Below, in pieces: positions 1-64,000 of a stretch of DNA of 64,000 bases; position 1 is the first letter of the stretch; every line of letters starts with the position of its first letter. Below the pieces are notes generated by a model. The model was not told where the DNA came from, ran no database searches, and saw only the letters and a program-made list of their open reading frames with translations. Position numbers and translations under genes: made by a program. Origin of the DNA: Mobula hypostoma (lineage: Eukaryota); NCBI RefSeq assembly GCF_963921235.1, contig NC_086097.1, positions 51,276,001 to 51,340,000 on the forward strand, written 5' to 3'.

Positions 1-832
1 GGAGGGCTGTCAGAGGTTACAGCGGGACATTGATAGGATGCAAAACTAGGCTGAGAAGTGGCAGATGGAGTTCAACCCAGGTAAGTGTGAGGTAGTTCAT
101 TTTTGTAGGTCAAATATGATGGCAGAATATAGTATTAATGGTAAGGCTCTTGGCAGTGCGGAGGATCAGAGGAATTTTGGGGTCCGAGTCCATAGGATAC
201 TTGATGCTGCTGCACAGGTTGACTCTGTGGTTAAGAAGGCATACAGTGCACTGGCCTTTATCAACCATGGGATTGAGTTTAAGAGCCGAGGAGTAATGTT
301 ACAGCTATATAGGACCCTGGTTAGGCCCCACTTGGAGTAATGTGCTCAGCTCTGGTCACCTCACCACAGGAAAGATGTGGATAAGGGTGCAGCAGAGTTT
401 TACAAGAATGTTGCCTGGATTGGGGAGCATGCCTTATGAGAATAGGTTGAGTGAACCTGGCCTTTTCTCCTTGGAGTGGCAGAGGATGAGAGGTGACCTG
501 ATAGGGGTGTATAAGATGATGAGAGGCATTGATCGTGTGGATAGTCAGAGGCTTTTTCCCAGGGCTGAAATGACTAAAATGACAGGGCAAAGTTTTAAGG
601 TGCTGGGGAGTAGATACAGAGGAGATGTCAGGGGTAAGTTTTTTTTATGCAGAGGGCGGTGAGTGCATGGAATGGGCTGCCAGCGGCGGCGGTGAAGGCG
701 GAAACGATAGGGTCTTTTCAGAAACTCCTGGATAGGTACATGGAGCTTAGAAAAATAGAGGGCTATGGGTTTCGGCACAGCATTGTGGGTCGAAGGGCCT
801 GTATTGTGCTGTAGGTTTTCTCTGTTTCTATG
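1..832 (+). mobile_element. CR1 LINE, 3' end of ORF2 and 3' UTR (degenerate)
   Basis: Motifs W..KWQMEFNPGKCEVVHF, LQLYRTLVRPHLE, LFSLE..RMRGDLI.VYKMMRG; typical CR1 3' tail gggcctgtattgtgctgta...tctatg. Confidence 0.9.
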
Positions 833-1029
833 ACAGACCAGCATTTGTCATTGAGATGTTGATGAGAGGTGCGTTCCACGACCATCCTACTGATTGTTGC
901 TTTTCTCAAGGCAATTCCAATGCAGTGAAGAAGCACAGGCAATGAAAAAGAAAGACAAATTTCCCAGTGAGGACACTATACAGGTATTAAACTACATAGC
1001 TGACACGTAAAAGCTTCTCTTGTTTTTAT

Positions 1030-1350
1030 CGTTTTACAGCATGAAAACTGTCCACTGTATTAATGCTGATCATCAAGTACCATTTACACTAATCCTTCAC
1101 TAGTCCCATTTTAATTTCCCACATTCCCATCTACCCTCTGCCCCCCCCATTCCACCTACACACTAGGGTAAATTGACAGTGGCTTGTTAACGTCCCAAAC
1201 TACAGCACATCTTTGGAATAAGGGAGCAAAAAGGACACCTAGAGAAAATACATTTGGCTACGGGGAAAAAGAGCAAGCTTCACACACAACATGTGAGGTC
1301 AGGATTGAATGCAAGCCGCCGGACATGCGAGGCAGCATCTCCACTAGGTC
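1030..1350 (-). mobile_element. Degenerate tRNA-derived SINE (V-SINE-like)
   Basis: Resembles the SINE copies at 1486-1797 and 24055-24330 (ctttggaa...gg.agaaa...cac...gggagaa...caa.ct core) with a degraded tRNA head. Confidence 0.55.
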
Positions 1351-1485
1351 TACATTGGTACAGAATCTGCCTGATCTGAATAAAAGTAGCTCTCTAGGGA
1401 CAGTGCATTAACGTTCGGCGGTACATCACTTCAGTTGCGCAACAGACTGCTTTGTACAAATGAGGGGGTAAAAGAGATTAGAGAG

Positions 1486-1797
1486 GTTAGCTTTATTTGT
1501 CACATGTACATGGAAACATACAGTGAAATGTGTTTTTTTGCATCAATCCAAGTCAGTGGAAATCGTGCTGGGGCAGCCTGCAAGTGTCACCATGCTTCCT
1601 GTGCCAATGTAGCATGCCCACAACGTACCAGCCTTAACCCATATGTCTTTGGAATGTGGGAGAAAACTGGACGATCTAGAGGAAACCCACATGGTCAGAG
1701 GGAAAATGTACAAGCTCCTTACAGGTGGCAGTGGGAATTGAACCCTAACTGGTGATCATTGGCACTGTAACAGTGTTACACTAATCACCATGCTATC
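1486..1797 (-). mobile_element. tRNA-derived SINE (V-SINE-like)
   Basis: Minus-strand B-box GGGTTCAATTCCC at about 1733-1745; tctcccacattccaaagac core; tail ...tgtacatgtgacaaataaagc. Confidence 0.75.
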
Positions 1798-2308
1798 GCA
1801 TCACCCTTAAGGTACCACACTGCTGCTTTTAAACAACTCAGTGCCTCACTTATAGTGGCAAGTATAGAATCCTTCTCAGCATAAAGGGTGTTGAAAAGGC
1901 ACATAGTTTTGCAGTGCGAGTTTACACTTATCTCCAATGTACTGCTGGAGAAGCAGCCTTTTCTAAATGAATAGTAATTTTCTGTTGAGCAAAAGGAAAA
2001 TGAAGGGGATATGCAGGGTATTGCCAACACTCAGGGGCTGCAAGACTAACTTGCCACTTATAATTTCAAGTTCCACACAACTCACTTTGGGATAAAAAAT
2101 TGTCTCACTGATTATTCCCAGAGCTGGGTCATCAGGAAAATTAGATACACCTTAAGCTCCACGTGAATTCCTCCAGAATTTGCAAGTGGCTGATGATCGT
2201 ATTGCACGGGTGTTAGGTTGTCTGCCTAGACATGACTCCTTGTTCTGTCTACACCGAATATTGACTGGCATTCACAGATTAGCTAGAAATTATGTTAAAA
2301 GTAATCAC

Positions 2309-2499
2309 CTCTGCATCTACATTCTGAAGCCCACATTGATCACATATGGAAATCAACTCTTTGCTGCTCAGATAACTGTCTTTGGTGACTCCAAGCTCTT
2401 CAGAAACTGTTTGAAGTCGTTCTTCAATCCATTTGGGGCCAGCACCAAACACACTCTGAGAAGTAGTCACATCATCCGGGTTCCAAAATCCCAACTGAC
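2309..2499 (-). CDS. NIN: NIN coding exon, 191 nt
   Basis: Acceptor ttttccag|GT; reads (G)QLGFWNPDDVTTSQSVFGAGPKWIEERLQTVSEELGVTKDSYLSSKELISICDQCGLQNVDAE; donor GAG|GTGATT; phase 1 to 0. Confidence 0.93.
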
Positions 2500-3358
2500 C
2501 TGGAAAACATGTTCACAATGTTTACAGTGGCTTGTGAAAAGGTAGAATTGATCAATGGACATTAATCTGAACTAAAATAACCATGAATGAAGGTGAGAGA
2601 AATTTGAAATCAAATTTGGGCTGGCAAATTTATTATTCAGATGATCTTCTTCATTGCATTTATTATTTTAATAGTTGATATTTACTGCCATTATGAATAG
2701 CAGAAAATCCCTCATTTGATGTAGTATCTTCTCTCATGTACTTCATTAGTTTCTACACACCATACATCCTCAAACCACATAGTCACTGCTAGACCTGGAT
2801 ATGTTGTACGTATGGAGATATCAGCTGACTTCAGTGAACACTGGCCATTCTTTGTACTGAGTATGTCAATGCTACACTGTACATTTTCCAAGTGAATATG
2901 TTTAGTTTAGTCTCGGGGAGTTAATATTCTGGTGGATTGGGTATTTGGTTGTTTCAGAACTTCAGATGAAAGGCAGGCACATCTCACCTATTTGTGACAT
3001 TGCTCAATTGCTCCAAGGGCTACGCTTCCATAGACACACCTAGCAACAGTGCCCATCCTTCCAGTCTGAACGAGTTTATCAACTTTAGTAACTTGTGAAA
3101 TAATTACTCCAAAACCTAACAGGGCTTTTGTTGGGTGTGCTGAACAAGGCCAAGGTTTGCCTTGTCTTCATAGCTCAAGAGATGGAGTTCAGTTAACAAT
3201 GGCAGTATTGTGGGAAAATGGATCATGAATGTCCTTTAGGGAGGGAATGTGTCATCCATCCCCTACCTATATACCCTGTCTGGCCTTGATGTAATTCTAC
3301 AATCACATCAATGACTCCTCATCACTCTCTTAAATGCCTGCCAAGACATTTAAATGTA

Positions 3359-4869
3359 CAGGGGTCCCCTGCTTTTCAAACGTTCGCTTTATGAAACCTC
3401 GCTGTTGCAAAACACCTACATTAGTTACCTGTTTTCGCTAACAGAAGGTGTTTTCACTGTTACGAAAAAAGGCAGTGTGCGAAAAAAGCAGCGCGTGCCC
3501 TGAGCAGCTGCTCCTCCCCTGGAACTGCATTCTAGCCGGCATTGCTTAAACACGTGCCTGTGAGCAGCTGTTAGCAAGATGAGTTCAAAGGTATCAGAAA
3601 AGCCCAAAAGAGCTCGTAAGGGTGTTACCCTTAGCATAAAACTAGACATAATTAAGCGTTTCGATCGTGGTGAACGAAGCAAGGACAAAGTGAGTTTGGC
3701 TTGTGGAAGTTGACGAAGATGATGTTGAAGAGATTTTGGCATCCCATGACCAAGAACTGATAGATGAAGAGCTGATGCAATTGGAAGAGGAAAGGATAAC
3801 AATTGAAACCGAACGCAGTAGCGAACGGACCAAAGGTGAAGTTGTCCAGGAACTGAACGTGAAGCAACTGCATGAGATGATAGGAAAATGCGTGAGGATA
3901 AGCAGTCAAGCATTCTGCCATTTTTCAAGCCTTCCACATCAGCCACAGAAGACGACGAACATCGACCTTTGACATCGAGGCAGGCAGACACAGAAGAAAA
4001 TGACCTGCCTGCCCTGATGGAAACAGACGACGAGATGACATCTCAGTGTCCCACCACCCCAACCCCTGGGCTGAGGACCGATACATTGCCGCGGAGAATG
4101 CAGCAGTAGCCGGGATGCATCCAACACATCCTTAAGAAAAATGCCGAAATAAACAATCTAATTAATTAGGTGCCGCCCAGCATGTAAATGTCGGCCCAGA
4201 TCAGAAGCGATTGCCGATTGTGTCGCCTCTGATCTGGGCTAACATTTACATGCCGGACGGTACCTAATTAATTAGCTTGCTTATTTCGGCTTTTTTCTTA
4301 AAGATGTGCTAGGTGTGTCCCGGCTACTGCTGCATTCTCCGCGGTTCGGTATCGGTTCACTGCTCGGAGGTTGGGGTCCACCCCAACCTCCAACGACTCA
4401 GCCTAACACACTATCATCAGTGTGCTCAGCACTGTCTTTCTAATTCCGGTAAGTGATACTACACTGTACATACATTATTTCTACTTTATATAGGCTGTGT
4501 ATTTTTATGTGTTATTTGGTATGATCTGGCAGCTTCATAGCTTAAAGGTTACTGGAGAGAGTGTTTCTGCCAAGAGCGCTTCCGTGAGATTTTCACTACC
4601 GAGAATAGTGTGGCAATTATTGTAGAAAAGTATTTATACTTTATACAGGCTGTGTATTTATCATATCATTCCTGTTTTTACTATATGTTACTGTTATTTT
4701 AGGTTTTATGTGTTATTTGGTATGATTTGGTAGGTTATTTCTTGGGTCTGCGAACGCTCATAAATTTTTCCCATATAAATAAATGGTAATTGCTTCTTCA
4801 CTTTACGATATTCTGGCTTATGAACCGTTTAATAGGAACGCTCTACCCTCGGATGGCGAGGGAAACCTG
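3359..4869 (+). mobile_element. Tigger/pogo (Tc1-mariner) internally deleted DNA transposon
   Basis: TA|CAGG...CCTG|TA ends with imperfect TIRs. The transposase N-terminus from ATG 3579 (MSSKVSEKPKRARKGVTLSIKLDIIKRFDRGE, CENP-B/psq HTH-like) is joined to a Tigger-type C-terminus (EVDEDDVEEILASHDQELIDEELMQLEEER). The DDE core is missing. Confidence 0.85.
4057..4377. repeat. Long imperfect inverted repeat (hairpin) inside the Tigger element
   Basis: ccgcggagaatgcagcagtagccggga...taattaattaggt...gcccagatcaga pairs with tctgatctgggc...acctaattaatta...tcccggctactgctgcattctccgcgg; loop at about 4211-4223. Confidence 0.9.
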
Positions 4870-5547
4870 TATTGTACTGCTGCATTAACATAGAAGGATA
4901 AAATTGGATGCATTACAAGGCATTGCTGTAAGCACTAAATTCATCATTGGAAAAGCTACATGCACTACGGTCAACTTTGAAAATTTCTCTCCACAAACAT
5001 ATGGGGCACTGGGATCTACCAGCTAAGTTGGTCAATAGCCTGATATCCTGAGACACACAATATTATACCTCACAGACAACATACCAACTCGATCTGGCTG
5101 ATCAAACAGAAGGGAAGTCAAAGGTGGTGTAAAGGCAGAAAGGAGTGGCCTTGGGAGTCCTCAACATTTATTCCAGACTATATGAAATCTCCTGGCAGTA
5201 AGTTGCACCCAGCTGTGAGAAACCCCTTTCTGATTACAACCTAATGTGCATTTTCATCTGATGAATCAGCACTCATGCGCATTGAATAGCACTTGGACAA
5301 AACATAGAAGGCAATACAGGCAGAGAATGTAGTCAATCACTTTCACCCAGCATCACCACTGATTGAAGTATCCAAGCCCTTAACAACACGGCTGGCATTC
5401 CGACTCTGCAGCAAATAATGAGCAAACTAACAGAGAGAAACAACCTACCCAGCATCAACCTTACTAATGCACTTGTCACAGATGAGTAAGAAAAATATGC
5501 CTTTCAGTTGTTGAAGAATATTTTCCGAGTTTGTTGATCATTCTTAC

Positions 5548-5590
5548 CTTCAGCTTCGTATTCTTCCCTTTCAGTGGAAGCTTTCCAGTT
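5548..5590 (-). CDS. NIN: NIN coding exon, 43 nt
   Basis: Acceptor ctgtatttag|AAC; reads NWKASTEREEYEAE plus G; donor AAG|GTAAGA; phase 0 to 1. Confidence 0.9.
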
Positions 5591-6589
5591 CTAAATACAG
5601 AAACAAACCAGTTTAAGCATTAATCAGAAATACATTCGCTATACACATGAAATACAGTACTTTTCACAAGCTCGTAAAGTGCCATAACCAATGTAGAACA
5701 TATTTTAAATATGTTTTTTTATTATTATATAATTCTTTATCATTGTTGAAGGTTGTTTTTTGTAAAATGCTGCACCAACACATCACAGCAAATTCCTGAC
5801 ACATGTATATGGTGAATGAAGTTGATCGCTCATCCCTGATCCTTGGTGTATATTAAGTTTTACAAATCAGTCAGACCAGTTAAGCACTGCATGGGTTCAC
5901 TAAAAGCACTGAAATTAATGACTGGTTAATCAGTGTTCGTGGTGTTGGTTAAGGATGAACTGTTTTCTAGGGTCCAGGGAGACCTAGACTTTCTCCTCCT
6001 TGAACTATACCCTGGGATCTTCATATCCCTGTGACAGCAGGGACAACACTGGGTGACTGCCTTTGCTAAATGATATTAACACGAGTGGTGCTGCATTTCT
6101 TCGGTCATGCAATATAAAAATCAGGCCCTTTTGTTCAGCAAGACCACTGACAATCAAACATTCAGAAACACTGATCATATTTTTTAATCTCCCCACTTTC
6201 TTATCATCTCCCCACAGATTATTCCAATTGTGTGAAGAGTGCCACACTTCTGTTATTCATTACCACAACGGTTAATTATCCAGCTCAAACATGTACTTTC
6301 AGCATGTAAAAGGGATGCAGATGTGCCTTGTAAGCTGTTTATGAGTCTCCACTTCAGGAAGTTTGCAAGAAGCAGGAAATATGAGGTGATAAAAGGTAAC
6401 CTAAAGATCACTGAAGGTACAGCAACATTAAGAGTGGATTGGGACTATATCAATGGCAGGAAACTAGAAGGTCAGTGTCTTCAGACATATATTTCTCTTT
6501 GGAGTCCTGTTAAAAGCCTACTTGATATGGTCCAAGAATTACCCTGCATGACATCTGGTTCATTCAGTTCAGTTCAGTTTCAGCTGCGA

Positions 6590-6919
6590 TGTTCAACTGG
6601 AACTCTGTAAACAGACACTCAAATTTCTACAGATGTACTGTGGAGAGCATTCTAACTGGTTGTATCACTGGTATGGAGGGGCCACTGCAGAGGATCGGAA
6701 AAAAGCTGCAGAAGGTTGCAAACCCAGCCAGCTGCATCTTGGGCACCAGCCTCCCCAGCATCCAGACCACCTTCAAAAAGTGGCATCCATCATTTAGGGC
6801 TCCATCACCCAGAACACATAATAATTTATAATTTTTATTATATATCACAATGTACTGCTGCTGCAAAACAATACATTTCACAAAATATGCCAGTGATATT
6901 AAACTTGATTCTGATTCTG
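6590..6919 (+). mobile_element. Rex1/Babar-like LINE 3' fragment
   Basis: NFYRCTVESILTGCIT...LQKV...A..I.GTSLPSIQ motif; tail gattctgattctg. Confidence 0.75.
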
Positions 6920-8109
6920 TGTACTGTTTATCAATTAATTCTCCAACTCATTTCACTTAAAAGACATTCAAATATTATGACTGCTCTGTCCCTCTTTCAA
7001 CCCTTCTGCAAAAATGTTACATATTCTTAATAATCTTACCATTCTCCTCTAAAAATAAACATGAAAATGCAAACCATAATCCACTGTAAGGTACATTTAT
7101 ATATGCTGATTTTCTTAAAGATGTATTTGAAGTATTTTTATTAGAATAAATGGATCCATTTGGAACATGATAGAATACGTAGGTTATTTGCCATTACAAG
7201 TGGCCTGCTGCACAACAGTTATTCTCTAGCACAATTGTTTGGGGTTTTATCAATTTTTTGGGGGATCCAATTGTATTTTAAAGTCAGAATTTCAAGGTTT
7301 CTCCTGTGATGATATTTTAGGGACATGCCCTCTAATGCTAATATGGTTTCTGACCAAATCACTTCATTCTGGTTATAGCTCAAAACAGAGAGCACCGTCA
7401 CCAACTGCAACACATTCAGCTTTGAAACGCTGATTTGATCAAGCAATTTCAAAGAAAGACCTGCTAAATTAACTCTAAGCATCTTACATCCATATCAGCA
7501 CTTAACATAATGCAGTGACCTGTGAAATTGTAGCTTTAGAATACAGTGGATGGATGCTAATCTAAAAGAAAATGGAGGCGTGGTTTCCATAGATACATAG
7601 TGGTTTAAAAATTAGAGCAGATGGTGGAATATTTCAATTACCCTAGAAATTACCTCTGTCATTGAGTATTATCCTAGAAAACAATTTAAAAGTCATACAT
7701 TCATCTGAGTCCTTGGTACCTTCCTAGACTAATATATACAGTGTTTAATGGAACCATGATCTAGGCCATATTAATTACCTTTAGAAAAGGAATCTTGCTG
7801 TGCTTCATAATCCAATGAGGAAATTCTTTTTGTGAACAATGCTTATCTCTATTATACAGCGCATGGCTAAAGGGTACAAGTTCCTTGTGTACACAGCATG
7901 GCACAAATAAATAATGCTCAGGAAACAGATTTGATTTGCCAACTAGGCAAAGAAAACTCCAGATTAGTTCTGAAATTACAAGATTACACAGATCCTCAGC
8001 ACATTTGATTTCAATTCTAATCCACAATATGAGACAACAAACCTAGTTATAATGTTTATAGAAAGATTTAAATAGAAAAAATATTGAGTAGAATCTTAAG
8101 AGGATGAAG

Positions 8110-8880
8110 TTCAATCAGAAATTTGTTAAATGATAAAGTCTGGATGGTCAAACTTGAAGGCAGAGTACAAGGTTAACAGCAGAATTCTTAGCAGTGTGGC
8201 GGAACAGAGGGGTCACTTTGATAGGGTGGTTAAGAAGGCATATGCTGTGTTGGCCGTCATTAGTAGGGAGATAGAGTTCAAGAGCCGTGAGGTCATGTTG
8301 CAGCTCTATAAAACCCTGGTTACACCACACTTACTGTGTTCAGTTTTGGACACCTAAATATAGGAAGAATGTGAAGCTTCAGAAAGGGAACAGAGGAAAT
8401 TTACCTGAATGCCATCTGAATTGGACAGCAGAAATTATAAGGATAGGTTGATCTCCTTGGATCAAAGAAGGATGAGAGGTGAATTAATAGAGATGTACAA
8501 AATGATAAGATACATAGATGAAGTGAATAGCCACAGCATTTTTCACAGGGCAGAAATGGCAAATACGAGGAACTACGGTTTTAAGGTGATTGATGGGAAA
8601 TAGGGGGAATGTCAGAAGTAAGTTTTTTTCAGAAAGATGTAGAATCTTTAGGGAGGGAGCAGAGGATATTTACCAAATTGCTGCCTGGATTAGAGAGCAT
8701 TCTTATGAGCAAAGGTTGAGTGAGCTAGGGCTTTTCTCTTTGGGATAAGGAGGATGAGAGGTGACTTGATAAAGGTGTGCAAGATGATAAGAGACATAGA
8801 CAGAATACAAGAGGGTATAACTTTAAAGTGACTGGAGGAGAATATGGAGGGGGGAGGTGAGAGGTAGCTTTTTTCCCCTA
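8110..8880 (+). mobile_element. CR1 LINE ORF2 3' fragments (two joined pieces)
   Basis: VVKKAYAVLA...EFKSREVMLQLYKTLV and RRMRGELIEMYKMIR motifs; the region restarts at about 8640. Confidence 0.85.
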
Positions 8881-8919
8881 CACAGCCTGCAATTATTTAC
8901 TTCTCTAGATACAAAAAAA

Positions 8920-9500
8920 CCGTGATGGTTGCATCACAGCCTGGCGTAGAAATACCATTGCCCATGAACCAGAAAGCCTACAAAAAGTAGTGTACATTAC
9001 AGGAAAAACCCTCCCTCCCCATATTAAGCACATCTACGATGAGTGCTGCCACAAGAAAGCAACATCCAAGGACAGTCACCATCCAGGCCGTGCCTTATTC
9101 TCACTGCTGCAATCAGGGAGAAGGTACAGTAGCCTCAGCTCCCACACCACCTGATTCAGGAACAGTTATTACTCTTCAGTCATAAGGCTCCTGAACTATA
9201 GTGGATAACTTCACTCACCCCAACAGTGAACTGATTCCGCAACCTATAGACTCACTTTCAAAGACACTACAACTCATGTTCTCAATATAATTCTATTTAT
9301 TTATTTATTATTTTTCTATTTGCGCAGTTTGCCTTCTTTTGCAGATTCACTGTTGGTCCGTCTTTGTTTGTGTGTAGTTCTTCATTGATCCTTTTGTGTT
9401 TCTTTGTATCTACTGTTCATGCCCGCAAGAAAATGAAGCTCAGGGAAAGTATATGGTGACATATACTCACTTTGATAATGAATCTACTTTGAACTTTTGA
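8920..9500 (+). mobile_element. Rex1-like LINE 3' end
   Basis: HHPG.ALFSLL.SGRRYSSL..HTT.FRNSYY motif; 3' UTR ends in tactttgaacttttga. Confidence 0.75.
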
Positions 9501-10682
9501 ATGAGCTTGCTGACAGATGCAGACAGAGGAAATCCAAAGAATGCATGTCTGTGCATCTGGGGTTGATATTTTACATTCTATAGGAGGAAATACACCGCAA
9601 GGCCAGATATCCAGATATCCAACGTGCTCTTTTATCTGTACCCTTAAAGCATGGAAAAGAATTTACAGAAATCAGAGCCATTAATTTTACACTGACAGAG
9701 ATTTCAGGTGGTTTTATTTAGTTGGTGTTGTTTTCTTAAATGCACCATGAACATAAATTGGCTGACTGCTCTCATTCAAAAAAGATCATTTCAATAAACA
9801 TAATGAACAACAGAGTCAGATCAACTGAACTGAAATTCTGTACTTGTAGAAATTCTAATAACACAGCAGTGACACTCAATACCACTACTGCTGTTGGGTA
9901 TTTGGCCAGAAGCATTCAGGCATGCTACACTTGAATTAATACATGATGACCAACTTTCAGCTATTTCATTATGTAAAGGTAGGTTTTAAAATTCACTGTG
10001 CAATGAATGAAATAGATTTTGCGAGCAAGAATTAACCCTTACTGTGTGGGAAGCAAGTACTTAAAAATCACGTAAGGTACGTCACGAACGAATAAATGTA
10101 TAGTCAGTATTTATTGCAGTCCATGCATTGAATATATATTATTCAGATCAATACTTGCACAGCTGAACCAAAGAACAGATGGCACAGTTTAGTATTCTGG
10201 ACCATATCCTCTGCACTGAAAAAAAGCACACGCTACAATTGACATTGTTTACTTGTCATTGCCTCTCTTAACAAATATACATAAACTGACCAACCTTTTG
10301 CACTCCACCATCTGCTTCATAGAACCAGATCTTTATTCATAAGTTAAGGATAGCAGACAATTGTTATAAGAAGCTCACCATTCTCAGCAGCCTATTAACA
10401 TAACACTAAGGTAGCAAAGAGCATTACATGCAGCATTATCACACTGATGTTTGACGATATGAAGGAAAACTTTTAGCTTAGTATTTTCTATTTGAAAGCC
10501 GTTTGATAATGCAAACCTGCACCCTTTAAATCTGTGATAAATTTAGTACTGGAGAATAAATGTGGATTACTGTATGAAAGAAGTTCTTGATGGTCATACA
10601 ATTTCACTTATACTTAATAGCAACAATGACTGTTTCATGAATTAGCAAGTTACTAGCCTCTGGTCAGGCTTACTGCAAATTT

Positions 10683-11072
10683 TAATCCAGGCAGCATTTT
10701 GGTAAATATCCTCTGCTCCCTCTCTAAAAGATTCTACAAAAAAAATTACTTTTGACATTCCCCCTATATTTTCCATCAATCACCTTAAAACCATAGTTCC
10801 TCGTATTTGCCATTTCTGCCCTGTGAAAAATGCTGTGGCTATTCACTTCATCTATGTATCTTATCATTTTGTACATCTCTATTAATTCACCTCTCATCCT
10901 TCTTTGATCCAAGGAGATCAACCTATCCTTATAACACCTGCTGTCCAATTCAGATGGCATTCGGGTAAATTTCCTCTGCTCCCTCTCTAAAGCTTCACAT
11001 TCTTCCTATATTGAGGTGTCCAAAACTGAACACAGTAAGTGTGGTGTAACCAGAGTTTTATAGAGCTGCAAC
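10683..11072 (-). repeat. Inverted duplicate of the CR1 segment 8297-8692
   Basis: Near-identical to 8297-8692 on the opposite strand (compare ORFs 8409..8603 and 10724..10960), including the same private junction. Confidence 0.9.
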
Positions 11073-12342
11073 CCTGGTGTAGAGGTCATACTGGGAGCAG
11101 TACAAGGCACATCCAAGAACGAGCTCCCAACTTTGTGAAACAGCAATGCACATACTAAATTGCAAGAGCTGCATGCATTAGACAGAACCAACTGATCTCA
11201 CAACACAAGGATCAGATCAAAGCTCTGCTATCCTGCAACATTAGTCTTCATTGGTGGTGGACAAATAAACAGCAAGCAGGTGAGAAACTCTAAGAATATC
11301 CCCATCCTCAGCTGTGGTGGAACTTAGCGCATGATTGCCAAAGACAAGGCTGAAGTAAACAGAACCATAATCAATAAGAAGGGCTGAGTGGTTGGCCCAC
11401 TTTTGTGTCCTCCCAAAATCCCCACCCTCACAGAGGTCGTAGTTCATCTAATTAGTTTCCCTGCCTGTGAAGTAAAGTGATAGCTGACAGAACAAGATTC
11501 AGCAACACTTATGAGACCAGACAACATTCTGACCCACAGCACAAATGCAATTAGTTTATTGTTGAGAGAGCAAACATTCAATTCTCTGTCTTGTTTGCTT
11601 TCAACACACGAGTTTTCAGAATGCATGAGATAAGATTTAAAGGCACAATGTAGACTTTATTTTTTTTGTTTTAATGCCTTTCTGTTTCCTAACCACCTCA
11701 TTAGCATTTGTAATATATCCTAAGGTGAAGCTTGGATATTGTTGAAGCAGTTGCAAGTTCTCCTTATGGTAACAGCACACATTTATTTACAAATTGCAAG
11801 GGATTCATTAGACATGCTGCTTGCTTACTTATATAAAACAGCACAAGACATGGTTACCAACAGCTAATTATCATACCATCTTGCTAACCTTCACATATAT
11901 ATTCCCCAATCACATAATTATAAGCACACGCACATCAGCAGTTTCAGAATATATTCTAACCCTTTATAGACCTACAAGAAACCACCACGTACTTATGTCA
12001 CACACATAATTAGGTCATTACATCACATTTGGCTTCATTGACATACAAATATAATCACATTGCTGTACCTAATATTTACTTTTATTAATATAATTGAACC
12101 AGCTGTTCTTTGAAGAATCTATGAATGCTCATCTTGAATTTGACCAGGCCTCAGCAATGATACAGTTTTACACTTGTCAATTTCGCACAATCACAACTTT
12201 CACTAATTTGGCTGTAAAATTATGTCTTGATAATTTAATCTACTTGGAAAACCACATTATATCTGCTTTGGACATTCCAATAAGTAATTATGATAAATTA
12301 CTAATGTCAGAATAGGCAACTCTGCAAGAAGAAATCAAAAAC

Positions 12343-12995
12343 AGGGGGAGGAGAAGATGGCGCGGCCACTCCGGTGAATGATATCTGTGATCTGTCAAGT
12401 TGGGTGCCGTGCACAATCCTGATTTGATAAAGTCAGACATGAGAGAACGAAGGAACATCTGGAGAAACTTCTGAAATGCCTTTTTCACTGCTGCTGTTAC
12501 TGTGTGATCCAGAATCTCCGGAGGGGAAGGCCCCGAATCCTCGGCTTTGCCTGTTGCTTGGCGGCCGGGACGCGGTCGAAGCGCTCAGCAGAGATGGTGC
12601 TCGGTGCCGAAAAGCTAGTCGGAGGCTCGAAGTTTTTGGACGGACTCAGAGTCAGCTGTGGTCGGGTGCTTCCAATGCATCGACAGTTGTCGGTGCCTGG
12701 AGGTTTATGGCAGAGAGAGTTTCTCCCTTCTGCCGCCTGCTATTGGGACTATCGGGAGTCGATCGGAACTTTGAGACTTTTTTTTACCGTTCCCATGGTC
12801 TGCTCTTTATCAAATTATGGTATTGCTTTGCACTGCTGTAACTATATGTTATAATTATGTGGTCTTGTCAGCGTTAGTCTTTGGCTTGTCTTGTTTTTTT
12901 TGTGATATCACTCTGGAGGAACATTGTATCATTTCTTAATGCATGCATGCATTTCTAAATGACAATAAATGAGGACTGAGTGACCTCAATCTAAA
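12343..12995 (+). mobile_element. Non-coding interspersed repeat, probably a non-autonomous non-LTR element (family A)
   Basis: Starts ggaggagAAGATGGCG and ends atgcatgcatt...aaatgacaataaa...aatcta; homologous to 28929-29506. Confidence 0.7.
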
Positions 12996-13339
12996 TAATA
13001 CTAAATTAAATGAATGGAATAATCAAAATGCCAGAAACAACTCCAGGTCTACATCATGGTTGCATCTTGAAACCAGTAGAGGACACAGAAATTAATAAAG
13101 AATAAGAAGACAGAAAATAAGAGTAAACTGTAATAACGTAAAAACAACCTGTTGGAGATTTAACTCATGCATTAAAAAAAACTTTTGAAGGACAAGTTTG
13201 TATCCCTTATAGACAGAAACTTAAGAGTGCGATGGGAATAAAAAATAGCAGTGAAATTAAACAAATACTTAACTTTCTTCACAGAGAAAACCTTGCCAGA
13301 AGTATCAGAAAGCACAGGTCTTGCAAGAACAAACAGAAG

Positions 13340-14115
13340 TACTAGAGGAGATGGATAAACAACCTATGTGCAAAAGATAACAGACTGTGCAAATACAAAG
13401 TAGTAGTAATAATAAAAATAAATAAATATCAAGAACATGAAATGAAGAGTCCTTGAAAGTGAGTCCATCGATTGTGGGAACAATTCAGTGTTGGGGAGGG
13501 TGATGTTGAGTAAGTTATCCCCTTTGGTTCAAGAGCCTGATGGTTGAGGGGTAATAACTGTTCATCAACCTGGTGATGTGAGTCATCAGGCTCCTGTAGT
13601 TCCTTCCTGATGGTAGCAGCAAGAAGAGAGCATGGCCCAGATGGTGAGGATCATTGATGTAGGACATTGTTTTCATGCAACAATGCTCCCTTGTAGATGT
13701 TCCCAATGGTGGGAAGGGCTTTACCTGTGATGAACTAGGCAATATCCATTTCTTTGGGAAGGGTTTTCCATTCAAGGGTATTGCTGTTTCCACAACAGAT
13801 CATGATGCAATCAGTCAAAATACTGTGCACCACATATCTATAGAAGTTTGTCAAAGTTTTAGATGACATACCAAATCTTTGCAGACTTCTAAGGAAAGCA
13901 GAGGTAATGCCATGCTTTCACTGTAATGGCATTTACGTGCTGGACCCAGGTCAGGTCCTCTGAAATGATAAAGCTAAGGATTTCAAAGTTGCTGACCCTT
14001 TCCACCTCTAACTCTCCAACGAGAACTGGCTCATGGACCTTCAGTTTTCTCCTCCTAAGGTCAATATTCAGCTCTTTGGTCTTGCTGGCAATAAGTGAGA
14101 GGTTGTTGTTGTGGC
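13340..14115 (-). mobile_element. Rex1-like LINE 3' fragment
   Basis: Minus-strand DPHHLGHALFLLLPSGRNYRSL..HITRLMNSYYPSTIRLLNQ motif. Confidence 0.8.
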
Positions 14116-15031
14116 ACTACTCATGGTGGCTGAGTCAGTTGACCATAAGATTAAGTCCTAATCTTGAACTTGCCAAATTTAAATTAATACCTAGAATATT
14201 TGCTTTGACCCATTTTGATATATTGTTCTGAAATAGGCAACGTTCATCTTTCTGGAGTTATTTCAGTGCTGTGGTGGCTCCCGCATTTGATACATCAGCA
14301 ACAAACAGATAATAAATAGCTTTAAAAAGAAATGTAAATCAGTCAAGAAAGAAAATTAACATCTATATCTATGTAACTGTCAAGAACCAAAGCTGCAAAC
14401 CTGTGCTTGTTAACGCATAATTTCTCAGCAATATTTGAACATTTGTCAATGTGTTTATTACATTTTGGATGAGATATTAGTGAAAATACAGTCTGTGTTA
14501 ACATCTTGTGTGTACACAGCATTTTCCCCAATTGCTTTTTAATACTGACTCTCTTACTTGAATCTGCTTTGGTGGAGTAAATTTAAATAGATGTGGATTT
14601 TGCTTTGGTATGGTAGTACACAGGAGTACAATAGCATTATGAGATACTGTCGTGCAGTGGTCACTTTATTGGATAAGCAGCCAGTCTGGACCATTGGTGA
14701 GCTCAAACACCTTTCCAATAATAACCACAAAATTAAGGGGTTGTCTTAAAAATCCATCTGGTTGACAAAGGAAGGAAATTGACCTTGTGCAACTCTAGAA
14801 AACTAATGTGTTTGATTCTTAGCAGTGTTCTCATGGGCAAAAAATTGCAGGCATCTCCAGTGGCGTCCACATTAACAAAAAAAACTAAGTTACCACGGCA
14901 CAGGTGAACCTTTAAACTATTCTTCCACAGGAATATTGTGAAGTTCAAAACAGGAAGCTTGAATAATTTTGTATGTAAATTTGTCCTCTAGGTTTAGTAA
15001 ACATACCAACTAAGCATGTTGTAAACTGAAT

Positions 15032-15568
15032 GGGGGGGGGAGTGGGAGTGGGAGAGATAGAGGGGGTGGGGGGTGAGGGAGGGGTCAAGGGGGAGTGGGA
15101 GATGAGAGAGAAAGAATGAGGAGGGGGAGAGAGGGACAAAGGAAGGGGGAAAGATGAGAGACAGTTGGAATCAGGAGAGAGGAGGGAGGGCGTGAGGGGA
15201 CAAGAGAAGGGGAAGGGAGAGGGGGAAGGGAGAGGTGGAAGGGGGTAGAGAGGGAGAGAAGGAACAGAGAGGGGGACAGAGGAGGAAGAGGGTGTTGAGA
15301 GAGAAACGAGAGAAGAGGATGGGGTGAAGAGTGCTGTGGGATGAAGAGATGGGGAAGAGGGGGAAGGGGAGAGAGGGGTAAGAGGGGAGAGTGGGGAGAA
15401 GGGCGAATGGGGGAATTGGGAAGAGAGGAAGGGGAGAGGGGACAGTGGGGAGAGGGAGGAGAGGGGGTAGCGGAGAGGTTTGAGTAAGGGGGAGAGTGGG
15501 GCATAATGGGCAGTAAGAAGGGTGGGTGGAGAGGGGGTGAGAGGCGGGAAGTGGAAGGAGAGATGGAG
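15032..15568 (+). repeat. Polypurine G/A-rich low-complexity tract (C/T-rich on the NIN sense strand)
   Basis: About 540 bp of GGGGAGAG/GGAAGG-like degenerate repeats with many G3+ runs. Confidence 0.9.
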
Positions 15569-15959
15569 TAATTTATGTAAGGAGCAGAATTTGAGATTGC
15601 ATTAATTTCAAAAGGGATTCTTGGCCTGTAGATGGGAAGGTAAATTAATGCCTGATTATTTTTTTTCACTTTAACGTCTTATATTATTTATAAATATTTT
15701 AGAGTGTTTCGATTAACTTTTCTTTGCATTCATTTTTAAAAGCTTTGTGTTTTCTTTATTTGATAACAGATTTACCTGTCTCAGCATGTTTAAAAAGTTC
15801 CTTTTTTCACAAGGAGCAAAGCTCCACCCCTAGATTTCCTTCTCTCGGGAGCCATGCCATGAAACTTGAGAGTGCAGCGGAACTGGAAGATAGTATCTAC
15901 ACATTTGGACCAGGAAAATGTCCAAATGGGGGAGTGTGGGGGTGGGGGGATGTTGTGAG

Positions 15960-18472
15960 ACACAGAATATGCATCATGGCCTGCTATGGAAACACCAATG
16001 CCCTTGTATGGAAATGCCTGCAAAAAGAAATGGAAACGGCCCAGTCCATCAGAGGGAACGCCCTCCCCACCATTGAGCACATCTGCTAGGAGCGCTGTCG
16101 CATGAAAGATAGTCCATCATCAAAGACTCCCACCATCCAGGTCATGCTCTCTTCTCACTGCTGCCATCAGTAAAAAGGAACAGGAGCCTCACGACCCACA
16201 CCACCAGATTCAGGAACAGTTATTACCCCTCAATCATCAGGCTCCTGAACCAAAAGGGATAACTTCACTCACCCCGTTACTGAACTGTTCCCACAACCTA
16301 TGGTCGCACTTTCAACGACTCTTCATCTCACGTTCTCAATACTTATTGCATATTTATTTATTTTTAATTCTTTTTCTCAGCTCAAGCTAATAAAACCTGA
16401 GGTATGGGCACATTCAAGCATGCTCATTTCTCGATCCCCAGGAACTTTTGGACTATTCTAGTGGTGTTTAGCATTGTTGCTTTCTGGAGATTTACATAGA
16501 TATTGCTGTGTAGGCCTATTTGTTTAATGCTATTGTGTAGTGACTTTGGGATGGTTCCAGTTGTAGCTATTACTATCGGGACAATGTATACCCTTTACAT
16601 GTTCCAAAATCTTTGAATTTCCTCTTTCAATTCAACATATTTCTGGTGTTTTGCACTTACTGATTTCTATATGTTATGTATGTTTGGAATGGCTGAATCT
16701 ATTAAGTAAATTGCTCTTGCTTGTATATCCTATAATATTTTATCCAGATTGTCTTATCTGTAATAATGGATAGGCCATAATATAATTTGTAGGATTCTGA
16801 CTCTAAAACTTTATCAGGCTTGTATTTATAGGAAGGTATGGTGTCTTTTCTAAGTTTGTATCTTAACGCAAGGTGTTGGTGAATATGTTCGCCAGTTGAT
16901 GGTGCCTGTATAACTAATCATATTGGGATAAACTGTTGCAGGATCCTGTAATGTGTTGGATTGTTTCTGATTTCTCTTGATTTTTCTGCATTTGTCTTGA
17001 ATTTGTTGGAGTTTTATTATGAATTTTGAAATATTTTGGTGTTAACCTGTATTGCCTCAAGAAACCCGTCTGTTTCTGGCAAGAAGTCTCCAACTATCAG
17101 CCAGGCTTTCAAAGGTTCCTCATCAACATCTAGTCTGGTCAGATCTTGTGGTTGCCTTCCATGGAAGGTCATGTCCCTCCGTTGGTTAACATTTTCTTCT
17201 ATAGCAATAATTTCTTCACTTTTCTGGGTTGTGCTCTCATTTAAGTTTAGTGGTGTGTACTTCTCATCAGAATTGCATATGCTCATGTCAAGTGCTGAAT
17301 CCTGTTTTCATTTTAAAAAATATATATCCTTAGAAGTCTTATCTGACTGTTGTGTAAATTTTTTAATGTCAGTTATTCCTCTTCCTCCTACTGTCCTAGG
17401 TAGTGCTAATCTAACTGTGTTCGAGTGTACACAGTGTTTTCTAAAATTTGTCGTTTAAGTTCTTATTTTTCTTTGCAAAGTTTCTAGCTCAGTTTCAGAC
17501 CAAGATATTATACCAAAAGAATACATTAATAAGGGTATAGTGGAAGTGTTTATTGCCCTTGTTATATTTTTGCAGTTGAACTGTTTGGCAGATTTTCTTA
17601 AGCCTTGAAGTAAATTCTGTCCAAAGTTTTCCCTTTATCACACTATGATCTATTTTCTTTGCTGGTTGATATCCCAGATGCTTTTATACTTCATATTCAT
17701 CCATCAGTTGTATTGTATCCTGCTGCTCGGGTTTATATTCTACTAGCTCCATTGCACCTTTCCTTATGTTTAATGTTCTGCACTTAGCTGCTGCAAAGCT
17801 TATATCTACATTTTTAGAAAATAGTTCTACCATTTGAATTAATTGCTTTAGCTTTATTGATGAAGGAGTGTCCAACTTCAGATTGTCCATGTATAATTTG
17901 TTTGGTTGTTTCTGACTTGACACCCAATTTTTGTCCGGTTCTGTGAATTAGAGAGCGGGTTTAAAGTTAGACAAAGCCATAGGGGGCTTAGTGGCACCCT
18001 GGCAAATGCTTCGGTTTATTTGGATATCAGTGGTTGTTCTGTTTCGGTTGTTAATAGATTGGTGTACTATAATCACCCTATGCTTCATCAGATTTCACGG
18101 TATTGGATGTAGTTTATATATTAACCTGCAGTGCGGGACAGGATCAAATGCTTTTTTGTAGTCAATTTTACACATTATATTTTTCTCCAGCTCAAGCTGG
18201 TAAAACCTGAGGTACAGGTAGAGCCAAGCACACTCATTTCTCAATTGCTAGGAACTTCTGGGCTATTCTATTATTACTATTATTACCTGTTTTTGCATTT
18301 TCACAGTTTCGGGTTTTTTTGCACATTGGTTGTTGTCTGTCCTGTTGGGTGTGGTCTTTCATTGATTCTATTGTATTTCTTGTAGTTACCGTGTTTGCCC
18401 ACAAGAAAGTGAATTTCAGGGCTGTATAGGGTGACATATATGCACTTTGCTAATAAATTTACTTTGAACTTG
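15960..18472 (+). mobile_element. Rex1-like LINE 3' end, split by an insertion at about 16367-18269
   Basis: CIMACYGN...LQKEMETAQSI.GNALPTIEHI and HHPGHALFSLLPS motifs. The 3' UTR resumes at about 18270 and ends aataaatttactttgaactt, as in the copy at 8920-9500. Confidence 0.75.
16368..18270 (-). mobile_element. R4/Dong-like non-LTR retrotransposon with restriction-like endonuclease (degenerate)
   Basis: Minus-strand RT motif LYMDNLKL, LGYQ, AINT..IP...YSFG.I.WS.TEL, ETDGFL.AIQ, zinc-knuckle region DKCRK...ETIQHITGSC...Y.HQ, an RLE-like D.AIP / IVPIV segment, and C-terminus LQKATMLNTTRIVQKFLGIEK*. Confidence 0.75.
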
Positions 18473-18829
18473 GATTCTAGACAGCAGGTCCAATCCAGTA
18501 GGATCAGACTTGGAAATATGGTTGTGATCCCACAGTTGTTAGATGTAGACACTTATCCATTCAACAGTAGCTTCAGCACACATCTTTGTAGTTCACCTTC
18601 CATCAAGGGCAGGAGGGGATGGGAAGTGAATGAAGCCACATCCACATCCTGTTAGCAAATAAAATTCTAAACACACACAGTAGGTGTTAGAAAACACATC
18701 GCAAGCTCACTGCCCTCAAAACAGGAAAAATATAACAGGCTGACATGGTAGAGTGAGATGGGGCATGTGCAGTTTACATGTTATGGAGAAGTTTGAGGTG
18801 TCTTAAAAGTCACCTTAAAAATGATTAAC

Positions 18830-20645
18830 TATTACACTAAGTTCACGAATGCCTACCGTGTTATTCCATGCCCATACTTCGGAAAGTTGATCAACTGGCT
18901 GTATTCTACTCCAAGTATAGGCAGAGACTGAAAACTGCAATACTGGTAACAAGGACCAAAAAGGTATGGACCAGGGACACACAGGAGCGCCTACAGGACT
19001 TCTTTGAATCAGGTGGACTGGACTGTGTTCAGGGAATCATCTTCAACCCTGGATAAGTACGCCACAATTGTCACCAACCATTAAAACCTGTGTGGATGAG
19101 TGCGTGCCTTCAAAAACTTGCTGTACATTCCCAAATCAAAAACCATGGATGAACCAGAAGGTTCATAGTCTGCTGAGGGCTAGATCTGTGGTATTTAAGT
19201 CTGGCGATCCAGGTCTGTACAATAAAACCAGGTACGACTTGTGGAAGACCGTTTCAAGAGCCAAGAATCAATTCAGGGAGAGGTTGGAAGCAACATTGGA
19301 TGCATGTCAATTCTGGCAGGGTTTGCAGTCCATTACTTTCTACAAGGTGAAACCTAATAGCATGGATAAGAGTGATGCTTCCCTACCAGACGAGCTCAAC
19401 ACCTTTTACGCTTCCTTTGAAAGGGAGAATAAAACCACAGCTACGAAGACCCCTGCAGCATCCGATGACCCCGTGATCTGTCTTGGCTGTCTTTCAAGAG
19501 GGTGAACCCTTGCAAGGCAGCAGGGCCAGATGGAGTACCTGGTAAGGCTCTGAAAACTCGTGCCAACCAACTGGTGGGAGTATTCAAAGACATTTTAAAT
19601 CTCTCACTGTTATAGTCAGAAGTTCTCACCTGCCTCAAAAGGGCAACAATTATACCAGTGCCTAAGAGCAGGGTGAGCTGCCTGAATGACCATCGCCCGG
19701 TAGCACTCACATCTACAGTGATGAAATGCTTTGAGCAGTTGGTCCTGACTAGACTGAACTCCTGCCTCAGCAAGGACCTGGAGCCACTGCAATTTGCCTA
19801 CCACCACAATATGCCTGCAACAAACACAATCTCAGTGGCTCTCCATTTACCGCCATCATTCCTACAGTCCTGATTGAAAAGCATACAAGAGCAAGATACA
19901 CCAGTTAGCTGAGTGGTGTCGCAGCAACAATCTTGCCCTCAATGTCAGCAAAACCAATCAGCTGATTGTGGATTTCAGGAAGGGCAAGACAAGGGAACAC
20001 AAACCAATTCTCAGAGGGATCAACAGTGAAGAGAGTTAGCAATTTCAAGTTCCTGGAAGCCAAGACAGTAGCTATACTTCATCAGGAATTTGAGGAGACT
20101 TGGTTTGTCAACTAGAACACTCGAAAATATCTACAAATGTACCATGGAGAGCATTCTGACTGGCTGCATTACCGTCTGCTAATGGGGGGGGGGGGGTTAC
20201 TGCACAAGATTGAAATAAGTTGCAGAAGTTTGTAAAATTAGGCAGCTCTATCATAGGTACTAGCCTCCGCAGTATCCAAGACACCTTCAAGGAGCAGTGC
20301 CTTCAGAAGGTGGTGACCATCATTAAGAACCCCCACCACCCAGGGCATGCCCTCTTCACACTGTTATCATCAGGGAGGAGGTGCAGAAGCCTGAAGGCAC
20401 ACACTCGGTGATTCAGAAACAGATTCTCCCCCTCTGCCATCTGATTTTTAAATGGACATTGAACCCATGAACACTACCTCACCACTTTTTTTATTTCTGT
20501 TATTTGCACTATTTATTTTACCTTAGCTATTGAATAGACATATATACTTAATGTAACTCAGGTTTTTTCCCTCTCTATTTATTTATCATGTAAGTTATTG
20601 TACAGCTGCTGTAAAATTAACACATTTCACAACATATGCCAGTGA
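18830..20645 (+). mobile_element. Rex1/Babar-like LINE, internally deleted ORF
   Basis: [57 protein letters not shown] and HHPGHALFTLL.SGRR motifs, with frameshifts. Confidence 0.85.
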
Positions 20646-21142
20646 GCAACAGGTAAAAGAAATGGGTAGAGATTGACCTGTTCTCCCTCCATATTAGTCT
20701 CGTTGGAATTTTTTTTTAAATCAGTAATGAGATCTCATCACTTACTGGAGGATCGGAAAAGCATGTTGTGTAGCAGCATGCCAGTAGAAAATGCAATGTT
20801 CAAATAAGAAGGAAAATACAGTAGTTATGCTGGCTATTCTCCCCCCATAAATGGGGAAAATTTATGAATGAATTTTTTTTAAACTTACCATGATGAATTC
20901 AAAGAGAAATCTTCCTTCAACTGAGAAGATTATTTTCAACTTGGCTTATCTGGTACAACTCTCTTCAAAACCATAATATTGTATTAAGCCACATATACTG
21001 GAGCCAATAAATCTTGTCCGCTTCTCAGTTTCATCTCTCTAATGCACTGCATTGTGCTTTCCAATGAAGTATTACATTATTATTTTATCTGGCATCCAGT
21101 ACATCCAACAATATCCAAATATTGAATGAAGGTTTGGCAAAT

Positions 21143-21320
21143 TAAAATGCTAGAAATAATCAGCAGGCTGGACAGCATCTGCTGAAAGGGAGAACGATGA
21201 AATATTATCAACCTAAAATATTAGCCATTTATCTGTCGATGGCTGCTGAATGACCTGCTGAGTATTCCCTACGTTTTATGATTTATTTCAAGTTCCTGGC
21301 ATCTGCAGAGTTTTGCTTTT
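21143..21320. mobile_element. Penelope-like terminal repeat remnant in inverted (hairpin) arrangement
   Basis: aaaatgct.gaaata.tcagcagg...cagcatc and gctg...gacctgctgagtattcc...gcatctgcag, the same terminus as 29992-30120 and 55524-55653. Confidence 0.55.
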
Positions 21321-22852
21321 CCATTGATTGCACTGCTAATTAATATGATTACCCAAGACCAATTTAAATTATTTCTAAATCTCACCAATGATTTAAAATG
21401 TGCTGACTGACCAACTAGATTTCCACCATTTACTATTTTTATTTCAGGCAGTGAATAAGGTAGTCCAGACATTGACTTGGGCAATTTATTTGTAAAATCA
21501 GATTGCCAGAATTTTGTACATCAGATGAGACCTCACCATTATGTCAGTATGGTGCATACTGAGCTCCATGTTTTAGTATAACCGTAGTAGTAGTAGTCAT
21601 ACTTTATTGATCCCGGGGGAACTTGGTTTTCGTTACAGTTGCACCATAAATAATAAATAGTAATAGAACCATAAATAGTTAAATAGTAATGCAACCATAT
21701 CTACAGCCTACCGTTCATGGAGTTTAGATGTTAATTAAGAGGTGCCAAGCTTCTAATTAAAAAAAGTTACAGCAGTGGAGCAACTAGGCAAACACAAAAT
21801 GGCACAAGTACACAGCGTACCACATAGTCTCCTGATAATCTACATGTACTGGTGTCAACTAATTACAGCTAGTGTTGCTTTAACAACCAAGTTGCAACAT
21901 TTAAGCATCTTATTTCATGCAGGAATTCTAGTTGTCCTTGGTCCCTATTACTGATATAACATCCCTAATGTTGTCCTGTTACAGTGTATGTCTTTATCCA
22001 CTATTAAGATTTGCTTAAAAGACACATTTGATTCAGACCATTCGGTATCAAGTCCACTCCTAAATTTAAACATTAAGCAGACCTAACTGCATTTAGTAAA
22101 AAAATCTACACATCTGTTCTTCCTGCTGCTGTATTTTGATTGTACTGAAATTATGTTCAGTTCCCCCATTGCAGATTCTCATATCCAATTTGATCATGTG
22201 GATGAATTCTTGCTACATAAATCTTACTATTATTGTGTAATTGGATGGTTCTTAGGATTGTTTCCACATTGTATGCCAGCTGTTATATTTTCTCTGCTAT
22301 TTCCTTTGCTATAAAAGTGATGACGGGATGTGGGATGTGGGGTTCACGGCAAAGACCATCATTTGTTGTCAACCTCTAAATGCTCTGAAGTGTGGAGGTC
22401 ACGTGGGTGGTATGGAATCCCTATCTACGGGTAACCCCACTTCACAGCCATTCTGATAACTGAAATTCACCCCACAGAATTCGTAAGTCACAAACCAGAA
22501 ATTTAAGATAGGAAAAAAGCTTTTTCTCTTTAGATTTATTTTATAAAAATGTAAATAAATGCTTATTCCTAACTTTTATGTCACATTGCATGCGTGAATG
22601 ATGTGGCTTTGTATTATGAAAAATCATGATACAGGTTATTTTCTAAGAACACAAAACTCCATCATGTTGGGGGTGGGGTGGTGGGGGGGTCACCCACAGA
22701 CCAGGTCAGGGCAGCAGCTTTCCTTCTCTTTAGGGTACAAGTGAATCAGATGTGTTGGTAACAGTAATCCAATAGTTTAATCATTAACATTATGAGGCTA
22801 GCTTAAAGCGGGGTGGGTATGGTAGTATGGAGATTAGCATAATTCTGCACAG

Positions 22853-24046
22853 CAGGGGTCCCCAACCTTTTTCGCACTGCGGACCGGTTTCATATTGACA
22901 ATATTCTTGCGGACCAGCCGACCGGGCGGGGGTGGGGTGGGGTGGGGTGGGGGGCTGTCAACGGACAAGAGTAGCAGTCAAATACGCTGGGTTTTCCCCG
23001 AGAAAGACTACAATGACCATGAACCCTTGCGCGGGCACCAGTGCGCATGTGTAATTTGCGCATGCATGTACGATTTTTTTCTACAAATCGTTTTTGGTGA
23101 TTCTGTTCGGGGGGGGCAGGGTGTTAATCACGACCGGAGTATAGATGATAATTAGCTAATACACTCAATTTTGTTTCTAAAAGGGTTTATCTAATGAATT
23201 TAATATTAAACACACAGTGTATATTTTCCTCGCACGAATATAATGATAAGTCAATTATCGGGGAGGACACGAAACTTGAAGTAAATGTTGAACGAACTTC
23301 CAGTAGAAGTGGTAGAGGCAGGTTCGATATTATCATTTAAAGAAAAATTGGATAGGTATATGGACAGGAAAGGAATGGTGGGTTATGGGCTGAGTGCAGG
23401 TCGGTGGGACTAGCGTTCAGTAGCGTTCAGCACGGACTAGAAGGGCAGAGATGGCCTGTTTCCGTGCTGTAATTGTTATATAAGTCAATAGCATCATAAC
23501 ATTTTAAGTATCGTTTGGAGATTAAACACGCAGCACATATTTTCCCCGTATGAACATATAAAATCATTGCAACACACCAATATCGCTGAATCAGTGGGAG
23601 CCCTGGGCTTGTTTTCCGGCAACAAGACGGTCCTATTGAGGGGTGACGGGAGACAGTGATACTCGAAGGGGGTTCCTTATGTCCAGTCTATTCCGCAATT
23701 TAGTTTTCGTTGCATTCATTGCAAAGATACGTTGGAAATGGAAGCAACGTTTTCAGTGCTTTCGTGGCTATCTCAGGATATTTATCCTTGACTTTGATCC
23801 ATAATGCCGGCAGAGATGTTATGTCAAACATACTTATCAGCCCGCATCATTTGCAAGCTCGAGGAGTTGATCTTCTTCCCGCGCTGACATGGATGACTCG
23901 CGGATAATGACCTCGCGTGCGTAATGGCTCAACAATGGGCGTGACAGGGAATGAGGAAAGGTGCAGCTGACACCTATCGCCAAATCATATCGTTTTCTCG
24001 CGGCCCGGTAGAGCACGCTCTGCGGCCCGGTGGTTGGGGACCGCTG
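22853..24046 (-). mobile_element. hAT (Charlie-like) non-autonomous DNA transposon
   Basis: TIRs CAGGGGTCCCCAACC / GGTTGGGGACCGCTG; 8-bp TSD ctgcacag / ctgtacag. Minus-strand transposase C-terminus remnant WIKVKDKYPEIATKALKTLLPFPTYL...KTKLRNRLDI...LRVSLS...KQAQGSH* at about 23588-23805. Confidence 0.9.
23256..23479 (+). mobile_element. Short CR1 3' fragment inside the hAT element
   Basis: gtggtagaggcagg...ttggataggtatatgga...ggcctgtttccgtgctgta CR1 tail, flanked by ataagtcaat at 23246-23255 and 23480-23489. Confidence 0.75.
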
Positions 24047-25329
24047 CTGTACAGCACCAACTGAAAGGTCACAATTCAATTCCTGCTGCTGCCTATTGGG
24101 AGTCTGTACATTCTCCCTGTGACCGTGTGGTATTTTCCTCTGGGTGCTCCGGTTTCCTCCCACATTCCAAGCACACAGGAGTTAGGCTTGGGCATGCTTT
24201 ACGTTGGCACCAGCAAGATGTTAACACTTGTGGACCATCCCCAACACATCATGGACTGTATTGGTCGTCGATGCAACAATGCGTTTCATTGCATGTTCAA
24301 TGTACATGTGACAAATAAGGCCAATCTTTAATCTCTTCCAGATGTATTTATTTGAATTTAAATTCCCCAGCTCCCGTGGTGGCACTTAAACCCCCATATT
24401 GCAAATCAACATTGTTGAATCTAGTGGCTAGTTCAGTACCTTATTCTTTATGCGAGAAATCGTTTTGCAACATTTAGTGAGATACATGTTTATTTTCCTT
24501 TATTCATTTCCCATTTCCATGTGACATAGGTGGGTTATTGGCCTGTCAAATCCATGCTTGCTCACAAGCAATCTCATTTCCTTTTTAACTAACAGGTGCC
24601 CATGAAATTTTACCACGTGACTACACCACAGAGGTAAATTAGAATGGCCAATTAACATAGCAATATCACATATTTGGAATTTGGGAAGTAACCATACCAC
24701 TGGAAGGAAATTCATGTGGTCACAAGGAGAAAGTGCAAACTGCACTGGAGTTATGAGTTGTGTCACTGTGTTACACTCTATTCCCCTTTTAGTTTATTGC
24801 ATTCAATCTCCGAAATTCACTTACAAGTTGTGGGCTTACTTACAATTTTAATTCTGCTCCAGGTGGACTGGTGAAGTCTGGAATCCAGTAGCTGATTTAT
24901 GGCCTAATCGGGGCATATCAGCTAAGTACTACATGCTGCACCAATCTGTTTTACTTCATAGAACACTTTCTGGTTCCAAAAGAAGTGATCAATGTCATCA
25001 TTTACAAAGTTTGGAACACAGTACAATATTATATTTGATACAGATGTTCATTTATCCTCAACAAGTACAGTGCGCTTGAAGGGACTTGGAATATAATGTT
25101 ACATATAATTTGGACGGTCACCCTATGAATGTGAGACACATTACCAATTTCTGCCAAAATGCAGTAGATTCCAAATTAGAAATGCGAGTCTGATAAATTA
25201 CCTCCTACTTCTTAATCTCAGTCCATTCAAGAAATGGCATGACCTTTGAACATACAAAAGGCATGTTCACAAATAAATTCTGGGCTGAAAATGTAGCTGT
25301 GCCACAAATAGCAAATTTAAACATCCCAC

Positions 25330-25487
25330 CTCAATATCATCCCCAGAAGGATTGTGCTCTGGCTGCCTTCCATCAGACTTTGGTGCTGTGCCAGTGACTT
25401 CCTCCAGTGAGTCCTGAAATTCTGGCGCTGTTCTTCGTCCATATCGTTTTCCATCCTTGACATACTTTGGCTGTACCTCAGCGGAAT
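25330..25487 (-). CDS. NIN: NIN coding exon, 158 nt
   Basis: Acceptor gcttgcag|AT; reads (D)SAEVQPKYVKDGKRYGRRTAPEFQDSLEE...SGDDIE; donor GAG|GTGGGA; phase 1 to 0; lies within ORF 25267..25548. Confidence 0.92.
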
Positions 25488-26073
25488 CTGCAAGCACACA
25501 ATACAGCTTCACCATCCCAAACCAAATTTTATTATTACAAGTTTTCACTAAAGTCCATGCTTATCCAGATCAATCTCTATTCTGGCCTGAAAGCTATCAA
25601 TATTCAGTGTAACCACAACAGTTGGACAAAGTCGAACCCTATTCAAAATGCAAGTACAAACTTTGCAGTGATAATGGATTGTAATTATAAAGACTTGAAT
25701 AGGGTGAGAAGGGAAACCATCTCCATCCAGCCTTGATGGGCCTTAACTCAAAAAATATGATTGAAAATGCAAATATTGCTAATTGTATGATCTGCACCTC
25801 CAGACTTTACCTCAAAGTAACCAGCCTTTTGGGCTATCCACAATACTGTATAGTGAATGTTCCATCGAAATGTCCATTCTTTGAGTAAAAGCTACACCAG
25901 AAGCAAAAGCCTACAACTTGGCATTTTATTGGCTAGATGTTCAGCTGAAGGCACAGTTTATTCATGCGAGTTTGCAAACCATCATCTAAGACTAGAGTAG
26001 CTACATTATATGGCGGGAAGATTGATTGTTGGAATACAAGCAATACTGTTATTTCCAATTTATTACCTAGCGT

Positions 26074-26920
26074 CATAGAACAGTACAGCACAGAAACAGA
26101 TCCTTCAACACATTTAGACTGTGCCAAACTATTATTCTGACTACTCCCATTGACCTGCACCTGGACCACTGCCCCCCCCCCCGCCCCCAATACCCTTACC
26201 ATCCATGTACCTATCTAAATTTCTCTTAAGCTGAAATCAAATCCACATCCACCAATTTTGCTGGCAGCTTATTCCATACGCTCACCACCCTCTGAGGGAA
26301 GAAATACCTCCTCATATTCCCCTTAAGTATTTCACCTTTCACCCTTAACCCATGACCTCTAGTTCTGGTTTCACCCAACCTCAATGGAAAAAGCCTGCTT
26401 GCATTTACCCAATCTATACCCTTCATAATTTTATATACCTCAATCAAACATAACTTCATCCTCTTATGCTCCAGAGAATAAAGTTGTGACCTACTCAACC
26501 ATTCCCTGTAACTTTCAATCTTATTGACTGGTGACCTTAACTGCACATAATACTCAAAATCAGGCCTCGCCAATGTCTTATACCAATCTTGGCACCATCC
26601 GCAAATTTGCTGATCTAATTTATCACATTATCATCCAGATTGTTGATGTAAATGACAAACAACAATAGACCCAGCACCAGTTCCTACAGCACTCCAGTAG
26701 TCACAGGTTTCCAGTCAGAGAGCGACCATTGAAGGATAGCTAATGTTATTTTGTTGTTTAAGAAAGGTTCCACTCTCTGGCTTCTCTTGTGAAGCCAATG
26801 TATAATCCAATTTACTATGTCATCTTGAATACCAAGTGCAGAATTTTCTTGATCAACCTCCCATGCAGAACCTTGTTGAAGGCCTTGCTAAAGTTGATGC
26901 AAACAACATTCCTGGTAACT
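26074..26920 (-). mobile_element. CR1 LINE fragments
   Basis: LYSLE.KRM...LIEVYKIMKGID...TRGH.LRV...F.QRVVSVWNKLP motif and KFADG remnant. Confidence 0.85.
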
Positions 26921-27039
26921 TCCATACAGATGATCACTCTGGCCTACTTCTGTTAGATCTCTGATCTAAATACAGGTTGTGCAGAGAACTCACTTTGCGT
27001 GACCAATCTATTGTTAGTTTCAATTATACAGGGAATTGT

Positions 27040-27500
27040 TGAGAGCTTCAGTCATATGGAGCATTGGTGAGACCGCATTTGGAATAATGTAAACAGGATT
27101 GCTCTCTTATTTAAAAAAGGATGTTAATATATTGTAAACAGTTCTGGGGATGTTAACAGATATAGACAGGTTGTCGTTTGAGGAAAGGTGAGACAGGTTT
27201 AGCTTCTTTCTGCTGATGTTTAGAAAAGTGAAGGAGAGATTTGGTTAAACAAACAGTAAATTCTGAGGGGTCTAGAAGAATGTGGATGAACCTGGAATGA
27301 GATGTCAACATTTAAAAACAAGCGTCATGCATTTAATACAAGATGAAGACTTTGGAACTCTCTTCCTCAAAGTGACAGATGAGTCTTTAAACATTCCCAA
27401 GACACAAGTAGGTAATTACTGATAAAAGAGTGAAAGGTGAACATGGGTTCATGAGAATGCAGGGTCAAGGTTATATTCAGGCGAGTTTAAATGGAAGAGT
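27040..27500 (+). mobile_element. Old CR1 3' fragment
   Basis: gcattggtgagaccgcatttgga (LVRPHLE) motif, heavily degenerate. Confidence 0.6.
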
Positions 27501-28159
27501 GGGGAAGGGGTTATGGTAACCATGACAAACGTAGGTAACGTTGAATATTTTACTCCATTTCCTGGCCGGCAGCCATCCAGGTTAAGAGGTCAGTGGCTGT
27601 CAAGAAGAAAAACTCTCACTGGACAGTTACTGTCAGTTGTTGGAGAAAAGGTTGAGACATTCAGGATGGGGATGGTGTTTGATCATTCAACGAAAGGTTG
27701 ACGGGGGAGTGGATATATAAGGCTGTTCAGATGCCCCACAAGCAGTACCAGGTAGTTCGATACTCTTCTGTTGAAACATAGTGACTCATGTCTCTACAGT
27801 TGCTAGCTTTCCCCGAACACTGGGAAAACAAGGCTGTAGCTTACCCCAAACTTTGGACATTGTTGTTATTTTTGAAAATCTGAAAACTGTGACAGGCTGC
27901 AAAGGAAGCCCAGATTATTAAAGTTATTAGCTCATATGACCATAAACTGCAAGACAATGCAATATTCTGTAGGTTAACGGGATGGAGCAGTCAAAGCATA
28001 ACCCACCCCGCCATTTCTACAGCCAATGCTTAGGAATACTCTTTTTGTTAAATGTATTATGTAAATGTAAGCAACTTAAAAACTTAGGGGGAATAAAAGG
28101 GGCATCTGAAGTGCTGCGCTCTCCAGTCTAAACCTGCAAACATTCACAATTCTTAAGAA

Positions 28160-28335
28160 AGGTGGTGCAACAGTTAGTCCTGCTGCCTCATGCTCCAGGA
28201 ACCTGGGGTTCACCCTGACCTCAGGTACTTTCAATCACCGTGGAGTCTGCACCTTCTCCCTGGGACCACCTAGGTTCTGCTAGGTGCATCTCTCACATCC
28301 CAAAGATGAGATGGTGGTCAAATGCTGCTGTAAAT
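28160..28335 (+). mobile_element. tRNA-derived SINE 5' part
   Basis: ggtggtgcaacagttagt...gctgcctca..ctccagg.acctggggttca head and cacatcccaaaga core. Confidence 0.65.
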
Positions 28336-28339
28336 TAGT

Positions 28340-28897
28340 CAAAGTTCAAATAAATTTATTATCAAAGTACATACATGTTACCACATACAATCTTGAGAAT
28401 GATTTTCTTGTGGGCATACTCAATAAATCCATAACAGAACAATAACCACCATGGAATCAATGAAAGACCACACCAACTTGGGCTTTCAACCAGTGTTCAA
28501 AAGATAACAAATTGTTCAAATACAAAACAAATAAATAAACAAACAAACAATAAATATTGAGAACATGAGATGAAGAGTCCTCGAAAATGAGTCCATGAAA
28601 GTGAGTCCATAGGCTGTGGGAACATTTCAATGATGGGGCAAGTGAAGTTTAGTGAAGTTCTCCCCTTTGGCTCAAGAGCCTGATGGTTGAGGAGTAATAA
28701 TATTCCTGAACCTGGTGGCATGAATCCTAAGGCTCCTATACTTTCTTCCTGATGACAGCAGTGAGAAGAGAGCATGGCCTGGGTGGTGAGGGTCCCTGAT
28801 AATGGATGCTGCTTTCCTGCAACAATGTTTCATGCAGACGTGCTCAAGACAGACTGGCCATATCCACTACTTTTTGTAGGATTTTCCATTCAAGAGT
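28340..28897 (-). mobile_element. Rex1-like LINE 3' end
   Basis: Minus-strand DPHHPGHALFSLLSSGR motif; tail tgataataaatttatttgaactttga. Confidence 0.8.
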
Positions 28898-28928
28898 TTA
28901 ATGAATCAAAATGAAAAATGGTGAAAAA

Positions 28929-29506
28929 TGATATCGTATCCGTTACATAGGGGCCGTGGACAATTCTGATTTGATGGAGATGGACGTGAAAGCACAGAGG
29001 AACATCTGGAAAAATTTCTGAAACGCTCATTCGCTGCTGTTGATACTGCGCGGTCAGGAATCTTCTGGATGGAAGGTCTCAAAATCCCCGGCTTTGCCTA
29101 GTGTTGGCGACCGAGATTGAGGTCGAATCGTTCGGACAGAGATGGTGCTCAGTACTCAGTGTCTGAGAGCTGATTCGGAGGCTCGAAGTTTTCGGATGAC
29201 TCTGAGACGGACTGTGGTCGGGCATGGCAGGAAGAGTTTTCTTCCTTCTCCCATCTGCGTGAGTTGTGGGACATTCGAGAGACTTTGAACTTTTTACTGT
29301 GCTCATGGACTTCTTCATCAAGTTATGATATTGTTGCACTGTTGTAACTATATGTTATAATTATGTGGTTCTGTCAGTTTTTTCAGTCTTGGTCTGTCCT
29401 GTGTTTTGTGATATCACACCGGAGGAAATATTGTATCATTTCTTAATGCATGCATTACTAAATGACAATAAAAGAGGACTGCGTGTCTTCATAATCTAAA
29501 AAAAAA
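28929..29506 (+). mobile_element. Family A non-coding repeat, second copy (5'-truncated)
   Basis: Colinear similarity to 12343-12995 (gaacatctgga.aaa.ttctgaaa; taactatatgttataattatgtggt; atgcatgcatt; aaatgacaataaa). Confidence 0.75.
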
Positions 29507-29991
29507 TGTCAATCTACTTTTGGGACACTAACTTACAGAGGAAGAGGAGAGAACAGGAACTTTGGTGCTGCTCAGATGGCAGTCCGCTCGGACTTAGGGC
29601 AAATGATCTTCTTCTGTGTTGCCCCAACTAAGAACTAGCATCTTCATGACTTTGTATGGCTTATCTGCTGGTTTGGTTGTTTAAGGGAGAAACACAGCTC
29701 TGATGTCAGACAATCGATTCCAAGTTAAAATTTCTGATGGACATAATGTGTGGAACTAGAAGTGGAACTGGTGCACTATCATAAACTGTCTCATACTGAT
29801 ATTTATTAAAAAATGTTCCATGGAAGACATGATTGCACACAGGAAGGAAGATGATATGATCGAACATACTACAAAAATGTAGCTTCCTAAAAAAAGAGGA
29901 AGAGGGAGGAAAACATTTATGCCTTGCATAAACATCAATGAGGTGTAAATTAAATACTGAAATATTGCAAGTAAAATGAAGTTACTGTTGT

Positions 29992-30655
29992 AAACACAAA
30001 AGATTTGGCAGGTGTTAGAAATCCTGCAACACAGACAAAATGCTGGAAGCACTCAGCAGGTCAGACAGGTTTGGAGGGGAATAAACAGTCAACATTTTGG
30101 GCCAAGACTCTTCATCAGAAAAGGAAGGGGGAAGAAACCAGAATACGAAGGTGGGGGTGGGGGGGGGGAAGAAAAAGGGAAGGAATACAAGTGGCAGGAG
30201 ATAGGTAAAACCAGGTGAGGGGGAAGGTGGGTGAGTGAAGGTGGAGAAAAAAGAAAGCAGCCAAAAGGTGATAAATAGAAAACGCTGAAGAAGTAATCTG
30301 ACAGGAGAGGAGAGTGGACCATGGGAGAAAGGGAAGGAGGAGAGACACCAGATGAAAGTGATGGGTAGGTGATTAGAAAAGTGGAGCCATAATGGGTAAT
30401 GGAAAACCTGAGAAGAGGGGGAGAGGGGAGAAATTATTGGAAGTTAGAGAAATTGATATTCATGCCTTCAGGTTGAGGCTACCCAGAAGAAAGTGCTGTT
30501 CCTCCAACTTGAGAGTGACCTCATCATGGCAATAGGGGAGGCGATGTACCATTATGTCGGAATTGGAATGGGAATAGGGGGAAAACCTGCCTCTTGTGAT
30601 GGACTGAATGAAGGTGCTTGACAAAGCGGTCCACTAATCCACATTGGATCTCACT
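29992..30655 (-). mobile_element. Penelope-like element 3' remnant
   Basis: Minus-strand GIY-YIG C-terminal-like segment (SEIQCGLVDRFVKHLHSV), pyrimidine-rich spacer, hammerhead-like motif at 30086-30118, terminus gacctgctgagtgcttccagcattttg. Confidence 0.7.
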
Positions 30656-31825
30656 ATTGATTTTACATAAGCCATCATAAATGAAATTAGAATGGGACAA
30701 ATAATAAAACATGCCAAAATATTAGAGACATTTCATACATTTCAACTGCAGTGAAGTCTAACATCAGTTTCAGAACACCTTCTTAGATCACACAGACTAT
30801 TAGACACAAAATTATAAATCTTATTTCCCTGTACTGATTATTTTCTGAGTTTTTAAAACATATTGTCCTTTAAACATTATGAATTATTTTAGGCCAGCAT
30901 GGAGGCTCTCATCACTATGACAATTCTCTGTTCAAGTTAATTTGAAACAGAACACATTGTTTGCCTAATTTCGACCACACACATGCACTTCCCCAAAATA
31001 GATCTGTTTTTTCTATTAAATAGTGAATTTAGGAAGAGGTTGGTTTTGCAAACCTTTGGATTCCCTAGACAAAAACAAGTGTACTACTCAAGTTCAGTTT
31101 GCTTTTTTAGTAGGATAATATACTGACTCTGCTGCTGCTTATACTATGATACAAAAGAGATTCAAACTGAACTATTTAGATTATCTTGTGTGTAGCTTAG
31201 AAGGGAATGTAAACACGTGAAGTGGTGCAAAGTGGAAGAGGAAGATAGAAAACATGATGTCTCGTTGAGATAGAAAATCCCACTGTCTGCAGTGGCTACT
31301 GGACATGACAGGCTATTTTACAGAGAGCAGAGTTATCAAATTACTGGAAGTTGACACTTATTCAATGGTACTTCTTTTACTGGTACTCAAAGAGAGAGAA
31401 CAAATATAGTTCTATAAAGGTAATCCAAAATGTTTTATTTTAGTGCGTTCAAATTAGCTTGAGTCATTCTAATCTGCAATTTAATCTAAAACCTCCGATA
31501 GAAAGTGGTTTATTTTCCTATTTAAATTCCAGAAGATTACAAGAGGACTCAGGTTATATACAGTGAGCCATATAATAAGTAATAGTTAAGTCTTCTCTTC
31601 CCTCCCCCTACTTGCTCCCTGATCTGCTGCGTGACTAGAATTTTCTGTTTCATTTCAGATTTTAGCATCTGCAGCACTTTGTGCTTGAATCAGAGTAACA
31701 AGAACTTGAGTATTGTGGCCTTGTCAAACCAAAGTCAATGGTTGGGCAAGGCTCTGTACTTAAAAGGAGTGTAGAAGTACTTGATAAACAAGATCAAAGT
31801 CAGAAAATATACCAAATGCTCAAGG

Positions 31826-31904
31826 TAGGGGTTCCAACCTTTTTCATGCCATGAACCACTCCCATTAAGCAAGGGGTCCTTGGACTCCAGGTTGGGAAAC
31901 CTTG
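31826..31904 (+). mobile_element. Tiny hAT-type MITE
   Basis: Ends taggggttccaacc / ggttgggaaaccttg; same family as 35555-35636. Confidence 0.6.
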
Positions 31905-31994
31905 CTCTAAGACATACTTTCACTTCTTAATTAACTGCTATAGGAAGGCAACAAAGCCAATAAAGTGTATATGGGCTGTATGCTTTAATAGCTA

Positions 31995-32260
31995 TTCCCA
32001 TAATCGGATCTGGGCCGTACCCTCCAAATATCCGGACCTGCCTCTCGGTTTTTCCTTTGCACTACCTTACTTCCCATTTTTCTATTTTCTATTTATGATT
32101 TATAATTCAAATTGTTAGTATTTACTAATTTTAACTATTTTTAATATTCTTAATAGTTAATATTTGTAATCCAGGAAGTGGGAAGCGCAGAATCAAATAT
32201 CGCTGTGATGATTATACGTTCTAGTACCAATTGTTTGGTGACAAAGTATAAAGTATAAGT
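31995..32260 (+). mobile_element. Probable 5'-truncated non-LTR element 3' UTR
   Basis: CpG-containing start, AT-rich body and tandem tail aaagtataaagtataag; family not determined. Confidence 0.4.
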
Positions 32261-32671
32261 TATTGTTTAATTACCAGACAACAGCTGGCAAAACACCCGA
32301 GTTATGCTGTCTGTACCACCGAGGAACTGCATTGTCAGCTAACATGCACTATGAAGTTAAAACCAAGTGACATATTTTATGCTGTAACATGCTGGTAATT
32401 CAGGAATTTTTAAATACAAGTGAAATAATAATCCAAATGTTTGACAAGATTAACATAGTGTTCCCTAGAAGACCCGTGTCTCAAGCGATTACAAAAGGCA
32501 GGGGTAAAGAGACAGCAAAGCAAGACACCTGTGGTTACTTGTGCAATTTCTGTTAGATCTGAAGGGGTGTGGGGTAGAGTTATTCATGTCTCATCTAATA
32601 ATTTGTTCACCGGCCCAATACTGAAGAGTTACAAACAAATCTTCAGCAGGAATTGGTCTCACTTGCAAATA

Positions 32672-33383
32672 CAGTAGATTCCGGTTAGTTGGGCCATCAG
32701 TTAATTGGGGCAGCCGTTAATTTGGGACAAATCTTAAAGAACAAAAATTCAATTGAGAAAATAGCTGGGATTCCCTTTGTTTATCTCAAACACTGTTCTG
32801 CTTAATCGGGACTGGAGACTGTTGCAGAACAGCTTCTACCTGGAGTTCAATTTTCAAATAGTGTCAGTTGTGTGTGCTTGTGTTCAAAATTAAGCAGTGA
32901 TGTTTGTCACTGAAAGTTTGTGAGAAATAAGCAGAAAAGACAATTTGGAACTGTTTTTGATCAATGTTTCAAGCATTCAAGTTTGGAGATGCCAGAACAA
33001 TCTAGGAATAAAAACGAAACAATTTAATTCCTTGAACAAATTAGAAACTACGCAGAATCTGAAGGTATTGACAATCATCTTGAATGTTACAATGATGTCT
33101 GTGCAGATTTGTTCATTTTTAGTCAATCAAAAGAACATGGCAGATAAATTCCTCTGTTGATAACTATTGGGAACTAGTACAGTTTTTCAGTATTGTAGTA
33201 TGATAGTGTTGTAACTTGTTCTGGATTTGATTCAAGTACATAAATTGTTACTCATTTAAGTGGTAGTTTGTCTTTTCTATACCTTTTCAACTATTTCCAT
33301 GAAACTTTGGCTAATCAGGACAGCCACTTAATTGAGCCAAAATGTACTGGTCCCAACGTGTCCCAATTAACTGGAATCCACCG
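32672..33383. mobile_element. Tigger-like MITE
   Basis: TA|CAGTAGATTCCGGTTAGTTGGG ... CCCAATTAACTGGAATCCACCG|TA terminal inverted repeats, with subterminal ttaattggg repeats. Confidence 0.85.
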
Positions 33384-34639
33384 TACTTGAGTCAAATTTG
33401 ATACAAAATTATCCCTTTCCAATTTCATTGTCATTCACGGCAAGGAATATCTAGGCAATTTAAATTAGACTTTGTTAGGAGCCAAAATAGATCAGGCTTA
33501 AAAATAGTGGAGAATTACTTCAAGCCACTCTCAATCTCTATGAACAACTAGCCAGCAATGGGAAATATGCAAGTGTGAAATGGATGAGTCACTGTACGTG
33601 CTGACAGCTCATAAGGGTAGCCTTCAAATGGACAAAGATGAAGCTGATGAAAGAAAGGCACCCTAAGTAAATATAAGGGAATAATGCAGATGTACAAAAT
33701 GTATAAAAAGTAAACAGACAAAGATTAGAAAGAGTAAGAGGAAATATAAATAAAATAACAAAAGTAAACTGACTTTTTTATAAGCACAACATTAATTAAA
33801 GGGAATAGGGAAATAATTAAATCACTGTTAACTTATACAGTTAGATAAATCACTGGAGATGATAAATAATCTTAGTATTTACACTTGCAGGTAAAATTAA
33901 ATATTCAAAAGGAAATAATTTAAAGAGAATGTTACCAAAAACAGTAATGTCACCAGGCCAAGATGGTAAAATATTGGAGAGAATCTCTATCAGGTCTGTG
34001 GGAGTAGAGCAGGGGACAGGAGTCATGAAAGATATTGTAGGCTTCACCAAGGATAAGGAGGAAGCGCATGTTGGGTATGGGATATTGTAATCAAACAAGT
34101 CACAAGATCTATAGGAGATTTAGGAAATGAAAAGAAAACTTCTGGGATAATAGGAACATTGGGAAAGTTTGTAAAATGGTCAACTTAGGAGTCGTACAAA
34201 TTACAAAGGAATGATGAGAAAATTGGTCAATAGTGGAGGTGGTTTAAAGGTCACATGAGCAGAAACAGATCAGGGAAGTGTTAAGATTACAGGACATAGT
34301 TAGCTGGAGTAGAGATGAGCAAATGTAGTTTGTAATATAGCTTTAGTGCAGGACAGCTAATCATGAGATAAACAGAGTCACAACAGAAGGACCACACATT
34401 TGCAGGGAGAATGGGGGTGATGTCTGTCTGGTAAAGGAAGGCACGATCCCATTTTCAGGCAATTGGACGCAACCGCTCGGAGTTAAAACAAACCAAGTTC
34501 AAATAGTACAAAGAAAAGTGGATTATTGATGAAATTCTGAAATCTGCATATAGTTACATGAATATCGTTACTTTTCATGTAACACAGTCATCGGAGAGAG
34601 GGGACTTCACTCAGTTCTACTGCTCGAATAGAAAAGCCA

Positions 34640-35280
34640 GCAGTGGGTTGCCACAATGAAAAAGAGCTTTGACCAGTGACCAGTTGGCATTTGGTGTTGA
34701 TTAACAAGAGCAAATTAAAGGAAGTTAGGGGCAAGCACAAGGGCCGTAGTCTGTGTGGACAGAGTCAGGGTGATCTTGAATCTTCAGCTCTTCGAGGCTT
34801 CAGTAAAGAGAAAGCAAAGGAAAGAAAAGCACAAGGTTATTTTTTTCTGTCCTTCTTTATACCTGCTCAGCTGGGGCAGTAGAGATGCCAGGCAGGATAG
34901 TGGAATGTTCCTCTTGCAGGATGGAGGAAGGTAGGGACACCTGATGACTAGAACTGTGAGACGTGCATCCAGCTGCAGTTTCTAACAATCCGCGTTAAGG
35001 AGTTGAAGCTGGAACTGGATGAACTCCGAAACATTCGGGAGGCTGAGTGGATGATAGACGGGACATGTAGAGAGGTAGTTACACCCAAGATGCAGGACAC
35101 AGGAGTATGTTCACTTAAGACAGAGGTTTGAAGATTCTCGATCTATGAGGTCATGAAGGCATACAGTGAGAAGGCAGGAGATTGGGGCTGAGGGGAAAAC
35201 TGGATCAGCCATGATGAAATGATAGAGCAGACTTGATGGGCCAAATAGCCTAATTCTGCTCCTACATTTTATGGTCTTAT
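34640..35280 (+). mobile_element. Internally deleted CR1 (ORF1 start joined to 3' UTR)
   Basis: ORF1-like MPGRIVECSSCRM...C..CIQLQFLT.RVKELKLELDELRNIREAE (zinc finger plus zipper), followed at about 35110 by CR1 3' UTR (gatcagccatgat...gggccaaatagcctaattctgctccta). Confidence 0.7.
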
Positions 35281-35329
35281 TGTAAACTGCTGGAAGTTTT
35301 TTGGATTGGTGGAGCACCTCTGAGCTTGC

Positions 35330-35750
35330 TCTCTCCTGTGCTCCCCAGCCTTTATTCCAGGGCAGGAGAAATCTGGATCTATAGGGTGTGTGTTTGAGTT
35401 GAGAGGGGAGAAATATGAGAAATCTGAGGGGTAAGCTTTTCTTCAGAAGGTGGTATATGTATGAAATGATTAGCCAGAGGATTTAGTTGAGACAGATACT
35501 ATTACAATGTTTCAAGGGCATTAGGACAAGTACTTGGATAGGAAAGGAGCAGAGCAGAGGTCCCCTTCCTGGGGTCTACAGACCTCTTCTTTAATGATAT
35601 TGGTCCATGTTATTAAAAAAAAGGTTAGGAACCCTGGAGTAGAGGGATTTGGGCCACATGTGCACAAACAGGATTAGTGTACATAGGCATTTATGGCCAG
35701 CATGGACAAAGTGGTGTCTATTTCTGTGTTGTGCATTTCTACAATGCTAT
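35330..35750 (+). mobile_element. CR1 3' fragment containing a hAT MITE
   Basis: ctgaggggtaag.ttttc..cagaaggtggt...tggataggaaagg CR1 3' region. Confidence 0.65.
35555..35636 (-). mobile_element. Tiny hAT-type MITE
   Basis: CAGAGGTCCCC ... GGTTAGGAACCCTG with 8-bp TSD gagcagag / gagtagag. Confidence 0.75.
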
Positions 35751-37922
35751 GTTAGGAAAGAACTGGCAGAGCCCCCCAACGAAACTTTTACAAAGTCTCT
35801 GAAAAACACCAACAGAAGCAAAGGATCATGGAATTTGTTTCCTGGATACAGGTGGTTAAGTGCGGGAAAATACTTTAATGTTCAAAAGAGCTGAAAAAGC
35901 CCTGCAAAATATACTTGAAGGACAACTTACTGATTACGCTAGTCCCTTGAATTTAACCAAAGATAGAAGTTTTCACAGCAGCCTAGGACTACGCAACAAG
36001 ATAACAACCAAGGAACGAATCCGCAATGGATAGGTTCGTGAACTTCAATTTAAAAAATCATGGATCTCTGTTGCATCCAATAAACATTCCCCATCAACAA
36101 ATACATGTCTCTAATGTTCCAAAAACATTAACAAGTGTCAGTAAACACTATAAAATGGCTATATATTACAATATCAGCTAACAAAGTACTTCTATTGAAC
36201 AGACCGATAGGTACAAACGGTGATGGGTTTCGAAATCATTAGGTGCAGCTGTGTGAACAAAGACTGCTCTCTAATGCAGAAGCGCACTGCAGGGAACCAC
36301 TTGACACAAGTGGTCTGGAAACTGGGTACATTTTTTATTACAGACAATGACGGGCTCTTCACTGAGCACATGTCTAGAGAAGTACTTGTTTGAAAATATT
36401 TGAAATGGGGCCTTGGGCTGACCTCATGGTTAACTGCAGATAATGAGGACTGAGTGTACAGATAGTACATCCACAACCAAGACAGCACGGCTTGGGGAGC
36501 AGTTGTACAATTGACTGGGTCACCTGCAACTGCAATTTGAAAGTGGAATAGTGACTTTCAACGGCCAGAGTATTGATTGCATTTTTGACAGGTATAACAC
36601 AACTTCAATGATAAAATACTTAGCAAGCCAGGCAACATCTGTGTAGGAAGAAACAGATTTAATGGTTCAGGTCACCAACCATAAGGGATCCTAGTTGTCC
36701 ATCTTGGTGTAAACCACAATTTTCTCTCCTATTGAACTGTTGGAAAGACTTGGGCTAGAGACTCTGAGCACCAGAAAGTGGAATGTGTTTCATTCATGGT
36801 AAAAGGAAAATGAATGAGGCAATAAATATTATCCATTAATTCCTCCTTCAGATGAAAGGAAACTTTTAAAGCCCATGGCACGCAAATAGTGGCTGAATCA
36901 GGAACAGGCAGAAAATGGTTCTGTAAAAGCCCTGTTTGATTAATTGAATTCAATATTTTGAAATCCAAGCATATGTAATAAAATCCATGTACACTATATG
37001 CACAGGTTGGGATGAGGATTATAAACTGCAATATCAAAGGAAACTATAAAAATGTAATAATAAAAGAAGGCAACGTGAATGTATAAATTTGATTAGGGTG
37101 TAGAAATTGAAATTTGGTCATGTAGACAGGATGAATTATTTCAGAGCTCGCTGCTACTGATGGTACCTGGGGGGATCATTTAAGTAACACTGCAGGACAG
37201 CACTGATTACATAGATGGCTCATCCAAGGTGCCCCACAGATTTGTTCACTGTTCAGGTATCCCATTTTAGAAGATTACAAAACTGTAAAGCATACAACCA
37301 AGACTTACTGGTTTGAGGTTATAAAAATTAATGCTTCTCAGTAGAAGAGTGTTGAAAATTGGAAACATTTTGGCAGGTTGTAAAATAGGCGGCTGAAATA
37401 CAGAATGAAAACGATCACGAGCAGAGGGATAGCAAGTCTCACTAAGTGGCGTGACAGTGGGGTGACTGCTGGAGTCTCTGGTTTATCATTTATAAAATAC
37501 AGTATATTACTTGGATGAAGGGCACAAAGATATGGCTGCTACATTTGCTGATGACAACGATAGGTAGGTTAAGCAAGTTGTGAAGACGATGTAGGGAGAC
37601 TGGAAAGTGACATAGGAAACATGAGCAGGCATAGATTAGACAAAGGTAATATGTGAAGTGTAAAATTTTCTATTTTGGCAGGAGAAATGAAAATACAGAT
37701 CAACCTTCACTAATCTGACTACCTGTAATCCGGTTCCTTCAATAATCCGCACTGATTTCAAATTTTCCGCGCAACTGTAATTTCAAATTTTCCGGGCCAC
37801 CGTACCAATCTGCTGCGCATTGTTTTGGTTGCGCTAGATCTGTTCACGTGTGGGCACGCTCTTGTAAACACAGACAGGCGATTCCTGCTTGTTTTCCTGC
37901 ATTTATTAATATAATTTGTGTG

Positions 37923-38094
37923 AGGCACTGCCGCCCGGCATCTGCCCGTCTCACCCGCCAGTGGTGGGGGAAGCTGGCACGCGCTGGGTCGGTCCGCCTT
38001 CTCACACGCCTGCCGGCAGTCGCGCCCTGCCGTCTGGCACCACCCGGCCGGCGCTCCATTCTCTTCTGCCTACGACCTCAGATCAGACGTGGTG

Positions 38095-38141
<47 letters not shown>

Positions 38142-38167
38142 AAGGATTCCCTCAGTAACTGCAAGTG
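37923..38167 (+). pseudogene. Dispersed rDNA fragment: probable ITS2 3' end plus 5' end of 28S rRNA (28S from about 38073)
   Basis: CGACCTCAGATCAGACGTGGTGACCCGCTGAATTTAAGCATATTACTAAGCGGAGGAAAAGAAACTAACAAGGATTCCCTCAGTAAC is the conserved LSU 5' terminus (LR0R/ITS4 primer region). The preceding ~150 bp is very GC-rich and is assigned to ITS2 by position only. Confidence 0.9.
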
Positions 38168-38465
38168 CAGTGTAGTCTTTGGGGTAACTGCAAGTCTATG
38201 TCTTTGCTATCGCTTAGCTCACGCTTGAGCGCTGGTAGCAGGTGTGCTTTACTTTTTGCTGGGGGAGAGGGGATTGTTGCTCACTGCCGCTTACACACGG
38301 GAGGGAGGGGAGCTGGGGGGGGGGGAGCTTAGGGGTTCTAACATATAACTGTCATTCATTCTTTGGGGCACTCCTCTGTTTTCATAGATGGTTGCGAAGG
38401 AAAAGCATTTCAGGATGTATATTGTATACATTTCTCTGACATTAAATGAACCTTTGAATCCTTTG
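38168..38465 (+). mobile_element. 3' part of family B non-coding retroelement
   Basis: Colinear with 48370-48650 (tagtcttt.gggta..., ctaacat.taactg.cattcattctttggggcact, ctgacattaaatg); tail cctttgaatcctttg. Confidence 0.8.
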
Positions 38466-38814
38466 CTATTTTAACGGTATGATGAGGCGGTTAGCTATTG
38501 CTTAATGTGATCCTTCTGTAATTCAGCATCTTCAGTAATCCGGCACTTCTCAGGTCCCAATGGTGCCGGATTAGTGAAGGTCGACCTGTAGTATATTTCG
38601 TAAGTGAGAGATTGTACTGCTCTGTGACGTGAAGGGATCTAGTTACCCTAGCATACCATGCACAAAGTCTGGCATGCAGACACAGAAAGTAACTGTGAGA
38701 GATAGCAGAATATTATTGTTTATTGCAGCAGAGTTGAATAATTACACTTCAGTTACACAGGGCACTAGTAATACAGGGGATTGGTATCTTTGTTTAAGAA
38801 AGGTTATTTTTGTT

Positions 38815-38904
38815 TTGGAAGCAATTTAGATAAGGCTTAATTGGAATGGGCAGATTTTATGACTTGGAAGCAATTTTGATAAGGCTTAATTGGAATGGAC
38901 AGAT
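38815..38904 (+). repeat. Tandem duplication of about 47 bp within an old CR1 fragment
   Basis: ttggaagcaattt.gataaggcttaattggaatgg.cagatt occurs twice. Confidence 0.85.
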
Positions 38905-38964
38905 TGTCTTTTGAAGGAAGATTGACTAAACTAGGTTTTATCTGCTGGAGTTTAAATAGATTCA

Positions 38965-39215
38965 CAATCTCACACAGCATGGAAACAGGTCTTTTGGCCA
39001 GTTTGTCTCTGCCAAACAAGATGATTAAATTAATTATCTAATCTAATTTGATCTGCCTACATTTGGCTTGTGTCCCTCAACACCTTCCCCATCTAAGTAC
39101 CTGTCCAAACACCTTTTAAGCATTGTAATTGTACCTGCCTCTCCCACCCTCTCTATCAGTTTGTTCCATATACCCACCACTCTGTGTGGTAAAACTTGCC
39201 CATCAAATCCCTCTT
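38965..39215 (-). mobile_element. CR1 3' end
   Basis: Minus-strand gtggtgggtatatggaac...gtggg agaggcaggtacaattaca...ggacaggtac CR1 3' region. Confidence 0.7.
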
Positions 39216-39228
39216 CACAAATTTCTTT

Positions 39229-40226
39229 CTTTCTTTCTTTTTAAATCTTTTTATTGAGTAAGTATACAAAAAAGGTAAGCCATATAAACATTAATACAAT
39301 GTTAAAGTATAATAAAATTCCAAAAGGTAACAATACCAAAAAGAAAATACTACAAACAATGTAATTTAAGCATAAGAAACCAAGATAACATAATAGTATA
39401 CTAGATTTTATATATATCAATGGAAAAAAAGAAAAAAAAACCCCCAAAAAAAAAAAAAAAAAACCCACCGTGCAACTAACTAAAAGCAAAGCAAAGCAAT
39501 GGGCTAACTTGAAACCAAACAGAGTTAAACTTAAAATCACGTCCTCAATCCCGACCTCCATTAAAACAGTGAAAAAAAACAAGAAGGGTAAATATTACAT
39601 TAAATGAAAATATCGAATAAAAGGTCCCCAAATCTGTTCAAATTTAAATGAAGAATCATAAAGGTTACTTCTAATTTTCTCCAGATTCAAACATAAAATC
39701 GTCTGAGAAAACCAAAAAAAGGTAGTTGGAGCATTAAGCTCTTTCCAATGTTGTAAAATACATCTTTTCGCCATTAAAGTAAGAAATGCAATCATTCTAC
39801 GGGCTGAAGGGGAAAGATTACTAGAAATTTTAGGTAGTCCAAAGATAGCAGTAATAGGGTGAGGAGAGATATCTATATTTAATACCTTAGAAATAATATT
39901 GAAAATATCTCTCCAAAAAGTTTCCAAAGTAGGGCAAGACCAAAACATATGAGTTAAAGAGGCTATCTGCCCCGAACATCTATCACAGAAAGGATTAATA
40001 TGCGAGTAAAAACGCGCTAACTTATCTTTGGACATATGTGCTCTATGCACCACTTTAAATTGAATTAGGGAATGTTTAGCACAAATAGAGGAAGTATTAA
40101 CTAATTGTAAAATCTGCCCCCAATCATCCACAGAAATGGTAAGCCCCAATTCCTGTTCCCAATCTACCCTAATCTTATCAAATGGAGCTTTCCTGAGTTT
40201 CATAATAATATTATAAATCATAGCCG
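39229..40226 (-). mobile_element. Young 5'-truncated L1-clade LINE
   Basis: Uninterrupted ORF2 C-terminus with CCHC knuckle (FCDRCSGQIASLTHMFWSCPTLETFW), stop at 39595, T-rich 3' UTR, AATAAA and (AAAG)n tail; 12-bp TSD acaaatttcttt at 39217-39228 and 40227-40238. Confidence 0.9.
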
Positions 40227-40640
40227 ACAAATTTCTTTGAGGTAATGTGGATCCTTTGATTCCATATAATAAATAACTGAAATTCTCAAGCTCAGCAGCA
40301 TTTAAACCTTCAAATACACACAGAATCAAGTAACTAACAGCAGCAGTTACAGTTCCACTCTCTCCAAGCTTGAAATGGCACTTAAGCAGCAATTCCTTTA
40401 ATCACTCTGCATCAGAAGAGCTATTTATAATGAAGGAATCATCCGTGTTAATCAGAGACCCAGTGTTAGCAGAATGTGATCATGTCATGGTGCAGGTTGT
40501 GTATCTTTTTCAAACAAACCAAGCGTTGATCCTATAACACCCATTTCAGAAAAAAAATTACAATGTGTTGTTAATTTATGTTTCCAAATAAAATATACTT
40601 GCTTGCACTCAGATTAGGTGCTTAGGTGCTGTAAGTAACT

Positions 40641-42088
40641 AAGAAAGGAAAGGCAGCAGGTCCTGATGAATTAGTAATAGAACAAATTATCACCCTTGAA
40701 GATTATGGAATCGAAAAACTTACTGATTTAATCAATGACATTTATGAGACTGGAATAATACCAGAAGAGATGAAAAAAAAAATCAGTATTTATCACTCTT
40801 TCTGAGAAACCTGGAGCAATAGAATGTGAATTACACAGGACCATAAATTTAATGAGTCATATCACCAAGATACTTCCAAGAATTTTGACGACAAGAGCTA
40901 ACAGTAACATACAAGCTGAAATAGGTAAAGAACAATGTGGTTTTGTGAAAGACAAAGGTACAAGAAACGCAATATTGATGTTAAGGATACTATCAGAATG
41001 AGCTATTCAAGTGCAAGAAGATTGTTTGTTTTATCGACTACACAAAAGCATTTGATGAAGTGAAACACAATAAGTTATTTGAAATATTACAGGAAACTCT
41101 AGATCTAGATTCAAAAGATCTCCGCCTAATCAGAAATTTGTACTGGGAACAAACTGTCGCTGTAAGAATAGATGGAGAAGTGAGTCAATTTATGAAAATC
41201 AAGAGAGGTGTTAAACAAGGGTGTGTTTTCTCCCCTGATTTATTTAATGTGTACAGTGAAACAGTATTACAAAAAATAAGAGACATCTTGGGAATCAAAG
41301 TTGACGGTGAAAACATCAATACTTTCAGATATGCAGATGACACTGTGTTAATTGTGAGTATGGAGGAAGAACTACAAAACTTAATTGATATAATTGTTGA
41401 AGAAAGTGCAAAAATGGGTCTATCAATTACAAAAAGACAGACTGTATGGTGATATCCAAAAAGGAGAATCCTATCTGCAGGCTGAGAATAAATGGGGAAG
41501 ACATAAAACAAGTACAGAACTTTTGCTACTTAGGAAGCTGGGTGACATCAGATGGCAGGTGCGACATGGACATCAGAAGAAGAATGGGGATGGCAAAAGA
41601 CACCTTTACAAGAATGAAGAGTATACTGACTAATACTAAACTAGGCATGACAACCCGCCTCAGGGTACTAAAATGTTACATTTATCCAGTTATGTTATCT
41701 GGCTCAGAATGTTCGACAATATCTAGTAACATGAGGAAAAAGAGTTGAAGCAGCAGGGATGTGGTTTTTGAGGAGGATGCAAAGAATATCATGGACGAAA
41801 CGAATATCTAAGGAGGATGTCATGAACAGAGCAAACACAAAAAGAGAAATAATGTATGAGATCATGAAAAGGCAACGTAACTTCATTGGACATGTGATTA
41901 GGAAAGAGGAGTTAGAATGCACGGTTATTATGGGAAGAAAGCAAGATGAAGACAAAGACAAATGATGATGGAGACAGCAACCAGAGAACTGAAAATGAAT
42001 ACCAATGAATTGATCCACCTGACCGGAAACAGGAGTGTGTGGGCCATGGCAGTCAAAGCTCAAACTGGGCACGGCACCTGATGATGAA
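40641..42088 (+). mobile_element. RTE-clade LINE, RT region to 3' end (frameshifted)
   Basis: GKAAGPDEL, CELHRTINLMSHITKIL, EQCGF, FIDYTKAFD, GVKQGCVFSP, FRYADD, F.YLGS and MWFLRRMQRISW motifs; (GAT)n tail. Confidence 0.88.
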
Positions 42089-42272
42089 TGTATTCTGTTT
42101 TGATCTTCCCAATATCCGACCTTGTGGAAGGTCTAACTGCAAATGCTGCACTTTGTCGAATAGATGATTTCATTCTGACAACACTGCATATGAAAATCTG
42201 TAAGCTTGAAACAGAGTGCACGTGTTGAAGATGTTTTGATGTAGTTTTCTTGTCATCTTTTTGTCCACTTAC

Positions 42273-42366
42273 CTAGTTCTTGATAACTGTCATCCCCTGA
42301 GAAATTCCCTTCAATGGTAGTCGACAAGATAAAGATCAATGCCTCTTTAAATTGTTCAAAATGCAC
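42273..42366 (-). CDS. NIN: NIN coding exon, 94 nt
   Basis: Acceptor tttttcag|GTG; reads VHFEQFKEALIFILSTTIEGNFSGDDSYQEL plus 1 nt; donor TAG|GTAAGT; phase 0 to 1. Confidence 0.93.
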
Positions 42367-42849
42367 CTGAAAAACAGGATCGAAACAAAAAAGGTGTTAA
42401 ATTGATAATTTAAAAACAATTGCATATTAAAATATGGACCGAGAATGGCACAAAATGATGGGATGCATAAAGGCCATCTCCACCTCCTCTTTCCTCACTG
42501 TTCAAGTTTCCCATGCAATTACATCCCCCAAAATGAAGTCCACAGTTTGTAATTTGGTGGCATGTTCCTTTGGAGAGACAGGTGAAAATCACAGGAAAAG
42601 GAGCTGGTCACCATTGGCAAGATGAAAACAATAATTGCACACTTTTAAAACTTAATTTTTAAAAGGCGGAAATAATTTTGACAAGCATCTTACTGTAAAT
42701 GTTCTACAACTTGAATTTTCTGTCTAATAGAGCTTCTGTTGGCGGTTTTAAGCGATTTCATAAGGACGAAAGGCTAATAAGTGCCAACCAGTTTAGAATA
42801 ATTTCAGACAAGTCATTTCGAAATTAAAATTATTTTTTATGCACAAGTG

Positions 42850-43400
42850 AGCAGTTGTGGGTCTCATTTCAAAGGATGTGCTGGCATTGGAGGGGGAGCA
42901 AATGGAGATTTTTGAGAATTATCCTGGGAATAAAAGAATTAACATGAGCTTTATTTGTTGGCCCTGTGCCTGTTCTTGCTGGAATTTAGAAGAATGAGGG
43001 AGCATCCCATTGAAACCTACTGATTATTGAAAGGCCTGGATAAATGGAGTGGATGTGGAAAGGAGTTTCCAATTGCAGGAAAGTCTAGTATAATTAAAGA
43101 GGGTACAGCCTCAGAATAGAAAGACGATACTTTAGAACCGAGATGAGGAGGACTTTCTTCTGCTAGGAAGTGGTGACGCTGTGGAATTCATTGCCACAGA
43201 TGACCGTGGAAGCCAAGGCATTGGGCATATTTAAAGTGGAGGTTGATAGGTTCTTGATTAGTAAGGGTGTCCACAGGTTATAGGGAGAAGTCAGGAGAAT
43301 GGGGTTGAGAGGGATAATACATATGTCATGATCAAATGGCAGAAGAGATGTTCTGGGCCAAATGACTCAATTCTGCTTCTATGTCTTAATGCCTTATTAT
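42850..43400 (+). mobile_element. CR1 3' fragment
   Basis: aaggatgtgctggcattggag...ctggaatttagaagaatgaggg...gtggaattcattgccacaga motifs and CR1 tail. Confidence 0.8.
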
Positions 43401-44509
43401 GGAAGTTGTTTGTTAATATTACCGTTAAAACATCACTGCTTGCAGTTTCTTAACCATTAGGTTATGAAATAGCAAGTGCACAATCAGTAGTTTCTTTTTG
43501 AGCCATGAAGTATTTAGTTCAGTGAACACTGGCTTTTGAGAAGCCAATTTCTAAGAACTATGCTGATAACTTTCATAACAACAGCTTAGGTAGCTTATGC
43601 AATTTATTTTTGTGCAGTGTTGTTATGACACTAACGCTTGAAAAGATCACAATGCAGCATTCAATACTGACCAACAGAAATCTACATAATTAAATAAGGA
43701 ATCTAGAAAGCTAAAAGAGGCAAAAAGCACAGCAGATGGTGATATCTCGAGCAAAAACACCAGATACTAGAGAACTCACTGGGTCAATATCCTACTGACC
43801 AGTGGAGTTTGTCCAGAAGTTTGATTTCTGTTCTGTGAAAGCTAAAGGCTGCAATAAATACATCATTCCTTTCAGGATAAGGTATGTTGTTAAAGACAGT
43901 GATTGTTCTCAAGTCAGAATATTCTTTTATTCCTTAAAATTCCACTCAAGCACTTTAAGTACAGTACAATAAATTAAATTCAAGACATGCTCTAAAAGAG
44001 TTCTAAATTGAATTCCAAAATAATGTGAACAGTGAAATTAATATTTTGTATAACATTCAGTGGAAATTAGAAAAATTATTATTCAGATGTCATTTAATAC
44101 AGACTATAAAGACAAATTTTAATTGTATTTCATTTACAACAGTTTGCTCTGAATGTGTTTAGTGCATAATAGAAAACTGAAGTCAATATTCTGCTTGACA
44201 ATGATTCCTTAGCAATTCCAATACCAATTTAAAATGAGTACCTCTCCATCACATCATTGGCCTGAAATCCTAGAAAGTTTATCCTTGAAGTTGCAGCTGA
44301 CTACTGTGCAGAACAAGTTGTTCAAATATGTTAATAAAGTGAAAGTGGACTTTATTGTCTTAAAAGTAAAATGCAAATTACCCTGGCACACAGCATCATT
44401 TTTTAATGTTGCAGACAGTTTGATTTATTTCAGCAACTTGGATCAAAGATTGATTTTGCCACAAGAATTAAAATAGATTTAGAATGAGGTTTATTATTAC
44501 TGAATTGAG

Positions 44510-45870
44510 TGATCTGAGAGAATCAGGGACAGAAGCAAGTGTAGTGACTGTGACCAAAGAGAAAGTGCTTGGGTAGCTGAAAGATCTGCAGGTAGATAAG
44601 TTGACTGAACCAGTAGGATAACATCCCAGGGTTCTGAAAGAGATAGCTGAAGATATTGGGGAGGTATTGGTAGTGACCTTTCACTAATCACTAGATTCTG
44701 GAATGGTTCTGGAAGACTCGAAAATTCACAAATTACACTCCACTCCAAGAAGAGAGGGAGGCAAAAAACATAGGAAATTATAGGCCAGTTAGTCTGACTT
44801 CAGTAGGTGGCCAGATGCTGAAGTCCATTATCAAGGATGAAATTTCAGGGTACTTGGAGGCCTGTGATAAAAATAGGCTCAAGTCGTCATCATTTCCTTA
44901 AGGGGAAATCTTACCTGTCAAATCTATTAGAATTCTTTGAGGAAGTAACAGGCAGGATAAAGAAAGGAAAGTCAATGGATGTTGCTTACTTGGATCTTCA
45001 GAAGACCTTTGACAAGGATTTACACACAAGTGTGCGGATGATACAAATATAGGTGAAGGGATGGGTGGTATTTAGGAAGCAGGGAGTCTCCTTGGTTTAG
45101 GAAAATGGGCAAAGAAATTGCAGATGGAATACAATGTAGGGAAGTGTATGGTCATGCACTTTGGTAGAAGGAAAACGGTGTAGACTTATTTCTAACTGGG
45201 GAGCGAATTCAGAAATTAGATGTGCAAAAGAACTTGTACGTCCTACTGCAGGATTCCTTTAACTTGCAGGTTGAGTTGGTAGTAAGGAAGGCAAATGCAG
45301 TGTTAGCATTCATTTTGAGGGGATTAGTCATCATGCAATGCTGGGGCTTTACAAGGCATTGGTCAGATCACATTTGGAGTATTTTGAGCAGTTTTGGACC
45401 CCAAATCTAAAGATGGATTTGTTGGCATTGGAGAGGGTCCAAAGATGATTTATGAGAATGATCCCAACAAAGAAAGGGTAAATGTACAAGGAGTGTTTAA
45501 AGGCTCTAGGCTTGTACTTGCTGGACTTCAGAGGAATGGGGAGGGGAACTCACTGAAAACTACTGTACACTGAAATGTTGGATTGAGTGGAAGTGGAGAG
45601 GATGTTACTGATAGTGAGAAGAGTCTAGGAACGCAGGGCATAGCCTCAGAATAGAGGGACGTCCCTTTAGGCCAGAGGATGGTAAATCTGTGGAATTCAT
45701 CACCACAGACTGCTGTGCAGGCCAAGTCATTGGGTATACCTAAATTAAGGGTGACAGAGGTTATGGGGAAAAGGAAGGAGAATGAGCTTGAGGGGGAAAA
45801 TAAATCAGCCATGATCGAATGGTGGAGCAGATGCACTGGGGTGACTGCCCTTATTCTGTCTCTGTCTTCT
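44510..45870 (+). mobile_element. CR1 LINE ORF2 fragments with deletions
   Basis: [51 protein letters not shown] and VNLWNS motifs. Confidence 0.85.
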
Positions 45871-47857
45871 GGTGACACTTGTTGATAGCTGATACCTCTA
45901 CCAAGACCAAACACACTTATCTTCCCCCATTACAGTGGCAAAAATAAACTACTGTCACTCACTTACTTCTTTCAAATACAACACATGCAATGCATTAACA
46001 GAAATAACACAAACCTGACAAAGTGATGAATCAGTTGAAGTTTGTTAATAACTGCAACAAATTTGCATTGCTTAGAGGTACTATGTATACCATCCTATGA
46101 TAGCTTATGGCACTGGAAAACAACTGCTCCAGTAACCACATGAGAAAGTTCACCTCCAAGTGCAGTACTTAAATTAAAGTATATCATTAGATCTCTCCGT
46201 TATAAGAGTAGCACTCTTTTAAATTGCTACCTCATGGCAGACACAACATTACAGAACATATAATGAATACAACAATTCTAGGTTCCAGCATGTGTTCCAC
46301 AGAGTATTAGAACTTCCTTAATGCAGTTTAACAGTTCAGTTAATCATGGGCTAGGCTTTTAATCTAGGTTACGGACTGCTAACAAGGTCAATCAACAGAA
46401 CACAGCCCATGACAACAAATCACTGATCCAATCTTCTTTAGCGACAACAGCAGATGTTGCGTGACCACAGAAAAGAAAATTCTTGAGCAGTATGCCCTTC
46501 CCACTGAAAAGGAATACCTATTGTTGATCAAAATCAGCCCATCTCCCGGGCTTTGCAGTGCATAATTCTGTGTATTCACTGCATAATGTATTCATCCAGT
46601 GCCTGCTTGACCAAAATGTGGGCCTGCCCAGCAGCAAGAGCAGCTGCATGGTGACAGATGGCTCCTCCTTCAACCGGGAACAATTTCAGTAGCATTATTT
46701 CAAAATAAACCACACACACAGTAAAGGGTCTGGCTAAGGGGAATCATGCAGAATTAAAAAAAACATATCTTTTCACTTATTTACAGTTACTGGGTTTTGA
46801 ACACACCGCAGAGTACATTCAAATTCCATTGAAAATATCAAAAATATTTTTGGGAATTACTCATGTGTATAAACGTACTCAGCACATGGGATATGCCCAA
46901 GCATATCTGCTCCTGACCGCCAAGCGGCTGATTCCAACTCTAAAGCACAACAACGTGCAGGTCACTCAAAACATGATAGGCAATTCCACAGCCAAACAGA
47001 TTTAACAAAGGCTCGTATGTGCACAGCCAAGAGTGTATTGAAGTGTCAAACATGTGATTTTTATTTATGGTTAAATACTTTGTGACCTTATTAACCCGAT
47101 TATTAATGAGAATGTCTTAAATGTCAACTAGCAAGAGTTTATTTTAATCCTAGCATATTATTCCTGTATCTCATATGCTACTTCTGAGAGGAAAAAAAAG
47201 AGCAAGACAGCACTTTTGCCAGGGTTACAATCTGAACCCCATGAATAAAAGAACAGATTTGAGAAGCAGCTAAGCCTTCTTTTGAAGGCTATAACTTCCA
47301 CCTGGCTTTTTATTGCCTTTTTGTAATTCTTTTTCCCAGCGAGCCAGCTGTTAATGGGGGTTGGGATTTTATGGGAGCAGCTGTCCTCTCAGATATGCCA
47401 CAATTCTGCCAATGACATTGGAACACCTTGCAATCTGTAAAAATGATTCAGATACATATTATTGACTGCAACTAAAGCAGAAACCTTCAAAAGGTCATTT
47501 GCTAATCTGGCCTCATTCTGATTGAAGGGGACTATCTTCCTTGCACTTCATGTAAATATTTGCTTCAAAAACTTCTCCGCAAAATTTGTTGAAACTAATA
47601 TTTTGTTATTCATTTTTGAAATAGAATACATCAGAGAATCCAAATCTTCCATTTCAAAGTGTCTGAAAAGTAACAGCTCTGTATCTAGCACCAACAGAGC
47701 AAGTGCCGGTATGAACACCATATCTGAAGAATTCGTTGTGCAACCCGGATCTATTTGCAAAAGTAAAATCCTCGCAAGCACTGTCTCTGGGTACAAGTAT
47801 TAAGCAGTGAACTTGTGGCTGTCAGAAAAAAATCAGGAAAGAACACAACCAGGTCTT

Positions 47858-48651
47858 AGGAGGATGATGGCACCTAACGGTGACTCCTTTGCTTGTAACT
47901 TCAGAAACAGCTCTATTTCTATCTTTGATACCTCCTCTTTCCCCCCTTTCAAAGTTCCTTTGAAGACCCTGACCTGGAGTTACACACTAACTCGGTTCTT
48001 TGCGGAAATGGGACCCGCTCTCAGGGCCTCACAACTGGCCGCTTTTGGTATGCTAAGGATGCGGCCTGGAAAACTAGCGCACCTTCAGGGTGCTGGATTT
48101 TCGTGGCTCTGCAGGTGAGCGGATTCAAGGCTGGTGCCGCCACCTGATGCGTCGTGGGAGATGGAAGATCGTACACAGTGAGTTAGCTGCACGCCCAGAG
48201 ACCCAAGTTCTTTGGGCACAGAGCTTGGAAAAACTGACGCAACAGAATTTTAACACCATAAATCAACGAGTTGCTTTGATATGTCTCCCCTCTCGATGTG
48301 AAACAGGGACACCTCCCACCCCTGTTAGGGAGAGAGTGCCTGTGGCATGTTGAATTACTGGGTGAACGAGTAGTCTTTAGGGTACTACAAGTCTGTGTCT
48401 TTACTGATGCTTTGCTGCATGATTGAGTGCTCAGTGGGGGGTGCTGATGCTTTTTTTGCTGGTGGGATGGTCGCTGCTATGATGCTGCTTATGTGTGGGA
48501 GGGGGGAAATGGGGGGGGTCTTTGGTATTCTAACATTTAACTGCCATTCATTCTTTGGGGCACTTCTCTGTTTTTGTGGATGTTTGTGAAGAAAAAGAAT
48601 TTCAAGATGTACATTGTGTACATTTCCCTGACATTAAATGTACCTATTGAA
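47858..48651 (+). mobile_element. Family B non-coding repeat, probably a non-autonomous non-LTR element (near full length)
   Basis: Starts aggaggatGATGGC and ends ctgacattaaatgtacctattgaa; its 3' third matches 38168-38465. Confidence 0.7.
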
Positions 48652-48807
48652 GTCAGAAGAGCCATCTGGATATCAGTAGGCTAACCTCTTCACTTCCCTT
48701 TCTCCCTATCCCTCAAGTATATTTTATGTGAGGGGTAAGGAAAATGTAATATTTTTACTATTTTAAAATTATTAATCTGATGAATAACACCGGTTTCCAT
48801 TAAATAT

Positions 48808-51015
48808 TTAGACCATAAAACATAGGAGCAGATTTAGGTCATTTGGCCCATCGAGTCTGCTCTGACATTTCATTCTGGCAGATCCATTTCCCTCTCGTGC
48901 CCTCTCCCCATAACCTTTCATGCCCTGACTAATCATGAGCCTATCACCCTCCACCTTAAACACACCCAGTCACTTGGCCTCCACAGCCACCAGTGATAAT
49001 GAATTCCAGGGATTTGGCACCCACTGGCTAAAGAAATTCCTCATCTCCATTTTAAATGGATATTCCTCTAATCTGATGCTGGGTCCTCTGGTCCTTGACT
49101 CCCCACCAAAGGGAACATGTTCTCAACATCTACTCTATCTAGGCTTTTCAACATTTAATAGGTTTCAATGATATCCCTCTCATTCTCCTAAATTCCAGCA
49201 AGTAAAGGCCCAAAGTAATCAATTGCTCCTCATATGACAAGCCCTTCATTCTCAGAATCATTCTCGTGAACCTCCTCTGAAACCTCTCTCCAATGTCAGT
49301 ATGTGCTTTCTCAGATAAGGGCCTAAAACTGCTCACAGTATTCCAAGTGAGATCTTACCAGAGCCTTATAAAGCCTCTGCACTAATTCCTTGTTCTTATA
49401 ATCTAGTCCTCTTGGAATGAATGCTAACATTGCATTTGCCTTCCTCACCACAGACTGAACCTGTAAATTAACTTTTAGGGAATTCTGCACAAGGACTCCT
49501 AAGTCCCTTTGCACCTTGGATTTTGAATTTTCTATGTTTAGAAAATAATCTCTACTTTTATTTCTTCTACCAAAGTGCATGACCATACATTTCCCAACTT
49601 TGAATTCCACCTGCCACTTTTTTGCCCATTCCCCTAATCTGTATAAGTCCTTCTACACACTACCTGCCCCTCCATCTACCTTCGTATTGTCTACAAACTG
49701 CCACAAAGTCATCAATTTCATCGTCCGAATCATTGACATTCAACATAAAAAGAAGCTGTCCCAACAGGGACCCCGATAGAATACCACTACTCACCCATAG
49801 CCAACCAGAAAATGATCCCTTTGTTCCCACTCTTTGCCTCTTGCCAATTAGCCAATGCTCTATAGATGCTAGCATCTTTCCTGTAATACCATAGGCTCTC
49901 ATCTTGTTAAACAGCCTCATATGCGGCACCTTGTCAAAGCCTTCTGAAAATCCAAGTACACAACATCCACTAATTCTCTTTTGTTATTTCCTGCTTAATA
50001 TTTCCTCAAAAAATTCCAATAGATTGGTCAGGCAAGATTTTCCCATTAAGGAAACCATCCTGACTATGGCCCATTTCATCTTCTGCCTCCAAGTACCTGG
50101 AAACCACATCCTTCACAATCAACTCCAACATCATTCCAACCACTGAGGTCAGGCTAACTGGCCTAGAATTTCCTTTATTCTGCCTCTCTCCCTTCTTGAA
50201 GAGTGGAGTGACATTTGGAATTTTCCAGTCCTCCTGAACCACGCTGGAACCTATTGATTCTTGAAAGATTATTATTAATGCCTCCATAATCACTTCAGGT
50301 ACCTCTTTCAAAACCCTGGGGTGCAGTCAATCTGGTCCAAGTGACTTAATTACTTTCAGACCTTTCAGTTTCCCCAAGCACCTTCTCACTAGTAATAGAA
50401 ACTGCACTCCTGTCCCACTGAAACGCTTGAACTTCCAGAATATTAAGAGTAGTTCCCATGGTAAAGACTAATGCAAAATACCATTCAGTCCATCCGCCAT
50501 TTCCTTGTTCTGCATTACAACCTCTCTAGCATCACTTTACAGCATCCAATATCTACTCTCCCCTCTCTTTTATTCATCTGAAAAAAATGTTTGGTACCAT
50601 CTTTGATATTGTCTATCTTACCTTCATATTTCATCTTTCCCCCGTTATGGCTTTTCCTTATGGATTTGTTAGTTGCCTCTGCTTCCCAATCCTCTAACTT
50701 CCCATTAATTTTTGCTCTATAATATGCCCTCTCTTTTGCTTTGCTGCTGGCTTTGATTTCCCTTGTCAGCCATGTCTTTGCCCATTCAATCATCCTACAT
50801 TAAAATACTATTTCTTCTTTGGGATGCATCTATCCTGCACCTTCCGAAATGCTCTCAGAAACTCCAGCCATTGCTGCTCTGCTGTCATTCCTGATGATGC
50901 CCCTTCCAATCAACTTTGGTCAACTCCTCTCTCATACCTCTAATTCCCCTTACTCCACTGTAATACTGATATATCCAGCTTTAGCTTCTCCCTCTCAAAT
51001 TGCAGGGTGAATTAC
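48808..51015 (-). mobile_element. CR1 LINE ORF2, long degenerate fragment
   Basis: EDWKIPNVTPLFKKG.R...[40 protein letters not shown] and LGLYLLEFRRMRG motifs; 3' tail near 48810. Confidence 0.9.
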
Positions 51016-52379
51016 TACAATTATGATTTATCATTGCTCAGAACACTAAAATGTCATTCATATTTAGCATTGCTGATCTCCAGTTCTATTCATGAGGTTG
51101 CTATCAATCTTGTGCTTCACTTAAAACAAGTGGAATGATTCAATCCAAGATCAAGTAGAAATATGGTGCATAGTAATGATTAATAAATTGATACAGGATT
51201 TCTGCATAACACAGTAAGTTTTTCATTATGCCAGCAGCACATGTAGCACATATAATATGAAAAATAGGAGATCATGAAAAAACTATTCATATTAAACAAA
51301 TATTTGAAAGAAAGAAACTAGCTGCTGATAGAAACTATTAAGCAAACAAGCTCACCATAACTATGAGGGAAATTGCTCATACTTTTACTTTCAAATCGAG
51401 ATTCAAATATAATTTATATATTTTCTGAACATCTTCAATGGTAGAAAAATAGTTATTTATAGCTACATTTTTATAAACAAAACATTAAAAATGCAATTTG
51501 ATGCTGGAGTGAAGCCAGCAGCATTCAAGAAATTTTTAAGAGATTAATTTACTAATTTATAGGTAGCTCCGCTCTAGAAATTTAAAATACACTAATTCAA
51601 TCTAATGTTGTACACACCAGTACATTCCTGACTTGCAGCAGGCATAAGGTGAAAAAGTTTTGGAAAATCAGTTAATGAGTCATTTATAGTAGGATTAATT
51701 TTCTTTGAATTATTCTTGTAGCCAGATTATTGTTATACCTGGTCCAGTTACATTTCAGGTCATTGATGGTTGGGAAACTTGCTGATGGCATTGCTGTAGT
51801 TAGTCCACTGAGAAGCAGTGAACCTCTCTTTCTGTGGATTGGTCGTTAACAAAGTGGAGTTGTTGGACATACCAGTGTGTCAGGGCGTACAGGGAAGTAA
51901 GGAGAGGGGAAACATGGTGTGGATCTAGAGGGCCAGATAGCCTCCAATGACTTAATATGCAACTTGTATTGGAACTCTCACTGCACTGGAGCAATACAAC
52001 AATCATTACCTCTGCAAAATCTTCGAAACTATTTGAAGAATAGGTGAACTAATGTCAGTGTTCTTTTTCAAACTAACTAACACAAAGGTCTGACCTTAAC
52101 CAACCAACACTAGTGGATGGGCCACATTCTCTGCATACTTACCAACTGACTTCAAGCAGCCAGACTTCGAAGTTTATCATGGCAAGTCATTTCCAGGAAG
52201 AAAGAACTTTGAGGACATTCTCAGAATATCCTTATAAATGGGGAATCGGAATATTAATGTCACTTTTCCAGGATACAGTGAAAAACCTTAGTCTTGGATG
52301 CCATCCATAAAGATGATGTAAAAACGCATGTACTTTGAGGTAGTACAAGGGAAAAGCACTAACATAATGAAAAATATAA

Positions 52380-53270
52380 AGTTGTAGTTACAGAGAAGGA
52401 AGTACTGTGCAGATAGACTAGGTGAGAGAGCCATGATTAGCTATGTTGTGTTGTTAAGCTTCATCTGTTCGAGAGTCTAACAACAGCAGAATAGAAGCTG
52501 TCACTGACCCACCTGGTGCATGCTTTCAAGCTTTTGTTTCCTCTACCCATTGGGGGTGTGGGGAAGGAACAGTTAAAATGAGAACGTCTGGGCTGAGAGT
52601 CTTTGATTACCCCAACTGCTTTTTCTGAGGCAGCATGGTGGAAAAAGATTCCAAGGGAATGAGGATAGCTTTCATGCGGGATTGATTATGTCCCAACTCC
52701 CTGCAATTTCTTACAATCTTGGCCAGAACAATTGCCATACCAGGCTGTGATGCATCTGGATAAGTTGCTTTCTGGGGTGCACCAATAAAATTTGGTGAGG
52801 ATCAGTGGGGCCATGTGTTCTGATGAAGTAGGGGTGCTGATATGCTTTCTTGGCCATAGCATGGTTGGAGCCGGATGAAATATTGGTGAGGTTTATATCT
52901 AGGAAATTGAAGGTCTTGATAATCTCCGCCTCAACACCATTGGAACATTTGGGGACATGTGCATAACCCTGCTTCCTGATTCCTTAATAATTGCTGACAT
53001 TGAGGGAAAGGTTGTTGTCAATACACCATATCACTAGGCTTCTTGTCTTCCTTCCTATATTCTGACTCATCGTTGTGGGATTGGGCCCATTATGATGGGG
53101 TCATCTGTGAAACTGTGAATGGAGTTAAGCACATTTTGACCATGCATTCATGAATAAATATGACACAAAGTAGGGGGTTGAGAAGACAGCATTTTGGGTC
53201 ACTTGTGTTTTGGTTAATAGTGACAGAGATATCACTAAACTCTGTTTACTGTTTGCATCTGTCTGTTTAG
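52380..53270 (-). mobile_element. Old Rex1-like LINE fragment
   Basis: Minus-strand remnants of NNLSLNVS and LHQ...NFYWC motifs; heavily mutated. Confidence 0.55.
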
Positions 53271-54216
53271 AAGACACGGTTCCAATTGCCAAAAAGGTAA
53301 CTCATGGAAATGCTTGGCCCAAGGCCCGTCAAAATGTGAAGAGACATCTGGAAAGGTGCTGAAAGCTTAGAATCTCTCCTACATGGACATGGAGGCCTAG
53401 GGCAAGCAGCAGAAACAGCCAAGAGCTCAATCAAACCCAGAACCCTGCTGCACATCACCTGTCTCAACGTCTCACTTGCCAGGTCAGAATGCACAGACAT
53501 GCAGTGAAAGCACGCCATTCTCAGCCCTGAGAGACTGATGGCTTCAATGTTAATTGCTATTTATCAGTCTAGTCCTGATCACTGCCCACATCTTATTTCA
53601 TTGAGATAAGGATGGTCTTTTATCTGAGGAACTGCAAATTGGAATTCAATTGTGCAATCAATAATTAACCCCTCCAGTGCTAACTTTTGAAGGAGATTAA
53701 AGTCACTTATATAGCTGGACCCCAATACTATGCTGAGGAACCAGTGCCATGACTGGGGGAATGGAAACCAGGAGATTAAATCTATTTGCATAATCCTTCT
53801 GTGGGAGGCGTTCTGCATTCTTCCTCTTACTTGCAATTATTTTTAGCATGACAAATGTCAAGTCGAATTCAAAATGCCTGTAGTATGTCTGAAAGTTCAC
53901 ATCTGAATGGTTGAGTTCAGAGAAGTAATCTGTTTATTTTCAACTCCCCAAAGTCTTCATTGATAAATTGACAAATACCCTTGGTCACAGTTATGTGTAT
54001 TGAAGATTTTGCAACAAAAACTATAGTGAGGTTTGCAAATAGGACAGCATATGCAATGCTTATGTATTTAGAATATTATTTCTTTTAATGTAGCTGTTAA
54101 TGCAAAGCTAGATTAGTGGTAACTGGGCTAAGGAAAACAGAACAAATATGTCCTTTACTCTAAACATTTATCATTTCAATTCCCTTGTGATCTCACCTGC
54201 TGCTCCAGCCAAGTAA

Positions 54217-55074
54217 GGCTACGTCCACACTAGACCAGAGAAATCCGTAACTGAAGCTTTTTCTCTTTGTTTTGACCCTCCGTCCACACTGAAACGGTGT
54301 CTTCCTCCCCCGAAAACAGAGCTTTTCTAAAACACTCTCCAGAGTGTTTAAAATCTGAAAATGCTGATTGGGCAGAGTAGTGTGGATGGGGTAAACGGCT
54401 AATTTAAAAAATACCGTCATGAACAAATAGTGGCAGCGTGGCATTTCATTGTTTTCTTGAACGCAACCTCCAACACCACAACAATATCTGACAATAGATG
54501 TGTAACAGCCTAATGTAACATTGTATGGAAATACAAGATAACACTGATGCAGACATGTTTTATACATTTAACAAGGTGCTTTATTAATGTATTGCTTGTG
54601 CAAACATTCAATAGATGCAATTGTCACTTTTGCCCAGTAACTCGTTTTATTGAACATGTTAAATACAGCAAAATAATACACAAAGACATGGCAAAAGGCA
54701 AACAAATGAGGTAACAGCAAATTTCACTTTTGGCCAGTAACAAGCCTTATCGCATTTAGTTGTAGCTGTTGTCCCTTTCATCGATGAAGATCCTATGGCT
54801 GTAGGAAATATTTTTGGACAAATGCGCACCAAGTCTTTCGTTTGGCAATTTCCTTTTTAAGTTTTTCTCATCTGTAACTGGACAAACCAAGTATACCGTT
54901 TCCTCTTCGCTTGTTTTCTGTGTGACCTGCGCATGCCCAGCAGGAGGAGATTCGCCCAGATACCCATTTTAACGTAGACAGAGGTATTTTCAAAAACGCC
55001 TGGTGTGGATGCCTAACCGGTTTTTACGCGAAACCAGCGTTTTCAAAATTATCCGGTCTAGTGTGGACGTAGCC
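54217..55074. mobile_element. PIF/Harbinger-like non-autonomous DNA transposon
   Basis: Perfect 20-bp TIR GGCTACGTCCACACTAGACC / GGTCTAGTGTGGACGTAGCC; 3-bp TAA TSD (54214-54216 and 55075-55077); internal tccacac/gtgtgga repeats. Confidence 0.9.
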
Positions 55075-55523
55075 TAAGTAACCAGTTGGTAGAGGCAATG
55101 GTGTACGTGGGTGATTGGGTTGTGATGGTTAGGTCAAACATGCAGATTGACGATAACTTGCTTCCATTTTGATTTTATGGTTCTGAGGTGGTCTCCAGTT
55201 ACCTTGGGCTCCTTGCCATTAATCAAGAACTTGTCCTACGAAGCCCATCTGATAGCTAGTATGCAACAACTCTCATATTAAAATACACAACACATAGGCA
55301 ACTTCCAGTGCACCATATGATGGTCAGAGAATGGAATGACAGCATTTTCAGTAACATTGCTTAGCAAGTCAGATGCTTTTGGCATTAACATTGCTCATCT
55401 TGGATAAGACTGTGGTTCCCCCACTGACCTCATCAACCACCTCACAAAGCACAAAATCAAAATGGAAGCAAGTTATCTTTAAACCCGAGGGACTGCCTGA
55501 GAAATGTAGCTTGATCAAAAGGG

Positions 55524-55661
55524 CAAACACGAAGAAATCTGCAGATGCTGGAAATTCAAGCAACACACACAAAATGCTGGTGGGACGGGGCTAGGCAGCA
55601 TCTATGGGAAGAGGTACAGTCAATGTTTCGGGCCAAGACCCTTTGTCAGTCCCGAGTTGCC
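55524..55661 (-). mobile_element. Short Penelope-like terminal fragment
   Basis: tctgcagatgctggaaat.caagcaacacacacaaaatgctgg...tttcgggccaagaccctt terminus, flanked by 12-bp direct repeat tgatcaaaaggg (55512-55523 and 55662-55673). Confidence 0.75.
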
Positions 55662-58600
55662 TGATCAAAAGGGGTCATCTTTTGACTAATAGAGTACAAT
55701 TCACAACTTGAGTCTGTAGAATTGTGAGTTCAAGCATATCGCTAAGGATTTAGAGTTTCTCTTTGTGTAAGCATGGAAATGAATGTTTTTTGCTGAATAT
55801 ATTGCCTTTCAGATAAAATGTTAACTGATCATCACACACAATCACTATCCGTTAATCCCGGAAAGACCCATATACAAGGACAGGATAAACCTCAATGGCA
55901 AAAGAGTTTGGTCAGAAGTCAAACATCTTGTTGTAACGTGCTACATCTTGCTTACGTAACATATGCAAACTTATTAGATACACACGATGGGAGCTATTTG
56001 GATGAAGCACTGCAGAATTGGTAGAACTTGTAAATAAATAACATGCATATCTTCAAATTCTGCTGCACATTCAAAGAGCTCAAGTGTTGCAAACCATGAG
56101 TTGGTTATGTGTTGAAGTCTACATAGTTGGTGCACTTCCAGCATTAGGTATGTGACTAGGTACAGTATGTCAATACATAACCTAGTATTAAATGTCAGAC
56201 TTCAAGCACAAAAGGCCGAACAATGATGGTTCTTTAACCCTCGGTGTTCCTTTGACTAATAGTGAACAAATGCTGAGAGGATTAAGATGTGACAGTGTTG
56301 TTTACAGAAATATGGTGCAGGTGGCTTTTTGTTTATGATGGTATCCAGCAGAATCTCCATAGTGATGAGCGGCTTAGTTAACCTCACCCCAGCACTGAAT
56401 CATGGACTCATGTCACAGTCGTTCACTGGATTTCACATTTGACCAAATGGAACTATTTCTTCAACTTACATTTGTGAATTGAAACAAATGTACTACAAGA
56501 GGCAAACAAAAATGAAAAACAAAAGGCAACTTCCTGCCTTTCATAGTGCATTAAAAAAAATCTGGAATAGCAGCGACTGCAGCAAATTACTTACAATAGC
56601 AAATAGATAATTATGAGCACAGGGGAAAAGGATAAAAATACACAAAAGGACTACCCAATTGACCATGAGCAAACCATTCAATTAAGGATTTATGCAAATT
56701 ATTCTGTACCTTCAAAGGCTCCTTAAACAGGTGAAGCATTAATACCAATGTGTGTTTTTCATACAGATCCCTCACAAGTGCTAAGGCGACTTCTACAATG
56801 GGATCAGCTTTAGGGACTTTGGATGCTCGAAAGGCCTTTCATAAAGTAGCTGTGCCATTATAGAGATAGCAGGGGAAACCAGCCAGATCTCAGATCAATG
56901 GAGATGATGGAATTACACAATGGAAAGAATTTCCCTGGTAGAAAGGTGGATCAAAGCTTTAGTCAAGGGGTGTGTTTTGGTGTTAGGGCGAGTTGTCAGG
57001 GGGTGTGGGGGACGTAGTTACTGGGATATTTGTGTGCTGTTGGAAGTTAGCGGCGTCATTGATATTGGGAAGGGAGTGTCTCTGATACAGGAGGGGATTT
57101 GAAGAAGACTCACTATAATTAGCAGTGAGGACTATGTTTAAAAGTCATTAAAGAATTTAGCAATAAGATCATTGAGGTATCAAACTCCACGGACAAGGTG
57201 TTGTAGCTGGCCTTGAATTTACATTTGTTTCTGCTGGTGTGCCCTGTGCAGATTGCAAGCTATGTACATGCCAGTACCATAGTGTGAACACATATGGAAT
57301 TCTGAAAGGAATTTAGCAGCCTCCCAGAACAATGCAGTTTGGGTTAAGGAATTGATTCTGATTCAAGACGTTGAAATACAAAAGGATTTCTTGTTATTAG
57401 AGATCCCATTTACCCTATAAAATGTTTATTGGAGAAATGTAGTGTAAAGTGATTTTTCCAAGGTGTCAATGTTTTAATAAATAGACCCATTAAGGTACAA
57501 AGCATGCACAAAACTAATTTTACCCAGATAGAATTGCAGTAGGAAATATTTCTGAACAAAATCATATTCACTGAGAAACTGGATCAAGCACTTCTGCTGA
57601 CATTTTCCTAACATCAGTGGTGTACATAACAAAGTCACAAGCTGTGCACTGCACATTCCCCCCATTGCTGCTTTGGACTTTCTCTGTGCACCTCTGACCC
57701 ATGTTGAAACCTCTGAGCACAATATGCTGAAGTTTGCCATAAGCTTAAAGCACCAACACTGTGACATCAATGTCATCCACATAGCATCTGCCAGTCTGAG
57801 TTTTTAGTGGTTGGGATAATGACATCTACATCCGTGATGCTCCCGTCCCCATTCAGGGGTTTTGTTCAGATCTGTGCCTCAGGCTAATCACCAGCCCTGT
57901 GATCAGCATGTACCTTGCACTGGCTGGCAGCTTCTCACAGCGTGCGAGATGATCCAGGCAGACCATGCTGTGAGGGTTGCCCAGACGCACGACATCACAG
58001 TGTCCCCGCGCTCTTCAGTTTTCCTCCATCTCCTTGGCAACCTTTGCTGCAGCTGTTCTGCAGCTGCACGAGACCACCTCTTTACATTCTGAAATATTTC
58101 CCTGTGATCAGCATGGCAAAAGGCATGGAAATATGAACAAGTCCCATTGGGAAACTCTCACCACTCACTTTAGAGCAGTGCGTTATCTGCAAACTGCCAG
58201 ACAGCTTCCAGTCTCAGGCTTTTTGACAGGAAATCTGTTCATTTTGCTAAGGCTGTCAATCAGGAAATTTCTTCTGTTCAATACACCGAATTAAAGTGAA
58301 ATTTGATTAATGTGAGAAATCCAACTGCTATAAACAGAATCAAGCCATTCTAAAAGTGTAAGGCTATATTCTGCCAGTTTTGCTCCAGAATCTTTGTTGC
58401 TGGCAGCCTCATGGCTACTGTGGTAAATTCTGCATGAGACAAAGCAGTATCATTCAGAGCATCGGAAGTTCACTTCCTCAGCCTTCTGTGTCTGTCAGAG
58501 TGACCACTGATCTTTCATCAACTAATTAGAGTTCCCACCCATTGTCATGTGTGACTGACACCCCCACCTCCTCCTCATCACAGGATCTCCTTCCTCCATG

Positions 58601-59667
58601 ACTCTGCTTAATTTTAAAGCACACCTGCAAAATGGGCAAAAGTACTTGAAGTTTTTTTTGTGTGACTGTACTACTGCAGGACTCTACCGCTTCATGACAT
58701 TTAAGTAGATAAATGCAGCAAGAACATTAACAGACTTGTTGTGAATAAATAAATGTCACCTCACACAAGTGTCAGTATTCAAACTTCAGTTTTTAAAAAC
58801 ACAATAAAAGATAACATTTTCCCAGTAATGTGTCTTTCCTTGCCATCTGCTGCTGTGTTCTCTGTGGAGTTTGAAATGTACAAACAACATACGTGCAGGA
58901 ATTCAAAATCACCTCAAATACAGATCTGCAGTCCAAATAATTATCGAGTCAGCAACGAAATTTAGAATATCTCACTTTAAAAATGAAGGCTTAGAGTTGC
59001 GAGTGGGGTGGCGGGGGGAGATTGTTGGGTAGTAACATTGGAATATCACAAATGGTGATAAAAATATTAACTTACTGTAAGCTGTTGCACTGAACTTTCA
59101 TACCGTCATGGTACAATGCAGGCAGCAAATTCTCAGTCGCCTTTACTGTTGCAGATACATTTTGACTGCCCACACTTCTAGTGCTCTCTAGAGTAGGGCT
59201 GCCACATGATTAGAGATTTTTCATTTAGTTAAAGTGCAACACGTTCCATTTTTGAGCAGTGGTCTCATTAATCACTCAGCAGAGCTTGCTATTTCTCAAA
59301 TAAACAAACAAGGAATCCGGCCTTTCATTAATGTATTCCCCTCACTCTCATTTGTCGCCATAGTTTGAAATTTATTTGCCTGTAATACCTTGAACAACAA
59401 TATATTGCGTTTAACATCTACCGTAACCTAAACATTTCCTCCTGAAAAAAAATTGTATATTTGGGATGATCTATCAATGTGCAAAGGCTGCGGATAAATT
59501 ACTACACACAAAATCTTGTGAACTGTTTCTACAAACAGATTTTACCCAAGGTCTCATACAGAAAGCCTTTGTTTGCGAAGGCCTTCTGAAACCAGCTTTC
59601 TATTGTTGCATTCAAACACCCTAGGTCAGGATCATGTGTAGAAAATACAATGCACGGGGTTTTCTGA

Positions 59668-59930
59668 TGATGATGATGTCGACTCAGACCTGAGAGGCCA
59701 GCATCGGGCATTTTCATGCCTTACAAGGCACTGTTCGAAAGGCTGTGTGGGGCACCACTCCTCGCACAGACATTTCACAGTATTATTTTACGAGGCCGAG
59801 TTGCGAGCTCGACATCAACCCGGCGCGGATGGAGAGTGCGCATGGGGGCGGTCTGTCACTGGATCGAACTCAGGAACCTCCGTTCTCGAGCCCGGCGCTG
59901 ATCTCACTGTGCCACCAGCCAACCAAATAT
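59668..59930 (-). mobile_element. Young tRNA-derived SINE with (CAT)n tail
   Basis: Minus strand: A-box TGGCACAGTGAG, B-box GAGTTCGATCC, CpG-rich body, tail catcatcatca; TSD gttttctga at 59659-59667 and 59931-59939. Confidence 0.85.
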
Positions 59931-60659
59931 GTTTTCTGAACAACACAAATATTCTTCTTTCTGATGAAGGCATCACTCCATTCTCTTGTTATCATAAATA
60001 CAAATGTTAATGTGCCACAATGCAATAATACAGACTTGTAACACATTTTACGTCCAAATTCAGCTATGAGTGTAGAGTAACTAACCTTAAACAGCATTGT
60101 CATTTTGTGACTATGTGTATCAATCATCTTTCCCTCACTGGACTACTAGTTCAGATAAACAATGGACTAACTTTTTTTGACAACTGATTTGTATTGAAAA
60201 GTCAGTAACGAACCAACATATTTCATGACAATCTCCAACAAAGGTAAACCTGGCACTTCATGAGGTCTGTCATCTTCCTTGCATGAGATAGTAGCCTTTT
60301 GTTTTGATCAGGCTACCATGTCAAAAGCCCTGCTAAAATCTATATACAGTAGGCTAAGTAAATATACTGTCCTCATCAACCTTCCTTGATACCTCACAAA
60401 ACAATTCAATCAAGTTGGTACAAAATCACATTCTCATAGCAATCCTATGCTAATAGTGCCTTTCTAAATGAAGGTTTAAGCAGTCCGTTGGAAAAATTTA
60501 CATTAATTTGGCCACTACCGAAGGTAAACCAAGTTCATCTGTTCCTCTCAGTTTTAAACAAGGTCAGCTGTCCATCAAAAACAAAATTAACAATAATAAA
60601 GCCATAGAACAAAGATGATCAGTATCACCAACAACAGCACATTACTTCCTGGGCTTAAT

Positions 60660-61035
60660 GCATTCTATACTTGTTTGGTCACCAACTACCCTGACAGTCC
60701 GCATAATAAAAAACTCCCCTCACTCCAGATATTCTCTTCTCTCCCCTCTTCCATCGGGCAGAAGGTAAACAAGCCTGAAAGCACCTATCACCAGGCTCAA
60801 GGACAACTTCTACCTTGCTGTTAAAAGAACTTTGAATGACACTAGATGTCTTGGCCTCACAATCTACCTCATTATATTCTTGCACCTTTTTGTACACTTT
60901 CTCTGTAGCTGCTAAACTTTATTCTGCATTCTGTTATTATTTTACCTTGACTACCTCAAAGAACTATGGAATGATTTGATGTCTATGAACAATATGCAAG
61001 ACCACCTCAGTACATGTGACAAAAATAAGCCAATC
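60660..61035 (+). mobile_element. Rex1-like LINE 3' end (old)
   Basis: tcttctctcccctcttccatcgggcagaagg...caggctcaaggacaacttctacc motif; tail tacatgtgacaaaaataa. Confidence 0.65.
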
Positions 61036-62369
61036 TCATTTCCTCTGGCATCATTAGTGTAAACAAGGAGGACTGAAGATTGTAGCCACAGCTTACATAC
61101 CTCCCTCTTCTGCTCCTGTTAGTAGGCTGGGATACATTTATTTTGGATCTGGTGAATGACAAGCTCCTGAAACTTCTTTCTCAAAGCATATTCCATCTGT
61201 AATTCCACACTCTCTAACTTACTGCAATATCAGCAACAATCCCTCAAATGAAAGTTTTCCCAAATGTCCCCACATGTTGCATGTCCGAAACAGACCTTGC
61301 AACTTTCTTAGTTATTGTCTCGCCACCCAAAGAGCTACGGCCCTGACCTTTTCTTTGTAGGAACACCTTTGGCCTGAAATAGGCTTACCATTGAGAAGTT
61401 CTTTCCGGTCCACTTTTCGTAAATTAGTTTTTATCTTTGTCACATTGGTTTTACTTTCATTTAGAACCATTTTGATCACTATGTTAAATATAACTGAATT
61501 AGGAAATCTCCCACAAGAAAAGTGCTCTCCAAATCAATGACATGCTTTTATTTGTAGGTTCTGATATGGCTGATGAGGCCTGTGTAGATCGGTGGGTTAT
61601 TTGGGAAGATGTGCTCTTTCCTCATATCCTCATGTGATGCTACTGAGAAGTTGGAATGTTTACTGACTTCCTGAATACTTCTCCAAAACTGAGCAGTCAC
61701 ATACGGGGGGTTTGATGACTTTGTTTCTTAACCAAATAAAATGTGAGAATATCATTGAGGCATTTTCTCAGTTCTGGAAAACTCTTCTGGCATTGGAGTT
61801 CAGAGCAGCAAATTAATTTTGTGCTGCCGGTGGCAGCCCTGTGTTGAATGTGACCTACACTGGAATTGGCTCAGAGTTGAACAGAGCTTTGACGTTGGTG
61901 TTGCTGGTCTCAAGGAGTAAGTGGACATTGATCTGCTCATTTTGTTCTGGGTTTGAAGGATTTTGCAGAGAGAAAATTGGTGGTACTTTCAAAGTGCTTT
62001 CAGTACCTGCTGCAAGTCTTTCTCAGCCCTGAAGCATCCAGAAGGACAAGAATTCAGTATTTTGTGTCAAATTTGAAGTAATGGATTTCAAACTTTTTTT
62101 TTCTTACCCCAATTGGCAAATTGGAGCAGTGGAAAGTTCTGCCTTTAGTTTCATTTTAAATGAGGAGTGATATGGAAAGCAGATGCAGGTGTTCCAGGAT
62201 CTCAGAACAGATCTGGATTTTTAGGGGAAGAGGGTTGTGTGGTGGGGGTAGTTAGTAGAGAAACTTGGTTTTCTTGATGTTAAGTGTGAGGCCTATTCTC
62301 CTGGAAACTTCAATTTAAGTTTTAGACTTTTAATGTGCACTTGATGCAAGTTAATGAACTCCACCCAAT

Positions 62370-63130
62370 CTATGATTTTTACAACTTTACATCCCTCATC
62401 TGTTCGGTCCTCAGCTGTTTTCACTTCAGAGAAAACAAACCAAGTCCATTCAACCTCGCCTCATAACTGAAGTCTTTCAATCCGGGCAATTTCCTCATTA
62501 AACTCCTGTGTATGCTCTCCAGTGCAACATCATCCTTCCCACGGTTTGATGCTTAGAACTGTACATTATATTCCAAGTGTAATGTAGGCAGTGCTTTGTA
62601 AAATAGCAATATAATGTCTTAACTTTCATATTGTGCCTCCTACACCAACCTATCTACTTGCATTTCAGGTCTTGAGTTTTTAGGATTCCCTGTTCTGCAA
62701 CATTCCTTGGTGCCCTAGCATTTACTGTACATGTCCTACCAGTTTGACTTCTCAAAATGCATTACCGCACATTCGTCAAGATTAAATTCCATCTGCCAAG
62801 GGTTTGCTTAATTTTGATCTGGTCTACATCTTACTGTAGTATTGTACAATCTTCCTTGCTATCCACAATATCACCAATTGTCATGTCATTCACAAACTTT
62901 CTAATTGTACCTATGACACTTACATCCAAGTCATTAAAATATGTTATGGATAACAAAAGTCCCAGCAATAATACACGCAGGTCACAGAACTTCAATTAGA
63001 AAGGCATCCTTCAACGACTACCTTACGACCAAGCCAAATTTGAATCTGATTAGCCGAGACACATTAGATCCAATGTGCAGCTTTCCTTCTGAACCAGCCC
63101 ACCACACTGACCTTGTCAACTGGCTTACTA
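62370..63130 (-). mobile_element. Old CR1 fragment
   Basis: Minus-strand agaaagtttgtgaatgaca (KF..D), tggcagatggaatttaat (WQMEFN) and ttggaatataatgtacagttct remnants. Confidence 0.65.
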
Positions 63131-63879
63131 GTATGTGACAGCATGGAGCCAAGGACACTCACATCACAAACAGCCTAGGTCGACGAGACAATTGCAGTGT
63201 TACTTCCAACAAATGCCGCCCAACCGTCTCTCTTTTGATAAACTTTCCTCCACTCTTGCCTCTTTACAGATTGTGTCCTAGGACGTTGGAGCTGGAAGTT
63301 TTAACATTATCGGAGGAGGAGCACACTTGCTTGGGCTCTTTCCATTCACCAGTTCTTTAGGTCACATTTCTTTTTGTTGGATTGCGGTCTTCGATTGCCT
63401 GAGCAACTGCTTTCTTTTTTCCTGAGTGACCAGGGCAACAGTGGACTTGTCACTAGCAATGCCAAATGGCTACCAAGGATAGGTGGTCAGACTCTTCCTT
63501 ATTGGAGACAATCAGGCACGTTTGTGGTCTGATTTTATATGTTATTCAGATCTTGCAGGCATGGACTGCTTCACTTGCACCATCCATCACAATACGATGG
63601 ACTAAATTAGGTTCTGCTCATTAACTAATCATCCAGCAACCTCAAGTATATTACACTGTTTTTAGTAAATATATTGTAGTAATGATGATAAACATAAACA
63701 TCGAAAATAAGAGGTAAGAAAAATAACATAGCTTCATCTTGAGATAGATCATGATAAGGAAGGAAGTGCAAAGCTTCACCAGTAATGTACTCATTTTGAG
63801 ATGGTAATCTGATCAGCTCAGCTGTAGGAACAGCTTGTCATAATGATGCTGTCACTCCAGACACAAAATGCGCTCTTAC

Positions 63880-64000
63880 CCTGCCAGAGAGATCTTCTTG
63901 AAGGAGAGTCTGCAGTAGCACTGGAGCAACTTCCTGTAACTGCAGCATATGACAGAGGTCAGTCAGCTCCTCGCGGCCCAGTGACCCACAGCCAATGGTA
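63880..64000 (-). CDS. NIN: NIN first coding exon (3' part; start codon lies outside the window)
   Basis: Reads TIGCGSLGREELTDLCHMLQLQEVAPVLLQTLLQEDLSGR; donor AGG|GTAAGA at 63879-63874; ends in phase 0. Confidence 0.93.

Follow-up and report, generated by a model that had tools for sequence, protein, structure and literature searches.

How a piece of ribosomal DNA (rDNA) and the 3′ end of a retroelement came to lie side by side inside a single DNA transposon is the question raised by this locus of Mobula hypostoma, which we analyzed within a stretch of 64,000 nucleotides (64 kb, hereafter the window) whose numbering is used throughout. The outer frame of the locus is made of the following features.

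37694..37695, no strand: left TA target-site duplication
37696..37920 (right boundary approximate), plus strand: left arm of a non-autonomous DNA transposon, with an AT-rich end
37696-37715, plus strand: 20-bp TIR of the left arm
37726 and 37743: two copies of a subterminal motif of the left arm
37755-37804: tandem pair of a 25-nt unit in the left arm
38467..38588 (left boundary approximate), plus strand: right arm of the transposon
38530-38579: internal hairpin of the right arm
38569-38588: TIR of the right arm
38589..38590, no strand: right TA target-site duplication

The two inverted arms, each counted as the TA plus 20 bp (37694-37715 and 38569-38590), are identical at all but 2 of 22 positions, and the TIR pattern matched twice in the 64-kb window versus 0 times in 100 shuffles. 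When pairs of TACAG...CTGTA ends with five mismatches or fewer were sought within 4 kb, only the element's own pair was recovered. A short subterminal motif is also common to the left and right arms. With inverted arms that match, a TA on both sides and the outcome of the shuffle test, the preliminary description of a TA-flanked MITE at 37696..38588 is well founded. The element is a TA-flanked, non-coding DNA transposon whose TA-TIR...TIR-TA frame encloses all the parts discussed below; one copy lies in the window, and it measures 591-606 bp when its nested retroelement piece is left out of the count. From the style of its TIRs the element is putatively pogo/Tigger-like, a label that has to be read with the caution that a TA duplication and a short TIR cannot separate pogo from Tc1/mariner. 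Tigger elements are described as having a TA duplication, TIRs of 8-33 bp and a transposase of at least 300 amino acids (PMC9219625), and the TA duplication and short TIRs are given as Tigger features in a second source as well (PMC7386202). The longest stop-free frames over the element (threshold of 90 codons) have 160 and 103 codons, which is below that 300-residue minimum, and hence no transposase ORF is present. A scan of viral contigs with the TIR pattern returned 0 matches. One metagenome match (L001) was dismissed as chance because no mate TIR was seen and the sequence looks bacterial.

The transposon sits in a long intron, at a site provided by an older repeat.

25489..42269 (approximate, from tblastn exon hits), minus strand: ninein intron hosting the element
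37507..37693, plus strand: decayed LINE reverse-transcriptase remnant in the left flank, the insertion site of the transposon

Exons of ninein were located on the minus strand at ~63999-63865, 42369-42270, 25488-25330, 5596-5543 and 2500-2303. They were identified by protein search and not by Atlas, PDB or Pfam; for the exon at 2303-2500, matches to 17 proteins were obtained, of which 14 bear the name ninein in their source, the best named match being that of Hemitrygon akajei (97%). With ninein on the minus strand and exons on both sides of the element, the rDNA piece is antisense in NIN pre-mRNA, as had been proposed. The LINE assignment of the left flank is supported by a DNA match to 1 of 8 targets (0 of 200 shuffles as good) and by protein comparisons in which 0 of 1000 and 6 of 1000 shuffles did as well. 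The remnant is presumably CR1-like. For the right flank, taken as a continuation of the interrupted LINE, none of 8 DNA and 2 protein targets was matched significantly; its appearance as such a continuation is a by-eye impression only.

Between the arms, the 5′ half of the cargo consists of two adjoining segments.

37921..38072, plus strand: block rich in GC and CpG, probably the ITS2 3′ end, as judged from its position before the 28S start and its composition
38073..38170, plus strand: 28S rRNA gene, 5′ end (Rfam RF02543), with its first 23 nt assigned from their position

Alignment to RF02543, a model of 3401 positions, matched model positions 24-103 to 38096-38175 with 67 bits and an E-value of 2.8e-15. 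Since model position 24 falls at 38096, model position 1 corresponds to 38073, and this is where the start of the 28S sequence had been placed from the outset. A scan of the whole window against Rfam at gathering thresholds with fast filters returned 0 matches and missed the 28S piece. Host sequence that is not of TE origin, namely the 5′ end of 28S, is present between the TIRs. The segment directly upstream (37923-38072) has a GC content of 72% and 16 CpG dinucleotides, begins sharply at ~37915-37920, following AT-rich sequence, and no other 150-nt block of its kind occurs in the 64 kb. Its predicted fold is no better than that of shuffled sequences (z of −0.41; 66 of 200 shuffles as good). 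Its GC composition and its place directly 5′ of 28S suggest that it is probably the 3′ end of ITS2. The ITS2 of sharks is 1282-1365 bp long (PMC3322161), so 150 bp would represent only the 3′ end of the spacer. The pattern of the GC block had 0 matches in prokaryote genome contigs, as expected, and no IGS repeat was seen in the element.

The 3′ half of the cargo belongs to a repeat family, designated B, of which a longer copy is found some distance away.

38165..38466, plus strand: nested B piece, a 5′-truncated 3′ end of family B
~38451-38466: CTTTGAA-like tail of the nested B piece
47828..48651, plus strand: B copy 2, longer (~824 bp), the reference for the tail
47821-47827 and 48652-48658: 7-bp duplication around B copy 2

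Positions 38172-38458 align to 48370-48651 with 76% identity over 295 columns (E-value of 3e-49), which is the sole match in the window, and the alignment of B reaches back to 38165/48362. The preliminary description had noted an abrupt switch from 28S to the 3′ third of B (homologous to 48370-48650) ending in a (CTTTGAA)-like tail, and this alignment confirms it. The nested piece corresponds to the 3′ 35% of B copy 2 (~290 bp) and ends at the natural 3′ end of B, with fewer than two units of the CTTTGAA-like tail. We also considered that the GC block, the arms or the 28S piece might be B's own 5′ region, and rejected this after comparison with what lies upstream in B copy 2, in which 13 to 97 of 100 shuffles were as good. 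B copy 2 is bordered by a 7-bp duplication placed directly at its tail, a situation equalled by 134 of 20000 random pairs, which argues that B moves as a retroelement by itself. No tRNA gene was found in B copy 2 and none of its Rfam matches was better than an E-value of 0.75; our own reading of family B is that of a non-autonomous retroelement, unclassified. The B-tail pattern had 0 matches in viral contigs. A comparison of CpG sites shows that the nested piece keeps 6 that are absent from copy 2, while the reverse case occurs once, which indicates that the nested piece has decayed less than copy 2.

The preliminary description had explained the juxtaposition of rDNA and B as a retrocopy of an unprocessed, 32S-type rRNA precursor joined to a non-LTR tail, and had offered as further possibilities an rRNA-headed SINE or a DNA transposon carrying a piece of rDNA. 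A chimera produced in one event should carry a duplication around both of its parts (10.1101/2025.02.02.635956). We found no duplication framing the rDNA and B together, the best exact match being a 6-mer located 25 nt from the tail; this candidate, TGAGGC at 37921/38483, was rejected on account of that distance and because 2777 of 3000 random pairs were as good. No duplication frames B alone either, the best exact match near the junctions being a 4-mer. The same wide-window test gave 2989 of 3000 for B alone and 1667 of 3000 for B copy 2, and the test must be considered weak since this control was itself not picked out. The absence of a duplication therefore separates the models poorly, as B alone lacks one too and the duplications of family B may be only 7 bp long and are liable to loss. 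Within the limits of this weak test, a single retro-chimera is not supported, and the proposed pre-rRNA retrocopy with its non-LTR tail lacks the hallmark duplication.

These results bear on three related explanations. In the first, a single retro-insertion of pre-rRNA with a B tail would have entered an empty MITE at this site, without any rDNA-carrying family. The ITS2/28S junction does exist as RNA in the 32S precursor, the rDNA and B share one orientation and meet at a microhomology, and one copy only is found within the 64-kb window, yet no duplication frames the unit, and we consider this explanation improbable. In the second, reverse transcription would have started in the B tail and switched to an ITS2-28S precursor RNA inside a transposon, and the resulting composite would have founded a family or subfamily that was then spread by transposase. 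Such an origin is also compatible with the co-orientation of rDNA and B and with the microhomology at their junction, and the founder's duplication could have vanished by deletion; human 28S/LINE-1 chimeras exist (n=18; 10.1101/2025.02.02.635956), and a MITE amplifying a SINE body is known in MER6 (PMC6887750). On the other hand, the rDNA and B unit shows no framing duplication here, the human cases use mature 28S, often from about position 3636, and neither "ITS2" nor "precursor" appears in the main text of that report (10.1101/2025.02.02.635956). We regard this origin as unlikely. If true, a class I product would have been handed to class II mobility, the locus would be a fossil record of germ-line reverse transcription of nucleolar rRNA precursors, and a TIR-ITS2-28S-B-TIR structure would occur in many introns, seeding antisense rRNA-junction sequence in pre-mRNAs.

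The third explanation, in which a so far undescribed family of SINEs would combine a head from ITS2/28S with a tail from B and have one of its copies inside the MITE, finds no support at this locus and strikes us as very improbable. We know of no internal promoter in the region transcribed by RNA polymerase I, which counts against such a head. The head-plus-tail layout is nevertheless that of a SINE, and heads without an internal promoter do exist, as in SINEU (PMC4494074). Against it stand the absence of a duplication and of a second copy in the window, and the fact that SINEs of rDNA origin, as listed in Table 2 of PMC10946416, use 5S promoters with the exception of SINE28.

The boundary between 28S and B was then considered at the level of single nucleotides.

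38155..38195, plus strand: 28S/B junction region

Approximately 6 nt at 38165-38170 align to both 28S (RF02543) and B, as identities to RF02543 continue up to 38170 and the alignment of B starts at 38165. An exact 12-nt direct repeat occurs at 38155 and 38184; exact 12-mer repeats this close were found at 2 of the 64000 positions of the window. In the first copy, 2 positions depart from the Rfam consensus; compared with B copy 2, the second shows one gap and one change. We infer that a microhomology guided the joining at this junction, perhaps together with a brief slip. A microhomology junction is not decisive, fitting a 5′-truncated insertion into DNA and a switch of RNA template alike. It could also be invoked for repair at the DNA level, in which a break in the rDNA cargo of a transposon family would have been patched from a genomic B copy via microhomology. 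In favor of such patching are the absence of a duplication around B and the exact 12-nt repeat, a rare feature that resembles templated slippage. However, the piece stops exactly at the B 3′ terminus with its tail repeats, an end predicted by reverse transcription from the tail and not by random patching, and we hold this route to be highly improbable.

An assembly chimera has next to nothing to recommend it, given the matching TIRs with a TA on both sides and a 28S piece that diverges from the consensus of the Rfam model close to the junction. A run index queried with the words of 37300-38800 listed 23 runs, 20 of which hold part of the stretch, from 9 studies. Four runs of one sample, possibly the source sample and then not independent, contain 0.77-0.81 of the sampled words, a share that does not locate which part of the stretch is present, is no test of the junctions and carries no weight as evidence here. 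Lower shares were obtained for another organism (0.39-0.42, 4 runs) and in further rows (0.22-0.25 in 7 rows, <0.2 in 5 rows). No RNA run holding the stretch was among the runs listed.

Taken together, the TIR frame, the absence of a duplication around rDNA and B as a unit, the natural 3′ end of B and its cut 5′ side favor the interpretation that the B piece was inserted later. We think it likely that the rDNA is cargo of the transposon family, captured once and at the DNA level, and that the B tail is a later, 5′-truncated insertion joined through microhomology. Among the possibilities offered by the preliminary description, the third one, a DNA transposon now carrying a piece of rDNA, thus fits better in view of the TIR/TA frame and of the missing duplication around rDNA and tail. 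In such a scenario, the middle of a founder transposon would have been lost and then replaced with sequence from the rDNA array, including the ITS2/28S junction, by a switch of template while DNA was being repaired or replicated. Transposase acting in trans would then have spread the TIR-rDNA-TIR unit to other sites. As revealed by the TA-TIR...TIR-TA frame, one copy inserted in the decayed LINE within the ninein intron. A B transcript would subsequently have been reverse-transcribed into the cargo, halting after ~290 nt, and the new B piece would have been linked by its 5′ end to the 28S sequence through a short microhomology; part of the target was probably lost in the joining, so that no duplication arose. 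The last two steps may have occurred in the reverse order. Short duplications, target deletions and microhomology have all been reported for 5′-truncated LINE insertions (PMC2912911).

On the other side of this account, no second copy of the element lies in the 64-kb window, and rDNA and B share one orientation, which is also the rule among human chimeras of 28S and LINE-1 (83%).

There is no sign of function at the element, and the copy in the ninein intron is most likely inert. The processes that most likely shaped this locus are known ones, of which it would be a tidy example rather than a novel type of element. The part specific to this locus is probably an ordinary nested insertion. The locus contributes little, a single copy in which a retroelement tail is nested, and its weight would grow only if the 28S/B junction were multi-copy. 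Pokey is the only DNA transposon listed with pieces of rDNA in Table 2 of PMC10946416, and our literature search, which covered titles and the beginnings of abstracts and few subscription journals, returned no vertebrate DNA transposon with an ITS2-28S cargo. The rDNA-carrying transposon family may thus be undescribed in print. If a multi-copy family exists, it would represent a vertebrate DNA transposon carrying 45S rDNA. Dispersed ITS2-28S pieces would then confound estimates of rDNA copy number and rDNA FISH as well as the ITS2-based identification of rays, and they would preserve older ITS2 sequence outside concerted evolution.

The ends of piggyBac-type transposons are associated with a TTAA site. 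The flanks here are TA and not TTAA, and we rejected an identification of the element with Pokey. Pokey and mPok of Daphnia are nonetheless instructive as DNA transposons with rDNA pieces, including ~50 bp of ITS2 (Elliott et al. 2013, PMC3849761). Pokey is of piggyBac type, targets a site in the 28S gene and bears 2-5 IGS/ITS2 repeats in its 5′ region (PMC3849761), whereas our element is TA-flanked and intronic, with a single ITS2-like block that continues into 28S coding sequence. SINE28 is likewise a dispersed fragment of 28S, one copy of which lies inside another TE, MER5B (Longo et al. 2015, PMC4994717). It derives from the 3′ end of 28S, has an A-rich tail and shows duplications in 24 of 29 cases (PMC4994717); the preliminary description, which had set the 3′ origin of SINE28 apart from the ITS2/5′ junction found here, was correct about that origin. 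We rejected SINE28 as the identity of the element, which holds the 5′ end of 28S followed by a B-family tail, with neither a duplication nor an A-rich tail.

In the human 28S/LINE-1 chimeras, a 28S piece lies 5′ of the 3′ end of a retroelement, as it does here (10.1101/2025.02.02.635956). These chimeras (n=18) are in sense orientation in 83% of cases and have a size range of 50-482 nt, within which the piece in our element falls. They were verified by duplications flanking both parts, which the element lacks, and the portions of that report describing them mention no spacer. The arrangement of 28S 5′ of, and in sense with, the 3′ end of B is one that half of independent nested insertions would show likewise.

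MER6, in which MITE ends of Tc1/mariner type surround a SINE-derived middle, offers a second parallel (Luchetti et al. 2019, PMC6887750). The SINE body of MER6 was amplified with its family, whereas the B piece of our element is probably private to one copy. The multicopy Pack-TIRs of animals come from a different direction (Tan et al. 2021, PMC8277862). The multicopy examples considered from that work are small families. Our element has a retroelement tail in addition, and it differs from them further in that its cargo is rDNA, the words "rDNA" and "pogo" having 0 occurrences in the main text of PMC8277862. Like the element, Pack-TIRs hold host non-TE sequence between their TIRs. Their cargo is captured by template switching and then carried along by transposition (PMC8277862), and it is this same route that the element would have taken in acquiring its rDNA.

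The longer copy of family B, the repeat whose 3′ end sits inside the rDNA-carrying DNA transposon (37696-38588), is located elsewhere in the window:

47828-48651: family B copy, about 824 bp, with a 7-bp duplication

Neither a tRNA or Rfam head nor a long open reading frame was found in this copy, which is an unclassified non-autonomous retroelement.

At 1 kb from the rDNA-carrying transposon, a 268-codon open frame on the minus strand (39595-40401) matches the Pfam domain zf-RVT (PF13966, E = 8e-07); the frame belongs to a fairly young LINE, of which it forms the 3′ end. A 49-nt tandem duplication with 90% identity (38807-38904) is also observed 220 bp to the right of the transposon. Two LINE-like fragments, 8297-8692 and 10683-11072, form an inverted pair about 2 kb apart that shares 93% identity over 399 bp, far closer than the other repeat pairs of the window, and possibly represents a local inverted duplication or the product of gene conversion.

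The sole contig from the metagenome scan that matched the pattern of the transposon's 20-bp terminal inverted repeat (L001, positions 1-1047) is bacterial-looking, and we consider this match to be due to chance. By eye, the contig carries its own short inverted repeat family near 1-30 and 510-580.

The ends of a 322-bp near-palindrome (4056-4377; 81% identity with its own reverse complement) do not match the terminal inverted repeat of the rDNA-carrying transposon. The near-palindrome is adjoined by an acidic coding remnant (~3570-4040) that returned no significant match in a Pfam search and that we take to be Tigger-like.
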